Positions 1 through 64,000 of a DNA stretch of 64,000 bases are shown in pieces; positions within the stretch are counted from its first letter, which is position 1; each line of letters opens with the position of its first letter. The notes under the pieces were generated by a model that did no database searches, was not told where the DNA came from, and was given only the letters and a program-made list of their open reading frames with translations. This DNA is from a virus. The stretch is from positions 1 through 64,000 of the IMG/VR virus record IMGVR_UViG_3300008108_000039, one strand, 5' to 3'. The position numbers and the translations under genes were made by a program.

Positions 1-356
1 AAATTTGCTTATTAGTTAATAGATGTTCTAATAGACTTTCTATAGCGTTAGTAGCAATTTCAGCAATTTCATCTGTATTAACATCAATATTGTCTAAAAC
101 AATTTTATTTCCATTATCTAAGTCAAAACAAGCAGAATCAAAATCAACTAACTCATTAGAATTTACTCTATCTACTATCTAATGCTCTGTCAATTACAGT
201 ATACAATTCATCTTTAAGTTCTTCAAATTGGGTTTCATTAAGAATTGATGTTTGAGTGTTTTCTTCAATGTCACTAATCATTTTAATAACTTGTTCTACA
301 CTATAGAATCCAGGAAGCTGTTGTTTCAGCAATTCAATTGTTTGATTTTTTGTCAT
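1..356 (-). pseudogene. hypothetical phage protein frameshifted by a 7-nt tandem duplication; runs off the window edge
   Basis: ORF 168..356 stops at TAG inside TAGATAG-TAGATAG (168-181); removing one copy restores an open frame (...ALDRVNSNELVDFDSACFDL...) to position 1. Confidence 0.7.
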
Positions 357-379
357 AACTTTAATTTTTATTTGAGATG

Positions 380-401
380 AATGTATAACCTTTATTTTGC
401 C
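380..401 (-). promoter_or_regulatory. phage promoter motif GKCAAAAT-N-TAYATT
   Basis: GGCAAAATAAAGGTTATACATT; same bipartite motif recurs about 10 times in intergenic gaps. Confidence 0.65.
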
Positions 402-408
402 TTTATAA

Positions 409-789
409 TTATATTAAATTATTTAACGTGTATTCAATAGCTGCTTCGTAGGCTTCTGTTGGTGAGTTGTACTCAAAGGAAGAGTATTCAAATTTTTCCT
501 GTTTTTCCATTGGGATTATTTCATACCTAAACTTCTTACCGACTGGCGTGGAGCTTATCCAAACACCATGCTTCTCATACAACCACCACTTTACTTCATC
601 AACGGTTGGGTAAACTTCGTTAAATATAGACCATTGGTTTTCTAAATCAGATTGTTTTATAGGCCTTATTTTTTCATAACTTTTATTTACAGCATTTTGT
701 ATCCTACAAATTGTACCTACTTCAAGATTTTGCTCAAATCCCTTTTCTTTTAGCAATTTAGCTATTGGATAGTTTACTGGTGTGTTCAT
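409..789 (-). CDS. hypothetical phage protein (AKLLKEKGF...YEEA family)
   Basis: 126-aa ORF in tightly packed minus-strand run. Confidence 0.75.
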   Translation of the reverse strand: MNTPVNYPIAKLLKEKGFEQNLEVGTICRIQNAVNKSYEKIRPIKQSDLENQWSIFNEVYPTVDEVKWWLYEKHGVWISSTPVGKKFRYEIIPMEKQEKFEYSSFEYNSPTEAYEAAIEYTLNNLI

Positions 790-1193
790 ACTTCAAATTT
801 TTTATATGTTTCTTCAAATGTGTCTGTTATTGATTCTTTGTCAGTTATAACACTACAACCATATTGCAAAGGGGAATCTTCAGACATATCTATATTTACA
901 GAATATTTAGTGCCAACACATTCTCTAATATATAAGTCATGGTCTTTTACTAAAGCGTAAGCTCTATTGGCAGCAGTTTCAAGTGCTTGTCTAACTACAT
1001 TAGCTGTGTATTCATTGAGCTGTTCAGGTGTGAAGAAATAGCCTTTTTGTTCATTTACCCACTCATCTATTCTTTCACCATTATTTGCATCAACTATTTC
1101 ATATTCTGGTCTTTCTTCACCACTATCGTACTTTTTCCAAAATTCTTCTGTAATTTCTACAGGTAAATAAACTGTTTGTTTAGTTGGTGTCAT
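786..1193 (-). CDS. hypothetical protein
   Basis: 135-aa ORF, 4-nt overlap with next gene. Confidence 0.75.
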   Translation of the reverse strand: MTPTKQTVYLPVEITEEFWKKYDSGEERPEYEIVDANNGERIDEWVNEQKGYFFTPEQLNEYTANVVRQALETAANRAYALVKDHDLYIRECVGTKYSVNIDMSEDSPLQYGCSVITDKESITDTFEETYKKFEV

Positions 1194-1196
1194 AAC

Positions 1197-1415
1197 TTAT
1201 CGTTTTTTTTCTTTTCTCATATCATTATAGTATGGTGCTTGATGTTTACCCACTTTATCTATTGCAGTAAATCCATTTAAAACTTTATCAGTTCTACCAT
1301 GAACACAATAACCACAACAAGGAATAGTATTACACATCACCTTATCTGATATATTAGAAGTCCAAGCATTGCAATAAATTGGCTTGTTTTCAATCTTTAT
1401 TTCTTCTTGTGTCAT
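1197..1415 (-). CDS. small Cys-rich hypothetical protein
   Basis: 72 aa, CxxxxCCxxC cluster, packed in operon. Confidence 0.6.
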   Translation of the reverse strand: MTQEEIKIENKPIYCNAWTSNISDKVMCNTIPCCGYCVHGRTDKVLNGFTAIDKVGKHQAPYYNDMRKEKKR

Positions 1416-1708
1416 ATATCAAGTTTTAAGTTTGAGATGTATTCTTGAATCACTTTTAACATTCTTTGCACTTGTAAATGATGTGCAGAATCATAAGGGT
1501 CATATCCTTCATCAATTAATTCCTGTAATGGTTTTATATTCCCAGGAATTAAAGGAGTTGATTGGGATAGAAGAATTCGTAAAACATTTAATTCATGTGT
1601 CCATAACATTTTTTGTTCGTTAGTTAAAGCATTATTAATGTCTTTTTCCAACCCTTCCATTCTTTTGAGAATAGCTGTCTCGTTGATTACTACATATTCG
1701 TTATTCAT
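1412..1708 (-). CDS. hypothetical protein
   Basis: 98-aa ORF, coupled overlaps. Confidence 0.7.
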   Translation of the reverse strand: MNNEYVVINETAILKRMEGLEKDINNALTNEQKMLWTHELNVLRILLSQSTPLIPGNIKPLQELIDEGYDPYDSAHHLQVQRMLKVIQEYISNLKLDI

Positions 1709-1829
1709 CGTATTCGTGTTTACATTTTGAACAATAATATCTGTGTGTGTAATTTGAGTAAAAGGTAATAACCTTTTTATGACTTCCCCAATGAAAGAAA
1801 TGACAGAACCATATCTTAAGTTTATTCAT
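1701..1829 (-). CDS. small Zn-finger-like protein (42 aa, not in ORF track)
   Basis: MNKLKIWFCHFFHWGSHKKVITFYSNYTHRYYCSKCKHEYDE; fills the gap exactly. Confidence 0.6.
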   Translation of the reverse strand: MNKLKIWFCHFFHWGSHKKVITFYSNYTHRYYCSKCKHEYDE

Positions 1830-1840
1830 AATACAATGTT

Positions 1841-2110
1841 TTATGTTGTTTTGATTTCGATTCTATGAACTTCATTTATTTCGTATTTCTTAAATAACAA
1901 ATCAACTTCTCTTTTAAAATAACCTTCAATTGTTATTTTACCTTGATGTATTTCAGGACAAACATATCTTTTTCCTAAAGTGTGCCTATAAATCCAATTC
2001 CAAGACTTTTTATCCCACCAATGTTTTCGTTTCCATTCATATAAAACAATCTGATAAACATTACCAATAAAATTATTAATAATTTCTACCTTGTATAATG
2101 GTTTATTCAT
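1841..2110 (-). CDS. hypothetical protein (likely start MNKPLY at 2110)
   Basis: internal ATG overlaps upstream stop like neighbouring genes. Confidence 0.65.
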   Translation of the reverse strand: MNKPLYKVEIINNFIGNVYQIVLYEWKRKHWWDKKSWNWIYRHTLGKRYVCPEIHQGKITIEGYFKREVDLLFKKYEINEVHRIEIKTT

Positions 2111-2666
2111 AATACAATATTTTAGGTCTTTGTTCTTTCCAAATTTGGATGAGTTCTTTTGTAACACGTCTTACATTTTTATAAATATACTCACCATGAA
2201 TTGATGTTGAGTTGGTATTTAAAGTTAACCATTCGGCAAACTCAGCCGTATCACTATCTGAATTAGGATGTGTTTCTTGGGATTTGTTGTAGCCCTCTAT
2301 AATACCATCTACATGCCAAATTATAGAATAGTCTCTATCTTTATTATTCTTATCTTTATACCAATTTAAAGAAACATTAGCTATTTCACAAGCCGTTTCT
2401 CCAATAATATCAACCTCATCCACCACTTTAGGAATATCAATGCTTGGGTTGTTAGTTGCTATTACTTTTTTCTGTAGTAATAAATCTATATCATTTAGTG
2501 TATCAATTTGCTCTAGTCCTATTGTAGCATCTACATATATTTCTATTACAATGTCACCTACTTGAACTTTGTCATCACTCACATAATAAGCCCTTCCATC
2601 TACAACTACCTTCTCGCAGATGTGCTCTTCACCTGTTGTCTTGTTGATTAATTTGTACTTATTCAT
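2103..2666 (-). CDS. hypothetical phage protein
   Basis: 187-aa ORF. Confidence 0.75.
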   Translation of the reverse strand: MNKYKLINKTTGEEHICEKVVVDGRAYYVSDDKVQVGDIVIEIYVDATIGLEQIDTLNDIDLLLQKKVIATNNPSIDIPKVVDEVDIIGETACEIANVSLNWYKDKNNKDRDYSIIWHVDGIIEGYNKSQETHPNSDSDTAEFAEWLTLNTNSTSIHGEYIYKNVRRVTKELIQIWKEQRPKILYYE

Positions 2667-2676
2667 AATGTTTTAT

Positions 2677-3129
2677 CTATGTTAATGATGACTTCCGTAA
2701 AATGATTATTTTGTACCAACCATAACCGTTTGATGTTTCAACTCCATAAGGAAATACATCTTTATCATATTTAACCTCACATCTATCAAAAGGAACTCCA
2801 CTTTCATTTGCATTATTAACAAACCATTCTAAGAACTCATCATCAATAGCTTGTACACCATCATTGATTAAGTCTTGGTCTGTTGTTAGGATGATTATAT
2901 CTTGTTTAGAAGAATATTGAGCACCTCCCGAATTGTAAGGCTCATTTAATACTTTGTCTAAATACCATTGGTCAACACCTTCTTTAATTTCTTCTTCTGA
3001 TGTGATGTAGATGTTTACATTGTTCCAAAGTTGTGGGTTATTCATTGAAGAAAACATTAACTCTTTTGTAATTCTTCTTTGAACTAGCCTACTTGGTTTA
3101 TCCGTTGGTAATACGTGTATGTTTTTCAT
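2677..3129 (-). CDS. hypothetical phage protein (MKNIHVLPTDKPSRL family)
   Basis: 150-aa ORF. Confidence 0.75.
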   Translation of the reverse strand: MKNIHVLPTDKPSRLVQRRITKELMFSSMNNPQLWNNVNIYITSEEEIKEGVDQWYLDKVLNEPYNSGGAQYSSKQDIIILTTDQDLINDGVQAIDDEFLEWFVNNANESGVPFDRCEVKYDKDVFPYGVETSNGYGWYKIIILRKSSLT

Positions 3130-3142
3130 ATTTTGTTTTTAA

Positions 3143-3936
3143 ATAATTAGCACCCTCTTATCTTATTAACGTGCATTTCAGTTCTACACTGTAGTCCCTT
3201 TTAATAAGAGTAGGGTCACGTAGTTAACTGTGGGTCTTTCGGGGTTTCTGTTAGTTCCAAAGAACCTGCAATGAACCAAACCCTTAGTCTTATCATTGCT
3301 TTACAGCTTCAACCATTAACTACTTGCTGAGAACTTGTTCGTGTATACTTCCAGTATATCTCTATACATCTGGTACACGCCTATCATCTCTGATAGGTTT
3401 TTGAAACTGTAAGAGCAAGACCCTCTGTTACTGGACTAATTGTAACCGCAGGATTTATACTTGACCTATTATGTGGTATTTCCAAAGCCCACCACTCACA
3501 GTTTCAGGGATTTCATTAACCCTCGTTGATAACGACGCTCGGTATTTCTCCAACTACGTGTCTTACTATTACTCCACAAATCACGTGGTAGTTTCTGTGT
3601 CGCTAATTATCAACTACATCCAGATTATGTATTATGCTGGATGATTTTTAAGTTTAACCCTGTCACTCCAAGAATGTGAATACCCGTGATGCTCCTTAGG
3701 TTCATCTTTGGTAAGGCTTTCAAGTATCTGTCCCCAAACAACTCCATCTTGGTAGGGATTCTAATACTCACATTGTTTCTGTAACTCTCTTGAGCACGTT
3801 ACCCATGCAAAGGTTTTTATCCTTTATATTGGCTTGTTAATTCCTACCCCAAGTGTCCAGGCTTTTGAGTCATTTAAAAGTTAACAACATTAAACATGTC
3901 TTAACTTACTTATTTATTTGCTTTCAGCAGGGTTAA
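3143..3936 (-). ncRNA. large (~800 nt) multi-domain structured RNA candidate, unassigned
   Basis: no ORF, raised GC, long-range helices 3143-3151/3602-3610, 3217-3225/3552-3560, 3402-3413/3495-3506, 3654-3662/3928-3936; GNRA-capped hairpins on minus strand; boxA-like motif just upstream. Confidence 0.7.
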
Positions 3937-3940
3937 TTAT

Positions 3941-3951
3941 TTTCAAAGAAC
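3941..3951 (-). promoter_or_regulatory. boxA-like antitermination element
   Basis: GTTCTTTGAAA directly 5' of the structured RNA; related GATCTTTGA at 21341, 25201, 26676. Confidence 0.55.
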
Positions 3952-4122
3952 TTATTTCTTCTTGTACATTGGATTTCCTTTTACTGAAGGATATCCTTTA
4001 TATAATGGTTTTGATGGTTTTACACCGCGAGTAAAATATTTTTTATCAGTTGTAGGACAAGATTGTTTACTACATGACATTAAAACAGAAATAATTACTA
4101 ATAACATTAATACTTTTTTCAT
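3952..4122 (-). CDS. small lipoprotein (56 aa, not in ORF track)
   Basis: MKKVLMLLVIISVLMSC: basic N-terminus, hydrophobic core, lipobox Cys. Confidence 0.7.
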   Translation of the reverse strand: MKKVLMLLVIISVLMSCSKQSCPTTDKKYFTRGVKPSKPLYKGYPSVKGNPMYKKK

Positions 4123-4140
4123 AACCTTTTATTTGAAATA

Positions 4141-4162
4141 AATGTACAACTTTTATTTTGCC
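4141..4162 (-). promoter_or_regulatory. phage promoter motif GKCAAAAT-N-TAYATT
   Basis: GGCAAAATAAAAGTTGTACATT. Confidence 0.65.
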
Positions 4163-4164
4163 TT

Positions 4165-5292
4165 TTAATTACTTAAAGGTGCTTTAATTGCAGGGTGTGA
4201 TTGATAGTTTCCTAACTGTATATCTTCTTCTAATAGACATCTTATAAAATCATCATTAGATAAGGCTGAAATAAATACACTTTTACTTAATGGTCCTATT
4301 CCGCATTCACCGCTTTCTGTTTGCCAAAATTCAGTGTTAATATTTAATGATGGTAATTCATAAGGTGTTCTTGTAACCTGTTCTTTAGCTTGTTCAATGT
4401 GGTTATTGTAAAGGTGTACGTCACCTAGGTTGCCAATCAATTCATCAGGTACCATATTAACTACTTTAGCTATAATTTCTAATAGTAGTCCATAAGATGC
4501 TATGTTGAATGGTAATCCAAGGAATGTATCTACTGAACGTTGATTCCACATTAGAGAGATTGCTCGTTTAGGAACGCCGTATTCGTCAAAATGAAATTGT
4601 TTGAAGTTAATACCACTTATATGTAGTTGTAAATCTCTACCACATACTTTTTTGTAAATTTCAAATCTTTCATCGTGACTCAACTCTCTCGTATAAACTT
4701 GAAATCCATAATGACAAGGTGGTAACACCATTTGGTCCAACTCACCTACATTCCACGCATTAACCATTAAACGTCTTGAATCAGGATTTGTTTTGAGTTC
4801 GTTGATTAGGTTTGCGATTTGGTCAATTGGTTGTTGCGATGATTTAGGGTCCCCGATAGTTTTAATTGGTTTTTTCCAACTTCTCCACTGCTTCCCATAC
4901 ACGGGTCCGAGTGACCCCCACGTCTTAGCAAACTCATCATCTGTTTTTATTTTGTTGATGAATTCACTCTTTAACATACCTCCTTCATCTTCAGAACTTA
5001 TTATTTTATTTTTAATACAGTAATTTTTCCAAGCATCTCCATCCCAAATATGACAATCATTATCCACTAAGAATTTAATATTTGTATCTCCACGTAAAAA
5101 CCATAGTAGTTCAGTTACTATACCTTTAAAGTACATTTTTTTAGTGGTTAATAGTGGAAATCCTTCACTCATCCTATGACGGATTTGTCTACCAAATACT
5201 GATAGTGTACTACCATTTCGAGTTTCCTTAACAACTCCGTTGTCAAGTCTGTCTTGGAGGAGTGATTGGTATTGACGGTCTATATTATTCAT
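4165..5292 (-). CDS. thyA: thymidylate synthase
   Basis: FPLLTTKK, ELLWFLRG, LGPVYGKQWR, MVLPPCH, QRSVD, GLPFNIASY, GDVHLYNNH motifs. Confidence 0.97.
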   Translation of the reverse strand: MNNIDRQYQSLLQDRLDNGVVKETRNGSTLSVFGRQIRHRMSEGFPLLTTKKMYFKGIVTELLWFLRGDTNIKFLVDNDCHIWDGDAWKNYCIKNKIISSEDEGGMLKSEFINKIKTDDEFAKTWGSLGPVYGKQWRSWKKPIKTIGDPKSSQQPIDQIANLINELKTNPDSRRLMVNAWNVGELDQMVLPPCHYGFQVYTRELSHDERFEIYKKVCGRDLQLHISGINFKQFHFDEYGVPKRAISLMWNQRSVDTFLGLPFNIASYGLLLEIIAKVVNMVPDELIGNLGDVHLYNNHIEQAKEQVTRTPYELPSLNINTEFWQTESGECGIGPLSKSVFISALSNDDFIRCLLEEDIQLGNYQSHPAIKAPLSN

Positions 5293-5485
5293 TTTCGTTT
5301 TGTTTTAATTCTTTAACTATTTCATTACTTATTCCCTTACAAAAATCTCTTTCAAGGATATTCTTTAGTGCTTGTTCAGCATCAACACCACATTCATTGG
5401 TTGCCATTTCAATACACTCATCATCTGATTTACTAGACCAAAAAGTTAAGTGTTTAAGTAAATCACTTGAGTTAATATTATTCAT
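5285..5485 (-). CDS. hypothetical protein (likely start MNNINS)
   Basis: internal ATG overlapping upstream stop. Confidence 0.55.
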   Translation of the reverse strand: MNNINSSDLLKHLTFWSSKSDDECIEMATNECGVDAEQALKNILERDFCKGISNEIVKELKQNENE

Positions 5486-5675
5486 GTTTTCTTTTAAATT
5501 CTTGATATATTTTTTCTTGTTGTTCTTTAGACATAAAGACGTAATCATTAAACGTTACGTCGTTCGTAATAAACTTAGCAAAATTTATTGCTTCTGATTT
5601 CATAAGATATTCAATTCTACTATTTTCAACCGATTGTTGAATATCAGGGTCATTTTGTATACTGTGTTTATTCAT
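5478..5675 (-). CDS. hypothetical protein
   Basis: 65-aa ORF in operon. Confidence 0.6.
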   Translation of the reverse strand: MNKHSIQNDPDIQQSVENSRIEYLMKSEAINFAKFITNDVTFNDYVFMSKEQQEKIYQEFKRKHE

Positions 5676-5698
5676 AAACTTCTATTGTTTCGTTGTTA

Positions 5699-5986
5699 TC
5701 ATAACCCCGACATGCCTGAAGAACTCTGAGTATTAACTGGTCTCCATTTGATGCCTGTTTCAGGTTCAACATAAAATCCTCCTTCTTCATCGAAGCCCGT
5801 TTCCCACTCACTAATTGGTTTTTTTCCGTTATCGTCAATCTCAAACCATTTTCCTTTTAATGAATATGCTGTATCTTTTACTTTTTCCCGTTCTTCGATG
5901 CAATGTAAACATTCTAACTCTTCTGATGAGTGTACACATACTACTCTTTCATGTAGAGGGTTCCATATCACATAAACTTTATCCAT
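5699..5986 (-). CDS. hypothetical protein
   Basis: 95-aa ORF. Confidence 0.65.
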   Translation of the reverse strand: MDKVYVIWNPLHERVVCVHSSEELECLHCIEEREKVKDTAYSLKGKWFEIDDNGKKPISEWETGFDEEGGFYVEPETGIKWRPVNTQSSSGMSGL

Positions 5987-6251
5987 AAACTTCTATTATT
6001 TTTACTGAGTCGTACATTAATGTAACAGTATCTTCATTTAGACCTAATGAAGGTCTACAATTTTTTAATAATACTAACTCACATATTCCTTTACATTCAA
6101 TATCTTCAACATAATCTGCTTTTGATAGATTATATGCTTTTTTCTGCCACTTATAGAAAAATTTTATATCCTCTTCATCAACAAGAGGTATGTCAAATCC
6201 ACAATTAAAAAATTTACCTTCAAACCATTTACCATTAATTTTTACTTTCAT
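5979..6251 (-). CDS. hypothetical protein
   Basis: 90-aa ORF. Confidence 0.65.
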   Translation of the reverse strand: MKVKINGKWFEGKFFNCGFDIPLVDEEDIKFFYKWQKKAYNLSKADYVEDIECKGICELVLLKNCRPSLGLNEDTVTLMYDSVKIIEVYG

Positions 6252-6253
6252 AA

Positions 6254-6850
6254 TTATGGTTTATAAATGACAACAGTAACCTCACAATCTTTTAGTTCTG
6301 TTTGAATAATTTGTTTAATTCTTTCCCAATCACCGCCTGCAAGTCCTGCTCCAATTTTTGGTAATCCAATATGTTTGCCTTTAAATATATGATTAATTTT
6401 TCTCATACATAATGTTAGTGCTTCGTAGTCGAGTGGTTTAGAAACACCATCAACATGATTTTTACCATAGTGATATTGTGTATATGAATTCACAACTATA
6501 ATATCTTTAACATCTGGTTGGCCTAGCGACTTCGAGTTCATTGGATATGCAACTCCGGGTTCTGTAACTGCTGGATGTTTAAACCAAAGATATTGATGTT
6601 GATAATCAATAGTACCAAGTTTATTAATATTGCCTTTATTACCAGTTTTAATTTCCCATTCACCCTCGTCATCATAATCCCAATAAGATTCTCTTTCCAT
6701 GTCAAACTTATCACATCCAAATGCTTTCGCCATCTGTGGAGCAATACCGGCGCCCATAGTACAAAAACAATTTACACCATGCGTTATTACATCAAACTTA
6801 CCTTGTTTTGCTAATATAATCAAATCGCCTTCTATTTCCCTATAATTCAT
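6254..6850 (-). CDS. macrodomain protein (ADP-ribose binding / ADP-ribosylhydrolase)
   Basis: GDL...HGVNCFCTMGAGIA and LPKIGAGLAGGDW macrodomain loops. Confidence 0.9.
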   Translation of the reverse strand: MNYREIEGDLIILAKQGKFDVITHGVNCFCTMGAGIAPQMAKAFGCDKFDMERESYWDYDDEGEWEIKTGNKGNINKLGTIDYQHQYLWFKHPAVTEPGVAYPMNSKSLGQPDVKDIIVVNSYTQYHYGKNHVDGVSKPLDYEALTLCMRKINHIFKGKHIGLPKIGAGLAGGDWERIKQIIQTELKDCEVTVVIYKP

Positions 6851-6868
6851 AACTCCATGTTTTTATTT

Positions 6869-7291
6869 TTAATCAATCACATCTATTAGATATTGACCGG
6901 ATTTCAATTTGACTTTATAACAACCTTCTTGACTTTCCATCTCTTTCATCCAAGAATCCCAATTGTTTTTGAGTAGTTCAACAAATGCATCGTTGTTTCC
7001 CCTGTCCTTGTATCTTTGGATATATTCGTCCTTTAATGAACTATCAGGATACACCAACACAAAATTAATTCCTCGAGCAACTAAAGCATCTCTAACATTT
7101 TTGTGTGATGAAACAAGAATCTTATCAACATCCGGGTCCTGAATATTTTTTTCAATGTGTTGAATGTAGTTTTCAGGAAATTTTCTCTTGTCAAATTTGG
7201 AACTATCACTATCCAACACCTTTTTACTTGTTGTGTTAAAATATGTTGTCTTTCCAACACCGGGAAATGCCGAATATACTTTTGTTTTCAT
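6869..7291 (-). CDS. P-loop nucleotide kinase-like protein
   Basis: N-terminal AFPGVGKT Walker A followed by LDSDSS. Confidence 0.7.
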   Translation of the reverse strand: MKTKVYSAFPGVGKTTYFNTTSKKVLDSDSSKFDKRKFPENYIQHIEKNIQDPDVDKILVSSHKNVRDALVARGINFVLVYPDSSLKDEYIQRYKDRGNNDAFVELLKNNWDSWMKEMESQEGCYKVKLKSGQYLIDVID

Positions 7292-7292
7292 A

Positions 7293-8204
7293 CTAAAAAA
7301 TATTTAGTTGTTTTAAATTAGTTTTTATCTGATTACCATAAGAATCTGATACATAATCACCTATAGTTCTAACTGAATCAGTAGAAAAAATACCATCAAA
7401 ACATTCATTAAGTTTATCAAACCCAGCACTAAATATGCCGTGTGTAATAATTAAATAAATTTTGCCATACTCATTAGGATGAACTACTGAACTTAACATT
7501 CTACTTTTCATAATTTCTTTTGCCAATTCAATAAATGTTCTTCCACCGTCACAAATATCATCAATAATAACAAAAGTTTTAATTGCATCGTAGACATTAA
7601 GTGGAATATAAGTACCTGTAATATTACCAGTTACTATATCACGGGTTTTATGTGCCGTTATAATATTACTAATATTAACTGATTTGGCAACGTCAGCGAT
7701 TTTTTTATAAGCACCAGCATCTGGTGAAACTAAACAGATATTATCTTTTGGTACACCGATTTGATTAATAGCCCATTCAACAAGAGTATGATTATTTATT
7801 TTTGTATAATTGTTAAGACATGCCTCTAAAACATCGCTATGAGGATCCATAACAACAACATTTGAAAAATTTTGACTATTAATAATAGGACAAATAACTT
7901 GTTTTAAATAATTAATACCACCTTCAACAAATTTTCTATCGCTTCTTGAACCAAGAAAATAAGGTACAAAAAGTTCTATTTTAAGTTGTTCATCCATATT
8001 TTTAAAAGCCTGATTAGCACAAATAATTAATTCTAAATCTGTAAAGGAATTTAACCTTGAAATGATTTGAATATTTCTAAATCCCCACATTCGTTCCACT
8101 GTGGAAACTATATCAACTGTTTGTTGACCATCTGGGAATTTAGATATTTTATATTTAATATCTGATTTACTACTATCTACTAAATTAAGTGTTAATGTAT
8201 GCAT
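7293..8204 (-). CDS. ribose-phosphate pyrophosphokinase-like protein (probable Adps, ADPR-PP synthetase of NARP1)
   Basis: FPDG, PY..SRSDR, DPHS, SPDAGA, IIDDICDGGRTF, THGIFS; next to Nampt-like gene. Confidence 0.88.
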   Translation of the reverse strand: MHTLTLNLVDSSKSDIKYKISKFPDGQQTVDIVSTVERMWGFRNIQIISRLNSFTDLELIICANQAFKNMDEQLKIELFVPYFLGSRSDRKFVEGGINYLKQVICPIINSQNFSNVVVMDPHSDVLEACLNNYTKINNHTLVEWAINQIGVPKDNICLVSPDAGAYKKIADVAKSVNISNIITAHKTRDIVTGNITGTYIPLNVYDAIKTFVIIDDICDGGRTFIELAKEIMKSRMLSSVVHPNEYGKIYLIITHGIFSAGFDKLNECFDGIFSTDSVRTIGDYVSDSYGNQIKTNLKQLNIF

Positions 8205-8243
8205 ATTTAATTATTTAATAAAAATTATTTGAGTTTAATAACA

Positions 8244-8486
8244 TTACCAATCTCCTCCAGCTCCACCACCACCAGTATCACCACCTCCAAAACCATCAAA
8301 ACTACTATTGTTTGATGAAAAGCTGTCACTTGATGAAGAACTATCAGAATCACTTAACATATTACCAATTAATGAACCAGCAATATCACCAAGCAATTCT
8401 GAATCAGTTACAGCTGACACTGCTGTTGATGTTAAAAATTCACTTACATTTTGTTTTGTTGTTTTTTTCTTACTAGGAGCGTTCAT
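8244..8486 (-). CDS. Ser/Gly-rich small protein (FDGFGGG..GGGGAGGDW tail)
   Basis: 80 aa, low-complexity C-terminus. Confidence 0.65.
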   Translation of the reverse strand: MNAPSKKKTTKQNVSEFLTSTAVSAVTDSELLGDIAGSLIGNMLSDSDSSSSSDSFSSNNSSFDGFGGGDTGGGGAGGDW

Positions 8487-8574
8487 ATTTTATTGTTTTA
8501 AACGGTTACGAATTTCAGTTAATGTTGTTTGATTGTAAAAAATACCATTGTTGTAAATTGTTTGCAACTCACCA

Positions 8575-9951
8575 TTATTTTTTCTTTGTACCATCATCAG
8601 TTACTGGGTCTTTAAATATTTCTCTACCTACTGTTACTTGTTTATCCATTAGACCTACTTCACCTACTCCTGAATCACCAACTGATGTTGTTAATTCAAC
8701 ATAGGTTGCTTTCATTGCAAATCCGAATGTATCTCGGGTATTGTATTGATAGGTAAACGAACCTATACCTAATACTACGTTTGTTGATGCAAAGCCTTTA
8801 GCTTCTAATCTAGCACAAATTTCATCTGCTCTATCAATTGTAATACTATCACCATAAATTGCTCCAATATGTGAATCCAATACTTTGTAACCTTGTTCGT
8901 TTACTGTTCCACCAAATACATCCCAAAGAAGTTCGATTACTCCTTTCCATTCCGGTTTATCTTCTGATGGAAAATCGTTTCTATTTAATGATTCATTAAT
9001 ACCTTGTATAGAATTAATACCACAAAGAATATCAACAGGGTCACCACTATCAGGTCTGATTACTAACTTACCATCACGTGCTAAGATTTCTTCTTTTAAT
9101 GTAACAACGTGTTCAGTACATACTTTCCATAAATCCCACGTATCTGATACTATCGATAAAATACCAGTTGGATATGTTTCGATTAATCTACGGAATGTTC
9201 CTATTTCATCATCAGATCCTCCTGCACACATTACTGAATGTTCTGTTGCATTAACACTACCGCCTATAAATCCAGTTTCACCATAATATTTTCTTGCTCC
9301 GTGTAATGTTGGTAATGAATCTGTTCCACTAAATGATGTTAAATGACCAAGACCTGAACTGATAACAGCGTCAACTGAATCCATACCTCTCATTGAGAAA
9401 TCATGTCCTTGCCAATCAATAAACCAACTCTTTTCAGTATCTGTTTTCTCTTGCCACTTAGTTAATACCTTACGATATGTATGAGCAATAGTTGCTGATG
9501 TCATTGGTTTCCATAATAAATTAGATAGAATTGTCTCTAAGTAATTTGTCACCCAATAAAAATCAGGATGTGTATTGTAAATTGTTAATACAGGTACTTT
9601 AATTGGAACAAGGTTTCCTTCTTTAATTCCTTTAACGTGAATTGGTAGATAACCTAAATCATGTAATTTTTCAAAATGACTAACGTCGTAGTCAGTATCT
9701 AAATACATAGATAATTCACGTTTCATCTCTCCACAAACTTCTTCTTTTGGTTTAGAGAAAAATTCATTTTGAAACGCATCGTGAATTTGTTTCATTACCA
9801 TTTGTTGTCCAAATGAAACAACTTTGTCACAACCTTTAGGAGCGTATTTGTTGCTTCTAGGAGTGAAATTAGAATAAACTAAAGTAGTGTTCTTCGGATA
9901 CTGCTGATGATGTCCAGTTTTGTATCCATCTGTTAATAATAAAGGGTTCAT
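8575..9951 (-). CDS. nicotinamide phosphoribosyltransferase-like protein (probable Namat of NARP1); C-terminus truncated/frameshifted
   Basis: LLTDGYK..H, HDFSMRG, ATEHSVM, VSDTWD, IRPDSGDP, IYGDSIT, TRDTFGFAMKAT; terminal segment GELQTIY..TLTEIRNRL sits in another frame at 8490-8579. Confidence 0.9.
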   Translation of the reverse strand: MNPLLLTDGYKTGHHQQYPKNTTLVYSNFTPRSNKYAPKGCDKVVSFGQQMVMKQIHDAFQNEFFSKPKEEVCGEMKRELSMYLDTDYDVSHFEKLHDLGYLPIHVKGIKEGNLVPIKVPVLTIYNTHPDFYWVTNYLETILSNLLWKPMTSATIAHTYRKVLTKWQEKTDTEKSWFIDWQGHDFSMRGMDSVDAVISSGLGHLTSFSGTDSLPTLHGARKYYGETGFIGGSVNATEHSVMCAGGSDDEIGTFRRLIETYPTGILSIVSDTWDLWKVCTEHVVTLKEEILARDGKLVIRPDSGDPVDILCGINSIQGINESLNRNDFPSEDKPEWKGVIELLWDVFGGTVNEQGYKVLDSHIGAIYGDSITIDRADEICARLEAKGFASTNVVLGIGSFTYQYNTRDTFGFAMKATYVELTTSVGDSGVGEVGLMDKQVTVGREIFKDPVTDDGTKKK

Positions 9952-9972
9952 ATTTGTTTTAATTGTTTAATT

Positions 9973-10428
9973 TTAAAATAATTTCCACCAAGGTCGAGAT
10001 TTTATTTCTTCTAATTCAAAACTAACTTTTAAATCTTTAATTTCTTCTTTGTGTTTTACTTCTAAATCTTTTTGTTTCGTTTGCAGTTGAGTGATAGTTT
10101 CTTGTAAAGATTCTATCATTTTAAGTCTGCTATCGGCAAGTTGCTCTAATTTTAGGTTTTCTTTATAGTATATATCTTTATCTAGAATAACAGTATTTAT
10201 TTTTGTGTTAAGAGCCGTTATTTCTTTTGTTAATAATACTTCTTTTTCTTCAGTAGTAAAATTATGTACATAAAAATTAGTGCTAATATTACCGAAAGGA
10301 TGCCAGCGTGTATCCCTAAGTATAAAGCTTCCTTTTTCTTCTAGTATCTTATCTATTTTTTCTTTTAGTTCTTTAATATCATTTTGAGTCTTATCATACT
10401 CATCTTTTGGTAATGTAATTGTAATCAT
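9973..10428 (-). CDS. coiled-coil hypothetical protein (PWWKLF tail)
   Basis: 151 aa. Confidence 0.7.
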   Translation of the reverse strand: MITITLPKDEYDKTQNDIKELKEKIDKILEEKGSFILRDTRWHPFGNISTNFYVHNFTTEEKEVLLTKEITALNTKINTVILDKDIYYKENLKLEQLADSRLKMIESLQETITQLQTKQKDLEVKHKEEIKDLKVSFELEEIKSRPWWKLF

Positions 10429-10433
10429 AATTT

Positions 10434-10982
10434 TTAATTGTTTAAATATAATCTTTGATGATTGTAAAATGCTACAGGATTATTTTCAACTAATAATCCA
10501 TAATTTTCTATAACATAGTTATTAATAACATCTAATGGTTCATTAATTACTTCACCTAATAATTGAGCAAAATAATTATTAGATTGATCTACTGTGTCTT
10601 GTGGTATATTTGGTAATCCACAATAATTGGCTTCGCCTACTTCACTAATAAACATCCCACTATAAAAACCATTTAGTTTATGATATTTCATAAATTTATC
10701 TGCGTTACACCATATTGAAATACATTCTTTACTACGTAATAATTCTACCATTGAATGATCAATTATATAACCATTATTACTTTTAAATTGTCCTATAGTA
10801 AATAAACCGTAAGGCGAACCATGACCTAACATTATAATACGTTCATATTCAGTTATCAATTTACTAACTTGTTGTTTAGTAGATCCTCCTCTGAGAATAA
10901 GGGCATCAGATATATTATGGTATATCTGACATAAAAAATCAGTGCTACTGTCATTTGGGTGTATAACTAAATTAGTATTCAT
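10434..10982 (-). CDS. hypothetical protein, possible clan CD (caspase/gingipain-like) peptidase fold
   Basis: IIMLGHGSP ... ISIWCNAD His-Gly/Cys spacing. Confidence 0.5.
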   Translation of the reverse strand: MNTNLVIHPNDSSTDFLCQIYHNISDALILRGGSTKQQVSKLITEYERIIMLGHGSPYGLFTIGQFKSNNGYIIDHSMVELLRSKECISIWCNADKFMKYHKLNGFYSGMFISEVGEANYCGLPNIPQDTVDQSNNYFAQLLGEVINEPLDVINNYVIENYGLLVENNPVAFYNHQRLYLNN

Positions 10983-11239
10983 ATATCTTCATCTTCATAT
11001 TTACTTGATTTAAATGAATCTTCGTTTAGTTGAGTATTAATTTCATTTAATACTTCATCTTCTGCTGATTCAATCCAATCACTGATTAAGTCAAACATAC
11101 CTTTTTCATCACCATTAAGGTAATGGTTCATAAGATGTTCTGCTGATTCTTGAGAATATCTAACTAAATCGTAAGCAACTTGTGCTTTGATATTTTCAAT
11201 CTGCTCCTTATTAAGTAAGCGAAATTGATTTCTGCTCAT
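10979..11239 (-). CDS. hypothetical protein
   Basis: 86 aa. Confidence 0.65.
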   Translation of the reverse strand: MSRNQFRLLNKEQIENIKAQVAYDLVRYSQESAEHLMNHYLNGDEKGMFDLISDWIESAEDEVLNEINTQLNEDSFKSSKYEDEDI

Positions 11240-11260
11240 AACTTTTGTTTTATTTATATG

Positions 11261-11286
11261 AATATAAGAAAGGGGCTTTGCCCCTT
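11261..11286 (-). terminator. GC hairpin terminator overlapping a promoter-motif variant
   Basis: AGGGGC-AAA-GCCCCT-TTCTT after AAA ATPase; also reads GGCAAAG..CTTATATT. Confidence 0.55.
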
Positions 11287-11289
11287 TAC

Positions 11290-12330
11290 TTAAAACGCAT
11301 ACCCGTAATGGTATTGTTTTATCTCTTCGACTTTATACGTACTAATTACGTATTTCCCATCCTCACCCAATTTAATACCTCTTTCCCATACTTTAACCTG
11401 TACTGTATTTTCATCTATAACCCCAACTATTTCCCCTAAATCACTTCCATTTACATAAAAATCATTTCCATTATCAACATGACTTTGATTAAATTTTATT
11501 GGACTTATTTTAACATTATTTGTTAATTCAGGTTCTTTTTGACCTGGAGTTGTTTTATATATATTAAATCTAGGATCTAATATTCGAATATTGAATATAT
11601 CTTTGAATAGTTTAGGATCCTCATTATGAATATTAACCTCATCTATTATTGCCTTAACAATATCAACTGTAATTGTTTCTAATTGTAAAATAAATTCAAT
11701 TATTGATAGTCTATGTTCTAAATATATTAGTTTATCATCTATAATTTCTTTAATTGCTTCAAGTGGTAAATTTCCATATGTTTTTAAATAACGAAGACGA
11801 CCCGGTCTTTGAATCATATTTGAATTTAAATATAATTCATTTGTAGTTAATAAGAATACTCTACGAAAACCATTATCCAATACACCATCCATAACTGTTA
11901 ATATAGAATGATCTTTTTCATTGTACATTTTTTCATATTCATCAACAAATACTATTACATTTTGTTGAATATTATTAATAAAATTTGAAGTATTATCATA
12001 TCGAGTATGAATAACAATTACAGGCAAATTTAATTTGTTACATATTTGCTTTGCAGTAACTGTTTTACCAGTACCTTTAATACCATTAAGCAAAATACCT
12101 AAATTAGATGTTGTATTATTATAAGTTTTTTCTACACGATCAATGAAATCAGTTTCAATACCATATACTTTATAGGGAAAATCAAATTTATCAAGTATTT
12201 GAGATAAATACAATTCACCTGTTCTTTCATCTATTTCTAATTTATAAACTAATGGTTTTAGCTTTTCTACATTTTGAGATACTTCTCTAATAAAGAAATT
12301 GTTTGTTGACTGTTGCCATTGATTTTTCAT
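11290..12330 (-). CDS. AAA+ ATPase
   Basis: GIKGTGKT Walker A, VFVDEYEK Walker B, LTTN sensor, RPGR arginine finger. Confidence 0.9.
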   Translation of the reverse strand: MKNQWQQSTNNFFIREVSQNVEKLKPLVYKLEIDERTGELYLSQILDKFDFPYKVYGIETDFIDRVEKTYNNTTSNLGILLNGIKGTGKTVTAKQICNKLNLPVIVIHTRYDNTSNFINNIQQNVIVFVDEYEKMYNEKDHSILTVMDGVLDNGFRRVFLLTTNELYLNSNMIQRPGRLRYLKTYGNLPLEAIKEIIDDKLIYLEHRLSIIEFILQLETITVDIVKAIIDEVNIHNEDPKLFKDIFNIRILDPRFNIYKTTPGQKEPELTNNVKISPIKFNQSHVDNGNDFYVNGSDLGEIVGVIDENTVQVKVWERGIKLGEDGKYVISTYKVEEIKQYHYGYAF

Positions 12331-12349
12331 AACCTTATTTTTTATTTTA

Positions 12350-12371
12350 AATATAAGACTAGAATTTTGCC
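12350..12371 (-). promoter_or_regulatory. phage promoter motif GKCAAAAT-N-TAYATT
   Basis: GGCAAAATTCTAGTCTTATATT. Confidence 0.65.
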
Positions 12372-12539
12372 CTATTTAATCCACTCTTCTGCTCCTAATT
12401 TCATAGCTTGAGATGGAGATAAACTACTGTCTTCTCGCATATAAAGTAAAGCAGTGTAAATTAATTCTGCTTCTAAACCATATTCAGCGGCTTCTTCTAT
12501 AAAATTATTTATAGCTTTTAATTCGTCCTGTCTACCCAT
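12372..12539 (-). CDS. small hypothetical protein (55 aa, not in ORF track)
   Basis: MGRQDELKAINNFIEEAAEYGLEAE...EEWIK; ATATTTAT motif upstream. Confidence 0.65.
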   Translation of the reverse strand: MGRQDELKAINNFIEEAAEYGLEAELIYTALLYMREDSSLSPSQAMKLGAEEWIK

Positions 12540-12566
12540 GTTATTATTTTAATATAAATATAGATA

Positions 12567-12860
12567 TTATTTCCAAAACACCCACCAAGGATTTTTAGGT
12601 TTATCTTCTACTTTAAATGGGCTTGTATTGTCATAGCATTTTACTACTCCACCATATCTAGCATTCATCATTTGAATAAATATCTGATGATGTTCAGGTG
12701 GTATCCTTCCAAAATCTGCTTTAATTTTAACATCTAAAACTTCAACTTTACCTTTATCAGTAAATAATTTTAGTTGTTCATGCATTTCAACTACAGTTGA
12801 TGATTTAACAGTTAAACGATGATCTCCATCTACTGCAACCCAGGGTTCATTCATATTCAT
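12567..12860 (-). CDS. hypothetical protein
   Basis: 97 aa, PWWVFWK tail. Confidence 0.7.
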   Translation of the reverse strand: MNMNEPWVAVDGDHRLTVKSSTVVEMHEQLKLFTDKGKVEVLDVKIKADFGRIPPEHHQIFIQMMNARYGGVVKCYDNTSPFKVEDKPKNPWWVFWK

Positions 12861-13131
12861 TTTTTATTGAAAGTCCATAACCTATACTAAACCAACTAAA
12901 TTCTAATTCTGCTTGTTGGCGATTAAATTTATAAACATTTTGTATTTGTTTAATACTATATTCTTTCCATTTTTCATATTGATCCTTAGTTAATTTATTA
13001 TTTCGAAACCAATCAGGATCATCTTTAATTTCATCCCAAGTCTTCCCCACATAAGAAAGTTGATTATTGAGTAAGTGAATTGCTATGTTATTTTCATTAA
13101 GTTTTGATCGGCGTTGTAACAGACGTTTCAT
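12847..13131 (-). CDS. hypothetical protein, paralog of 14951..15271
   Basis: shared DWF....T..Q...W......YGL/CGL pattern. Confidence 0.65.
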   Translation of the reverse strand: MKRLLQRRSKLNENNIAIHLLNNQLSYVGKTWDEIKDDPDWFRNNKLTKDQYEKWKEYSIKQIQNVYKFNRQQAELEFSWFSIGYGLSIKNEYE

Positions 13132-13195
13132 GTAACAGTAATTTAGATACTCGTAAATATATGAACTATATTAAAAATATATAAATTTCGATTGA

Positions 13196-14290
13196 TTATT
13201 CATAGGAATCTCTATCTATATTAACCACCTTAGGAAATCGTAAAGAACCATCAACTGTCTTTTCAAAATATTTAACAGTAGCTTTTCTACCTATTAATGA
13301 ATCTTTAATATTCCATAACTCAGTTAAATATTCATGTGTACCATTTACTGCTGCATTAAATTCAATTCCTTCTTTAGTATTAAATATTAATGTACCTATC
13401 TTTCCACTTAAATTTCCAATCCCTTCAACATATCCTATAATAGTAAATTCATCATCAATAAACTGTTTTCGTTTTAATAAATATTTTGAACGTTTATTTT
13501 CATAAGATGAATTAGTTCTGATCATTTGACCTTCATAACCTTTCACTAAATATTCTTTATATTTATTATTTAATTCTTCTTGACTATTGCATTTAGTAGT
13601 TTCTACTACAACACAACATTCAGGTAAAGATAAATTATATAAAACTGATTTTCTATTTAGAAATATATTATCTTCTGATGGGAAATCATATATATAATAT
13701 TTAATAAAAGTTTTACTTAATTCTAAGTCAGCTGCTGTTGGTTTTGTTTTGCGAACGCAAGATATAATTGTATTAAAGTCAGCTACATCTTTTTCAGCAA
13801 ATAATTCCCCATCTAATATCATATCACCATTTTCTTCAAACAACGGTTTAAGCGATTCAAATATATGAGGCGCTGAAATAATAGGTTTACCATTTCGAGA
13901 CCACATACCATCTGATCTGATTATACATCTAACTCCATCGAGTTTTGGATCAGAAAGTAAGGGATATAGAATTTTATCCTTATAATCATTATAATCATGA
14001 GCTAACATTGGTTTAAAATATACAAGTGTATCTATATCATTTATATCTTCCCAATAACCTAATGCTTTACGTTTATCAAACATTGCTTGTGCTTCCGCAT
14101 CAGCTTGTTCAGCGGGGTTTGTTTCGTTTTTCTTTCCAATATTTTTACCTTCACAACACGTCCATTCAGATGTTACTTTTTGTCCATCTAAGAATCCACT
14201 TACTGTTCTAAAACATTCATCCTTTACTTCAACATACCATGTTGATACTTTACCTGTTACTGAGCGTTTGTACAATGTTGGCCAAATCAT
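13196..14290 (-). CDS. ATP-dependent DNA ligase
   Basis: KLDGVR adenylation motif, LDGEL, EGQMIR, LLKRK, SLRFP. Confidence 0.95.
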   Translation of the reverse strand: MIWPTLYKRSVTGKVSTWYVEVKDECFRTVSGFLDGQKVTSEWTCCEGKNIGKKNETNPAEQADAEAQAMFDKRKALGYWEDINDIDTLVYFKPMLAHDYNDYKDKILYPLLSDPKLDGVRCIIRSDGMWSRNGKPIISAPHIFESLKPLFEENGDMILDGELFAEKDVADFNTIISCVRKTKPTAADLELSKTFIKYYIYDFPSEDNIFLNRKSVLYNLSLPECCVVVETTKCNSQEELNNKYKEYLVKGYEGQMIRTNSSYENKRSKYLLKRKQFIDDEFTIIGYVEGIGNLSGKIGTLIFNTKEGIEFNAAVNGTHEYLTELWNIKDSLIGRKATVKYFEKTVDGSLRFPKVVNIDRDSYE

Positions 14291-14308
14291 AATTTATATA
14301 TTTAAATA

Positions 14309-14330
14309 AATGTAAGAAGGGGATTTTGAC
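14309..14330 (-). promoter_or_regulatory. phage promoter motif GKCAAAAT-N-TAYATT
   Basis: GTCAAAATCCCCTTCTTACATT upstream of ligase. Confidence 0.65.
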
Positions 14331-14341
14331 AATCCCTAATG

Positions 14342-14542
14342 TTAGATATCAGGGACATGTTTATCTTTTTGCTTTTGTTTAAATTTAAGCCATTCAAGTT
14401 GATCATGTAAACTTGCTCCTCGTTGTGTTAATTCACTCCAAGATTCATCGTGTAGTGACTTTCGTTTATTTTTTTTCTTTAACGATTTGTCTACTCGTCT
14501 TGATGCTTTATCTTGGGCATCGTCTTTAGAAATAATTGGCAT
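14342..14542 (-). CDS. small basic hypothetical protein
   Basis: 66 aa. Confidence 0.6.
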   Translation of the reverse strand: MPIISKDDAQDKASRRVDKSLKKKNKRKSLHDESWSELTQRGASLHDQLEWLKFKQKQKDKHVPDI

Positions 14543-14551
14543 TTATTTTAT

Positions 14552-14779
14552 TTAAAAATTAAAAAATTTATTCTTCCCAATATTAGCTGCTTTTCTTTCG
14601 CCTTCAGTCCTTGGTCTAGATTCAGGTCTAGTTGTTTGTTTTGGTTTACGTCCTCTTGGTTTGGATTGTATTTCTTCAGGATTATCCCATCTTTGATTAC
14701 GTACTTTTTTTAAAAAATCCTCAAACACTTTTTTATTATATTCAGGATCTTCTTTAGGATATACGGGTTTATTATTCAT
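14552..14779 (-). CDS. basic protein with AT-hook-like PRGRKPK (likely start MNNKP)
   Basis: KPRGRKPK motif. Confidence 0.6.
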   Translation of the reverse strand: MNNKPVYPKEDPEYNKKVFEDFLKKVRNQRWDNPEEIQSKPRGRKPKQTTRPESRPRTEGERKAANIGKNKFFNF

Positions 14780-14979
14780 GAAATATAATCTAAGATAAGT
14801 TCTTGGCCAAAACACATTTGCTGTAGTGTTCTAAATTTAGCTTCATCATCTAATGGTTTACATTCATTATAATCTTTACACCATACTAGTTCTCCACCAT
14901 ACATCATGCCACAAAAATATTCTAAATTAGAGTTCATTACGATGAACCATTTACGCTTTGGTTGTTTCTTCCCTCTCAT
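14776..14979 (-). CDS. hypothetical protein
   Basis: 67 aa. Confidence 0.65.
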   Translation of the reverse strand: MRGKKQPKRKWFIVMNSNLEYFCGMMYGGELVWCKDYNECKPLDDEAKFRTLQQMCFGQELILDYIS

Positions 14980-15271
14980 ATTTTGAATCTGATATTTTTA
15001 ATCCACAATATAAATCTATCCATCTCATTTCACGATCAGCTATGAATTTTTTATAACGATATTTTTTCATTATAAATTTAGTACCCCAATTTCGCCAATC
15101 CTCATTTTGAGATTCAGTCATAGTGTATTGTTGAAACCAATCATCAGTTCTACCCTCAACATCTTCAAATTTAAGAGGATGACCTGCTATTTCAAACATC
15201 TTATCAATTATTTCCTTTAATACTAGTTTATTTTTATCTGCTCGTTTCATCTGTAGAGTTTTCTGATTCAT
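14951..15271 (-). CDS. hypothetical protein, paralog of 12847..13131
   Basis: DDWFQQYTMT..Q..W pattern. Confidence 0.7.
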   Translation of the reverse strand: MNQKTLQMKRADKNKLVLKEIIDKMFEIAGHPLKFEDVEGRTDDWFQQYTMTESQNEDWRNWGTKFIMKKYRYKKFIADREMRWIDLYCGLKISDSKYEREETTKA

Positions 15272-16454
15272 CTTCTATAATACCCCTAGTGTATAATTCT
15301 GGTGGGGCAAATGGTGAATTATTAGCAATAACCCTATGACTATGAGTACGAATATCTGCAAGTTCTTGCATTCTTGCAATTTGTTCAGGAGTAAGAGAAA
15401 GATCTTCTGTAGTAAATGATGCTAATTCTGGAGTCAATTGTGCTCTCAACTTGCGATGACGATCTATCATTTCATTATCCCGAGCAGTTGGATTTACATC
15501 ATTAATGAATGTTGGTGCTGTTGCTAATGCTACTGTTAGATCATTTCCATGATATACCCCAGGTGAAATATAAATTGCATTATTATTTGCTGTTCCAGTA
15601 ATCCCTATAGCTCCACTTACTGATATGGAACCTGTTACAGCATGAAAAGATGATACGTTTTGGGGTTGGGGATCTGGAAATAATGATAAATTGGTAACTT
15701 TATTTTTATTTACTTCTTCTCTAAGGATACCAAGTATATGAAAAGATATATTTTCATTTTCAAGTGGTTCAAATCTTTTATCTTCCTCATTCCAAAACGA
15801 AAATTCATCTTTTTCAGTAGGATTTAGATTTTTAAAAACAGCAAATTTCAATCCTGTTTTTTTATTAATATTATAAATTAATATACCATTCCCGCTATAT
15901 TTCATAAAATAATTTCCACTATCCATTGTAGTACACCACTTAGTACCAGAACCATATTTTTTAGAAGCAAATAATGATAATGGTTTTAACATTAACCATT
16001 CTTCATCTTCATATATTTTAATAATATTTTTTTCTAATTCTTTACTCATTAATTTAATCTCAGCAAGATCTATAGCTTTGGTTAAATCTTCCCAAGTTTT
16101 ATAAGAAGTAACATCTTTATTTTCAATTAAATTTTGTTCATTTAATTCTATAAATTTAAAAAATATTTTAAAATTAGAAGGATGATTAATGTTAAAACCA
16201 TATATAAAAAAACAGAATAATTTTTCTAATATTGGTGTTTCTAGAGTTTCCAAATAATTTGGATCTACTGTTGGAAGGGTCATTAATTGGCTTATTGTAA
16301 AACCTCTTTCATTTTTTGTGATAAACTTATAATTATTTTTATTTAAATTAATATATAATTCAACATATTTACTAGGGCATAAAAGCTTTAGCATATCAAT
16401 ATCACTTAAAGCTAAATGTTTATGTTGTTTCTTTAGTTCATCTATTCTTGACAT
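15234..16454 (-). CDS. hypothetical phage protein with YGSGTKWCTT domain and low-complexity C-terminal extension
   Basis: 406 aa. Confidence 0.75.
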   Translation of the reverse strand: MSRIDELKKQHKHLALSDIDMLKLLCPSKYVELYINLNKNNYKFITKNERGFTISQLMTLPTVDPNYLETLETPILEKLFCFFIYGFNINHPSNFKIFFKFIELNEQNLIENKDVTSYKTWEDLTKAIDLAEIKLMSKELEKNIIKIYEDEEWLMLKPLSLFASKKYGSGTKWCTTMDSGNYFMKYSGNGILIYNINKKTGLKFAVFKNLNPTEKDEFSFWNEEDKRFEPLENENISFHILGILREEVNKNKVTNLSLFPDPQPQNVSSFHAVTGSISVSGAIGITGTANNNAIYISPGVYHGNDLTVALATAPTFINDVNPTARDNEMIDRHRKLRAQLTPELASFTTEDLSLTPEQIARMQELADIRTHSHRVIANNSPFAPPELYTRGIIEDESENSTDETSR

Positions 16455-16463
16455 AACATTAAT

Positions 16464-17201
16464 TTATCTTGTTTTACCAACACTCAATTTACCATTATTA
16501 ATAATTAAATATTCGCCTGTAGTTTCTTGACAATCTATAAGATAATATCTACCACCCATTGCTTTCATAGCACCATTAAGATCAAGTTTGTTAACCCCAG
16601 TATGACCCACTATTTGAATATAATCTTTCTTTAATGATTTATCATGTTTTTTATTAGAAACCATTAATGATCTAGGTCTAATCCAAATAGGAGTTTGAGT
16701 TATATTATCACCATAAGAATCAAAACCATTAAAATCAAAAGCTTTAGGTTTATATTTAAACAGTTCATTTAAATCAGCTACAACATTTTCTTTAGACCAA
16801 CCATTGGAACCAAACACTTCATCCATGAATATTGGACTTACACCAGCGTGAGTAAATAAGAAATTATCAAAACTATAAGCCATTTGTAAATGGTATCTAT
16901 TTTCTTCTATAATTTGAGTTATTGATGGAGCTATTTTAGTTTGATAACCACTAGTACCATTATAACCAATTTCTGGGAAATAATGATAGTCATGGTTACC
17001 AATTAATAGTATAACTTCTTTACCTGATGTTTGTTTGTATTCAATAATTTCTTTAAAATTATGGATTTGTTCAACACCAGGAATATCAAATGAATCAAAG
17101 TAATCACCTACAAAGATGATTCTATCAGCATCTCGTTCTTGATTTACTATTAATTTCCAGAGTGATCGACCATGTGTATCACCAATTACAATTGTTTTCA
17201 T
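16464..17201 (-). CDS. calcineurin-like metallophosphoesterase
   Basis: GDTHG, GDYFD, GNHD, THAG, VGHT motifs. Confidence 0.92.
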   Translation of the reverse strand: MKTIVIGDTHGRSLWKLIVNQERDADRIIFVGDYFDSFDIPGVEQIHNFKEIIEYKQTSGKEVILLIGNHDYHYFPEIGYNGTSGYQTKIAPSITQIIEENRYHLQMAYSFDNFLFTHAGVSPIFMDEVFGSNGWSKENVVADLNELFKYKPKAFDFNGFDSYGDNITQTPIWIRPRSLMVSNKKHDKSLKKDYIQIVGHTGVNKLDLNGAMKAMGGRYYLIDCQETTGEYLIINNGKLSVGKTR

Positions 17202-17229
17202 AACCTAAATTTAAGTATTAATTTTGACT

Positions 17230-17460
17230 TTACCAAAATTTATACCAAGGTTTCTTAGGGGATTTTTTAGGAAGGGGAAGTCTTAAAGGACGATTTAATA
17301 ATAAATTAGCATGAGATTTTATTAGTTCCTTTTCTACTTTATTTAATTTTGTAGTATCAACATGAATTTGAACAGGGGCTTCAACACTACCCGCTGTTAT
17401 TTGGGTAGTAATAACGTGGTATTCTTTTCCTTTTATTATTACTGTACGAATCATAACCAT
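17230..17460 (-). CDS. hypothetical protein
   Basis: 76 aa, PWYKFW tail. Confidence 0.6.
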   Translation of the reverse strand: MVMIRTVIIKGKEYHVITTQITAGSVEAPVQIHVDTTKLNKVEKELIKSHANLLLNRPLRLPLPKKSPKKPWYKFW

Positions 17461-17478
17461 AAATATATTAAATTTAGG

Positions 17479-18027
17479 TTATTTTTTCTTATTAAGATGA
17501 ACTCCTATCCCTAAATTAAATGAATTAAAAGAATCCCAACCAATTCTAATACATGATATATCACTTGAAAATTGAACCATAGCACCACCAATAAAATCAT
17601 TATATCCTCTTTGTCTAGTATACCACAGTTCATTTGATAGATTTCCTATGCCTTTACCATTTAAATATCTTGTTGTAACCCCCATTCCAAATTTCATTAT
17701 CCATGCTATTCTAGGAGTAACTTTATTACCAACCAGCATGTAAATAGAACCATTTTTAGCATAAAAATTTTCGTATACTGATGAATAATTTGTTATAAAT
17801 CCTGTGTAGTCTTTTCCTTTATTTCCTTTATTAAAGAAAAATGAAACACCACCACCATAAATCATGTGTTTATCTTTACCTCTAGGCACCGTAAATTCAG
17901 CAAGTACACTATTTTTTGTACTTAAAGCTATTAATGCTGTTGCTGGATCTGATGTTTGGCTTTGTACTTTTGTAAGAGCAAATAATGTTACTAATGTAAT
18001 TAGTATTTTGTTTTTTAATCCCACCAT
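17479..18027 (-). CDS. secreted, probable outer-membrane beta-barrel-like protein
   Basis: signal peptide ending VQSQ (Bacteroidota-style Gln at +1), amphipathic beta strands, FNLGIGV tail. Confidence 0.55.
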   Translation of the reverse strand: MVGLKNKILITLVTLFALTKVQSQTSDPATALIALSTKNSVLAEFTVPRGKDKHMIYGGGVSFFFNKGNKGKDYTGFITNYSSVYENFYAKNGSIYMLVGNKVTPRIAWIMKFGMGVTTRYLNGKGIGNLSNELWYTRQRGYNDFIGGAMVQFSSDISCIRIGWDSFNSFNLGIGVHLNKKK

Positions 18028-18524
18028 CTTGTAATGTTTTGTTCTAGTATTTTAAATAATAATTTATGTGCTCGTTTCTCATTTATATGACCCATATTCA
18101 TAGCTATACCTTGCTTAGTATTTATTTTGAATATATTTTTGTCTGATGATAATACCTGTTTGTATATAAGTGGATATTTTTTAAAATATTCATCAAATCG
18201 CTCTGATTTTAGTACTATATCTAATTCATAGTAGTCTGGGTGTGTTTTAGATTCTATCCAATTATAATCAGATTCATGATAATCCATGCATTCTTCTGCA
18301 TAGTATTCATTTTGAATTTTATCTATTAAACGAACACATAACATCATTATTTCAGCGTCGCGTTTAGCAGATCTATGTCTATCATGATAACCAATATATT
18401 CTGCTTGGTTTTTTAGTTTAAATTTGAGTATTTCAAAAATATACCAGTCATCCCAATCTTGGTCCTTCCATATGATTGGAAACCAACGAATTAGATTTTT
18501 AATTCTTTTAAAAAATTGTTTCAT
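18015..18524 (-). CDS. conserved hypothetical phage protein (WFPIIWKDQDWD...WWD)
   Basis: 169 aa. Confidence 0.75.
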   Translation of the reverse strand: MKQFFKRIKNLIRWFPIIWKDQDWDDWYIFEILKFKLKNQAEYIGYHDRHRSAKRDAEIMMLCVRLIDKIQNEYYAEECMDYHESDYNWIESKTHPDYYELDIVLKSERFDEYFKKYPLIYKQVLSSDKNIFKINTKQGIAMNMGHINEKRAHKLLFKILEQNITRWWD

Positions 18525-18552
18525 AACCTTAAATATATAATAAAGATTTTGA

Positions 18553-18804
18553 CTACTCTACAGAATCTGAATCTTTTTTACTATTAATCCATTTATCAAT
18601 TGAACCTATACCAAAGCAGGCAATAGTTAATATTTTAAACGAATCAAAAATAAATTCATTTACAACTAAATTTTTTCCTAACGCACCAGTTACCATGTCA
18701 ATGATAGCAAATATAACCATTATTAAGAATGACATAAACCCAATTACGGCTTTTTCGTTAATTGTATTTGAGTCATCGAACAAATTTTTAAAAAATTGTT
18801 TCAT
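18553..18804 (-). CDS. two-TM membrane protein (holin-like)
   Basis: two hydrophobic helices, charged tail. Confidence 0.55.
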   Translation of the reverse strand: MKQFFKNLFDDSNTINEKAVIGFMSFLIMVIFAIIDMVTGALGKNLVVNEFIFDSFKILTIACFGIGSIDKWINSKKDSDSVE

Positions 18805-18851
18805 ATTATTGATTTTAGTGGTTCATCAATAAATATGAATAAAAAAAGCAA

Positions 18852-19175
18852 CTAAACGTTGCTTTCCTTTACTTTACGACCGCGTTTTTTACCTTCTACT
18901 ATTTTCTTAATTTCAGCACATAACTCATATTCTTCAAGTTCAGCTAAATCATTAATACAATTATTTAATACTTCTTTATATTGTGATTTACCAACACCAA
19001 ATATTAGTTGGTCTGTATTTTTAAAGGTAATTTCAAATATATCTATTTGATCTTTACCTCGTTTATAAGCACTTAAAATACATTTAGCCATTTTTAGAAT
19101 AAGATCTGAGTCTCTATTTTTTAGTTTAGAGTAGAACTCATTGCTATTTTTCATGTTTAAATAGTGACATGCCAT
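18852..19175 (-). CDS. UVR-motif protein, paralog of 29692..29991
   Basis: ELEEYELCAEIKK UvrB/C-like coiled coil. Confidence 0.6.
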   Translation of the reverse strand: MACHYLNMKNSNEFYSKLKNRDSDLILKMAKCILSAYKRGKDQIDIFEITFKNTDQLIFGVGKSQYKEVLNNCINDLAELEEYELCAEIKKIVEGKKRGRKVKESNV

Positions 19176-19187
19176 AGTTATAAATAT

Positions 19188-19655
19188 TTATTTATTTTTT
19201 CCTGTATAGGTATTAGTTAAGGAGTGACAATTAGGGCAAAGGAATCTTAAATTAGATAATTTATAATTCCAAGCATTACCATCAATATGATCTAAATGTA
19301 AAGATAATTTTTTACCTATCCACTCTGAAATTCCACATTCGTTACATTCTTGCGGAATAAGATTTTCTTGTATAATACGTTTTCTTACTGAAGCACGAGT
19401 TGCATAATCCTCTATACTAATTATTCTTTTTTTGAAATTCTTTTTTAATCCTTTACCTGATTGGTTTGTATTGTAACAACCATATTCTATAGCGTATCTT
19501 TTAAAGGTATTAATATGCAATCCTAATCTAGAAGCAGCATGTGACATTGATTCACTACTATTACATATATCAATGAACTCTTGTTGGGGAATATCTTTGG
19601 GTTTAATTCCTGATTTTTCCCAGCTATTTGGTTTTTTAGTATTATATTGTTTCAT
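19188..19655 (-). CDS. freestanding HNH endonuclease
   Basis: CNECG...LHLDHIDG...NLRFLCPNCHSLT. Confidence 0.9.
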   Translation of the reverse strand: MKQYNTKKPNSWEKSGIKPKDIPQQEFIDICNSSESMSHAASRLGLHINTFKRYAIEYGCYNTNQSGKGLKKNFKKRIISIEDYATRASVRKRIIQENLIPQECNECGISEWIGKKLSLHLDHIDGNAWNYKLSNLRFLCPNCHSLTNTYTGKNK

Positions 19656-19699
19656 ATCAATAAATATTGGTAAATACTAGAAACCAATATTTTTTTGTG

Positions 19700-19981
19700 T
19701 GCCCCCAACGAGAATCGAACTCGTACTCGCTTACTAAGCGAACAGGATTTTCTTACTACTATAGCTTTCGCTACCTTTTCAGTTTGTAGTCTGGACTATA
19801 CCTTCACCTTATTTTTCAACTTAGGTGTTCCGTGTCTAGTCTCTACACCTTCCCTTTCGGGCTTGGCTCGGTATTACCATTTTAAAGGCTTCACCGAATT
19901 TACGGAATTTTACTCTTTAGATTTCTCTAAAGGCACTCAAATAACTAAGTCCTGCGTGTCTACCTATTCCACCACAGGGGC
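19700..19981 (-). tRNA. trnL: tRNA-Leu(UAA) interrupted by a group I intron (exons 19947..19981 and 19700..19751)
   Basis: joined exons give GCCCCTG acceptor, CAGGA-CTTAAAA-TCCTG anticodon arm, long variable arm, TTCGA T-loop. Confidence 0.9.
19752..19946 (-). mobile_element. ORF-less group I intron (IC3-like, 195 nt)
   Basis: inserted after U34; P1 ACUUA/UGAGU with U.G wobble; P AAATTCGGTGAA, Q AATACCGAGC, R GTAGAGACTAGA, S AAGGTATAGTCC; ends in G. Confidence 0.88.
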
Positions 19982-19984
19982 ATT

Positions 19985-20104
19985 TGCTGTCTTTCCAGCA
20001 GTCAGAAGAACTTGAAACTTACCTACGCACCAGTGAGGTATTCTTCATGTTTGTTCACAGAGCCTAAGCAGTGTCTAGTATGCTTTTGGTTGTCGTGCGT
20101 ATCA
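19985..20104 (-). ncRNA. pseudoknotted ncRNA motif, copy 1
   Basis: aligned with 23114..23233 with compensatory stem changes. Confidence 0.75.
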
Positions 20105-20196
20105 ATGATAGTTTATCCTTTTTACTCATCAAGTAATCCGTCCTATTGTAGGCACTTTGGCTCCTTAAAAACATACTACCAAACTAAACATCCTCG

Positions 20197-20353
20197 CTGT
20201 AAGGGAAGGATTCGAACCTTCATACGGTGATTCAATAAACGACATTTGTACTGCAGCTTGTGGTCAATCCTTATCGTTTATCTATTTCATTTTCCGCGCC
20301 CACGAGACGAGTGGGTGTGTATACCATGGTCTAGACTCTTTCACCACCTTACA
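20197..20353 (-). ncRNA. atypical tRNA-like RNA (expanded D-loop, ~70-nt variable region, loop TCGTCTC)
   Basis: TGTAAGG/CCTTACA acceptor, CCCAC/GTGGG arm, GAAGG-TTCGAAT-CCTTC T-arm. Confidence 0.7.
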
Positions 20354-20366
20354 ATTTTGTTTGATT

Positions 20367-20564
20367 TTATCTAGCTTCTTTATAAAGACGAATCAAAGTA
20401 AGTGCTATATCTACAGGAGCTAATATCCAACACATAATCACAAGACCTAAAGTATCAAGTCCTGGGCTAATGCCCAATCCTCCTGCCTGTACATCACGAT
20501 TCCATCTACGAAAAGTCATTATTAAACAATAAGCTAAACATATTAAATAATAGGTCCAAAACAT
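20367..20564 (-). CDS. small two-TM membrane protein
   Basis: 65 aa hydrophobic. Confidence 0.6.
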   Translation of the reverse strand: MFWTYYLICLAYCLIMTFRRWNRDVQAGGLGISPGLDTLGLVIMCWILAPVDIALTLIRLYKEAR

Positions 20565-20576
20565 AATTTTTATTTT

Positions 20577-21035
20577 TTATTTTACAAGAGCATCAGCAGC
20601 ATACGTCATCATTGGACATTCACCTTTATGTCTTACTTTATATCCCATACCTGTTACAATACCTACAGCACTTGCTAATGCTTGATTTGAACGGTATTTT
20701 GGATCAGGATTAAGATCAATATCAATCCAAGTTGCTACTATACTTGTTTCATTTTTAATTGCTTCTGCCACTTCAACAGAAAACCATACTTCATTTAATA
20801 AACGAACTGTATTTTCTTTTTCACGTAATGTATTAAATCTTGAATATAATACATGAGCTCCTTTTCCTGGGCGTGAAAGTCCAATTACAATAGCATATAT
20901 TGTTTCGTTTTTTCTGTTTTGTGAATCACATCCAATAAGTATTTCTACATTATCGTGTTGTAATATGTATTCTTTTATATATTGTATTAGCTCAATTTTT
21001 TGATTTGAAGCTAATGTTTTAAACATTTTTTCCAT
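20577..21035 (-). CDS. RNase H-fold protein (YkuK/DUF458-like)
   Basis: IGCDSQ, RLLNEVWFSVEVA, IDIDLN, YAAD. Confidence 0.8.
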   Translation of the reverse strand: MEKMFKTLASNQKIELIQYIKEYILQHDNVEILIGCDSQNRKNETIYAIVIGLSRPGKGAHVLYSRFNTLREKENTVRLLNEVWFSVEVAEAIKNETSIVATWIDIDLNPDPKYRSNQALASAVGIVTGMGYKVRHKGECPMMTYAADALVK

Positions 21036-21051
21036 AATTTAAAATTTAATA

Positions 21052-21119
21052 ACTGAGAAAATTTAACTGAGTTTGTTTTGATATTTGCAGAATCGAAGTA
21101 ACTCAACTATAACTACAGC
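21052..21119 (-). ncRNA. Y-RNA-like element 1
   Basis: stem-TAG-stem-GTTACTTCG...TTCT-stem consensus shared with 4 other elements; next to Ro60 gene. Confidence 0.65.
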
Positions 21120-21131
21120 ATTAATAAATTG

Positions 21132-21330
21132 ACCGAGATTTCTGGGGTGAGTCGTTCGGTAGCTCCGAACAGCACCAGGGAATTTATACTCGTCGTCAAG
21201 TGTTTTTTAAGCACCAGTACACGTCCTCTACCCTGATAACTCGAGGGAAGTTGGTAGATTGTATTTAAAATGAGCGGCATGTAGCCGCGGTATTTAATTA
21301 CGAAGTACCTCACCTAATCCTTACTACGGT
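21132..21330 (-). ncRNA. Y-RNA-like element 2 (large insert)
   Basis: ACCG-TAG...GGTGAG-GTACTTCG...CTCACC...TCT-CGGT. Confidence 0.65.
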
Positions 21331-21367
21331 AATATTTTAATCAAAGATCTATTTGTTATATATAAAT

Positions 21368-21397
21368 ATACGGGCGGCGTTTTAAACCGCCCATATA
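21368..21397 (-). terminator. hairpin terminator after Ro60 gene
   Basis: GGGCGG/CCGCCC stem followed by AT tract. Confidence 0.55.
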
Positions 21398-22939
21398 TTA
21401 TATTTCAATTGCTTCAATAGCTTTAATCAGTGCTTTTGGATCAATTTCTACTTTTTTAATCAGTTCATAAATGTCTGATGAATATCCGTAAATACCATAA
21501 ACTTTACTTCCTGGTTTAAACATTGTAGTTCCATATCCGCAAATATCTACTGAATATACATGCATATTTGCATATGCTGATTTTTCTATGTGATCTTTAC
21601 CTTGCATATCTGAAATTATAAACACACGATCATAGTTTTTTCCTATAGTTCTGAATATGCTTTCAAATGCTGTTCCATATCCTACTGATCCTTGTTGACC
21701 TAAGAATTGATTCTTAAGTGTATTTACACTATCAAGTGGGTTAAACTTAATTTGAGTAGTTCTATCAGCAAAATGATAAACATCGGCATTAATACCCTTA
21801 GCTAATGTAGCTGCAATTAATGCTGCTTTTGCAATAGCGGATTCTGAACCAGCATTTTTATTAGCTAATCTAATTCGTGAGGTCATTGAACCTGAACTAT
21901 CAAATATTACTGCTGTTTTTCCATGTGGAAATAATTCAGTTAAGTTTGGAATAGCTAACTCATAAGCTGTATTTAAAGCATTTATAAATGGTCTTGCTCC
22001 ACTTGCTCCAAATTCATCTAACATTATTTCTAATGCTAAATCAATTTGGTGAGGAAATACTAATGATTGCTTAATTAGAGCTTTATCAGTTAATAATTCA
22101 CAAGCACCTTTAATAACTTCGGATTTAGCTCCTGTTTTTAAGATGTTTCTTAAGTTACGTAGTAACGCTAAGTAACCAATCTTACGAGTTTCAATCAATT
22201 CAGCAAAGTTATCTTCTTTAGCTTCATTTAATACTGCTACAGCTTGTTCAGCAGTAATTTTTCCTGCTTTTACTTTAGCTGCTACTTCTTGACCTGCTTT
22301 AGTATTTTTATCTTCTACTGTGTTAAATTGCTTTAACTCACCTTTCATCAATTTAGCAAACACTGACTTCATCTTTTCAGAAGGTTTTGGGTGTACTAAA
22401 TTAATAATATCAACTAAAGATAAATCACGATTTTTAGCTTGATATTTTGCTAATTCATATTCATCAGCTGCTTCTAAAGCCGCTTTAAATCCTTTTTTGA
22501 TAGCGTTTGATAATTGTTTACCTGGGTTTCTAGCTTGATAGCATGCTGCTATTTCTAGCATATCATCTAAACGATAGATGACACCACCAGCATTTGCTTT
22601 TCTTTCTCTTTTAGAGAAGAATCTAGCACCTAAACTATCACCAGCTAATACTTTAGCTAATTCTACAGCACCAAAGTGTGTAACAGTTCTTTGACCCATA
22701 ACACTACGAGCATATACCATTGCTTTTGCAGCGAATACTTTATCAGTTTTAGCTACTTCAGCAATAACATTAGCAAAACGTTGTTCGCGTTCACCTAGTT
22801 TTTCATAATACTTATTATCCAAACCTGTAGCTAAAATTGCTACTAGTTCAGTTTTTGAATCATATTGATAACCATTTCCACCTTGGTGGTTTACAACTGT
22901 TTGTACAGTTGGTTTTGCTTTTGCATTAAAACGTGCCAT
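21398..22939 (-). CDS. rsr: Ro60/TROVE-domain RNA-binding protein with C-terminal vWA domain (Rsr-like)
   Basis: NHQGG, YELAKY, DIINLVHPKP, ALLRNLRNI, MIDAS DSSGSM, GYGT, ISDMQ. Confidence 0.92.
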   Translation of the reverse strand: MARFNAKAKPTVQTVVNHQGGNGYQYDSKTELVAILATGLDNKYYEKLGEREQRFANVIAEVAKTDKVFAAKAMVYARSVMGQRTVTHFGAVELAKVLAGDSLGARFFSKRERKANAGGVIYRLDDMLEIAACYQARNPGKQLSNAIKKGFKAALEAADEYELAKYQAKNRDLSLVDIINLVHPKPSEKMKSVFAKLMKGELKQFNTVEDKNTKAGQEVAAKVKAGKITAEQAVAVLNEAKEDNFAELIETRKIGYLALLRNLRNILKTGAKSEVIKGACELLTDKALIKQSLVFPHQIDLALEIMLDEFGASGARPFINALNTAYELAIPNLTELFPHGKTAVIFDSSGSMTSRIRLANKNAGSESAIAKAALIAATLAKGINADVYHFADRTTQIKFNPLDSVNTLKNQFLGQQGSVGYGTAFESIFRTIGKNYDRVFIISDMQGKDHIEKSAYANMHVYSVDICGYGTTMFKPGSKVYGIYGYSSDIYELIKKVEIDPKALIKAIEAIEI

Positions 22940-23026
22940 TTTACTACTAATTTAATTGTTAGAGAATATTAATTGCTTTTTACTTAATAAATGTAAGACT
23001 ATCTTTTTTGACAACCAAACTTTTTG

Positions 23027-23108
23027 TGCCCAGAGAGAGACTCGAACTCTCACGCCTTTCGGCACCAGTTTCTAAAACTGGCGTGTACTGCCATTTCACC
23101 ACCTGGGC
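23027..23108 (-). tRNA. tRNA-Leu(UAG)
   Basis: cloverleaf, CCAGT-TTTAGAA-ACTGG, long variable arm. Confidence 0.92.
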
Positions 23109-23113
23109 ATAGA

Positions 23114-23233
23114 GTGGGCCTTTCCCCACGGTCAAACAAGCTTGAAATTTACCTACGCACAGTGAGGTACTTGTTGTGATCATTCACAGAGCCTAACCCT
23201 TTACTAGTATAGTTTCGGTTGTCGTGCGTGTCA
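23114..23233 (-). ncRNA. pseudoknotted ncRNA motif, copy 2
   Basis: see copy 1. Confidence 0.75.
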
Positions 23234-23238
23234 TGCTG

Positions 23239-23334
23239 TAGTCAGGACAGGATTCGAACCTGCAGTGTAGGACTTATTTTTTTTTGCCTCTATCCGTTAC
23301 GGAACACCCTTTAGCCAATTTGGGACACCTGACT
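23239..23334 (-). ncRNA. tRNA-like element with AGTCAGG/CCTGACT acceptor and no canonical anticodon arm
   Basis: D-arm CCC..GGG, GCAGG-TTCGAAT-CCTGT T-arm. Confidence 0.65.
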
Positions 23335-23337
23335 GTT

Positions 23338-23583
23338 TTATAAGCCATCTTCCCAACGCCCTAAAACTAGTTGAGGAATTATTCCGGTATTCTCTTTCTC
23401 AAATAAACTTTCATCAAATTTAAAATCAACAACTATTTTTTCATCGCTTACCCAATTTTTACCAAAATCTTCAATAGTTAATTCGGCACCATATTTAACT
23501 AACAATGCTTTTAACTCATTATAAAATAATTGTTGCTTTTCAACAGTTGAATTATATTGCTTTTCCTTGTTCATATTATACAA
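23338..23583 (-). CDS. hypothetical protein
   Basis: 81 aa AT-rich ORF inside RNA island. Confidence 0.6.
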   Translation of the reverse strand: MYNMNKEKQYNSTVEKQQLFYNELKALLVKYGAELTIEDFGKNWVSDEKIVVDFKFDESLFEKENTGIIPQLVLGRWEDGL

Positions 23584-23625
23584 ATTAGTGCTATTATAGC
23601 CATTGTTTTTAGTTTTTATTTTTCG

Positions 23626-23728
23626 TAGTCTTTATATAAACGTAGGGTTGCAACCCCTAACTGCCTAAGTGTCATACACCTCCTGCTTGGACATTTATAT
23701 TGCGTCTAACCAATTTCGCCACCTGACT
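23626..23728 (-). ncRNA. second AGTCAGG tRNA-like element, T-arm missing
   Basis: AGTCAGG-TG-GCG-AAATTGGTTAGA-CGC 5' half; ends ...GACTAC without T-arm. Confidence 0.5.
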
Positions 23729-23735
23729 ATCTTAG

Positions 23736-23807
23736 AAGCCTCGGAGGAACTCGAATCCCCAACGTTCTCCTTAGAAGGGAGACATTCTTCCATTGAATTA
23801 CGAGGCC
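23736..23807 (-). tRNA. tRNA-Arg(UCU)
   Basis: TCTCC-CTTCTAA-GGAGA. Confidence 0.9.
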
Positions 23808-23812
23808 AAATG

Positions 23813-23884
23813 AGCAGGTAGTCAGAATCGAACTGACATCTCGAGTTTGGAAGACTAGAGCACTAACCGTTGTGCTATACCTGC
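23813..23884 (-). tRNA. tRNA-Gly(UCC)
   Basis: CTAGT-CTTCCAA-ACTCG, U73. Confidence 0.88.
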
Positions 23885-23972
23885 AATTCAAAGACAAACC
23901 TCGGCCTTGTATACCGACTTGGAAACCCTTTAGCTAGCCACTAACACTGATTGTAGTCTATTTGTCTTTTTG

Positions 23973-24056
23973 AGCCGAGCAAGAGATTCGAACTCTCAGT
24001 GGACTTTCGTCGCCTGCTTACAAGGCAGGTGCAATCAACCATTATGCGAACTCGGC
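23973..24056 (-). tRNA. tRNA-Thr(UGU) with long variable arm
   Basis: GCCGAGT acceptor, CCTGC-CTTGTAA-GCAGG, GAC-GAAA-GTC extra arm. Confidence 0.85.
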
Positions 24057-24064
24057 ATTATTTG

Positions 24065-24133
24065 TAGCGTATACTAGTGTCGATCTAGTCTAAAATCGGA
24101 TATGAGCCAATTTTGGTCGCCGGACCATACGCC
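24065..24133 (-). tRNA. atypical tRNA with CAU anticodon
   Basis: GGCGTAT/ATACGCT acceptor, 4-nt D loop, 8-bp anticodon stem, T-loop ATCGACA. Confidence 0.55.
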
Positions 24134-24137
24134 AAGT

Positions 24138-24274
24138 AAAACACTGCTGGGATACCCGTCTCGTCCCAATCTTAACGGCTTTATTGAAGTTTTATGATGC
24201 ATCGGCCGAGGGTGATACTGCTTTTATTCTCATTCGGTTTGTCGACAACCAGCCTGAGAGTCAGTCAGTGTTTT
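24138..24274 (-). ncRNA. structured spacer RNA with predicted pseudoknots
   Basis: closing helix AAACACTG/CAGTGTTT; CCGT/ACGG crossed by GGGA/TCCC. Confidence 0.5.
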
Positions 24275-24275
24275 G

Positions 24276-24349
24276 TTGCGGTGGGCTAGATTCGAACTAG
24301 CGATTTTGACCTTATGAGAGTCACGAGATGACCACTTCTCTACCCCGCA
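24276..24349 (-). tRNA. tRNA-Met(CAU), initiator-like body
   Basis: TGCGGGG acceptor, TGACT-CTCATAA-GGTCA. Confidence 0.8.
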
Positions 24350-24360
24350 ATATAAGTTTG

Positions 24361-24433
24361 TAGTGATGACGAGACTCGAACTCGTAACCTCGATGGTATA
24401 AGCATCTTGCGCTGACCATTGCGCCACATCACC
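24361..24433 (-). tRNA. tRNA-Ile(UAU)
   Basis: AGATG-CTTATAC-CATCG, A73. Confidence 0.85.
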
Positions 24434-24516
24434 AAATTTAAATAACTACTTACTCTATATAACCACCATCCACGTCATGCGCTGGTTGAGCTCAGCCAGC
24501 AAGTAGTTTGTTTAAG

Positions 24517-24590
24517 CCGGAACAACGGGATTCGAACCCGTACCGCACACCGTGACAAGGTGGCATTGTAAACCATTCAACCATGCTCCG
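24517..24590 (-). tRNA. tRNA-Asp(GUC)
   Basis: CACC-TTGTCAC-GGTG, G73. Confidence 0.88.
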
Positions 24591-24699
24591 GAATAAAGTA
24601 AGAAAGTTCATTACGTCTAACAAACCAGTGTTTCTACTTTGGCTCAATCGAATTATGATCACTTCACGATGTGTTGCATTTCGTCTACTTCTTACTTTG

Positions 24700-24771
24700 T
24701 ACTCCCGACGAGAATCGAACTCGCATTTTCAGATCGAAAATCTGACATCCTAACCATTAGATGACAGGAGC
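24700..24771 (-). tRNA. tRNA-Glu(UUC)
   Basis: TCAGA-TTTTCGA-TCTGA. Confidence 0.9.
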
Positions 24772-24775
24772 GTAA

Positions 24776-24884
24776 TGATGAAAGAATATTGGTACAGTTT
24801 CAGCCGGAATTGAACCGGAAAGTTTAAACCAAAATTAAATGCCCACCATGGGCGCGAAGTAACTGTGGTCCTTACTATTCATCA
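24776..24884 (-). ncRNA. Y-RNA-like element 3 with degenerate tRNA-Gln-like insert
   Basis: TGATGAA-TAG..ACAGTTACTTCG..AACTGT..TTCT-TTCATCA; D-, UUG anticodon- and T-like hairpins inside. Confidence 0.7.
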
Positions 24885-24887
24885 ATG

Positions 24888-24973
24888 TGGGAGTAACAGG
24901 AATCGAACCTGTACCTCTGCAGGCTGCGGTTTTACAGACCGTGGTGGCTAAAGCCAGTATCCACCTTACTCCC
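24888..24973 (-). tRNA. tRNA-Tyr(GUA)
   Basis: CGGT-CTGTAAA-ACCG, long variable arm. Confidence 0.88.
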
Positions 24974-24976
24974 AAT

Positions 24977-25108
24977 TTGTAGAAGAATGCTTAGAAAAGT
25001 TTGTTTTGGTTGTAAATGCGGGACTCAAACCCACGCGTTTTTCTTGGAAGGAAAATGATCTATCTCTGATCTAATTTACGAAGTAACTTTTCAATTTACT
25101 ATCTACAA
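24977..25108 (-). ncRNA. Y-RNA-like element 4 containing a complete tRNA-Gly(UCC)-like cloverleaf (25007..25080)
   Basis: TTGTAGA-TAG..GAAAAGTTACTTCG-[GTAAAT..GATC/GATC..TTTTC-CTTCCAA-GAAAA..GTGGG/CCCGC..ATTTAC-AA-CCA]-AACTTTTC..TTCT-TCTACAA. Confidence 0.72.
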
Positions 25109-25114
25109 TAATTT

Positions 25115-25192
25115 TGCTGAGAATGACTAGAAGAGTTGTTTTTCAATTTAGATTTACAAGTCTACGAAGTAACTCTATCTATAACTACAGCA
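25115..25192 (-). ncRNA. Y-RNA-like element 5
   Basis: TGCTG-TAG-TTATAGATAGAGTTACTTCG..AACTCTTCTAG..TTCT-CAGCA. Confidence 0.7.
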
Positions 25193-25200
25193 TTTGTATT

Positions 25201-25259
25201 TTCAAAGATCTTTTATTCTTATTTTTCTTATACATTAAATATACAATAAAAATTTTGCC
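25201..25259 (-). promoter_or_regulatory. internal promoter (GGCAAAAT..TATATT) plus boxA-like GATCTTTGAA for second half of RNA island
   Basis: motif at 25238-25259, boxA-like at 25201-25210. Confidence 0.6.
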
Positions 25260-25275
25260 AAAAGATATTTTTTTG

Positions 25276-25347
25276 CGCTTTCGGAGAATTACGATATCTC
25301 GGCCTCGAATTTAACAAATTCTTGCTCTGCCTCTGAGCTACGAAAGC
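25276..25347 (-). tRNA. tRNA-Asn(GUU)
   Basis: GAAT-TTGTTAA-ATTC; atypical T-loop. Confidence 0.8.
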
Positions 25348-25352
25348 GAATG

Positions 25353-25425
25353 TGGAGATACCAAGACTCGAACTTGGATTACCTGAGTATCAGTCAGGCG
25401 TGATAAACCATTCTACTATATCTCC
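25353..25425 (-). tRNA. tRNA-Ile(GAU)
   Basis: CCTGA-CTGATAC-TCAGG. Confidence 0.9.
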
Positions 25426-25486
25426 ATGGGGTCCGATACTAGCTTTCCATCACACTCGGACCAAGATGTGCGTCATACTAGGTTTG

Positions 25487-25572
25487 CGGAGAGCATTGTA
25501 TCGAAACAAATACCGTGTTAGGGTACCACTCGCTTAGCAGGCGGTGACAGCAACCTTACTGTTTTACTCTCC
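25487..25572 (-). tRNA. tRNA-Ser(GCU)
   Basis: GGAGAG acceptor, CGC-CTGCTAA-GCG, long variable arm, G73. Confidence 0.8.
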
Positions 25573-25634
25573 ATTTTGGCAGTTTTTAATTCATATCGAG
25601 GGAAGGAGATACCAGCTCCAAAACTCGGAAGGTG

Positions 25635-25706
25635 GGTGTAAGAACGGTATCGAACCGTCTTCCCTGGCTCCACAAACCAGTGCATCACCTTAATGCTTCA
25701 AACACC
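25635..25706 (-). tRNA. tRNA-His(GUG)
   Basis: G-1/C73, CTGGT-TTGTGGA-GCCAG. Confidence 0.85.
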
Positions 25707-25777
25707 ATGTAAAGAGAATCAGAACACACAATACGGATGAATTCTATGTTCCCGGACATTGCTGGTAATTCTCTCTG

Positions 25778-25861
25778 TGGAGAGTGACGGACTCGAACCC
25801 CCACGCCGTGTTACCGACTTCACTGTTTTCAAGACAGCTAACTACTCCTTTAGGACTCTCC
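25778..25861 (-). tRNA. tRNA-Ser(UGA), atypical D-arm
   Basis: GCTGT-CTTGAAA-ACAGT, long variable arm. Confidence 0.75.
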
Positions 25862-25946
25862 TTATTAAACATATCACCTGTTCTACGCACATTTTTACTT
25901 TAGTTTATATCAGCTAAAGTGCCGTGCCAGCTACGAACTATGTTTG

Positions 25947-26017
25947 ATGCCACAGAAGGGGTCGAACCTTCAACAAGAGAGCCAAAATCTCTTATGTTAC
26001 CATTACACTATGTGGCA
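25947..26017 (-). tRNA. tRNA-Gln(UUG)
   Basis: U1-A72, AGAGA-TTTTGGC-TCTCT. Confidence 0.9.
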
Positions 26018-26025
26018 GTGTGTTG

Positions 26026-26097
26026 AGCAGCAAAAGAATTTCGAAATCTCAACCTTCACATTGGCAATGTGACGCTCTGCCTTTGAGCTATTGCTGC
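26026..26097 (-). tRNA. tRNA-Gly(GCC)
   Basis: TCACA-TTGCCAA-TGTGA. Confidence 0.88.
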
Positions 26098-26103
26098 TTA
26101 TTG

Positions 26104-26175
26104 TAGAAGATGGGAATTTTGAAATCCCGACCCTCGCCATGTAAGGGCGATGCTCTGCCTCTGAGCTAATCTTCT
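26104..26175 (-). tRNA. tRNA-Val(UAC)
   Basis: TCGCC-CTTACAT-GGCGA. Confidence 0.88.
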
Positions 26176-26258
26176 AGATGTCAGCTGTTTAAGGTACAGC
26201 TGCGACTCAAACCTGAAGGTTAGTTATATATTGGAAACCTACCTACAATCTACCGGCG

Positions 26259-26331
26259 TGGAGAAGGTGGAACTCGAATCCACAACCTCATGCTTGCAAA
26301 GCACGTGCTCATCCACTAGAGCTTCATCCCC
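26259..26331 (-). tRNA. tRNA-Ala(UGC)
   Basis: G3.U70, CGTGC-TTTGCAA-GCATG. Confidence 0.9.
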
Positions 26332-26337
26332 ATTGTG

Positions 26338-26412
26338 TCGGGTAGAGAGGACTCGAACCTCCACGATGCCTTCGCCCCAAACGAAGTGACCTAGCCATTG
26401 GTCCACTACCCG
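26338..26412 (-). tRNA. tRNA-Pro(UGG)
   Basis: CGGGTAG acceptor, CTTCG-TTTGGGG-CGAAG. Confidence 0.9.
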
Positions 26413-26428
26413 AAATATTATTCTACCG

Positions 26429-26498
26429 AGGTTAAGGTGAGAATTGAACTCACTCCGTAGATTTTGCAGATCTACCGGCCGCCACGACCAACTTAACC
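26429..26498 (-). tRNA. tRNA-Cys(GCA)
   Basis: TAGAT-CTGCAAA-ATCTA, U73. Confidence 0.82.
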
Positions 26499-26505
26499 TT
26501 ATTCG

Positions 26506-26578
26506 TACTCCCGGACTGACTCGAACAGTCATTACTAGATCCGTAGTCTAGAGTTCTAATCCATTGAACTACAGGAGC
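26506..26578 (-). tRNA. tRNA-Arg(ACG)
   Basis: CTAGA-CTACGGA-TCTAG. Confidence 0.9.
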
Positions 26579-26588
26579 ATATAACTTG

Positions 26589-26660
26589 CACGCACGTAAG
26601 GACTCGAACCTTCATTTTCGCTTTTGGAGAGCGACGTTCTACCAATTGAACTACGCGCGC
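26589..26660 (-). tRNA. tRNA-Trp(CCA)
   Basis: TCGCT-CTCCAAA-AGCGA. Confidence 0.9.
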
Positions 26661-26675
26661 GTTTTTATCAATATG

Positions 26676-27113
26676 TCAAAGATCCTTTAGATAATCTTGT
26701 ATAGTTATATTTTGTTCTTTTTCTAAGTAGTGAAACTCAGAATGACAATTTCTACACAAAGTAATACATTTTTCTATTTCATTCCAAAATTTTTCTTTAC
26801 CTAAATAATAATTACTACTAATATCAAACTTTTTGTTTTTAGGATCTAAATGATGAAAATCTAAAATATACCATCTTTTATCTCCACATTTAGAACAAGT
26901 ACATGTTTTTTTATATTCAACAAAAATGTTTTTCTTTTTCTTAGTTACACTTTTATTTTTTTCTAATTGTATTTCTCTGTTTTCGTAATACCAATCTAAA
27001 TGTTGTTTTTTAGTACATTCACGACAGGCTTTTTGTTTACCATCACTTTGTATTTTATTATTATTAAATTCACTCAGTTCTTTTTGTTGTTTGCATTTAT
27101 TACATATTTTCAT
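26676..27113 (-). CDS. HNH endonuclease inserted in tRNA array
   Basis: CNKC..CREC Zn site; CSKCG..LDFHHLDP..KC..LCRNCH. Confidence 0.88.
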   Translation of the reverse strand: MKICNKCKQQKELSEFNNNKIQSDGKQKACRECTKKQHLDWYYENREIQLEKNKSVTKKKKNIFVEYKKTCTCSKCGDKRWYILDFHHLDPKNKKFDISSNYYLGKEKFWNEIEKCITLCRNCHSEFHYLEKEQNITIQDYLKDL

Positions 27114-27176
27114 AATTATTGTTTATAATAAATATATAGCTTTTAATAAATATTACAAATTAAAATACATTTTTTG

Positions 27177-27248
27177 TGCCCCCTACCGGTAACGATCCGA
27201 TCCTGGTATATTAAAAGTATACTGCTTACACCTGTTTGCTAAGAGGGC
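27177..27248 (-). tRNA. tRNA-Lys(UUU)
   Basis: GTATA-CTTTTAA-TATAC; atypical T-loop. Confidence 0.82.
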
Positions 27249-27279
27249 ATTTATTTTGTTCCCTCTTGCTTCAGAGGGA

Positions 27280-27315
27280 CTACTTATGTTTTCGTTTAGT
27301 TGTCTTTCGTTTCAT
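27280..27315 (-). CDS. putative 11-aa Lys/Arg-rich mini-ORF (MKRKTTKRKHK)
   Basis: ATG in A-rich context, TAG, then TCCCTCT/AGAGGGA hairpin, directly upstream of tRNA-Lys. Confidence 0.4.
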   Translation of the reverse strand: MKRKTTKRKHK

Positions 27316-27331
27316 TTTCTTATAGTTTGTG

Positions 27332-27404
27332 TGGTACCCCTCGGTTCCGACCCGAGTCCTGAAGATTTTCAGTCTTCCGCTTCTACCAAGTTAGCTTGAG
27401 CACC
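27332..27404 (-). tRNA. tRNA-Phe(GAA), first gene of the array
   Basis: GAAGA-CTGAAAA-TCTTC. Confidence 0.88.
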
Positions 27405-27407
27405 ATT

Positions 27408-27440
27408 AAAAAAGCCCTGATCTTTTGAACCAGGGCTTTG
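27408..27440 (-). terminator. intrinsic terminator (attenuator) immediately upstream of tRNA array
   Basis: AAAGCCCTGG-TTCAAAAGA-TCAGGGCTTTTTT. Confidence 0.8.
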
Positions 27441-27459
27441 TAATTTTGTTTATATATTT

Positions 27460-27600
27460 TTAAACATCTATATTACATTGCCCGGGTATACTAGGTTTGC
27501 CTTGCACATCCGTATTAATCGAATTAAAGCAATACCCTAGCGCTAACGTACTTCTACGTTCGTTTTGCCATGTTATTGTATGTAATATGTTTGTTTTCAT
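27460..27600 (-). CDS. putative attenuator leader peptide (46 aa, all 20 amino acids)
   Basis: MKTNILHTITWQNERRSTLALGYCFNSINTDVQGKPSIPGQCNIDV*; ATATTTAT motif at 27612-27619; stop ~20 nt before terminator. Confidence 0.65.
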   Translation of the reverse strand: MKTNILHTITWQNERRSTLALGYCFNSINTDVQGKPSIPGQCNIDV

Positions 27601-27652
27601 TTGTTGCGTCTATAAATATATACAAATCTTAATTCCCGATAAATATACTAAC

Positions 27653-27871
27653 TTACTTTGCCATCTCCAAAACTACTTCTACTATTTTTGATTCGCTTGC
27701 TGCTTTTACTTCAAAATTCTGTTCTGATCTTTCTGTCAGATGTTTTGTTATAGTAGCTTCTGCTTCAGTTACTGACATTGCGTCTACTAAGTAATTTGAA
27801 CTGTGTTTTTTTAATTTACCGTTTTCGTCTTCTACAGTAAATTGTACTTTTACATTAAAAAATTGTGCCAT
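27653..27871 (-). CDS. DUF4494-like protein (Bacteroidota-associated)
   Basis: ENGKLKK...YLVDAMSVTEAEA...ESKIVEV pattern. Confidence 0.75.
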   Translation of the reverse strand: MAQFFNVKVQFTVEDENGKLKKHSSNYLVDAMSVTEAEATITKHLTERSEQNFEVKAASESKIVEVVLEMAK

Positions 27872-27873
27872 AA

Positions 27874-28107
27874 TTATTGTTGTTTATATGTTTCGTTGTA
27901 GTATTGTTCTGCTTCTGATGAAAACCTATATGGTGACAAGGCAAGTGCAGCTTTTTTTATTTGCTCCTCAAACATTTGATTGGCTTGTTTAAGAATGTCG
28001 TGATGTTTTACAGCATATTCTCCTAAACTTAATTCCTTACTTTCTAATTGAATCAAAAGTTTGCGGTGTTCTTTAGCATACCAATCTACTGCTGTCTGTT
28101 GTATCAT
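27874..28107 (-). CDS. hypothetical phage protein (QTAVDW...EQYYNETY family)
   Basis: 77 aa. Confidence 0.7.
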   Translation of the reverse strand: MIQQTAVDWYAKEHRKLLIQLESKELSLGEYAVKHHDILKQANQMFEEQIKKAALALSPYRFSSEAEQYYNETYKQQ

Positions 28108-28316
28108 TATTTACAATATTTTAATAGTGCGTTAAAGTTTATGAATCCGATTTCTTGTGCGTGTTCCATTGAAAATGTATGTCTTTGTACATCAAGACCT
28201 TTTTCTATAACAACATGAACCATTGAAGAAAAATAATTTACTTCAATTGAAGTGACATGGTGTGTACCAGATAAATTCATACCCCAACATATAGATTTTT
28301 TTGTTTGTTGTATCAT
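28107..28316 (-). CDS. hypothetical protein
   Basis: 69 aa. Confidence 0.6.
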   Translation of the reverse strand: MIQQTKKSICWGMNLSGTHHVTSIEVNYFSSMVHVVIEKGLDVQRHTFSMEHAQEIGFINFNALLKYCK

Positions 28317-28648
28317 AGGTTTACTCCATGTGTCTTTTTCAATATCATATTCGCCTTGTAGTCATATAGGTATGGTCTGTATTTATAGAGTTTATTTGCA
28401 AATTGTGTTCTTGTTTTCATATCTTCATATGATTCATCTTCCATTCTACGTGGAGGACAACTCATAAAATAATCAATATCATCATTGGTTATTTTTTCTT
28501 GATTGGCAAACATCATCATTTTGGTAAATCCAAGAGAACCAATCATAGGCATTCCTGCTCTATAAGCTTCTACAATCTCTTTTGGTAGTTTAAATTCATT
28601 AAATTTTTGTGCTAATTCTGGTCTATTTAACATATTTTTTATTTGCAT
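28313..28648 (-). CDS. hypothetical protein
   Basis: 111 aa; promoter motif at 28651-28670. Confidence 0.7.
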   Translation of the reverse strand: MQIKNMLNRPELAQKFNEFKLPKEIVEAYRAGMPMIGSLGFTKMMMFANQEKITNDDIDYFMSCPPRRMEDESYEDMKTRTQFANKLYKYRPYLYDYKANMILKKTHGVNL

Positions 28649-28680
28649 TAAATATACAAAAAATTTTGCCTAAACCAAAA

Positions 28681-29283
28681 TTATATTATTCCTAATGCTC
28701 TCATGTTATCTAAATGTTTTCTTTCATCTACATCCCAAACATGAGGTACAGCTTTAACTTCAGTATTATCTTCAATATGACGTACTTGATCAGGAGTTAA
28801 TGGATCAGCTACTAATAAAAAATAGTCATTATAACACAACAATTCTAAATTATCAAGTAAATAATTAAATTTATTACCATCTTTAAAATTCAACAATAGT
28901 GGTATTTTATAATCAGTTACTCTACGCTCACAAAAACCACAAGTATAACACTCTTCCTTTAAATAACCTTCAGTAATTAATTTTGTTTTGATTTTTTCAG
29001 GAGTAAATGACTCCCATCCAGTACCAGTTTCAATTATAAGTTTAACATTAGGTGATTTTTTTCTATTGGGTAAAAATTTGGGAATACCCTTACCACATTG
29101 GTTTTTATGAGAATCAAATAATGTAGGAGAATTAATATCATTTTCATCCACTCTAAATAACTTAGCAAATGGTTTGTAATGTTGATATGAACATCCTAGA
29201 TATTTTGCAGCAGCTCGATTAGATTTTGTAAATCGCATTGCTCGCAATATATCTTCTTTACTTAGTGGCTTTGGTTGACGCAT
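28681..29283 (-). CDS. HTH + degenerate HNH-like protein
   Basis: SNRAAAKYLG HTH; CYTCG..LLNFKDGN..NLELLCYND. Confidence 0.65.
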   Translation of the reverse strand: MRQPKPLSKEDILRAMRFTKSNRAAAKYLGCSYQHYKPFAKLFRVDENDINSPTLFDSHKNQCGKGIPKFLPNRKKSPNVKLIIETGTGWESFTPEKIKTKLITEGYLKEECYTCGFCERRVTDYKIPLLLNFKDGNKFNYLLDNLELLCYNDYFLLVADPLTPDQVRHIEDNTEVKAVPHVWDVDERKHLDNMRALGII

Positions 29284-29689
29284 TTTTGATATTGTTTACA
29301 ACCTCCCATAGATCAGATGGGTTATTTAATATAACAGGATTATCGTCTTTATCTCTTAGTTCATTAATGGAACCATTAAGATTTAATCTTTCATAAACAT
29401 AGAAAAATATAACTGACGCTGCTTGTTTGCCGAAATGTAGTAATATCAAATTATCTATTATTTCATAGAAAGATTCATCATATTTGCTTAAGTCAATACT
29501 AAAATCATTTTCAACTAAAGAAGTTCTAACATTTGCTCTCTCTAAGGCAACAATAATTTTTTCGAATGTTTCTTTATTTAAATTATATTCGCTTTTTTTC
29601 TTACGTTTTAAGGATAAATCCGTACCAATCATTATCTCAAGAGTTTGTTTGATACTTTGAGCATGTTTTTCACCTTTATTTTCTTCCAT
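29258..29689 (-). CDS. hypothetical protein
   Basis: 143 aa. Confidence 0.7.
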   Translation of the reverse strand: MEENKGEKHAQSIKQTLEIMIGTDLSLKRKKKSEYNLNKETFEKIIVALERANVRTSLVENDFSIDLSKYDESFYEIIDNLILLHFGKQAASVIFFYVYERLNLNGSINELRDKDDNPVILNNPSDLWEVVNNIKNASTKATK

Positions 29690-29691
29690 AA

Positions 29692-29991
29692 CTATAATTT
29701 TTTAATTAAATCTCTACACTCAATACATTTGTCATATTTTTCTTTTTCGATAAAATATTCAAGTGCTAATTCAAGAGAAGATTTAAATTTATCTTTATTT
29801 AGTTGTATATAAAAATCTGAATCTGCTACATCAAATAATTCTATATTTGATTTTTTATATTTAACAGCTTCTTTTACTGCGCTTACAACCTCACCAATTA
29901 CTGCTTCTTTTATATTAGGTATATCATTCAACTGTTCATATGAAGCACCAGGTTGAACATAAACTTTAAACACTGGTATTTTACGTCTCAT
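29692..29991 (-). CDS. UVR-motif protein
   Basis: FIEKEKYDKCIECRDLI. Confidence 0.6.
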   Translation of the reverse strand: MRRKIPVFKVYVQPGASYEQLNDIPNIKEAVIGEVVSAVKEAVKYKKSNIELFDVADSDFYIQLNKDKFKSSLELALEYFIEKEKYDKCIECRDLIKKL

Positions 29992-29994
29992 AAA

Positions 29995-30324
29995 TTATAT
30001 TTTTGGTTCCTCTGGAGCAGGAGGTAATTCAGGGGCTACAGAAGGAGCAACATTTTCTCCCTTTAAAGCATTTTTAATTAGCAATCTTATATCTTGAATA
30101 CTAATTAAAAATCCAATTACATTAGCATAAGGTACATCAGTATCAACATTTGCTGTCATTTGATATTGAGACAACCCAGCATTTAGTCTTGATTGTAATT
30201 TTTGTATCATAGTAGCTTTAGCATCCCCCTCAAGTGTTTGGGATAATACAAATTGTACTTTAATTCCTTCTTTTGTAGGATTTTTATTAACTGATACTTT
30301 TAATTTGGGTTTTACTTCTGCCAT
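29995..30324 (-). CDS. hypothetical protein
   Basis: 109 aa. Confidence 0.7.
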   Translation of the reverse strand: MAEVKPKLKVSVNKNPTKEGIKVQFVLSQTLEGDAKATMIQKLQSRLNAGLSQYQMTANVDTDVPYANVIGFLISIQDIRLLIKNALKGENVAPSVAPELPPAPEEPKI

Positions 30325-30347
30325 TGTGTATGTTTATATATAAATAT

Positions 30348-30905
30348 TTAAATTACTTCATCAATTATACCTAAACTTAATGCTTCTTCAACATCTAGGT
30401 ACCATTCTTTTTGCTCTTTTCGTATATTTTGTAATGTTTTTAAAGGTATTTTGGTATTTTCAACAATTATATCATCATATATTTTCCATAATCGTTTACC
30501 CTCTTTTAATTCTTGTTCATGATATTTCATTTTTTCTTGTCCTGTATTCCAACTTATTTCATGATACATAAAAGTAGTGCGTTTAGTAGCATAACGATAA
30601 TGTCCACAAGTAGCAATAGCAAATCCCATTGACATTGCCTGACCATGTATATACATATGTACTGGTGTAATTGAGTTTTCAATGGCATCAATTATTCCCA
30701 TCCCATCATATACGTTCCCACCTGGGGAATTTAAGGTGAATTTTATAGGGTCACGATTTTCTTTAGCTTTATTTTTGTCTTCATTATTTATTTCATAAAT
30801 TAATCCTATTACTTCACATGCTGATTCACCATCAATTTCTCCAAGAGTTATAACTCGACTTAAATATTCTTGTTTGCGTTGGGGAGAACGAAGTGCTTTT
30901 GCCAT
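30348..30905 (-). CDS. clpP: ClpP-like protease subunit
   Basis: NSPGG, GQAMSMG (Ser), FMYHE (His), EEALSLGIIDEVI. Confidence 0.88.
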   Translation of the reverse strand: MAKALRSPQRKQEYLSRVITLGEIDGESACEVIGLIYEINNEDKNKAKENRDPIKFTLNSPGGNVYDGMGIIDAIENSITPVHMYIHGQAMSMGFAIATCGHYRYATKRTTFMYHEISWNTGQEKMKYHEQELKEGKRLWKIYDDIIVENTKIPLKTLQNIRKEQKEWYLDVEEALSLGIIDEVI

Positions 30906-30937
30906 AGATTATTTTTCAATAAATATATTATTAAAAT

Positions 30938-32095
30938 TTAATCTTTTAAAAGCTGATTAGTATAATACAATGAGTTATTATCTATTAATTGATTATTTAG
31001 TTTATCCATTCCAGATATATCTAGTTTAAATATATCTAATTCAAAAGTACCAATAGCTCCACTATTTGCTATAATTTCAGGAAATTGATATAAAAAGTCT
31101 AAATGATTATTAGTAAATTTAGTTCCATCCAAATAAATTAATATCTGATTTGTTTTAGGAGAATTATATGGTTTAATACGTTCTGATAGATTAAACTTTG
31201 TATTATTTTGTTCAGATGTAATATATTCGTATATACCATTATCAGCATATACTTCACCAAACAATTCAATAATAGATAATAAATTATAATGACAATTTTC
31301 TATAATATATCCAATATCATACTTTGCTTTAAACTCTCTACTACCCCATTTTCTTATAAAATTACGGTTTGAACAACGTTCAATTTGAGCAGTTTTAGCT
31401 TGATATTCATCTGAAAATCTAGACGTTTTAGATACAAAATGGTAAGTAATAGCATCTAATGATGTTATTAGATTCATACCCAATAATTTCCATCTTAAAA
31501 TTAAGTCATCATCTTCACAAAACATTGGATTATATAGATTATCTAAACCACCAATTTCAAGGTATTTGTCTTTAGGCATACACATAAAAAATACAATACC
31601 CGGTTCAGTTTTATCCTTATATTGTTCTGTTAATTGAGAAGCATATTCATAAAATTTATTTAAATCAAATTTTTCTAATTCTACTCCTAAATCATAAATC
31701 ACTTTACCAGGACGTTCGTGTCCTGCAAAAATAGGGGGTTCAATTGTAGTATAAGATACTACTGTATCTGGGTTGCAATGTTTTTCTAAATTTTCAATAA
31801 ATCCAGGAGCAATAACAATATCATTATGAAGAAATGCTATATATTCCTTAGTTGCTAATGAAGCAGCTTTATTAAAATTATCTGAAAAGTTACCAGGCAA
31901 TTCACTCCACCAACATTTTACATTTGGATCTTGGGATTGAATTTCTTGTAACCATTCATTAGTACCATCAGTACTGTTGAAACTGCTAAAACATATTTCC
32001 ACTTCAGGATAAATTGCTCTAGTTGTTTGATAAAAATGTTTGTTGTAGTCTAAATTATTTTTTAAAGCTACTAATAATGATATTTTATTTTCCAT
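30938..32095 (-). CDS. GT2-family glycosyltransferase
   Basis: STDGT, FLHND, IGGLD..EDDD..HFVSKT. Confidence 0.85.
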   Translation of the reverse strand: MENKISLLVALKNNLDYNKHFYQTTRAIYPEVEICFSSFNSTDGTNEWLQEIQSQDPNVKCWWSELPGNFSDNFNKAASLATKEYIAFLHNDIVIAPGFIENLEKHCNPDTVVSYTTIEPPIFAGHERPGKVIYDLGVELEKFDLNKFYEYASQLTEQYKDKTEPGIVFFMCMPKDKYLEIGGLDNLYNPMFCEDDDLILRWKLLGMNLITSLDAITYHFVSKTSRFSDEYQAKTAQIERCSNRNFIRKWGSREFKAKYDIGYIIENCHYNLLSIIELFGEVYADNGIYEYITSEQNNTKFNLSERIKPYNSPKTNQILIYLDGTKFTNNHLDFLYQFPEIIANSGAIGTFELDIFKLDISGMDKLNNQLIDNNSLYYTNQLLKD

Positions 32096-33005
32096 GTTGT
32101 AATTTTTTTATTTGATCTTGAATAAATCCAAGAACACCAGTATTAAAATTTTCTCGTTGTTCAGATACATCTCTTTTAACTAATAAATTTTTATAGTAAT
32201 TAGAAAAACCATTTACAGTATCGGTTCTTAAAGGACCAATACCATATTCAAATACTATTTGTCCATCTAAACGATATTGGGAAAAATCATATCCTAATTT
32301 AGTAGCATTAGATGCAACTATCATACTATACCAATCATAAGCACCATATCCTTTCCATTCATCTGGTATTTGACATAATTCTTCATAAAAAGCTTTATTA
32401 TATACATCAAACCATCCTGCCCACTTTATTTGGTCAAGTTCTGTTAAACCAACTGTATCAGAAAAAGTATGTAGATAATGATCAACATCAAATATATCTG
32501 TTGTTTTTTCCCATCCATAATGAGGACCAACAGCAAATTTAGGATGTGTTAATACTTCCCAAGTATTGTCCCACATTCTACAAATTTGAGGTGTTAATAC
32601 AAAGTATTTATTTTTAATTTCTCTAACAGCCAAAGTTAAATAATTTAATAAATACTCACTAAAGTACATATCAGGACAAATACTAATATAATATTCTGTT
32701 TCAGGTTCTATAGCATCACGTTGTAAATCTAAATGCCCCCATAATTCATCACCTTCATATATAAACATATCATGCTGATAATCTTTTAATAATATAGATA
32801 TTGTTTTATATTTCTCAATAAAATATTCTTTAGGTAGTTTACTTGCTTCCCAGTTAATTAAATGACTAGATAAATTTAAAGCTGATTTAATTTTTATATT
32901 AACATCAGGTTGTAAAAAATACTTTGATTTTTTTAGTTGGGTAAATGTTAATAAAGCGTAATCAATTTCCCAAGGCATTATATGATATGTAACTGTTATA
33001 TTCAT
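32085..33005 (-). CDS. glycosyltransferase-like (GT-A) hypothetical protein
   Basis: ICPDMYF DxD-like, GYGAYD; in sugar cluster. Confidence 0.55.
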   Translation of the reverse strand: MNITVTYHIMPWEIDYALLTFTQLKKSKYFLQPDVNIKIKSALNLSSHLINWEASKLPKEYFIEKYKTISILLKDYQHDMFIYEGDELWGHLDLQRDAIEPETEYYISICPDMYFSEYLLNYLTLAVREIKNKYFVLTPQICRMWDNTWEVLTHPKFAVGPHYGWEKTTDIFDVDHYLHTFSDTVGLTELDQIKWAGWFDVYNKAFYEELCQIPDEWKGYGAYDWYSMIVASNATKLGYDFSQYRLDGQIVFEYGIGPLRTDTVNGFSNYYKNLLVKRDVSEQRENFNTGVLGFIQDQIKKLQHGK

Positions 33006-33799
33006 TTTAATTTATTATATATTTCTTTGATACCTTGTTCTAATCCAATATAAGATAATGAGTATTTAGAAACATATTCACTCTTATAATCATTACCATT
33101 GTTTCCTAATATAATATCAACTTTATAGTCATCTAATTCATTTATTATATTAGCTATTTCTAATAAAGTATAATTTTTATCATATGAACAATAATCTTCT
33201 ATATGTAATTGATATTTGTTTGTTGTTATATAATGTTTTATTAATGTAATAAAATCCTTCATATAAAAAAAAGTCATTGCTTTATTTTCATAAACCTGTA
33301 AAGATTCTTTATTAATATATCTTTTAATATTAGACTTAATAAATCTAGTATCTAATTCATTCTCATCAAATAACCCAAATATTATTATATTAAAAAAATT
33401 AGGTGTTGATATTACTGAGGTTCTAATTATTGATTTACTAAGGCTATATGGAGTAGAAATAAAGGTAGATGGGGTGTAAGTAAAATGATTAAGTTCAACT
33501 CCTGAACCAAAATTTATAAATTTATCATAATTAGTATGTCTAAATTTATATAAATTAAAGTATATTTTTGTATTAATATCTTTTACTTCCTCACTATCCT
33601 CTTTTAATCGATGACCTCCTACAATGGCACAATGTAATACAACGTCAAAATATTTATTTTTAAAAAATTCTTCCATAGCATTAACATCAATCAAATCAAA
33701 ATCAGCTCTTGTAAGTGCTATTACTTCGTATTTATCTTTTAAAGCATTATACAATGATTTACCTATATAACCATTAGCTCCTGTAATTAATATTTTCAT
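33002..33799 (-). CDS. NAD-dependent epimerase/ketoreductase
   Basis: ITGANGYIG, YSLSK (YxxxK). Confidence 0.88.
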   Translation of the reverse strand: MKILITGANGYIGKSLYNALKDKYEVIALTRADFDLIDVNAMEEFFKNKYFDVVLHCAIVGGHRLKEDSEEVKDINTKIYFNLYKFRHTNYDKFINFGSGVELNHFTYTPSTFISTPYSLSKSIIRTSVISTPNFFNIIIFGLFDENELDTRFIKSNIKRYINKESLQVYENKAMTFFYMKDFITLIKHYITTNKYQLHIEDYCSYDKNYTLLEIANIINELDDYKVDIILGNNGNDYKSEYVSKYSLSYIGLEQGIKEIYNKLK

Positions 33800-34794
33800 T
33801 TTTTAAGTTTTTGAGCTACTTCTAAAATTAAATCTTCTTGACCAGCAACTAATTTTCTATTACCTAATTCAAATATTAGTGATGAATATTCAATACCATA
33901 TAATTTAGACGCTTTAATAATTGGTTTTTCAAAACCCGAAAATAAGCGATTTAAACCAGTTAAAACGTTTACAGGTGTAGATACCGGAGCTTGTGGTACC
34001 AAATATTCCATCACTTTATCCGCTTCTATAATAACTTTTTTGAAATCAATATTAATATCAAAATCCGATTTTTCTAATACTGGAATGAGCATTTCTAAGT
34101 GTGCATTACCAGCTCCGGCTCCAAAACCCCTAATACAAGCATCAATATATTTAGCACCACATTGAGCCGCTATTAATGAATTTGCTGTAGCTAAACCTAA
34201 GTTATCGTGAGCATGAAACCCAAAATCAATATCCAGGATATAACTTAACTCATCCATTCTTTCCTTAACATTAGATGGTAAATAAGTTCCTGTTGAATCC
34301 ATTATAATAACAGCATCAGCACCATATTCCTCCATTGTTTTGGCATTTCTAATTAATGTATCAATATCAGCTAAGGCACTCATCATTAATACACCAAATA
34401 CTTCTTTATCTTTATTTTTTAAATATTCAATGTGAGATTTAGATAAAGTAGCTTCCGTACAATGAGTAGCTACTCTAAATACATCTACTCCAATATTAAT
34501 TGCTTTTTCAATATCTTTCTTTACTGTAGCAATTCCTGGAATGATATGAACTCCTAATTTAGATGTTGTAAGATTTTCTCTAGCAGTCGTTAACATTTCT
34601 TCATCAGTAAGAGGTGATTGTCCTATCAATAATGATGAAGCTCCTAAACCGTTACCATGACCAACTTCAACAATAGGAATACCAGCACTATTAGCAAATT
34701 GACAATATCTCTTAATACTATCTAAAGTAATAGTATGTTTTACAGCATGGTTACCATCTCTTAAAGATGAATCTGTTATTATAATTTCATTCAT
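33796..34794 (-). CDS. dmpG: 4-hydroxy-2-oxovalerate aldolase (DmpG/MhpE-like)
   Basis: DSSLRDGNH, EVGHGNGLG, ATHCTEA, HAHDNLG, VAGQEDLI. Confidence 0.92.
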   Translation of the reverse strand: MNEIIITDSSLRDGNHAVKHTITLDSIKRYCQFANSAGIPIVEVGHGNGLGASSLLIGQSPLTDEEMLTTARENLTTSKLGVHIIPGIATVKKDIEKAINIGVDVFRVATHCTEATLSKSHIEYLKNKDKEVFGVLMMSALADIDTLIRNAKTMEEYGADAVIIMDSTGTYLPSNVKERMDELSYILDIDFGFHAHDNLGLATANSLIAAQCGAKYIDACIRGFGAGAGNAHLEMLIPVLEKSDFDINIDFKKVIIEADKVMEYLVPQAPVSTPVNVLTGLNRLFSGFEKPIIKASKLYGIEYSSLIFELGNRKLVAGQEDLILEVAQKLKK

Positions 34795-35642
34795 TATATT
34801 AATTTTTTAGTCACTTCAATAGCAGCACAATTAATAATATCTAAATTACCTGCATATTCAGGTAAATAATCACCTGATCCTTTTACTTTAATACTAAGTA
34901 CTAATATATCATCATTTAATGTTGGTGGCATTACTAATTCATAGTAAGGAATATATGTTTGTAATTCTTTTATTTTATCGTATATTTTAGGAACTAAATT
35001 AGTAAAATCAACATCTTTAACCTTTAAGAACATTGTTGTTTGCATATCAACACAAGGTTCAGCTGGGTTAAGGTTTAAGATTACTTTGCAATTAGGACAT
35101 TTTGTAAATTGATGAATAGCTCTCTCAGTAGTATGAATATAATTATCAATATTAATTCTAGTAGCCATACCTGCACTTTTAGATGCTATTTGAGATACTA
35201 CTTCAATATACTCTAATCCCTCACAATATTGAGATATTAAATTAAGCATAGGCATTGATGCTTGACCACCACAAGTAATCATATTTACATTTCCTTCATT
35301 TTTAGCTATATCAGCATTAATACTAGGAACACATAAAGGACCTATTTTAGCTGGTGTTAAATCTATTACTATTATTCCTTGTTCTTTAAAAATAACAGCA
35401 TGCTGTTTAGCATCAGCAGCACTTGTGCAATCATAAACTACATCACAACATTTAGGATTATCAATAAAATATTTGATACCCTTATCAGTAACAGGTATTC
35501 CTTTATCTTTAGCAATTCTAATTCCATCAGAATCCATTCTGCGTCCTGCAAATATAACAGGAGTAATAAAGTCTGTCTTTAATATTTTAAGTAATAAATC
35601 AGTTCCTATATTACCAGTACCTATAATTCCTGCTTTAATCAT
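34794..35642 (-). CDS. dmpF: acetaldehyde dehydrogenase (acylating; DmpF/MhpF-like)
   Basis: IIGTGNIGTDL, DLTPA, NVNMITCGGQA, YAGNLDII. Confidence 0.93.
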   Translation of the reverse strand: MIKAGIIGTGNIGTDLLLKILKTDFITPVIFAGRRMDSDGIRIAKDKGIPVTDKGIKYFIDNPKCCDVVYDCTSAADAKQHAVIFKEQGIIVIDLTPAKIGPLCVPSINADIAKNEGNVNMITCGGQASMPMLNLISQYCEGLEYIEVVSQIASKSAGMATRINIDNYIHTTERAIHQFTKCPNCKVILNLNPAEPCVDMQTTMFLKVKDVDFTNLVPKIYDKIKELQTYIPYYELVMPPTLNDDILVLSIKVKGSGDYLPEYAGNLDIINCAAIEVTKKLI

Positions 35643-37432
35643 CTTTTTATTTGTTTAGATTTTTCACTAACTCCAATAATCATTTCTTTTTTTACTATTT
35701 CAAATGGAAGTAATGGAGACATTTCTTCAATAGGAGGAGCAAATATACTACCATCTTCTTTAAGAACTCCTTTTACTTTAGGAATAAAATCCTGTTCTGG
35801 ATCCATAAACACTTCTAATACTGTAGCTTTATTATTATTTATGAATGCATTTACTACAGTATCAAAATCGTCCCATTTCTTTAATCCATAGTAATTATAT
35901 CCAAAGGCAGGCATTAATTTGCTAAAATCAGGTAACCCTACACCTGTTTTTTTATCTACATTTACATAATTTCCTTTAAATAGCATCTTTTGAGTATGCT
36001 TAATCATTAAGTATCCATCATTATTGAATATTACTATTTTTACAGGTAAATTATTCTCTACAATAGTATGTGCTTCTTGTAAATTCATCATCATCCCACC
36101 ATCACAATTTAAACATAGTACAGGTCTATCAGGACATGCTAATGCTGCTCCTAAAGCTCCAGGTAGGCCATATCCCATTTCTCCCAAACCTAATGATGTA
36201 AACATTGTTTGATTAGGTTTTAACTTAATTGCTTGATGGCCACTTAATAAAGCAGTACCCATATCAGTTACTATGATATGGTTGTCTTTTAAATGATCAG
36301 ATAATCTATCTATAAATTTATATGAATTAAGATAACCATTATCATTATGAATATTTTCATCTACCCAAGGATATTTTTGTTTTATTTCGTTACAATAGTT
36401 AACCCATTCTTCTTTGTAGCCCCAAATTCTGTAAGAATTATCTATAAGCTTATTTATAACGTATTTACAATCAGTTTGTATATAATTTACATTATATTTA
36501 TTTCCTTCATTTTTATCAATATCAATAACTATAATCTTAGCGTTTCTAGCAAATTGACTAAAGTCATATCCTACCTGAGGTAAAGCTAATCTACTACCTA
36601 ACACAATTATTAAATCAGCATTTTGTACTATAAAATTAGCTGCTCGTTGTCCATATAATCCAAAACGACCAAAAAAATTAGGATTATCATTATCTAATAA
36701 ATCAATACCTGACCAGGTTAATAGTGTGGGTATTCTTAATATTGAATTAAGTTGTTTAAATTTATCTTTTGCTCCAGATAATTTAACACCGTGCCCTCCA
36801 ATTACAACAGGACGTTTAGAAAAATTAATAGATTCAATAATTTCATCAACACTAAGTTGACTACCCGAAACATTTAAAAAAAGCGGATAATCAGGCCATA
36901 CTTTCTCTTCAACCATTTTAGCTTGTAAATTCATTGGTACATCTAACCAACAAGGACCTGGTCTTCCCATAGTTGAAGAGTCATATAATATTTCTAAAAT
37001 TGCTTGAATATCATATTCATCATTAAAAGCTATAGCACATTTAGTAACATCTTCTACCATTTTAGTTATGTTTAGACCCTGTGTGCCATACATTCTAAGA
37101 TGTTCTTGAGTACTTACATAATTATAATTTTCTTGTCCTGAAATAATTAACCCAGGAATTGAATCAGCCCAATTACTAACAACACCAGTCACAGCATTGG
37201 TTGCTCCTCCTCCTGCTGTTACTAATGCTACAGATAATTTACCTGATGCTCTGTAATAAGCTCCCATTGCTAATACAGCAGCCTGTTCATTATGAACATT
37301 AATAATTTTAGTATAACCTAATTTATTAATTGAATCAAATATATGTGAGTTAGCAGATCCTATAATACCAAATGCAGTATTAATTTCTTTTCTTTTTAAA
37401 AACTCTGCTATTACATCACTTACTTTTACCAT
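35639..37432 (-). CDS. ThDP-dependent enzyme (acetolactate synthase-like / YerE-like sugar-branching enzyme)
   Basis: HNEQAA, GRPGP, GEMGYGLPGA, CDGG..MNLQE..NNDGY. Confidence 0.88.
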   Translation of the reverse strand: MVKVSDVIAEFLKRKEINTAFGIIGSANSHIFDSINKLGYTKIINVHNEQAAVLAMGAYYRASGKLSVALVTAGGGATNAVTGVVSNWADSIPGLIISGQENYNYVSTQEHLRMYGTQGLNITKMVEDVTKCAIAFNDEYDIQAILEILYDSSTMGRPGPCWLDVPMNLQAKMVEEKVWPDYPLFLNVSGSQLSVDEIIESINFSKRPVVIGGHGVKLSGAKDKFKQLNSILRIPTLLTWSGIDLLDNDNPNFFGRFGLYGQRAANFIVQNADLIIVLGSRLALPQVGYDFSQFARNAKIIVIDIDKNEGNKYNVNYIQTDCKYVINKLIDNSYRIWGYKEEWVNYCNEIKQKYPWVDENIHNDNGYLNSYKFIDRLSDHLKDNHIIVTDMGTALLSGHQAIKLKPNQTMFTSLGLGEMGYGLPGALGAALACPDRPVLCLNCDGGMMMNLQEAHTIVENNLPVKIVIFNNDGYLMIKHTQKMLFKGNYVNVDKKTGVGLPDFSKLMPAFGYNYYGLKKWDDFDTVVNAFINNNKATVLEVFMDPEQDFIPKVKGVLKEDGSIFAPPIEEMSPLLPFEIVKKEMIIGVSEKSKQIKR

Positions 37433-38409
37433 ATAAAGTTTTTCTTATAATATTCTACTATTTTAGGGAGTTCTTCATTAAATATTCTTTTAGGTTTCCA
37501 ACCAAACGCTCTTAATTTAGAATCATCTAAAGAATATCTAACATCTTGTCCTGCTCTAGAATAAGTTAAATCTAAATACGAGTTAAACATTGGTAATTTA
37601 GGTTTACCTCCTTCATATTCAAAAATTACTTTCGCTACCGTATCATAGTTTGATTGTTCAAACCCACCAGCTATATTAAATATTTCATTTGATAATCCAA
37701 ATTCAATAATAGTAGTTATAGCATCTGCTGTATCAGCAGCGTGTAACCAATTACGAACTGGGGTTCCATTATTATGTAAAGGTATTTTTCTTCCTAATTT
37801 TAAATGCTGTACTGCTTTAGGGATTAGTTTTTCAACATATTGACCTATACCATAATTGTTAGTTGGTCTAACTATAATATAAGGTATATCATATGTTCTA
37901 GCCCACGATAATATTAATAAATCAGCTGCAGCTTTAGTTGCTGCATATGGATTTGATGGTTTTAAAATATCTTTTTCTGTATGTGAACCTTCACTTATAT
38001 CACCATATACTTCATCAGTACTAAATTGAATTAATGTTGGTGTTCTAGAACTTTCTTGTCTATAATTTCTAATTAATTCAAGTAAGTGATGTACTCCATC
38101 TATATTTGAATGAATAAAAGTTTCGCTATTAGTTATTGAATTTCCAACATGAGTTTCAGCTGCCGTATTAATGATGTAATCACAATCATGTAAAAATTCT
38201 ATATCATTAATATCTTTTTGTTCAAATCTAAAATTTGAATGTCTACTAAATTCATTTAGTAAAGAAGGAAATACAGCGTTATAATCCATAGAAGCGTATG
38301 TTATTTTATCTATTCCTCTAACATACCATCCTTTTTTAAGACAAGCTCTGGTAACATAAGAACCTATAAATCCTAAACATCCAGTTACGTATACTACTTT
38401 TGTACTCAT
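37426..38409 (-). CDS. rfbB: NDP-glucose 4,6-dehydratase
   Basis: TGCLGFIGS, AAETHV, STDEVYG, PYAATKA, NNYG. Confidence 0.88.
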   Translation of the reverse strand: MSTKVVYVTGCLGFIGSYVTRACLKKGWYVRGIDKITYASMDYNAVFPSLLNEFSRHSNFRFEQKDINDIEFLHDCDYIINTAAETHVGNSITNSETFIHSNIDGVHHLLELIRNYRQESSRTPTLIQFSTDEVYGDISEGSHTEKDILKPSNPYAATKAAADLLILSWARTYDIPYIIVRPTNNYGIGQYVEKLIPKAVQHLKLGRKIPLHNNGTPVRNWLHAADTADAITTIIEFGLSNEIFNIAGGFEQSNYDTVAKVIFEYEGGKPKLPMFNSYLDLTYSRAGQDVRYSLDDSKLRAFGWKPKRIFNEELPKIVEYYKKNFIW

Positions 38410-39239
38410 TTAAAATAATTTTGACAGTGTTTTATAAATTTAAAAACATTTTTGTGCATCTCCAACTTTATTTTTTCAATTTCATCAAACATCATAGGTA
38501 AAGTTTCTAACGCTCTAGGAATATCTTCTTCACCATACGCAATACCATATTTATATAATTGTGAACCATTTAGCCATTCGTCTTTTGTTTTATTTCCATC
38601 TGGTATTACTATGCTAATACAACCGCACATAGCCGCTTGAGTAAATATAAATGTATAATTGTCATAGCAATAAAATCTTTCAGTTCTATTAAATAAATTA
38701 GCTAATCCTGTTAAATCTCCTGCTGCTTCAAATGGAATAAAAAATGAATCTGTTGGATGAATTAATGTTGTTGGTTTAGCTTTTCGGATTGTGTAACAAC
38801 TACCTTTACGTTCATAATTCATATTTGTAAATATATCACTATGAAATTCTAAAATAAATAGTTGGTTATCTTTTTGTCCTAAATAATCATTATAATAATA
38901 ATCCATATACCAATACACTAAATCTGACTTAGAATAGGTTTCAGCTGCTTGTTGATCAAACGGACCTAATATCCATCTAACCACATTTTTAGCATTTAAA
39001 GGATTACCTTGTATTCCTTCAGGATATATTACTACAGTATTATCTAAATCATTAAGTATCTCCTGAGTAATTAAGGGTGTGTTATAATCAGAGCAAGTAT
39101 AAAAATCATCTTTAATATGAATAGGCATTAAATAAGCCTCAGAACCATTAGAATTAAGCATATCACATAACTTATGCATTACTTTAATCCCACCTACCCC
39201 AGGACTATAATCATATGTGTATATAACAAATTTTTTCAT
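38406..39239 (-). CDS. glycosyltransferase-like protein (WavQ-like)
   Basis: GGIKVMHKLC, VIYPE..GNPLNAKNVVRW, AAMCGC. Confidence 0.6.
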   Translation of the reverse strand: MKKFVIYTYDYSPGVGGIKVMHKLCDMLNSNGSEAYLMPIHIKDDFYTCSDYNTPLITQEILNDLDNTVVIYPEGIQGNPLNAKNVVRWILGPFDQQAAETYSKSDLVYWYMDYYYNDYLGQKDNQLFILEFHSDIFTNMNYERKGSCYTIRKAKPTTLIHPTDSFFIPFEAAGDLTGLANLFNRTERFYCYDNYTFIFTQAAMCGCISIVIPDGNKTKDEWLNGSQLYKYGIAYGEEDIPRALETLPMMFDEIEKIKLEMHKNVFKFIKHCQNYFK

Positions 39240-39973
39240 TGCGGGTAGGATAAATTTTCATTTTGAAACCAATATACGTTTTTAGAATACTGTTCTTCTC
39301 CCATACAATGGTTAGCATCAGGAGTGTAAGGTAATTCTATTATTCTTGGTTTATCCATAGCATGAGCTATCACTGCTGGAGCTGATAAATTAGCTATCAC
39401 TAAACTTGCTGAATTGATAGCTGTAAACCATTCATCCAATGTTATTACTTTATAAAATTTAATTCTATTGTTATAAGGAAATTCATTATAATCATTTATA
39501 TTAGATGATATAAATAATATATTTTCATCTCCATATTCATCTAAAACACGATCATAAGGAAATGAAGGATTTCTCATTACATTTGCTTTGCGTTGGATTA
39601 ATACTTTTCCTTCTAAATCCGGATTTATTTTACCCCAATTAATCCATTTATATTCTTCATTGATAGGAAAATCAAAAGTTTTACTATATAATTCAGACCA
39701 ACAAGTTTTATATAACCAAGGTGAATTAATATATTGACCTAAATCAATACTTCCTTCTTTTGGACCATCTGATATTAACAATTCATTAATATAACTTTGC
39801 TGCTCTAATATAGGTTTTAATTCAGCATGAGTATTTTGAATACCAAATTCCCAACCAATATCATACATATAAACATTGGCTTTAGTTCCATTATGTTGAC
39901 ATATATGTTTTACAGCAAATAAAGAATGAAGAAAATCTCCTAATCTCCCTCCCATTGAAAAACTACTTACCAT
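39236..39973 (-). CDS. GT-B (GT9-like) glycosyltransferase-like protein
   Basis: GRLGD, IANLSAPAVIAHAMDKP. Confidence 0.55.
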   Translation of the reverse strand: MVSSFSMGGRLGDFLHSLFAVKHICQHNGTKANVYMYDIGWEFGIQNTHAELKPILEQQSYINELLISDGPKEGSIDLGQYINSPWLYKTCWSELYSKTFDFPINEEYKWINWGKINPDLEGKVLIQRKANVMRNPSFPYDRVLDEYGDENILFISSNINDYNEFPYNNRIKFYKVITLDEWFTAINSASLVIANLSAPAVIAHAMDKPRIIELPYTPDANHCMGEEQYSKNVYWFQNENLSYPQ

Positions 39974-40214
39974 ACATTTTGGTTGAACCCTGTTTATATA
40001 ATTTTTGTAATTTACCTGTTTCTATCATTTCGTTTAATTTCTCATCTATTTCCTGAATTAAATCAGTGCGATAAGAATTAGCTACATTAGTAATACGTGT
40101 TGCATTTGCAATTTGTGTGTCTGTAGCATCTTTATTTCTTTTAATATCCTCAGCCATCCAAATGCGAATGTTAGTAATGGTGAGTTTATCAATCAAATTT
40201 CCAATTGTATCCAT
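39963..40214 (-). CDS. DUF4254-like helical protein
   Basis: TIGNLIDKL..NIRIW..ED..N..RTDLIQEID. Confidence 0.6.
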   Translation of the reverse strand: MDTIGNLIDKLTITNIRIWMAEDIKRNKDATDTQIANATRITNVANSYRTDLIQEIDEKLNEMIETGKLQKLYKQGSTKMYGK

Positions 40215-40215
40215 A

Positions 40216-41427
40216 TTAACCTATTATTTCAAATTTAGGACAAGGTACTATAAATTTACCTCCCCCATTTAAATATTTTTTTTCTCTTTGAACAAATTCA
40301 TTTATAAAATGCCAAGGTAATACCAACATGTAATCTGGTTTCATTTCTCTAACTGCTTCTTCTGATAATATTGGAATATTAGTTCCAATTGTTTTTAACC
40401 CATATTTGTAAGGAGAACGTTCTGCAATAGCATCAATTAAAGTGTGATCTAAACCAAACCATTGTAATAATGTATTTCCCTTAGTTGAAGCTCCATAACC
40501 ACAAATCTTTTTACCTTTTGCTTTTTCTTCTTTAATAAAATTTACAGTTTGTTCTTTTAACGCTTCAATATTCTTCATAAATTGTTCCCATACCTCAGGA
40601 TTACTAATGTTATAATGAGAATTTTCATATTCAAGTAATGATTGTATTCTAAAATTACAAACATCCCTCAAAGGACCTGTACCAAATGAATTTATATTAG
40701 CTTTATTTTTTTGAACATATACTCTAAAACTACCCCCATTAACATCATTTAAGCTACAATCTACAATTTTTAAATCATGTTTAGCAAATAGTTTTTTAAG
40801 TGAATTTAATGAATAATAATAAGCATGTTCATGACAAATATTATCAAATGCTAACTGTTGCAACATTAATGGGGTATAAGATAATTGTAATACCCAAACA
40901 CCATTATCATCTAATACCTTATTAATATCTTCAACAAATGAGTGGGGATTTATCAAATCGTAAAACATAGCAATTGTAGTAATTACTTTTGCTTTTTTAG
41001 TAGATGCAAAAAGATATGCTCTATGACTAAAATAATCTTGAACAATCATATTAGCCACCTTAGATGATTCAGCTACAAAAGTATCATCAGCTGGGTCTAT
41101 TCCTATTTTATAATATGTATTAGGTACTTGTTTAAGTAAAGTACCATCATTACAAGCAATATCTAACCAAATATCTCCTGTTTGATGTTTTACTCTTGAT
41201 ATAATTTCCCCAACAACATTACTTAATTCTCTAATCATAGTAGTATTAATACCACTTCTATACCAATACTTTCCCCACATAGTATTAGATGGAGCTACTT
41301 CAATTAAACGAGCAGCACCTATACTTTCATCTATTTCTAGATCTAGTCTATATTTTTCTTTACCAATATAATCTTTATCTGATTTTATAAAGTCAGATAC
41401 ATAATGTTTACCTAAGTTTACTATCAT
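40216..41427 (-). CDS. NDP-hexose C-methyltransferase
   Basis: DIACNDGTLL, HEH, GGS, YGASTKGNTLL, LPWHF. Confidence 0.88.
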   Translation of the reverse strand: MIVNLGKHYVSDFIKSDKDYIGKEKYRLDLEIDESIGAARLIEVAPSNTMWGKYWYRSGINTTMIRELSNVVGEIISRVKHQTGDIWLDIACNDGTLLKQVPNTYYKIGIDPADDTFVAESSKVANMIVQDYFSHRAYLFASTKKAKVITTIAMFYDLINPHSFVEDINKVLDDNGVWVLQLSYTPLMLQQLAFDNICHEHAYYYSLNSLKKLFAKHDLKIVDCSLNDVNGGSFRVYVQKNKANINSFGTGPLRDVCNFRIQSLLEYENSHYNISNPEVWEQFMKNIEALKEQTVNFIKEEKAKGKKICGYGASTKGNTLLQWFGLDHTLIDAIAERSPYKYGLKTIGTNIPILSEEAVREMKPDYMLVLPWHFINEFVQREKKYLNGGGKFIVPCPKFEIIG

Positions 41428-42395
41428 TGTTGTAATAATTTTATATCGTTTTTAACCATTTTTGAAATCATTTCACTAAATGATGTTTTAGGTTCCCATC
41501 CTAATTTTTGTTTTGCTTTAGAAGCATCTCCTTTTAAAACATCTACTTCTGCAGGTCTAAAAAATTTTTCATCTTTAATTACATACTTAGACCAATCATC
41601 AATTCCTATAGTTTTAAATGATTCATTTAATAAATCTCTAATACTATGAGTTACACCTGTCGCTAAAACATAATCATCAGGTTCATCTTGTTGTAACATT
41701 AGCCACATTCCTTCTACATAATCAGGAGCATATCCCCAATCTCTAATAGCTTCTAAATTACCTAATGCTAGGTTTTCAGACATACCTAAATAAATTTTAG
41801 CTACACCGTAAGTTACTTTTCTTGTAACAAATTGCTTACCACGTCTTTCAGATTCATGATTAAATAAAATACCACTACAGTTATACATTCCGTAAGACTC
41901 TCTATAATTTTTACAAATCCAATGACCATATAATTTAGCTACACCATATGGAGAACGAGGATAAAATGGAGTAGTTTCTTTAGCTGGATTTTCAACCATT
42001 TTTCCAAACATTTCAGATGATGATGCTTGATAAAATCTAATGTTTGATTTTTTATATTCTCGAATAGCTTCAAGCATCCTTAAAACACCTACACCAGTTG
42101 TATTAGCTATTACTTCAGGAGTACCCCAACTATCTTCCACAAGTGATTGTGAAGCTAAATTATATATTTCGTCAGGATCTGATTCTTTAATACATCTAAC
42201 TAATGAATTTTGATCAGCTAAATCCCCCTTAAGAATATTTACTTTACCTATTAAATGAGCAGTATTCGTTCTATCTTCATTTGCTTTACGTCTTTCCATT
42301 CCAAATACTTCATACCCTTTAGATAACAAAAAATCACATAGATGACTACCATCCATCCCATTGAAACCAGTTACTAATGCCCTTTTTTTACTCAT
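41424..42395 (-). CDS. gmd: GDP-mannose 4,6-dehydratase
   Basis: TG..GMDGS, YQASSSEMFG, PRSPYGVAK, LFNHES, RDWG. Confidence 0.93.
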   Translation of the reverse strand: MSKKRALVTGFNGMDGSHLCDFLLSKGYEVFGMERRKANEDRTNTAHLIGKVNILKGDLADQNSLVRCIKESDPDEIYNLASQSLVEDSWGTPEVIANTTGVGVLRMLEAIREYKKSNIRFYQASSSEMFGKMVENPAKETTPFYPRSPYGVAKLYGHWICKNYRESYGMYNCSGILFNHESERRGKQFVTRKVTYGVAKIYLGMSENLALGNLEAIRDWGYAPDYVEGMWLMLQQDEPDDYVLATGVTHSIRDLLNESFKTIGIDDWSKYVIKDEKFFRPAEVDVLKGDASKAKQKLGWEPKTSFSEMISKMVKNDIKLLQQ

Positions 42396-43704
42396 ATTGT
42401 TTTATAAATTTATCTAAAATGGTTTCTATATAATCTGTTTTTTCCTTATTAATTACAGGTGATGTTCCTAAAAAGAATGTATCTGTAGTTACTTTCCTAG
42501 CTACAGGATATAATTCAATTATATCTTTAGGGTTAGCTAAATGTGTATAAGCAGGTTGTAACATAATATTACCTGCAAAATAAGGTCGTGTTTGTATTTT
42601 ATTTGCTTCAAAAAACTTACAAATATCAGAACGTTTAAATGGAGCATCATCTTTAACAGTTACTGGGAACGCAAACCAATCAACATCTGCTCCAGGTTGT
42701 GCTTTATGTAAATGAAAATATTGTTCATATCTGCTAAAAGCTGTAAATAAGTTTTTATAATTTTCTCTACGCTTAATACCTATTTCTTCTAATTTTCCCA
42801 TTTGAACTAAGCCAATAGATGCTTGTAATTCAATTGGTTTTAGATTATACCCTATTTCTTCATAAACGTATTTGTGATCAAATATATCATTGGGTAATGC
42901 GGGAAGCCAATTATTAAAGCGACAATCACAAGTTCCATTTTCAAGTAAATTTTGTTTACCTACACAATAACATCCTCTACCCCATTCTCTAAAACTACGA
43001 ACAATACGTTCTGTTTCTATATCATTCATAGCTACAAATCCACCTTCACCCATTGTGATATGATGAGCTGGATAAAATGAACAACTAGCCATTTTACCAA
43101 ATGATCCTAGTGGTTTACTATCAAATGTAGTTCCTAGAGCATCACAACAATCTTCTAATAGAATTAAATTATATTTTTTAATTATTCCCATTAAACGATG
43201 CATATTAGGTGGATTTCCTAATACATGAGCAAAAGTAATAATTTTTGCATCTGGGTTGTTACGGCATGCTTGTTCTACTTGGTCTAAATCTAAATTTAAT
43301 GTTTCTAATTCAATATCAACAAATATAGGAGTAAATCCTACTTGTAATATAGGATTAATTGTAGTTGGAAAACCAGCTATGGGAGTAATTACTTTAGTAC
43401 CTTTAGGTAAATTTAAACCACGTTTAGAAGTTAAAGCTAACATCATTAATAAATTAGCACTTGAACCACTATTTGTTAATATACCATATTCTTTACCAAA
43501 CAATTTAGGAAATTTACGTTCAAATTTAATTGCTTCTGCTCCTAATACTAACCATTCACCTAACAATGTTTTAACAGCTGCTACGTATTCAGCTGAAGAA
43601 AAATAAGGTCCAGCATATTGAACCCAATCCTTACCAGCTTCCCATGTTTTATCAGCATGTTTTTTGCTAATATATTCTTCTACCAATTTTAGAATATCTT
43701 GCAT
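42388..43704 (-). CDS. rfbH: CDP-4-keto-6-deoxyglucose 3-dehydrase (E1, RfbH/DdhC)
   Basis: NSGSSANL, EDCCDALG, SFYPAHHITMGEGG (His in place of Lys), WGRGCYC, FDHKY. Confidence 0.92.
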   Translation of the reverse strand: MQDILKLVEEYISKKHADKTWEAGKDWVQYAGPYFSSAEYVAAVKTLLGEWLVLGAEAIKFERKFPKLFGKEYGILTNSGSSANLLMMLALTSKRGLNLPKGTKVITPIAGFPTTINPILQVGFTPIFVDIELETLNLDLDQVEQACRNNPDAKIITFAHVLGNPPNMHRLMGIIKKYNLILLEDCCDALGTTFDSKPLGSFGKMASCSFYPAHHITMGEGGFVAMNDIETERIVRSFREWGRGCYCVGKQNLLENGTCDCRFNNWLPALPNDIFDHKYVYEEIGYNLKPIELQASIGLVQMGKLEEIGIKRRENYKNLFTAFSRYEQYFHLHKAQPGADVDWFAFPVTVKDDAPFKRSDICKFFEANKIQTRPYFAGNIMLQPAYTHLANPKDIIELYPVARKVTTDTFFLGTSPVINKEKTDYIETILDKFIKQYE

Positions 43705-44516
43705 TAGATTATTTCATTTAATTTAAATATTTCTGTAATGCTATCAATTATATTTTGTTCGTAATCAACATAATTAAGAGCTAATTTATAATTATCATTA
43801 ATAATATCTAAACGTTCATTGTAATAATTTTCATCTAGTTGATTTACTTTAACTATCAATTCATCAATATTATTAAATATAATAATTCCTTCTGGCCTAA
43901 AAAAATTAGATATTGATGTACATCCCCAATATACCGGAATGGTTTTTAATAAAAAACAGTCTAATATTTTTTCTGTAAAGTATCCATTATGTGAAGTATT
44001 TTCTATAGCTACTCCAAACATTGAATTACCAAATACTTCTTCTTTACCTATTCTAGCTTTTTCAATATTGTGTCTATCTCCATATGTAGCATAAAAATTA
44101 GTAGGTATTTTTATTTCATTTTTTCTATCTAATAATTCGTGTCTTAATGATTGACCGTGTGTTTTCAATAAAGTGCCTCTTAAATGAGATAACTCAAAAC
44201 GTTTTTCATGTGGTTGTTCATATTGAAAAGGTTTAAACCAAGTATGTCCAAAAGGTAAAAACACAGCATTTTCACAATTGTTTATTACCTTATCATCCCA
44301 TGTTAATATACATGAAAATAAATGTTTATTGGTAATAGCCCAATCATGTAATCCAAAATATTCATTTGGTTCCTGAAGTACTAATACATTAATATCAGAT
44401 AATTCTTCTGATTTTTCAGGTATAGCATCTACAAATAAAGAAAAATCTATATGTTCAAGATGTGATAATTTTTTTCTGAATATTTCTATATCGAAGTAAT
44501 TAACTTTTAATTTCAT
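43704..44516 (-). CDS. GT10 (fucosyltransferase-like) glycosyltransferase
   Basis: AIEN..GYFTEKILDCF..TIPVYWG. Confidence 0.8.
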   Translation of the reverse strand: MKLKVNYFDIEIFRKKLSHLEHIDFSLFVDAIPEKSEELSDINVLVLQEPNEYFGLHDWAITNKHLFSCILTWDDKVINNCENAVFLPFGHTWFKPFQYEQPHEKRFELSHLRGTLLKTHGQSLRHELLDRKNEIKIPTNFYATYGDRHNIEKARIGKEEVFGNSMFGVAIENTSHNGYFTEKILDCFLLKTIPVYWGCTSISNFFRPEGIIIFNNIDELIVKVNQLDENYYNERLDIINDNYKLALNYVDYEQNIIDSITEIFKLNEII

Positions 44517-45139
44517 AATGTGCTATAATAATTGTTTTGTTTTTCTTGTCTTTCTATTGTTTTAGGATGGATTAAACATAATTCATCAAGTGGGGGAAAA
44601 CTAGTTAGTAAATTATATCCTTGCAACACTTCATGTACTTTATTTTTCCAAGTTATATTTCCATTATTTTTCCAAATGCGCCACTGAAAGTCAGGAAAGT
44701 TTACTCTATTATTTTCTACTATCCATCCCCATTTTTGGATATGTTCTTTAGTTAAACCTTCTACTGTATTAATTCTAGGGACTAAAAAAACATCTGTATC
44801 AGAATTATGTTCTAATATAATAGGTAAATTTACTATTAAATCAACATGAGGATATTCATCTGCATCAATTTGGAATATATAATCTCTAGTACAATGTTTA
44901 CTTAAATTGTTTTTAAATAAAGCAAAATCATTATTTAATGGATACCATATTCTATGATATTCATAAGATGTATTAACATTATATTTTTCTGCTACTAGTT
45001 TTACTTCTGATGTAGCTGTAGTATCTAATTGGACTACAATTTCATCTTCAGGACGAATATATTTGTTTAATAAATCTAATAAACGTTCTAATTCAACATG
45101 TTCATTACATGCTGTAATCGCATAACTAATTGAAGGCAT
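44513..45139 (-). CDS. GT2-family glycosyltransferase
   Basis: IFQIDADE, FPDFQWR, VHE. Confidence 0.85.
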   Translation of the reverse strand: MPSISYAITACNEHVELERLLDLLNKYIRPEDEIVVQLDTTATSEVKLVAEKYNVNTSYEYHRIWYPLNNDFALFKNNLSKHCTRDYIFQIDADEYPHVDLIVNLPIILEHNSDTDVFLVPRINTVEGLTKEHIQKWGWIVENNRVNFPDFQWRIWKNNGNITWKNKVHEVLQGYNLLTSFPPLDELCLIHPKTIERQEKQNNYYSTL

Positions 45140-45143
45140 AACA

Positions 45144-45536
45144 TTATATTTGATTGAAATATCCTATATATTCAAGAGCATCCATAAATTCATTTTGCTC
45201 ATATTCTTTTTTAGTTGTCATATCTGCTTTTCCATCTCGGGCTTGTACAGCAGACCATTTCCAATCATCTACTGATGTTCCCTCAGCAAATACCATTGAT
45301 TTATCTTCTAACATTACACTATTGGGATACCAATATTTACCCTCTCCATCTTTATACCTTAAAGCTATATATAATTCAGGTAGAGCAAATTCCATTTCTT
45401 CAACATTTTTATCTGTAATGGTATTATTGGAAGTAAATCCACATCCCATACAAATCCAAATAATTACTCTACCATCTGTTATTTCGCTACAGGCGTTTCC
45501 ACCACATTTAGCACATGTTATAAGTGATTCTTTCAT
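45144..45536 (-). CDS. Zn-ribbon hypothetical protein
   Basis: CAKCGG..CMGCGF. Confidence 0.7.
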   Translation of the reverse strand: MKESLITCAKCGGNACSEITDGRVIIWICMGCGFTSNNTITDKNVEEMEFALPELYIALRYKDGEGKYWYPNSVMLEDKSMVFAEGTSVDDWKWSAVQARDGKADMTTKKEYEQNEFMDALEYIGYFNQI

Positions 45537-45592
45537 AATTTAATGTGTTATTTTGAAAAATATATATTACTCCACCTGTATTATTTGTCATT

Positions 45593-45907
45593 CTAGTATA
45601 TTTGTTTTTCTAAATCATCATTTTCTACGGAATATTGTTTTTTTAAATCTTCTACTATTATTTTATCAATTTTTTCTATAGCTTCTTTTGATAAATTCTT
45701 TCTAGCTATAATATCAAAAGGATTATTTTCAAATTGTAATGACTTAGCAAAGTCATAAGGATCAGTAGGATTTAATATTAAAGCTCTAATAACAGGATTA
45801 CAACTTACTTTATTCTGTACAGCTTCTTCTACTAATTTTTTAAATCTTTTGTTTTGTTGTTTATATTGTTGTCTTTTTTCAATCCAACTTTTAATAAATT
45901 TAAACAT
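45593..45907 (-). CDS. hypothetical protein
   Basis: 104 aa. Confidence 0.65.
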   Translation of the reverse strand: MFKFIKSWIEKRQQYKQQNKRFKKLVEEAVQNKVSCNPVIRALILNPTDPYDFAKSLQFENNPFDIIARKNLSKEAIEKIDKIIVEDLKKQYSVENDDLEKQIY

Positions 45908-45909
45908 TG

Positions 45910-47205
45910 TTATTCAGTTTTTAATTTAGGTAATTCTATTTTCTTTAATTGAGGTAATTTAAATTGAGTTTGTTTTGGGACTTTAGCATCTAAAATAGCA
46001 TCTAATTTTTCAGCCATTTTATCTAAACTAAATTCAGTACGTGAACGATAAGCTTGTCTTTTAGCTCCTTCATTATATTTTTTATAATTTTTATAAATTT
46101 CTTCTAAAGCATCAGATCCTTCTTTTTCACCTACTGTAAACCACTGTGATTCAGATAAAATCATATTTTGTACTACAGCAGAAGGGTGAACTTGAGTTAA
46201 TGCACCTCCTACTAATGGAGTAAAATCAGGATCTAAGAAATCTAAATGAGCACTCCAAGCTGAGGCCAGTACTGGTTTTTGAGATAATGTAGCTTCAAGT
46301 AATGGCCTACCATAACCTTCACCTTTAGTAAATGACACGTGTGTCTTAATTTTAGGATGATTGTACAGTTCATTTATTTCTTCATCACTAAATTCTCCAT
46401 GAAGTAAATAAATTGATGGTAGTTTTCCTTTTACTGAGTTTTGAATAGCTCTAATTTTATCTAACATTTCTTCTCTATCCATAACACATGGAGTTGCAGA
46501 TTGTGTTTTTAAAATTAAAGCAGGTTGTTTAGGTTTATTTTTAAATGTTTCAAGAAATATTCTTACTAATCCAGATACATTTTTTCTATCTTCATTCATT
46601 TCACCTTGCAACCAATGTCCTACAAATAAGAAAGCATATTCTTCAGGAATTTCATCTATAAATTCAAATAATTCTTTATTTTTGAATTCTTCAATTTTTT
46701 TATAAATGTTTGTATTAACACCTTCAAATAATACTTCTACTGGTGCTTTTAATTCTATAAGTGATTCTACTTGTCCTGTTTGTTGATTACGTTTTTCAAA
46801 TTTAGAGTTTTGGAATACTTTTTTAGCATGCTCCGATGATACTAAGGTTAAATTCATTCTATTTACTCCTTCAATCCAACTAGGATCACATAAGGTAGTT
46901 TCAATACCTGCTGTCATACCTATATTAAACTTACCTACCTGTTGAAATTCATTAGGTACTGTTATTTGCATCCAAATATCAGGTTGTTTTGGTAGTTGAT
47001 TATTTACCATAATACATGATGCTATTTTTTCATGATCTGGATTTCCTGGTTTTAAAAAACCAAATGGTGTGTTTCCCCATCTTTGAGGTAATACTTTTAC
47101 ATCATATTTGTTTGTATTAATGATAGATAATACTACATCTCTTGAGCGTGCGCCATATCCACTGAATGTATCAATAGGGCAACTTATAACGAATAATGGT
47201 TTCAT
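45910..47205 (-). CDS. GT4-family glycosyltransferase
   Basis: SGYG, RKN, GEGYGRPLLEA. Confidence 0.88.
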   Translation of the reverse strand: MKPLFVISCPIDTFSGYGARSRDVVLSIINTNKYDVKVLPQRWGNTPFGFLKPGNPDHEKIASCIMVNNQLPKQPDIWMQITVPNEFQQVGKFNIGMTAGIETTLCDPSWIEGVNRMNLTLVSSEHAKKVFQNSKFEKRNQQTGQVESLIELKAPVEVLFEGVNTNIYKKIEEFKNKELFEFIDEIPEEYAFLFVGHWLQGEMNEDRKNVSGLVRIFLETFKNKPKQPALILKTQSATPCVMDREEMLDKIRAIQNSVKGKLPSIYLLHGEFSDEEINELYNHPKIKTHVSFTKGEGYGRPLLEATLSQKPVLASAWSAHLDFLDPDFTPLVGGALTQVHPSAVVQNMILSESQWFTVGEKEGSDALEEIYKNYKKYNEGAKRQAYRSRTEFSLDKMAEKLDAILDAKVPKQTQFKLPQLKKIELPKLKTE

Positions 47206-47206
47206 A

Positions 47207-48667
47207 TTATTTTGCGATAACGTGTTTTACAAAATGTTTTGGTTGTTTAAGTGATTCAACAGGAATAAATTCAAATTGGTATCTTGGTGTCCATTTTTCA
47301 AAAGTTTCATCAATAGCACTAATTACATTTTTAGACATCCATCTAGCTGATTCCATTGATTCATCTGATGTAACCCATTCACGAGCAGCTTTACATTGTT
47401 CCTCATATACTTCAGGAGTTTCTATTTTAGTTTTATATAAAGCCATTATTTGATCAGCTATATCAAATGGTTCAGCTCTATCATCGAATATATAAGGTGT
47501 AGGAGGAGAACCAACTAAAGATAAATTAGATGGAAATACGGGATAAGCCCATTTACCATGTTTTTTATATTTGCCTCTATGATTTGAACCAAATTCTTCT
47601 GTAAATTGAATCCATTTACCATTTTCATCTTCAAAACGCATTTGATCTTGCATACCACCTGTTACAGTAGCAATAATTGGTTTTCCACACATCATTGCTT
47701 CAGTTAATGATAATCCCCAACCTTCATTAGATGAAACTAAGGCACAACCATCAGTAGCATTATAAAGTAAATTCATAATATTAGCTGGATATCTTCCTTG
47801 GTCAAATATAATTTGAGCTCGTTCATCATATCCAAATAGATTATCTTTTACGGCTTGTAAATCAGTTCCATTATCATCTACTACTTGGGTATGGAGTACT
47901 AAAGCACATTTTTTAGCTTGTTCATCTGTTAATTTGTCAATGAATATCTTCCAAGCTAATACTAGATCAGGTACAGATTTACGGCGGATGTTACGCGCAT
48001 TATATAGTAGAGTAAAATCATACTTTTTTTCTCCATACAATTGCTTTTTAAATTCTTCCAAAGTTAAATACTCAGTTTTATCTTTAGTAATAGGAAAAAA
48101 TATTTCTTCATTAATTCCGTGAGGAACATATTTAATTACTTTTTCAGCTGATAATTCAACTCCTAATACCGATCTATTTATGTTTTCTGTTTGTTTACTA
48201 ATTGCAAGTAAGGCATCACATGATTCATAAAATGATTTATTATACATTGGGTAAGGTAAATCATCCCAAATATTTAAATAAATAATAGGTATTTGTTTTC
48301 TAATCTCATACTCCATTTGAAATAACCAAATCCAATATCTAGGATCAGTAAACATCATAATAGCATCGGGACGTTCCATTTGTATTAGTTGTCTAACAAT
48401 TTCTGGGCTGCCATAACCATCTGTAGGATATAAAAATACACTAGCATCTTCAATACTAGCTATTTTATTGGTGTCTGCGTTTAGATCAAATTTTTGACCT
48501 TTATCAGGGTGAGTAATAGCACCTCCTAAATTTACCCAATTATAGTGATGTGCTGTACCTAAAACGATTTCTCTAGCCATAGTGGAAACACCACTTGTCA
48601 TTCGGATATCGTCACATAGTAATAGGATTTTTTTGCGTTGAGCTTGTGGAATATAACCTTCTTTCAT
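47207..48667 (-). CDS. GT4-family glycosyltransferase
   Basis: VPHG, RNIRRK, NEGWGLSLTEAM. Confidence 0.88.
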   Translation of the reverse strand: MKEGYIPQAQRKKILLLCDDIRMTSGVSTMAREIVLGTAHHYNWVNLGGAITHPDKGQKFDLNADTNKIASIEDASVFLYPTDGYGSPEIVRQLIQMERPDAIMMFTDPRYWIWLFQMEYEIRKQIPIIYLNIWDDLPYPMYNKSFYESCDALLAISKQTENINRSVLGVELSAEKVIKYVPHGINEEIFFPITKDKTEYLTLEEFKKQLYGEKKYDFTLLYNARNIRRKSVPDLVLAWKIFIDKLTDEQAKKCALVLHTQVVDDNGTDLQAVKDNLFGYDERAQIIFDQGRYPANIMNLLYNATDGCALVSSNEGWGLSLTEAMMCGKPIIATVTGGMQDQMRFEDENGKWIQFTEEFGSNHRGKYKKHGKWAYPVFPSNLSLVGSPPTPYIFDDRAEPFDIADQIMALYKTKIETPEVYEEQCKAAREWVTSDESMESARWMSKNVISAIDETFEKWTPRYQFEFIPVESLKQPKHFVKHVIAK

Positions 48668-48674
48668 AACGTTA

Positions 48675-48875
48675 TTATTCTGTTTCTTTTTTTAATGTTG
48701 TGTCTAATTGATTATGGATTTGTTTTCTAAATTCATCATTTGTTAGGTATAAGAACATAGCACGTTCTGTTAATTTTTGAACGCTAAATTTGTACTTAAC
48801 ACAGGCAATTTTGAATTGTTCAAACAAATCCTCAGGGATTTTTACACTTGTAAGTTGCATGTTTGATTTTGCCAT
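48675..48875 (-). CDS. ribbon-helix-helix DNA-binding protein
   Basis: LTSVKIPEDLFEQFK beta-alpha-alpha pattern. Confidence 0.65.
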   Translation of the reverse strand: MAKSNMQLTSVKIPEDLFEQFKIACVKYKFSVQKLTERAMFLYLTNDEFRKQIHNQLDTTLKKETE

Positions 48876-48904
48876 AATATATTATTTGATATAAATATAT
48901 ACAA

Positions 48905-49849
48905 CTATACTAAAACTGCAACTTTATCACAAAGATCTGGCTTGTCTCTGTAGGGACACCATTTGCAACTACTTTCACCTACATTTTTAAGATACGACTT
49001 TATTTGAGGTTTACCAACTTCATTAAAACAATCTTTAATAAAAGATTGGAAATTATCTATTGTTTGTTTACGTTTATTTTTTCCACTTGCTGGTTTGAAA
49101 GATTGTACTCTTGGAATAGCATATTCGGATTGCTCCCAGATTTTTCGTTTAACAATAAAGAATTCAACTTCAATTTTTTCCACATCAACATTAAATTGTT
49201 GCGCAAAAAACTGCTTGTATAACAATACTTGAGCGATTTTAGAATTATCTCTTTTGTCATTATCTGACCATCCTCTGGTAGATGTTTTGATGTCATATAT
49301 ATAAATTTTATCTAATTCTTCATCATATAATACAAAATCAATAAATCCTTTTAAATAAATATTATTACCCACATTTACTAATAAAGGCATTTCTATACCT
49401 AGTAATTTTACTTTACGTATAGTAAATAATTTATTTCTGTTTTTCTTAATCCAATCTAATATAGCAACAGCATCTTCAAAAAATTCTCCCATTTGAACAG
49501 GATCACTAAAATGAGTACCTACTGCTTTATATTCTTTAGAATAAATTGTTGAAAATTTTTCCTTAAACAGTTTAATTAGATCCATTCTATCAGCAGCTGC
49601 TCCACTCTCATTGTACATTATTGTAATGTAGTCTTGTAATGTTTCATGAAATGCTGTACCAAATACAGTATGTATACTTGCTTGATATGGTTGTTTATTT
49701 TCTACATAGGTAAGATACCATTGATGTGGACATTTATTCCATATTGAATATTGAGAATAAGAAACACTACGTTGATATTCATAGTTTATTTCTGATGGTT
49801 TATAATTCTTAATTTTAACTTCAACCTCAGATAATTTTTTCTTAGCCAT
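48905..49849 (-). CDS. PD-(D/E)XK (Cas4/RecB-like) exonuclease
   Basis: SYSQ..CP, FGTAFHE, GFIDFV..DIKT, Q..LY, CKWCPY..C Fe-S ligands. Confidence 0.85.
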   Translation of the reverse strand: MAKKKLSEVEVKIKNYKPSEINYEYQRSVSYSQYSIWNKCPHQWYLTYVENKQPYQASIHTVFGTAFHETLQDYITIMYNESGAAADRMDLIKLFKEKFSTIYSKEYKAVGTHFSDPVQMGEFFEDAVAILDWIKKNRNKLFTIRKVKLLGIEMPLLVNVGNNIYLKGFIDFVLYDEELDKIYIYDIKTSTRGWSDNDKRDNSKIAQVLLYKQFFAQQFNVDVEKIEVEFFIVKRKIWEQSEYAIPRVQSFKPASGKNKRKQTIDNFQSFIKDCFNEVGKPQIKSYLKNVGESSCKWCPYRDKPDLCDKVAVLV

Positions 49850-50129
49850 ATATTTTCCTAATTGCTTTACCTAATTCTTGATCATTAGGATATTGTTTAA
49901 CTAAATCTTGAACAGTGTTAAGAGTAGTAATTTCTTTTTTTAAATATTGAGCTAAGTCAAGTGCTTCTTCATAAGCATGTTGAAGCATATTTTGATGATT
50001 ATTTTGTTCTAATGTAGTATTATACTTTTTTAACCCACGATCTGCTCTTAAAGCAAGATCTTTCATTACTGAAGTTGTAATCTTATCATCCGGGGTACAT
50101 ATAAGATTAAGTGATGTTATTGTATTCAT
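49842..50129 (-). CDS. all-alpha NTP pyrophosphohydrolase-like small protein
   Basis: GLKKYNTTL..HAYEEALDLAQYL. Confidence 0.55.
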   Translation of the reverse strand: MNTITSLNLICTPDDKITTSVMKDLALRADRGLKKYNTTLEQNNHQNMLQHAYEEALDLAQYLKKEITTLNTVQDLVKQYPNDQELGKAIRKIYG

Positions 50130-50689
50130 AATAAATTAAATTTTAATATTTCTTTGATTGCTTGTTTTCCATCTTCATTTATTTGTCTAGTACCTACACC
50201 TGCAAAATTCTTTGGCAATGAAGGGATAATGTATATTGGGAGGAATTTTTTTACAAGATATGAATACACATACCATTGTTTAAAATTTTGTTCATATAAA
50301 TAAACTGATTTATTGTTGTTTATAGCCATTTGAACTGCCCATCCAGTTCCACCATCTACTAATTTATCTGATCCTATAACTAAACGTCCAACAGCATATA
50401 TTGCTTCTGCATTTTTTACTTGAAACCAATTTCTACACAATAAATTTCTAACGTAAGGGTTATATTTAATTTTATATAACGGACGTTTAATTGGTTTTTC
50501 ACATAATAATACTTGTTGCCATCCTTCTTCTAATTGTTCAGATGTTAATACTACTGGATTTTCTCCATATTGGGTATGGCCTTGAAAAGAATATGCTATG
50601 GTTTTTACTTTATATTCTTTTAATTGATTTTCCCATTCCATATCAGAACCGGGGCATCCTCCACTATGACAAATATAAGTTTTATCCAT
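50126..50689 (-). CDS. SLOG-superfamily (Smf/DprA/YspA-like) nucleotide-binding protein
   Basis: HSGGCPGSD, RN, GGTGWAVQMA, FAGVGTR. Confidence 0.7.
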   Translation of the reverse strand: MDKTYICHSGGCPGSDMEWENQLKEYKVKTIAYSFQGHTQYGENPVVLTSEQLEEGWQQVLLCEKPIKRPLYKIKYNPYVRNLLCRNWFQVKNAEAIYAVGRLVIGSDKLVDGGTGWAVQMAINNNKSVYLYEQNFKQWYVYSYLVKKFLPIYIIPSLPKNFAGVGTRQINEDGKQAIKEILKFNLL

Positions 50690-51071
50690 TAATTTGAGAT
50701 GTTATATTTTCAACTTCATTTTTAGAAAGCATTCTGATGTATTCTTTAGCTTCTTTTTTAGATACTTCAAAATAAGTAGCTACTGCTTTTACTTCATCAA
50801 CATCATAATCTTCTTTTTTAGAGGCTTTAATATACTTTAAATATTTGTATTGTTTAGGAATAAGATCTTTATATAGATTATAAAGATACTCTCCTTTCAT
50901 TTGCCAAGTATTCTTTTGTACTATATTAACTACCTCACAGTAATCAGGGTCCATACTAAGTATTCTATTACACATCCAGTTATTGAAACTATTTTTTTCT
51001 TCTTCAGGAATATATTTCCACTCTTCTTTAGTTAATGTTATTCTTTTTATAGTATCAAAAATATTAGCCAT
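50682..51071 (-). CDS. clamp loader accessory subunit (T4 gp62-like)
   Basis: FNNWMCNRILSM..LY..IPK..YLKYIK; next to RFC gene. Confidence 0.7.
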   Translation of the reverse strand: MANIFDTIKRITLTKEEWKYIPEEEKNSFNNWMCNRILSMDPDYCEVVNIVQKNTWQMKGEYLYNLYKDLIPKQYKYLKYIKASKKEDYDVDEVKAVATYFEVSKKEAKEYIRMLSKNEVENITSQING

Positions 51072-51326
51072 TTAGTAAAATTTCGTTGTTCCACTATCTT
51101 TAGCTACTTTAAGTTGCATTTTAAGATAATTTACTTCATTTTTTAAATTATAAACATCAATTTGACTTGCTCTTAATTCTTTTTCTATTTCTAATTGATG
51201 AGATTTAATATCAAGAAATACAGTTTCACTTAGATTTCTTTCAATTATTAACTTTTGAATAACACTGTTTAAACGTTCTATCTCACGTTTACGTTTATTA
51301 AATAGATTTGTTAGCATTCTTACCAT
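51072..51326 (-). CDS. coiled-coil hypothetical protein
   Basis: 84 aa. Confidence 0.6.
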   Translation of the reverse strand: MVRMLTNLFNKRKREIERLNSVIQKLIIERNLSETVFLDIKSHQLEIEKELRASQIDVYNLKNEVNYLKMQLKVAKDSGTTKFY

Positions 51327-51540
51327 AGAATTGTTTTAAAGGTGCTTGAATAAATTCTTCAAGTAATACTCCACATTTGTCACAAGCGATTAATTGAATA
51401 GGAACTATTCTATCTTCAGGTAAACCTGATATTAATCTAGATTCTTTACGAATATACATTACATCTTTAAATGTAGGATTACCGCACTCGCATATTAAGG
51501 GAGTTGTAGCTGTTATATTAAGCTGTTGTGGTTGATTCAT
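51298..51540 (-). CDS. Zn-ribbon protein
   Basis: CECG..CDKCG. Confidence 0.7.
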   Translation of the reverse strand: MNQPQQLNITATTPLICECGNPTFKDVMYIRKESRLISGLPEDRIVPIQLIACDKCGVLLEEFIQAPLKQFYGKNANKSI

Positions 51541-52461
51541 TATAATATTTGTTTTTTAGTTGTTTCTAATATTTTAGCTATACAAGCAGCAAAGTTTATT
51601 TCTTTATCTGGCACTACACCTGCTCGCCAAATAAAATCATCTAATATAACTGATAGTTGGGCATCATTTCCATAACTAAATTCAGATAAATTATCAAACA
51701 TATAGCGATAAGCTGTTTGAAAGTCGTCAACTTGCGCGTCAGCTACAAGTTGGCGGATTTGGTACCAAGCATTTTTCTCGCGTTGTTTTAGTATTTGAAC
51801 TAATGGTTTACACCAATTATCATCTAATTTATCAACTACTAATATAGTTTCTCCTGATAATGGATCAAGTATAGAGTTTTGTTGTAATATTTTAATAATT
51901 GATCTTACATCAGGATAAAATGTATTTACTACCTGAGCAATATCTTCCATCTTATACATTATTTTTTCAACATCTAAAATGTTGGTGCAAATATGTTTTG
52001 CAACAGCACCTTTAGATGGTGGTTTTAATATATGAATCTCACAACGTGATTGAAGTGGTTCAATCAATCGTTCAATATAATTACACGTTAATATAAAACG
52101 AGTATATGCTGAGTATTCTTCAATTAGATTACGTAATGCTGCTTGAGCGGGTTGTGTTAAAAAATCAGCTTCATCTAATATAACAACTTTAAGTGGTTGA
52201 AATGATGACTTTATCCCTAATAACATCAATCCCATTTTCATCACTAGCGTTAAGATAGAGATAATCACATTTGATATTTTTAACAATTAATTTAGCTAAT
52301 GTTGTTTTACCTGTTCCTGCTGTGCCACTAAATATAAAATGGGGTATATCATTAGTAGCAATACAAGCAGCAATACGAGCTTTAATATCATCGTTACCTA
52401 TATATTGTTCTAATGTTTGGCTACGAAACTTTTCAATCCACAGTGTATGTTCTCTTTTCAT
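51540..52461 (-). pseudogene. clamp loader ATPase (RFC small / T4 gp44-like), split by frameshifting deletion near 52207
   Basis: N-part W.EKFR, GTAGTGKTT, NASDENGID in 52189..52461; C-part VILDEAD, AQAALR, SRC in other frame. Confidence 0.85.
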
Positions 52462-52467
52462 AACTTA

Positions 52468-52489
52468 AATATATAATTTTTATTTTGAC
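52468..52489 (-). promoter_or_regulatory. phage promoter motif GKCAAAAT-N-TAYATT
   Basis: GTCAAAATAAAAATTATATATT. Confidence 0.65.
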
Positions 52490-52493
52490 AATT

Positions 52494-53057
52494 CTAATAC
52501 TTAGATGACTTTTCTAAATTATCCTTCCACCATAGTGGTTGAAGATTAGTATAATGAAAGCATTGTTTTTGTTGCTCATAATCAGATAAATCAAATGATA
52601 CACATGGTCTAATATGATCTATATGCCATCCCTTTCTACCATAATTTTCCCAATTCATACCTTCAGTAAATTTGGAAGCAATATGTTGTTTAAATTTTTC
52701 CATACTACATCCCAACATATCCATTGTTTTAGCACCTTTAGAATTAGTATGAAGAGCAGCTCTTAAACGTTCTCTTAGGTTATGTGCTATCCTATATTCT
52801 ATATTAGTAGATAATTTTTCTTTAAACCACTCATTCATATACCCCGGACGATCTCTTAACCATTGTTTAACTTGATCGTTTTGTTTTTGTTTAAATTCAG
52901 GATTTTGTTCTTTATATTCTTTAAAATATCTTAATCGTTTTTCTTTATGTTTATGATATGATTTATTATCCATTTTGCTTTTACAAGTAGTACAATAATT
53001 ACTTGTTCTACCTACAGGCAATTCAATTTTACATTTAAAACATTTTTTAACTTCCAT
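52494..53057 (-). CDS. HNH endonuclease
   Basis: GM.WENYG..WHIDHIRP..FHYTNLQPLW..NLEK. Confidence 0.88.
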   Translation of the reverse strand: MEVKKCFKCKIELPVGRTSNYCTTCKSKMDNKSYHKHKEKRLRYFKEYKEQNPEFKQKQNDQVKQWLRDRPGYMNEWFKEKLSTNIEYRIAHNLRERLRAALHTNSKGAKTMDMLGCSMEKFKQHIASKFTEGMNWENYGRKGWHIDHIRPCVSFDLSDYEQQKQCFHYTNLQPLWWKDNLEKSSKY

Positions 53058-53129
53058 ATTATTATCGTTTCCAATAAATATATGAAAGCTAGAAAAATAT
53101 CGAATTATATTAAAAGTTGTTTCATAAAA

Positions 53130-53690
53130 TTATACTACTGTATATTTTGTTTTATTAATACTAATTTCAGATATAGTGTTGTATTTTACGCGACGGATAG
53201 CCTCATATGATTGTCCTTTTTTAGCTTCAACCATATCTTTTACCATTAAATAATCTAATTTTGTATCATTTAAATCTTTTAAATAACGACAAACCATTTT
53301 TCTATTATCTTTATTTAATTTCGTAAATGTAATACTAAAGATTTTGCCTCTACTATTTTCAATTAATTGTTTAGTTGTATTAACATCAATTACACCTCCA
53401 TTAGTAATTTGTACTTTAGTTTTAGTAGATTTTTTAAATGGGGTTGGATTAATAGGATTTTTAGGATCATAATATATTCTATATGAACCATTATCTTCAT
53501 AATTAAATATACCTTGATCAGCAAAAAACGCCATAGTTGTTGAGACTTGTTCTTGAAACCAAGAATAATGAGGATATTTTTTACGAAGTTCCTGTTTAAT
53601 TTCAAGAGTAGTAATAGTGTTATTAGCATGAAGAAGTTCCTTAGCTACTGTTTCAATTAAATCAATTTGATAAGATGTTAAAGTGTTCAT
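53130..53690 (-). CDS. winged-helix + SH3/WYL-like domain protein
   Basis: TITTLEIKQELR; GKIFSITFTK..RKM. Confidence 0.55.
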   Translation of the reverse strand: MNTLTSYQIDLIETVAKELLHANNTITTLEIKQELRKKYPHYSWFQEQVSTTMAFFADQGIFNYEDNGSYRIYYDPKNPINPTPFKKSTKTKVQITNGGVIDVNTTKQLIENSRGKIFSITFTKLNKDNRKMVCRYLKDLNDTKLDYLMVKDMVEAKKGQSYEAIRRVKYNTISEISINKTKYTVV

Positions 53691-53695
53691 ATTGT

Positions 53696-54907
53696 TTATT
53701 TTAAATGTATAATATATTTGATTCTATTTTGATGTTCATGATAAGCAATAATCTCAGAATTGAGTAATCCATTTCCTGCATTCACATGAGTACTGTCAAA
53801 ACCTCTTTCACTTAAATTTTTATAATTTAAAGTAAATGAATTACCTCTATACCAACCATTATAGATATAAGGGTTACCTGTGTGGACTTCATATATTAAA
53901 AGTATAGTATCTTTATCATAACCTGTATAGTTAAGTGATTTATCTGTTACTTCTGAAAAGTAGTTACCTTCACCATATGCTTTTCCACTAAATTGAAAAT
54001 TTCCTGCAGGGCGAATTTTAAGACCTTCTCTTAAGATAGGAATAACTGATGTACAGCGAGTACCATGAATGAGATATCGTGTTTGTTTATTGTTTTGCTT
54101 ATCAATCCAGTTTGTAAAACGATTATCTTCCCAAGCTTTTTCAACAGCATAAACACTTTCAATACGTTTTCTACGACTTGTATTTAATTGGTTAATTATG
54201 TATTGAATTTCTTTTTCTTTAGTATGGTCACATTTTTTTAATTTAATACCTAAAGCTTCAAGAAATGTTTGTTGTTCTTTATTTTCCTTTTTGTCTTCAT
54301 CTTTCTTAGTATCTTGAAACATAGATACTTGAGAAGATATAGCGTCAATATTATCTTGTTCTTGTACTAATGTTTTATCTAAATTAATATTAGGAAGAAT
54401 ATTATGTCTAACATTAGACATATAACGAGGAATAATAGTATAAAGTTCAATTAATTTATCATTAATTGCTTTTTCATTTTTTCTATCTATTTTAGATAAA
54501 TCATCAAGAATTTTTTGTGCTTCATCAATTTGTTTTTGACTAACTTTATCACATTTTACTGAATATGTTTTTTTAACTAGATCATTAGTGTAATTCCTCA
54601 TTAATGTGATAAAGTTATCAATTTGATTATCTTCAATACGTAAATAAGAATCAGTACTTTTATCTGTTTTTTCTTCAACTTTAACTGATACTAAAGCTGT
54701 AACGTCTGTATATCCTTTATCTATTTTTTCATTATATATATTTTTCCATTTTGAAATAGGTTTATGAAGAGTAGTTTTAGTGGAATCAATTCTACCATAG
54801 TTAATAGTAAAAGTAGGGCCACCTTCATAAATCATTTCATAATACTTGTTGTTATTAGCCCCAGTTACCATAATTAACTTGGCATATTTTTTATCAACTG
54901 AATTCAT
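53696..54907 (-). CDS. PARP-like ADP-ribosyltransferase (WGR + regulatory + catalytic)
   Basis: NNNKYY..YGRI WGR; LYTIIP regulatory; HGT, YGEGNYFS..KSLNY, NSEIIAY (H-Y-E triad). Confidence 0.88.
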   Translation of the reverse strand: MNSVDKKYAKLIMVTGANNNKYYEMIYEGGPTFTINYGRIDSTKTTLHKPISKWKNIYNEKIDKGYTDVTALVSVKVEEKTDKSTDSYLRIEDNQIDNFITLMRNYTNDLVKKTYSVKCDKVSQKQIDEAQKILDDLSKIDRKNEKAINDKLIELYTIIPRYMSNVRHNILPNINLDKTLVQEQDNIDAISSQVSMFQDTKKDEDKKENKEQQTFLEALGIKLKKCDHTKEKEIQYIINQLNTSRRKRIESVYAVEKAWEDNRFTNWIDKQNNKQTRYLIHGTRCTSVIPILREGLKIRPAGNFQFSGKAYGEGNYFSEVTDKSLNYTGYDKDTILLIYEVHTGNPYIYNGWYRGNSFTLNYKNLSERGFDSTHVNAGNGLLNSEIIAYHEHQNRIKYIIHLK

Positions 54908-54930
54908 AACAAATTATTTATAAAACAAAA

Positions 54931-56553
54931 TTACATTCCAAATTCTGCCATTCCACCTAAATCATCTTTTTTCTTATCTTCAGGTTTTTCATGAATTACA
55001 GCTTCAGTCATTAGTAATGTAACAGCAGCGTGAGCAGCATTTTCAAGAGCACAACGTACTACTTTAGTAGGATCCATAATACCTGATTTGAAAGCATCAA
55101 CTGTTGTATTATTTGCAATGTCAGGAACAACTGATTTATCTGTTTTAGAATTTAATTTATCCCACCATTCTTGAGGATCTTCTCCTGCATTTTTAAGGAT
55201 TTGTTTAAATGGTTTAGCACAAGCTTGGAATATAATTGATACACCTTTACTTTTATCATCCTTACCCATCACATCAAGTACTCTTCTAGCATGTAATAAA
55301 GCGATACCTGCACCTGGTAATATACCTTCATCAAGAGCTGCTTTGGTAGCTTGTAAAGCATCATCTAAGCGGTCTTTCTTTTCTTTCATTTCAATTTCAG
55401 TACCACCACCTACATTAATAATAGCTACTCCACCAACCATTTTACCTAAACGCTCTTGCAATTTTTCAACGTTGTATGGTGTAGTTTCTTTTTCTAATTG
55501 ATTTTTTAAAGATAAAATACGTTCTTCAATTTTCTTAGGATCTCCTTTACCATCTACAATTGTAGTAGCTTCTTTACCTACAGTAACAATTCTAGCTTGA
55601 CCTAACCAATCTGTATTAAATTTGGATAATGACATACCTCTTTCTGGGGAAACAACAGTAGCACCAGTTAATATAGCTATATCTTCTAACATTTGATTTC
55701 TTAAATCACCAAAGCCAGGTGCCTTTACAGCAGCTACTTTCAACGCTCCTCTACCTTTATTCATTACAAGAGTTGCTAATGCTTCACCCTCAATGTCTTC
55801 AGCAATAATAAGTAAAGCTTTTTGTTCAGCTGATACTCTTTCTAATAGATGCAATAAATCTTTAATTACTGTTATCTTTTTATCATAAATTAAAATAAAA
55901 GGATCATTTAAAACAGCAGTCATTGAATTATTGTCTGTAATAAAATAGTGTGATTTATATCCTCTATCGAATTGTAATCCTTCTACCACTTCAAGTGATG
56001 TTTCACCAGTACGTGATTCTTCTACTGTTACTACTCCATCTCTACCTACTTTATCTAAGGCAGTAGCTACTAATTCTCCAATTTCAGTATCACCATTTGC
56101 AGATAATGTTGCAATTTGTTTAATTTGTTCTTCGCTAGTAATGTCTACAGACATTTCTTTCAATTCATTAACTACAGCTTTAACTGCTTCTTCAATACCT
56201 CTTTTTATTTGAGTAGCATTAGTTGAAGCATATGTTGTTGCTTCTAATGCGTGAGATGCTATTGAATGTGCTAACACAGTTGAAGTAGTTGTACCATCAC
56301 CAGCTTGATCAACTGTTTTTTGTGCTGCTTGTTTAATAACAGTAGCAGCCATATTTTCAATTGGATCTTCTAAAACAATTGTTTTAGCAACAGTGACACC
56401 ATCTTTGGTTGATGATACTTCATTGTGTTCTTTTTCAATTAATACATTACGTCCAAAAGGACCCATAGTAATAGAAACAGCTTTGTTAACTTTATCAATA
56501 CCTTTTTGTAGTTTTTCTTTCGCCTCGCGGTCGAAACTAATTATTTTACTCAT
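54931..56553 (-). CDS. groL: chaperonin GroEL
   Basis: [47 protein letters not shown]. Confidence 0.97.
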
Positions 56554-56737
56554 ATTTTGTTTCCTTTATTTTATATTTGTTTTTATTTAAATCCAGTTGT
56601 ATATATTCATCACATTTCCAACAATTCGATTTAGGCATATTGTCAAAATTTCCTCCAATTCCATCATGTTGCCCATAATGTATTTCATTTATAATTCCAC
56701 ATTTAGGGCATTCTATATCTATGTCGTAGGAGGTCAT
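56546..56737 (-). CDS. small Zn-finger protein
   Basis: CPKC..CWKC. Confidence 0.6.
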   Translation of the reverse strand: MTSYDIDIECPKCGIINEIHYGQHDGIGGNFDNMPKSNCWKCDEYIQLDLNKNKYKIKETKYE

Positions 56738-57015
56738 ATTTTATTATAAATTTTATATCCTGCAAACCAATATCCTACTGGTTTAGCATAAACAAATTGT
56801 TTTTTAAATATTTCCCATTTACGGTTTGAAGAATTTTTAGTTGGCACCTCAGCAGAAGTTGGTATGTCGTAAGATTCAGGTTTATTACACTCTGGATAAT
56901 GTTTATTTATTCCATGGCAATTAATGCAAAATTTATTTGAGTGCATATATTGCCCTCCTCCTTGAGGTACATTTACAACATCACTTACTTCTGTATTTCT
57001 AAACTTACGTGCCAT
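56734..57015 (-). CDS. small Cys/His hypothetical protein
   Basis: CINCH..H..C. Confidence 0.6.
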   Translation of the reverse strand: MARKFRNTEVSDVVNVPQGGGQYMHSNKFCINCHGINKHYPECNKPESYDIPTSAEVPTKNSSNRKWEIFKKQFVYAKPVGYWFAGYKIYNKI

Positions 57016-57308
57016 TATTTTTCTAAAATTACTAACAAATCAGATTCTTTCATTACAACATATTCTTCACCTTCAATGGTCATTTTAGTTCCACCAAAAG
57101 CAGGAAATACTACTGTTTGACCAACTTTAATTTTTGTTTCAATAAATGCTTCTCCAGTAACAGAAAAAATACCAGGTCCTACTGCTACCACTTCACCCAT
57201 AAGTGGTTTTTCCTTACCCATATCAGGTATTAAAATGTTACCATACATTTCTTCTGAGTTGTCATTTTGTTTAATTACAATGTGATTGTGTAATGGTACT
57301 ATTTTCAT
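57015..57308 (-). CDS. groS: co-chaperonin GroES
   Basis: PLH, KEKP..GEVVAVGPG, KVGQTV, GEEYVVMKESDLL. Confidence 0.95.
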   Translation of the reverse strand: MKIVPLHNHIVIKQNDNSEEMYGNILIPDMGKEKPLMGEVVAVGPGIFSVTGEAFIETKIKVGQTVVFPAFGGTKMTIEGEEYVVMKESDLLVILEK

Positions 57309-57358
57309 AATAAAAATTTATTTAATAAATATACAATAATTTTATATAGTTTCCAAGT

Positions 57359-58087
57359 TTAGTTAGCTAGATTTGCTAATACTATATAAGAGGATTTATG
57401 TCCTTCTTTATTTTCAAAATCTAATTTTATGGCTCCCTGATCAGAAATAAAAGCTTTTCCTGTTGAATCTGAGTTAGCGTCAAATATAGATTTAATATAA
57501 TCAGCATTAAATTTTAATATATTTGATGGTATTGTTAAATTTGGTATAGGTATTTCAAATTGTATTTTATTTGAATGACCTTCTGGTTCTCCTAAAGTAA
57601 ATTTAACTTTATGTTCACTATCTTTATTTGTATATGCTTGAATAAGAGTTGTATCAGAATTTAATGCTTTTTTAGCTTTAACCCAGTTACTAACTAATTC
57701 AGGTGTAATGTCAAATTCATAATCACTTTCAAATTCATTTATTGAAAAACTAGCATTTGGAGCTAACATTAAATTAGCTAATGCATATTCTAAATTATAT
57801 TCATTATCTGCTATCAATAATCTAGTAGCAATATCATTATGAGATTGTAGGTCTATAGTGATAAATTGGTTACAAATATTAATTAACTTTAAAAATTTAG
57901 ATGTATCAAATATTAAAAATTCACTATCAGTAAATTCGAAAGGAGCAGTAATTATACCTACCATATCTTTAGTAGGTGAAAATGTTTTGATAGTAACTAC
58001 ATTATCTTTTACTGTCCATCTTACTTTCTCACCAATTCCATCTAAATAGTATTTATAAACTATTGATAATAACGATTGTTTTTCCAT
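57359..58087 (-). CDS. sliding clamp (T4 gp45-like)
   Basis: 242 aa two-domain beta/alpha repeat, downstream of PolB, clamp loader nearby. Confidence 0.65.
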   Translation of the reverse strand: MEKQSLLSIVYKYYLDGIGEKVRWTVKDNVVTIKTFSPTKDMVGIITAPFEFTDSEFLIFDTSKFLKLINICNQFITIDLQSHNDIATRLLIADNEYNLEYALANLMLAPNASFSINEFESDYEFDITPELVSNWVKAKKALNSDTTLIQAYTNKDSEHKVKFTLGEPEGHSNKIQFEIPIPNLTIPSNILKFNADYIKSIFDANSDSTGKAFISDQGAIKLDFENKEGHKSSYIVLANLAN

Positions 58088-58088
58088 A

Positions 58089-58427
58089 TTATTTCCAAAG
58101 TATTTGAATTAAAATTATTGCAATTCCTAGGCCTAAACAAATGAGTGTTTTAAGTGTTAATGGTTCTTTAAACATATAATGAGACATAATAGAAAATACT
58201 ATTACCCCAATACCAAATCCAATTAATCTACTAGGCCATATTTGGCCATCATAAGCTAATACAAAATTACGTACCGAATACATAAATAGCAGTGAAATAG
58301 GTATTCCCATACATGCTACTAAAAAAGTATTATTTTTAAACCACTCATATTTAATTTGTCCTTGTAACTGGAAAAATGTAAGTATTTGGGCTAGTAAACC
58401 GAATAATATTCCTTTTATTAAATTCAT
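58089..58427 (-). CDS. four-TM small membrane protein (SMR/DMT-like; likely start MNLIKG)
   Basis: four hydrophobic helices, KEPL before last helix. Confidence 0.6.
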   Translation of the reverse strand: MNLIKGILFGLLAQILTFFQLQGQIKYEWFKNNTFLVACMGIPISLLFMYSVRNFVLAYDGQIWPSRLIGFGIGVIVFSIMSHYMFKEPLTLKTLICLGLGIAIILIQILWK

Positions 58428-58455
58428 ATTACTCAATATACGACTATTATTTTGA

Positions 58456-61218
58456 CTAGACAAATTTAAAAAATTTAGAAGCATTCTCATGCATTGATGG
58501 AAAATCCCATTTTAAATCTTCATAAATGCCTACTAATTTATTCATTAATGTTGTTTCAAATCCTTCATCTCTATCAGCATATTGCTCAATAAATTGAGTA
58601 ATAAATTCGGGATCATTACCTGTAAATCCTATAACATCTATCCTATATGGGTTATTTTTTAATTGAATATATTTCATTTTATCTCCTTCAGTAAAACATG
58701 AATATTGTTTATCTAATTTTTTAAATCGTAATAAATCATTGTACCAAATAGCAGCTTTAGTATTAATAGGAGCTTTTAATTTTAATGTGCTAAATATTTC
58801 ACCTACTCCAGGTTTACGCTCAATATAATTAGATATTTGTTTTACTCCGGTTGGTTTAGCAATTTCAGCTATAGGAAGATTTTTAACATATTTTTTAAAA
58901 TCAGTAATTTTTTTATCTATATCTTTTTTAGGATACCCTTGTAATATTGATTCAATTATTTGAGACCCAAATTTTTTATATAATGGAGTCATATTAGATT
59001 TCATAAGATCAAGACCCATCATTACTAGTTCTTCCGTAGGTACTCCTTCTTTATTTACAATAAGCATTGCATATCGACGTTTACCCGCAAAATACCCTCT
59101 CTCAATTACAACTTCTTGCTTTAATTCAAAATAATGTTTTTTATCTATATTAAATAAAGGTTTAACTAGTTTATTTAAATTATCGTTTGCTGCTTTTTGA
59201 ATCTCATTTGCAATTTCTAATACAGCTTTAACGTATTCATCTTTAGTTTTAAGATCAGGATAACGTTGTAATACTAAATCTTTAACTTGTATAAATAACG
59301 AATCTGTATCTGATGTTACAACATAATCTTTATCTTTAGTATTTAATTGTTCATTCATCCATTTATTAACAAATCTAATTGATTCTTGAGTTACACGTTG
59401 TCCTGTTAATGTAATAGCTTTAGATATCATTTTATGACCATCAGTATAACGCCATCCATTAATAGCATAACATCCATAAACGTCATTTAATTTAATTTTA
59501 TAGGCGTGTTGACGACGATTATAAAATTCTCCTTTAATTACATCACCAGCTTTATATGCTTTTTTCATTAAATTTTTATACTCAACACGTTTATCAAACC
59601 AATCAGATAATACTTCACATACTACTGATGAACGATCTGTTCTAAACATAGCACCAGATGCTGCTATATTAATATTATTTTCCTCTATAAATTTTATAAT
59701 TTGCTTTACAGATACTTGTTGTTGATTTACAGTTCTATTTTCATTTAATCTTTCAATAGTAATTAATTGTTCAGGATCCATTTGTTTTAGATCAATTAAT
59801 GTCCAATTATTATCATATTTGTCTTTATTTACTATTCGCCCAATAAAAGTTTCAATACCTATATTCAAAGAACGAATAATAGAAGGATATAGTGAAGTAA
59901 AATCTAAATCAATAACCCATTCATATAATCCTGGTACTGGATCTTTAAGATATCCACCAGCATATTCCTCATTTTTAATTATGTTAGCTGTATGAAATTG
60001 ATTTATTTGTTTTGTTTCATGAACAAATACATTTACTAATCCATTTCCTACAATACTTACAATATATCCAGTCCACTTTCTACCTGTACCTGGTTTACTT
60101 TTTACTTCATCCTCTATTTCAAATACATTTGATTTCAATGATGGGTTAGTAGTTGTTGGTTTATTTGGTGAAATTATACCTTGACGTTTTAGGTATGTTA
60201 ATATTGCTCCATCATTTAATGCTGTTGATAAGTAAATATTATCATAAGGTACATGACATAGATGACAAATAGCAATTGTTAATTCTATAAATTTAAATTT
60301 ACTTTCTAATTTAATTAATATTTCAACATCACGAAGATTATATTCTATAAATTGATTAATATCTTCTCTAAATAATCTATCAAGACTACCTTCATATGGT
60401 ATTTTACCTAAATTAACATATTTAGTTCCTATATCTCCTAATTTATATGATTCTTCTTGTTTAGCATTATATTTTTTAAACAATAACATGTAATCTAAAT
60501 GGTTAATACCTCCTATTTCAACTGGAGCTTCCATAATGGGATTACCACCTATTTTTATTTTACCAATAGGGGATAACCTTGTTGCTTCAATAGTACCTAA
60601 TTGATTTTCTATTCTACAATACAGATATGGAATATCAAAATATTCACTATTCCATCCGGAAATTACAGTTGGGTCTAATTGTTCCCATAGATTTAAAAAT
60701 GATGATAATAATTCTTTTTCATTATTAAATGGAATAATAGCTCTATTATCTTCATTTATTGTTTGTAATTGTTTTTTTTCATCTAAAATTAAACAGTAAT
60801 ATTTTTGAGTGGTATTATCATAAACAGATATAGCAGTAATTTTAGTAGGAGCATTTCTTATTAGTTCTGGTGTTAATGCTCCTGCAATTTCACACTCAAT
60901 ATCTAAGTAAATAATATTTTGCCACTCAGCAGTATCATCACTATCTTTGTACTTATCAATTAATACTGAAGTACAAGCATCTAGATCTGATTCATATAGT
61001 GATTTATCTTTCCAATCATATTTACTTAATGCCGTAGCCCGTTTACCATCTAATGTATGGTATTGACCTTCAGGATCTATTTTATATCGTGGGCGAATAT
61101 ATTTAAATTCACTCCAACCAGTCTTATCATCGCGTAAATGAAATGTGTAAGTCGTCCTATCGTAGAAAATTGATTGATACATAACCTTAAATTTAAAATG
61201 GGGCTTTTGCAGCCCCAA
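58456..61218 (-). CDS. family B DNA polymerase
   Basis: ExoI LDIE, ExoII GWNSEYFD, ExoIII YNLRD, DFTSLYPS, K..LN..YG, SDTDS; likely start MYQSI. Confidence 0.96.
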   Translation of the reverse strand: MGLQKPHFKFKVMYQSIFYDRTTYTFHLRDDKTGWSEFKYIRPRYKIDPEGQYHTLDGKRATALSKYDWKDKSLYESDLDACTSVLIDKYKDSDDTAEWQNIIYLDIECEIAGALTPELIRNAPTKITAISVYDNTTQKYYCLILDEKKQLQTINEDNRAIIPFNNEKELLSSFLNLWEQLDPTVISGWNSEYFDIPYLYCRIENQLGTIEATRLSPIGKIKIGGNPIMEAPVEIGGINHLDYMLLFKKYNAKQEESYKLGDIGTKYVNLGKIPYEGSLDRLFREDINQFIEYNLRDVEILIKLESKFKFIELTIAICHLCHVPYDNIYLSTALNDGAILTYLKRQGIISPNKPTTTNPSLKSNVFEIEDEVKSKPGTGRKWTGYIVSIVGNGLVNVFVHETKQINQFHTANIIKNEEYAGGYLKDPVPGLYEWVIDLDFTSLYPSIIRSLNIGIETFIGRIVNKDKYDNNWTLIDLKQMDPEQLITIERLNENRTVNQQQVSVKQIIKFIEENNINIAASGAMFRTDRSSVVCEVLSDWFDKRVEYKNLMKKAYKAGDVIKGEFYNRRQHAYKIKLNDVYGCYAINGWRYTDGHKMISKAITLTGQRVTQESIRFVNKWMNEQLNTKDKDYVVTSDTDSLFIQVKDLVLQRYPDLKTKDEYVKAVLEIANEIQKAANDNLNKLVKPLFNIDKKHYFELKQEVVIERGYFAGKRRYAMLIVNKEGVPTEELVMMGLDLMKSNMTPLYKKFGSQIIESILQGYPKKDIDKKITDFKKYVKNLPIAEIAKPTGVKQISNYIERKPGVGEIFSTLKLKAPINTKAAIWYNDLLRFKKLDKQYSCFTEGDKMKYIQLKNNPYRIDVIGFTGNDPEFITQFIEQYADRDEGFETTLMNKLVGIYEDLKWDFPSMHENASKFFKFV

Positions 61219-61221
61219 ATT

Positions 61222-61971
61222 TTATACTAATCTTATCAAAATAAAGCTTCCGCTTCGATATAATCCACCTCTTGGAACTCCACCAGCGGCTGCTGCAGCA
61301 TCATTAGCAAAGTTTAAACTAGATGATACTTGAGGCATTACTATTACTTGGCTACCAGAAATAGACATTGCATAGTTAGTAGCAGAATTATAAAAAAATG
61401 TAATACTAGATGAATCAAAACGAGCTAAATCTCGTCTATTTGATACACTACCATTACCTATTACAAATAAAGATGAAGTGTTATCTAATATATTATATTG
61501 TCCTACTACTGTTTGACCTAATCCTTGAGCTACTGTGTATATACCTTCTGCGTGTGAATATGATCCAGAAGCTATAGTGCCAAGTCCTTCAGCATGAGAC
61601 GCAATACCTATTGCTTGTGTTTGGTTACCTTCTGCGTGTGATGATAAACCAGAAGCTACTGTACTTTGTCCCTCAGCATGGGCATTAAAATTATTAGCTA
61701 ATGTACTAATACCCTCAGCATGTGAATAAGCAAAAGCTGCTACTGTATTAAATCCTTCAGCATGAGCAAAGGTAGATGCTGATACATTATTTCCTTGAGC
61801 AAGTGAACCAGTAATTACTTGGTTACCACTAAATCTATTACTTCCTGTAGTTGCAAAATATGAACTGGATACTCCTAAACCTTCTAAATAGATGAAATTT
61901 CCATCCATTTCTTGATAGGTTAATTCTGATCCTTTAGGATTATTTCCTATTATACGAGTAATTAAAGGCAT
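61222..61971 (-). CDS. virion-type protein with YadA/Hep-Hag-like beta-roll repeats
   Basis: six 14-aa (S/A)HAEG..T.A.G repeats; KGSELTYQEMDGNF N-terminal module. Confidence 0.7.
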   Translation of the reverse strand: MPLITRIIGNNPKGSELTYQEMDGNFIYLEGLGVSSSYFATTGSNRFSGNQVITGSLAQGNNVSASTFAHAEGFNTVAAFAYSHAEGISTLANNFNAHAEGQSTVASGLSSHAEGNQTQAIGIASHAEGLGTIASGSYSHAEGIYTVAQGLGQTVVGQYNILDNTSSLFVIGNGSVSNRRDLARFDSSSITFFYNSATNYAMSISGSQVIVMPQVSSSLNFANDAAAAAGGVPRGGLYRSGSFILIRLV

Positions 61972-62006
61972 TATTGTAAATTATTTACGTATAAATATAC
62001 GAATAT

Positions 62007-62528
62007 TTACAATCTTTGCTTATCTCCTTGCCATTGCCCATTATATTTTTCAGTAGATTCACATTCGTGAAAATAGATTTGAGCAACTCTTGCATCTTTT
62101 TCAATAAAAATTGGTTCAGTTACCATCATTATTGTACCCATATTATCAGTTTCAAATCCAGGATCAAATACAGGACTATTAATCAAAGCCCCATTTCTCC
62201 ATAATGATGATCGTTGTTTAATAAAGGCTACACGGTTATCAGGAATTTTGCATCCTTCCCAAAATGTAATATCATATGTATAAGGATGCAATAACCATCC
62301 ATCTACTCCATCTAAGTTAATTATTTCTACTGGTGTATAAGTAGTTAATTGGGTTTTATTTTTTAATACTTTACCAATTGGACCTTGGGCATAAGCACTA
62401 CCTCCAATTTTATTACCTACTTTATTTACAGCTTTTAGTGATAAGTCATAACCAACTTGTGCTGGTTTTCCTTTAGTATGTTCTAATTTAAGTAAACCTT
62501 CGTCTATAATCTGAGATGAATTAAGCAT
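62007..62528 (-). CDS. dCTP deaminase/dUTPase family protein
   Basis: GYDL, RSSL.R.G, FDPGF, RVAQI, YNGQWQG. Confidence 0.88.
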   Translation of the reverse strand: MLNSSQIIDEGLLKLEHTKGKPAQVGYDLSLKAVNKVGNKIGGSAYAQGPIGKVLKNKTQLTTYTPVEIINLDGVDGWLLHPYTYDITFWEGCKIPDNRVAFIKQRSSLWRNGALINSPVFDPGFETDNMGTIMMVTEPIFIEKDARVAQIYFHECESTEKYNGQWQGDKQRL

Positions 62529-62553
62529 AACTTTATTTTATTTTTAAATTTAA

Positions 62554-63342
62554 TTATTTTTCTTTATATTTCCAAATAAAACCACCTGCACTTTTTTGTT
62601 TACCTCTACAACAAGCATATATACCGGTACTGTCTATATTATAAAATCTTCCTGCTTCAGACTGAGATGTCCATTCTTTAATAAAATTACCTTGTAAATC
62701 ATATTGACCAACACATTTATTCCATCTACTATTTTTTCTCATTTTTTCAATAGTGGTGGTAGATTTAGATTTTTTATTTAGTTCTATTCCTGCTTTTATT
62801 TTATCTTTCACCCACTGAGGTCTTGTTTTGTTAGATAAATAATGATTTGGATCTTTATTTTTTTCTGTTTTTTCTAAATTAGGTCTATTGATCATTTCTG
62901 ATAATTTATCTCCAAAATTTATTGGTTTGGATTTGTTAGATAATGCTTTTGAAACTAATAATCTACTTTCCATTGATCTAATTTTGCCTGTTGTCTTTAA
63001 AGAATGATCAATTTTCATTTGTTCAGTTCTTACAACACCATTTCCTCCTTCTCCTCCTTTAGTTAAATTTAATCCAAATGTATTATTGTTATAATGATAA
63101 GAATTATAATGATTTATCCAATATATTTCACGATCATTTAATTGGTCTTCGTTACATTCTTCTATTATTTCAAATATATGCTTATCCCAACCATATTTTT
63201 GAAGCGAATTATATATTTTAGTTTGTTTATTATTTTCCTTTAAATGTTTATAGTTTTTAAATCTACTAATAATATTTTTACTTTTACCTATATAAATTGC
63301 TCCTAAAGGATTGGTAATTTTATATATTCCACATTTTATCAT
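62554..63342 (-). CDS. GIY-YIG homing endonuclease with NUMOD tail
   Basis: GIYKITN..IYIGKS..R, E.YWI, GLN; QYDLQG..KSAGGFIWKY. Confidence 0.9.
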   Translation of the reverse strand: MIKCGIYKITNPLGAIYIGKSKNIISRFKNYKHLKENNKQTKIYNSLQKYGWDKHIFEIIEECNEDQLNDREIYWINHYNSYHYNNNTFGLNLTKGGEGGNGVVRTEQMKIDHSLKTTGKIRSMESRLLVSKALSNKSKPINFGDKLSEMINRPNLEKTEKNKDPNHYLSNKTRPQWVKDKIKAGIELNKKSKSTTTIEKMRKNSRWNKCVGQYDLQGNFIKEWTSQSEAGRFYNIDSTGIYACCRGKQKSAGGFIWKYKEK

Positions 63343-63387
63343 AATATATTGTTTGCAATAAATATGTGGTGCTTGTAGAGAACAACA

Positions 63388-64000
63388 TTATTTCATGGGT
63401 GTTCCATTCATGTGGATAGCTGACATTAATTCTTCTCTAACAAGATTATCTTTTTCAAGAAAGACACCGCTGAATTTATTTGTGGTCATTGTAGAACCAT
63501 GCTTTATTCCCCTTGAACTACAGCATGTATGTTTACAAGCAATACTTACTGCTACTGATGGACAATCCATTTTAGTAGCTAAATAATCATGAATTTGTTG
63601 TGTTAATGATTCTTGCATTTGTGGTCTACGAGAAAACCATTCAACAATACGATTTAATTTACTTAAACCTATTACTTGTGCACCTGGTACATAGGCTAAT
63701 GTAGCATAACCTGTAAATGCAAGATTATGGTGTGCACACATACTAACAATAGGAATACCTGATTGAATTACTAATCCATTATATCCATCATCATTAGGGA
63801 ATACTGTAATATTTGGTTCGTCAGTAATACTACCTACAATTAAATCTTTAAGCCATGCTTTAGCTACACGACGAGGAGTATCTACTGTTTGTCTATCAGC
63901 TTCATAATCAAAACCAACGGCATTTAGGAATTGTCCATATGCTTCGGCAGCTTTATCAATCATTTGCTCAATTTGTTCTGGTGTACGAGCTAAATTACCA
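63388..64000 (-). CDS. folE: GTP cyclohydrolase I (start probably outside window)
   Basis: TPRRVAK, SMCAHH, GLSKLNR, RRPQMQE, H.C..RG; frame open to window edge. Confidence 0.93.
   Translation of the reverse strand, partial: GNLARTPEQIEQMIDKAAEAYGQFLNAVGFDYEADRQTVDTPRRVAKAWLKDLIVGSITDEPNITVFPNDDGYNGLVIQSGIPIVSMCAHHNLAFTGYATLAYVPGAQVIGLSKLNRIVEWFSRRPQMQESLTQQIHDYLATKMDCPSVAVSIACKHTCCSSRGIKHGSTMTTNKFSGVFLEKDNLVREELMSAIHMNGTPMK

Follow-up and report, generated by a model that had tools for sequence, protein, structure and literature searches.

The 64,000-nucleotide stretch of viral DNA analysed here (hereafter the window) carries a short leader directly ahead of a phage tRNA array, and we lean towards reading this locus as a ribosome-mediated (leader-peptide) transcription attenuator of the trp/ilv type, which would gate the entry of RNA polymerase into the array. 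Under such control the phage would probably make the array tRNAs only during slow ribosome decoding. The leader combines a phage promoter motif, a 46-codon open reading frame (ORF) and a terminator hairpin with RNA segments that can pair in alternative ways (Table 1), and we infer the operation of the switch, its direction and its physiological trigger from this arrangement.

Table 1. Features of the putative attenuator and the downstream tRNA array, in window coordinates.
Feature	Position	Strand	Details
Phage promoter motif ATATTTATA	27611..27619	(-)	first base 19 nt 5' of leader ATG
Leader ORF, 46 codons + stop	27460..27600	(-)	all 20 amino acids, 24/25 decoding boxes
Segment A ATATTACAT, codons 5-7	27580..27588	(-)	pairs with inner part of B; putative anti-antiterminator
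Hairpin P1, codons 14-19 in ORF	27545..27560	(-)	97.9% of cells paired
Hairpin P2, codons 22-36 in ORF	27494..27537	(-)	core stem TTGCTTT/AAGGCAA
Segment B, CCCGGGC + ATGTAATAT	27470..27486	(-)	pairs with A or C
Leader stop codon	27460..27462	(-)	between segments B and C; geometry conserved
Segment C ATTACAAAGCCCTGG	27430..27444	(-)	spacer end + terminator 5' arm
Intrinsic terminator	27408..27439	(-)	stem 27439-27430 / 27420-27411, 9-nt loop, T-run 27413-27408
tRNA-Phe(GAA)	27332..27404	(-)	Rfam RF00005, 41.6 bits; starts 3 nt past T-run
Remaining putatively gated tRNA array, 24 tRNAs	23026..27248	(-)	split by HNH gene
HNH endonuclease gene	26676-27113		interrupts tRNA array in window

Layout of the leader and its occurrence among phages

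The first-pass annotation had proposed a promoter-type motif followed by a 46-codon ORF running from 27600 to 27460, and both elements were confirmed in this genome of 29.9% GC, the ORF with the length and translation originally given. The motif ATATTTATA is a genuine recurring phage element, whose copies number 28 on the coding strand and 6 on the opposite strand; 27 of the 28 coding-strand copies are intergenic, most of them 12-33 nt ahead of an ATG, and several occur immediately 3' of terminators. Among 21 lineages the motif began exactly 19 nt before the leader ATG in 13 and 13-24 nt before it in five, and was absent in three; a leader start 13-24 nt after the start of the motif resembles the spacing at other genes of the genome. 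One lineage (L016) also carries ATATTTATA ahead of its tmRNA gene, while PHROG scans of the genes behind the motif did not reveal whether it belongs to an early or a late promoter class.

As far as its sequence can tell, the leader ORF looks translated. The reading frame stays open in every lineage through indels and frameshifts, the other two frames containing 2-8 stops each, and the dN/dS ratio is 0.42. The resulting peptide family has 34 members of 42-49 amino acids and many conserved positions. No variation occurs at W11, Y23 or F25 and very little at H7, C24 or P36, and each of these residues lies within an RNA helix. Comparison of the peptide with PHROG and Pfam returned zero family matches, and an AlphaFold2 model built on the 34-sequence alignment did not give a confident fold (pLDDT 57, pTM 0.18). 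Profile matches to proteins of 400-2300 amino acids consisted of short repeated SBBP beta-propeller-type matches and were set aside as spurious.

The intrinsic terminator that had been described as abutting tRNA-Phe was also verified, as a hairpin formed by AAAGCCCTGG and TCAGGGCTTT (27439-27411; -16.9 kcal/mol) with a T-run ending just before the tRNA gene. A hairpin followed by a T-run is the customary form of terminators in this genome, and a simple terminator scan missed the leader hairpin because of its 9-nt loop. The stem is GC-rich and spans 9-11 bp; in 16 leaders nine pairs were 100% paired, with two compensatory. The genes upstream of the leader have no terminator of their own before that of the leader.

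The tRNA-Phe(GAA) gene, which is missed by ARAGORN, is the first of a 26-tRNA array decoding all 20 amino acids. Two internal promoters had been suggested within this array. No motif within one mismatch was detected near 25238, and around 27128 one-mismatch copies are present at 27135 and 27153, ahead of the inserted HNH gene, a promoter at that place not being confirmed. Relatives without the HNH gene possess a single continuous array with no second promoter motif inside it. A cmscan of positions 22500-28500 at E<=1 returned tRNAs and chance matches only, with no leader, riboswitch or T-box family.

The promoter motif, the ORF, the hairpin with its T-run and tRNA-Phe co-occur in no fewer than 22 phage lineages from metagenomes, the distant ones located by an anchor search with tRNA-Phe, and in three different upstream gene contexts. 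Leaders equivalent to that of the window, whose absence from relatives would have counted against the first-pass reading, occur in all of these lineages, including L035, L039 and L034, which are poorly conserved in sequence yet retain coverage and hairpins. The module accompanies the tRNA array and not any adjacent gene. In four lineages (L010, L009, L018 and L002) the module carries the sole promoter motif of the array and none occurs inside it, so that the array must be transcribed through the hairpin. The leader is not directly upstream of the same tRNA-Phe in L031, L033/L038 and L041, no such leader was found in L003, a relative sharing the upstream DUF4494 gene, and public phage records returned no relative of the locus, tRNA-Trp being the only match.

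Alternative pairings of the leader RNA

The leader RNA contains four segments that would pair alternately, A with B as an anti-antiterminator, B with C as an antiterminator and C with D as the terminator, D comprising the terminator 3' arm and the U-run. Segment B includes, at codons 39-41, the sequence CCCGGGC, which is a copy of the terminator 3' arm. The pairing of the ORF end with the terminator 5' arm, already noticed in the first-pass annotation, was recovered in 21 of 21 lineages, with a mean duplex energy of -19.3 kcal/mol against -6.7 for shuffled sequences (P<=0.003 in each lineage) and 94.6% pairing of the outer stem. When the 3' arm was left out, the minimum-energy fold paired C with B in 13/13 close and 5/5 distant leaders. 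Together with inner helices, B:C forms 14-19 irregular base pairs around the stop codon. In the 21 lineages this stop codon follows the beginning of the copy by 16-30 nt and precedes the core of the terminator 5' arm by 23-34 nt.

The copy follows the terminator when the latter changes. In L030 and L042 the stem reads GTCCTGG/CCAGGAC and the ORF copy CCAGGAC, a three-way covariation, and in L040 a T-A pair is inserted in the terminator stem and the ORF copy is CCAGGAT. Four lineages (L022, L023, L040 and L042) keep the copy in a second reading frame, and depending on the lineage it is read as Pro-Gly-Gln, Asn-Gln-Asp, Asn-Gln-Gly, Arg-Gln-Gly, Thr-Gly-Leu or Ile-Gly-Leu. The copy of the window itself, CCCGGGC, contains a C x U mismatch, and in four close lineages the copy includes GGA or GGT without compensation. 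Two further pairings proposed earlier, that of CTAGGGTATTG and the GGGTAT/ATACCC hairpin, were not conserved among relatives and were dropped.

The A:B helix comprises 8 bp, 97.7% paired in 16 leaders, with a mean duplex energy of -12.0 kcal/mol against -7.4 for shuffles. Compensated versions were found in L039 (CGATACA/TGTATCG), L034 (AAATCAATA/TATTGATTT), L040 (14 bp), L042 and L014; no A:B pairing was seen in L032, and inside the close family its covariation was not above that of shuffled controls. Between A and B, hairpin P1 shows one compensatory change, from A-U to G-C in L021 and L030, in which both substitutions are synonymous; it is deleted in L039 and L034, where the module nevertheless persists. 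The core stem of P2 is 100% paired with wobble changes only, and its tip varies among lineages yet remains paired.

According to the proposed mechanism, transcription would begin at ATATTTATA and the near-leaderless ORF would be translated co-transcriptionally, while A (codons 5-7) competes for B, B (codons 39-44) for C, and C for D. An undelayed ribosome reaching B and the stop codon would hold B single-stranded, C:D would form and transcription would terminate 3 nt before tRNA-Phe. If the leading ribosome were delayed earlier in the ORF, or a queue formed behind it, B would be free as C emerges, and the resulting B:C antiterminator would allow polymerase to continue into the tRNA genes. Since at least one codon for each amino acid and 24 of the 25 boxes are present, all upstream of B, slow decoding of any codon class could open the gate. 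The outcome would be a feedback linking decoding capacity to tRNA synthesis.

Codon coverage and ribosome position

A codon count confirmed the earlier claim that the leader encodes all 20 amino acids within its first 36 codons and samples both boxes of Leu, Ser, Arg, Ile and Gly, internal Met alone being absent. The leader codons correspond to what the downstream array supplies, its tRNAs decoding all 20 amino acids. The G/C-ending codons that had been described as rare in this genome are so: 11 of the 46 leader codons (ACG twice, GCG, GGG twice, TCG, GTG, GGC, CCC, CTA and TGC) each account for 2-17% of their synonymous family, and the rare codons are kept at synonymous sites. Such coverage is not common by chance: the probability is about 1e-3 that 36 codons include 20 amino acids and about 3e-4 that the boxes are covered to this extent. 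In detail, all 20 amino acids are expected in 1.2% of 46-codon ORFs and in 0.07-0.19% of 36-codon ones, the upper figure applying to random ORFs with the base composition of the leader; all 24 non-Met boxes in 46 codons have a probability of 2.8e-4, or 1.3e-4 in windows of real genes. Among the 114 short ATG-ORFs of the genome, the leader is the only one with 20 amino acids.

Within the peptide family the full set was present in 31 of 34 members against 19.4 +/- 3.9 in a tree-based null simulation, completeness tests of this kind being inflated by relatedness and alignment shifts. The leader of L035 has 40 amino acids, the first 30 of which are not alignable, and places W, F, Y, P, R and E all at different positions; it still holds 20 amino acids and 24/25 boxes. 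Those of L039 (39 amino acids) and L034 (40 amino acids) contain all 20 and 19 amino acids respectively, so that two of the three rearranged leaders of 39-40 codons are complete. These data suggest that coverage is the selected property. We offer, as a tentative proposal to which we give slightly less than even weight, that phages with a complete tRNA set gate it by a universal decoding sensor, through which any tRNA shortage would raise transcription of the whole replacement set. Starvation, a mismatch in codon usage and a host tRNA-cleaving defence would be candidate causes of such a shortage.

Folding at successive ribosome positions bears on how far along the ORF a stall could be felt. With a single ribosome, the equilibrium fold changed to the antiterminator when the stall fell at codons 2-10 and at no other codon. 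When ribosomes were queued, about 8 of 20 lineages folded into the antiterminator as long as the stall lay no further than about codon 34, and returned to the terminator from codon 36 onwards. The leader of the window retained the terminator at every ribosome position, as did those of L024, L022, L019, L012, L025, L032 and L034 at equilibrium, and a switch in these phages would consequently have to be kinetic; equilibrium folding with ribosome footprints can decide neither for nor against such a switch. In these models, sensing at all 36 codons requires ribosome queues or a steric block of A:B. The trp/his-type attenuation put forward in the first-pass annotation is supported by the comparative data; its idea of a response to a stall at any of the 36 codons found equilibrium support in some lineages and with queued ribosomes only.

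The same results have to be weighed for a genuine attenuator in which the full coverage is not what is sensed, the signal being whether a ribosome keeps close behind the polymerase, as a measure of general translation capacity or coupling, or else a small number of slow codons or an arrest motif in the nascent peptide. In that case the presence of all 20 amino acids would follow, as a by-product, from the interleaving of GC-rich stems with AT-rich loops and from conservation of the peptide. Coverage could indeed be partly structural, because the conserved peptide positions each lie within an RNA helix, and nearly all the rare G/C-ending codons fall within helices P1, P2 and B. The leader has no codon runs and one codon per amino acid, and as a sensor design this is much weaker than the runs used in classical leaders; Pro-36 is too near segment B for sensing, a single ribosome would sense codons 2-10 only, and in the alignment the loss of E14 is compensated in just 3 of 6 cases. 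A by-product of this sort does not account well for coverage kept in leaders with different sequence and residue positions, such as the 40-codon leader of L035, for the excess of complete members over the roughly 19 expected, or for the rarity of full sets in composition-matched random ORFs. We therefore regard it as unlikely, while giving it an appreciable share of the probability.

Competing readings and known attenuators

The locus could also be a small phage protein gene of the ordinary kind with a constitutive, somewhat leaky terminator behind it, the alternative pairings being devoid of any regulatory role. RNase P would release the tRNAs from read-through transcripts, and the 3' end of the mRNA would also be shielded by the hairpin. 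The conserved peptide family, with its dN/dS ratio and invariant W, Y and F, is what such a gene would show; terminators are common in the genome, no upstream gene has one before that of the leader, and at equilibrium the leader of the window invariably folds into the terminator. However, the ORF preserves its terminator-arm copy in two reading frames, with changes that track those of the terminator, A:B covaries, and rare codons are preserved at synonymous sites, while the peptide lacks a confident fold or family. Moreover, the module moves with the array and not with an adjacent gene, and the improbable coverage would stay unexplained. On these grounds an ordinary gene seems rather improbable to us.

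A riboswitch-like RNA sensor is a further alternative, in which A:B would close a three-way junction with P1 and P2, and a ligand, protein or tRNA bound at the junction would decide between B:C and C:D, the ORF being secondary. Many terminator-type riboswitches have this layout, a closing helix with two hairpins in which the antiterminator also uses the 3' strand of the closing helix. P1 and P2 are conserved with some covariation, and the terminator 5' arm contains UGG, as does the tRNA-binding bulge of T-boxes. Against a sensor of this type, no Rfam family was matched at E<=1, the ORF remains open through indels and frameshifts in every lineage with its stop always between B and C, and the module persists without P1 in L039 and L034, which makes this explanation very unlikely in our view. 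Finally, B:C might serve in RNA processing or stability and not as a transcriptional switch, for instance as an RNase III-type site separating the leader mRNA from the tRNA precursor, given its 14-19 irregular base pairs around the stop and the RNase III-type hairpins that phages such as T7 place between genes, and we consider this highly improbable, as B:C is mutually exclusive with a canonical terminator and coupled to it by three-way covariation, and one of its strands is coding, so that every ribosome would unwind the helix.

Leader-peptide attenuation, the reading we favour, has well-known counterparts. In trpL, segments pair as 1:2, 2:3 and 3:4, and the 14-codon leader, which includes a pair of adjacent Trp codons, ends ahead of segment 2. 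In the phage leader 1:2 would correspond to A:B, 2:3 to B:C and 3:4 to C:D with its U-run, and the ORF likewise overlaps segment 1; segments 1 and 3 are alike (ATATTACAT and ATTACA) because both pair with 2. The phage leader differs in its 46 codons, in the additional hairpins P1 and P2 between A and B, and in a stop codon placed after B.

The E. coli ilvGMEDA (32-codon leader) and ilvBN operons of branched-chain amino-acid synthesis are controlled by multivalent leader-peptide attenuators. They resemble the phage locus in having a leader ORF some dozens of codons long, in which the regulatory codons of several amino acids are distributed along the length, and alternative antiterminator and terminator hairpins, the completed leader favouring termination. 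In contrast to the runs of three codons found in ilv, the phage leader has one or a few codons for each of all 20 amino acids, its ORF crosses the 5' strand of the antiterminator, the genes that would be gated are tRNAs instead of biosynthetic enzymes, and the system is phage-encoded.

The pheM leader, which has a run of Phe codons, attenuates pheST, the phenylalanyl-tRNA synthetase operon of the host. It offers a precedent for leader-peptide attenuation of a translation-machinery gene and not of amino-acid synthesis, although it senses one amino acid and regulates a host protein-coding operon. T-box riboswitches bind uncharged tRNA directly and do not require an ORF. The likeness is that tRNA status sets the choice between terminator and antiterminator upstream of translation-related genes; the phage locus differs in having a conserved ORF across the switch and no Rfam T-box match. 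A literature search found no published account of leader peptides ahead of tRNA arrays.

Phage tRNA genes are customarily seen as a fixed supplement to codon usage or as an escape from tRNA-cleaving defences and, to our knowledge, almost nothing is known of their regulation. If the proposed attenuator is real, it would show that textbook attenuation, familiar from operons for amino acids and synthetases, also extends to tRNA genes, and its leader would be the first to sample the whole genetic code. The module could also act as a compact natural sensor of translation stress. For the phages that carry it, the mechanism would mean that they gauge the speed of decoding and adjust their tRNA supply to match.

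Layout of the locus and its promoter motif

The phage genome is a single contig of 167,479 bp (29.9% GC), the window spanning its initial 64 kb, and its minus strand carries almost all of the genes. Since the phage DNA polymerase shares only 34% identity with the nearest record, Microcystis phage Mel-JY01, we consider the phage a distant, T4-like, uncultured type. The first-pass annotation had described a promoter-type motif, a short ORF, a hairpin, a T-run and tRNA-Phe in this order on the minus strand; the layout matched the sequence as read, thus confirming the observation.

Features of the leader and tRNA array locus in the window
Feature	Position	Strand	Remarks
One-mismatch motif copy ATATTTATC	27638-27646	minus	27 nt 5' of the leader's promoter; surroundings kept in relatives
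Promoter motif ATATTTATA	27619-27611	minus	
Leader ORF	27600 to 27460	minus	46 codons
Segment A	27588-27580	minus	ATATTACAT, codons 5-7
Segment B	27486-27470	minus	CCCGGGC plus ATGTAATAT, codons 39-44
Segment C	27444-27430	minus	ATTACAAAGCCCTGG, end of spacer and 5' arm
Segment D	27420-27411	minus	3' arm, then T-run
Terminator hairpin	T-run 27413-27408	minus	AAAGCCCTGG / TCAGGGCTTT
tRNA-Phe(GAA)	27404-27332	minus	Rfam, 41.6 bits; three bases past T-run
Mini-ORF MKRKTTKRKHK	27259-27315	minus	Lys/Arg-rich; between tRNA-Phe and tRNA-Lys(UUU)
HNH endonuclease gene	26676-27113	minus	between tRNA-Lys and tRNA-Trp; one-mismatch promoter motifs in front
TROVE/Ro60-like gene	21398-22939		adjoined by the motif at 21369
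Terminator, then exact promoter motif	21035-21369	minus	motif at 21369; no ORF for 334 nt 3'
Split tRNA-Leu(UAA)	19690-20020	minus	group I intron 19957-19771 (Rfam RF00028, 75 bits)

The T-loop of tRNA-Phe(GAA) is non-standard (GGTCGGAACC) in the window and in relatives, and the gene, detected by Rfam, was missed by ARAGORN here and in most of the relatives. Behind it lie 24 further tRNAs and the split tRNA-Leu(UAA), absent from the ARAGORN output, which together with tRNA-Phe decode all 20 amino acids. The intron separates U34 from A35 in the anticodon, the classical site, which is also occupied in the tRNA-Leu(UAA) of cyanobacteria and plastids.

The motif ATATTTATA is a real promoter motif. 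The coding strand carries 28 copies and the other strand 6. Of the 28, 27 fall between genes; most are situated 12-33 nt 5' of an ATG, and several immediately follow a hairpin and T-run. Its presence ahead of a tmRNA gene in a relative means that the motif is no translation signal. Among related metagenomic phage loci (designated L001 to L042), the motif starts exactly 19 nt 5' of the leader ATG in 13 of 21 leaders and 13-24 nt in five more, and was not found ahead of the leader in the remaining three (L029, L032, L042). In L010, L009, L018 and L002 the whole array is served by a single copy, that of the leader's promoter, so that transcription of the tRNAs must cross the hairpin. In the window's array no second exact copy was found, only one-mismatch copies ahead of the HNH gene; this gene looks like a homing-type insertion, as it is missing from the equivalent place in continuous-array relatives such as L001/L002, L009, L010 and L012.

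The leader's promoter and the ATATTTATC copy may be tandem promoters, and the motif at 21369, being followed by no ORF, may drive a non-coding RNA. A tmRNA is encoded near the tRNA array in relatives (L016:1681-2063, L019:1985-2379, L003:2351-2757), that of L016 directly 3' of a ATATTTATA copy. The Lys/Arg-rich mini-ORF is followed by a hairpin (TCCCTCT/AGAGGGA) with no T-run, whose AGAGGGA-side 3' arm is also complementary to the tRNA-Lys 5' end; similarly Lys/Arg-rich versions of this ORF (MKRKITKRKR, MKTKMLKRKRK, MKHIKRKRK, MEMKRKRN and others) occur in 12 other lineages, 11 of them with the hairpin.

Conservation and codon coverage of the leader

Relatives of the leader peptide, all of 42-49 residues, were found in a large protein collection (17) and, more distant, in a representative library (18). 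The DNA set comprised 21 non-redundant full-length leaders, L023, truncated at its 5' end, and the further divergent L035. Every leader DNA keeps the order ORF, AT-rich spacer, GC-rich hairpin with T-run and tRNA-Phe, followed by tRNAs for Lys, Trp, Arg, Cys, Pro and others, L035 having another tRNA inserted first. What lies upstream varies by lineage and may be a DUF4494 gene, genes around thymidylate synthase, or genes around tmRNA and thioredoxin, so leader and array are the unit that moves as one. The module is not universal, since L031, L033/L038 and L041 carry the same tRNA-Phe with no leader directly 5' of it, and L003, a relative with the same upstream DUF4494 gene, has no leader.

The leader frame is open in all lineages, with 2-8 stops in each of the other two frames, and dN/dS over codons 2-36 is 0.42; the peptide matched no family and gave no confident predicted fold.

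Chance expectations for coverage were computed with the codon usage of this genome, with windows taken from real genes and with composition models. All 20 amino acids are expected in 1.2% of 46-codon and 0.07-0.19% of 36-codon sequences, and all 24 decoding boxes other than elongator Met in 46 codons with a probability of 2.8e-4 (1.3e-4 in real-gene windows). The 20 amino acids occur within the first 36 codons, i.e., 5' of B, in 17/17 close DNA lineages, and all 25 boxes are covered in 11/21, most others missing one or two. The amino-acid set is complete in 31/34 family members, versus 19 expected from column shuffling and 19.4 +/- 3.9 from simulation along a tree that started from a complete root and used site-specific frequencies, both tests being supportive only, as they are inflated by relatedness and alignment shifts.

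The rearranged leaders provide stronger evidence. The first 30 residues of the 40-aa L035 leader cannot be aligned, and W, F, Y, P, R and E stand at other positions, with all 20 amino acids and 24/25 boxes present; L039 (39 aa, without the P1 hairpin) still has all 20 and lacks three boxes, and L034 (40 aa) has 19 and lacks five. By chance, 0.4% of 40-codon sequences would contain all 20. Poor sequence conservation together with preserved coverage and hairpins, proposed earlier as a test of the idea, was thus borne out in relatives.

Alternative pairings of the leader RNA

The terminator (C:D) is 100% paired with two compensatory pairs in 16 aligned leaders. The terminator's 3' arm has a copy within B, and when the arm itself was omitted the minimum-energy fold paired C with B in 13/13 close and 5/5 distant leaders. 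The resulting antiterminator duplex has a mean energy of -19.3 kcal/mol versus -6.7 for shuffled B (P<=0.003 in 21/21 lineages), as stable as the terminator (-12 to -20 kcal/mol); its outer stem is 94.6% paired, with an uncompensated third-position change in four lineages.

The copy follows changes in the terminator, reading CCAGGAC in L030 and L042, where the stem has become GTCCTGG/CCAGGAC, and CCAGGAT in L040, which gained a T-A pair in the stem. In most lineages it encodes Pro-Gly-Gln; L042, L040, L022 and L023 have Asn-Gln-Asp, Asn-Gln-Gly or Arg-Gln-Gly instead, and some others Thr-Gly-Leu or Ile-Gly-Leu. It is thus conserved as nucleotides, not as peptide.

Segment A is similar to the inner portion of C, and like it pairs with the inner portion of B. 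The A:B anti-antiterminator is 97.7% paired without covariation in the close family, and is re-formed with changed bases in L039 (CGATACA/TGTATCG), L034 (AAATCAATA/TATTGATTT) and L040 (14 bp). Conservation extends to the P1 and P2 hairpins inside the ORF, which include one compensatory pair and have tips that differ by lineage. The A:B, B:C and C:D pairings reproduce the 1:2, 2:3 and 3:4 design of classical attenuators. The stop codon, frameshifts included, always lies 16-30 nt past the copy start and 23-34 nt 5' of the core 5' arm, hence a terminating ribosome would occupy B, clear of the terminator.

Operation of the putative attenuator

A ribosome-mediated attenuator gating the tRNA array is the best-supported reading, and attenuator readings taken together are probable. 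The version in which full coverage is a selected property of the sensor is favoured slightly. Its main rivals are an attenuator that senses general coupling alone, a normal small gene whose terminator leaks, an RNA of the riboswitch type and an element for processing. Each amino acid occurs just once or a few times in the leader, and Pro-36, being too near B, would not be sensed. The rare G/C-ending codons lie nearly all in helices, so that structure may account for their conservation.

In equilibrium folding with a single ribosome footprint, only some lineages flipped to the antiterminator, and these only when the stall lay at codons 2-10. With queued ribosomes the flip extended to stalls as late as about codon 34, with a sharp return to the terminator from codon 36, in about 8/20 lineages. 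The window leader has one mismatch in B and its terminator wins at equilibrium at every position, so that any switch in this leader would need to be kinetic, and its state when untranslated is uncertain.

Searches of the published literature found no description of leader peptides ahead of tRNA genes. As a ribosome-mediated attenuator, one leader carrying the whole code ahead of a complete tRNA set would be an extreme form.
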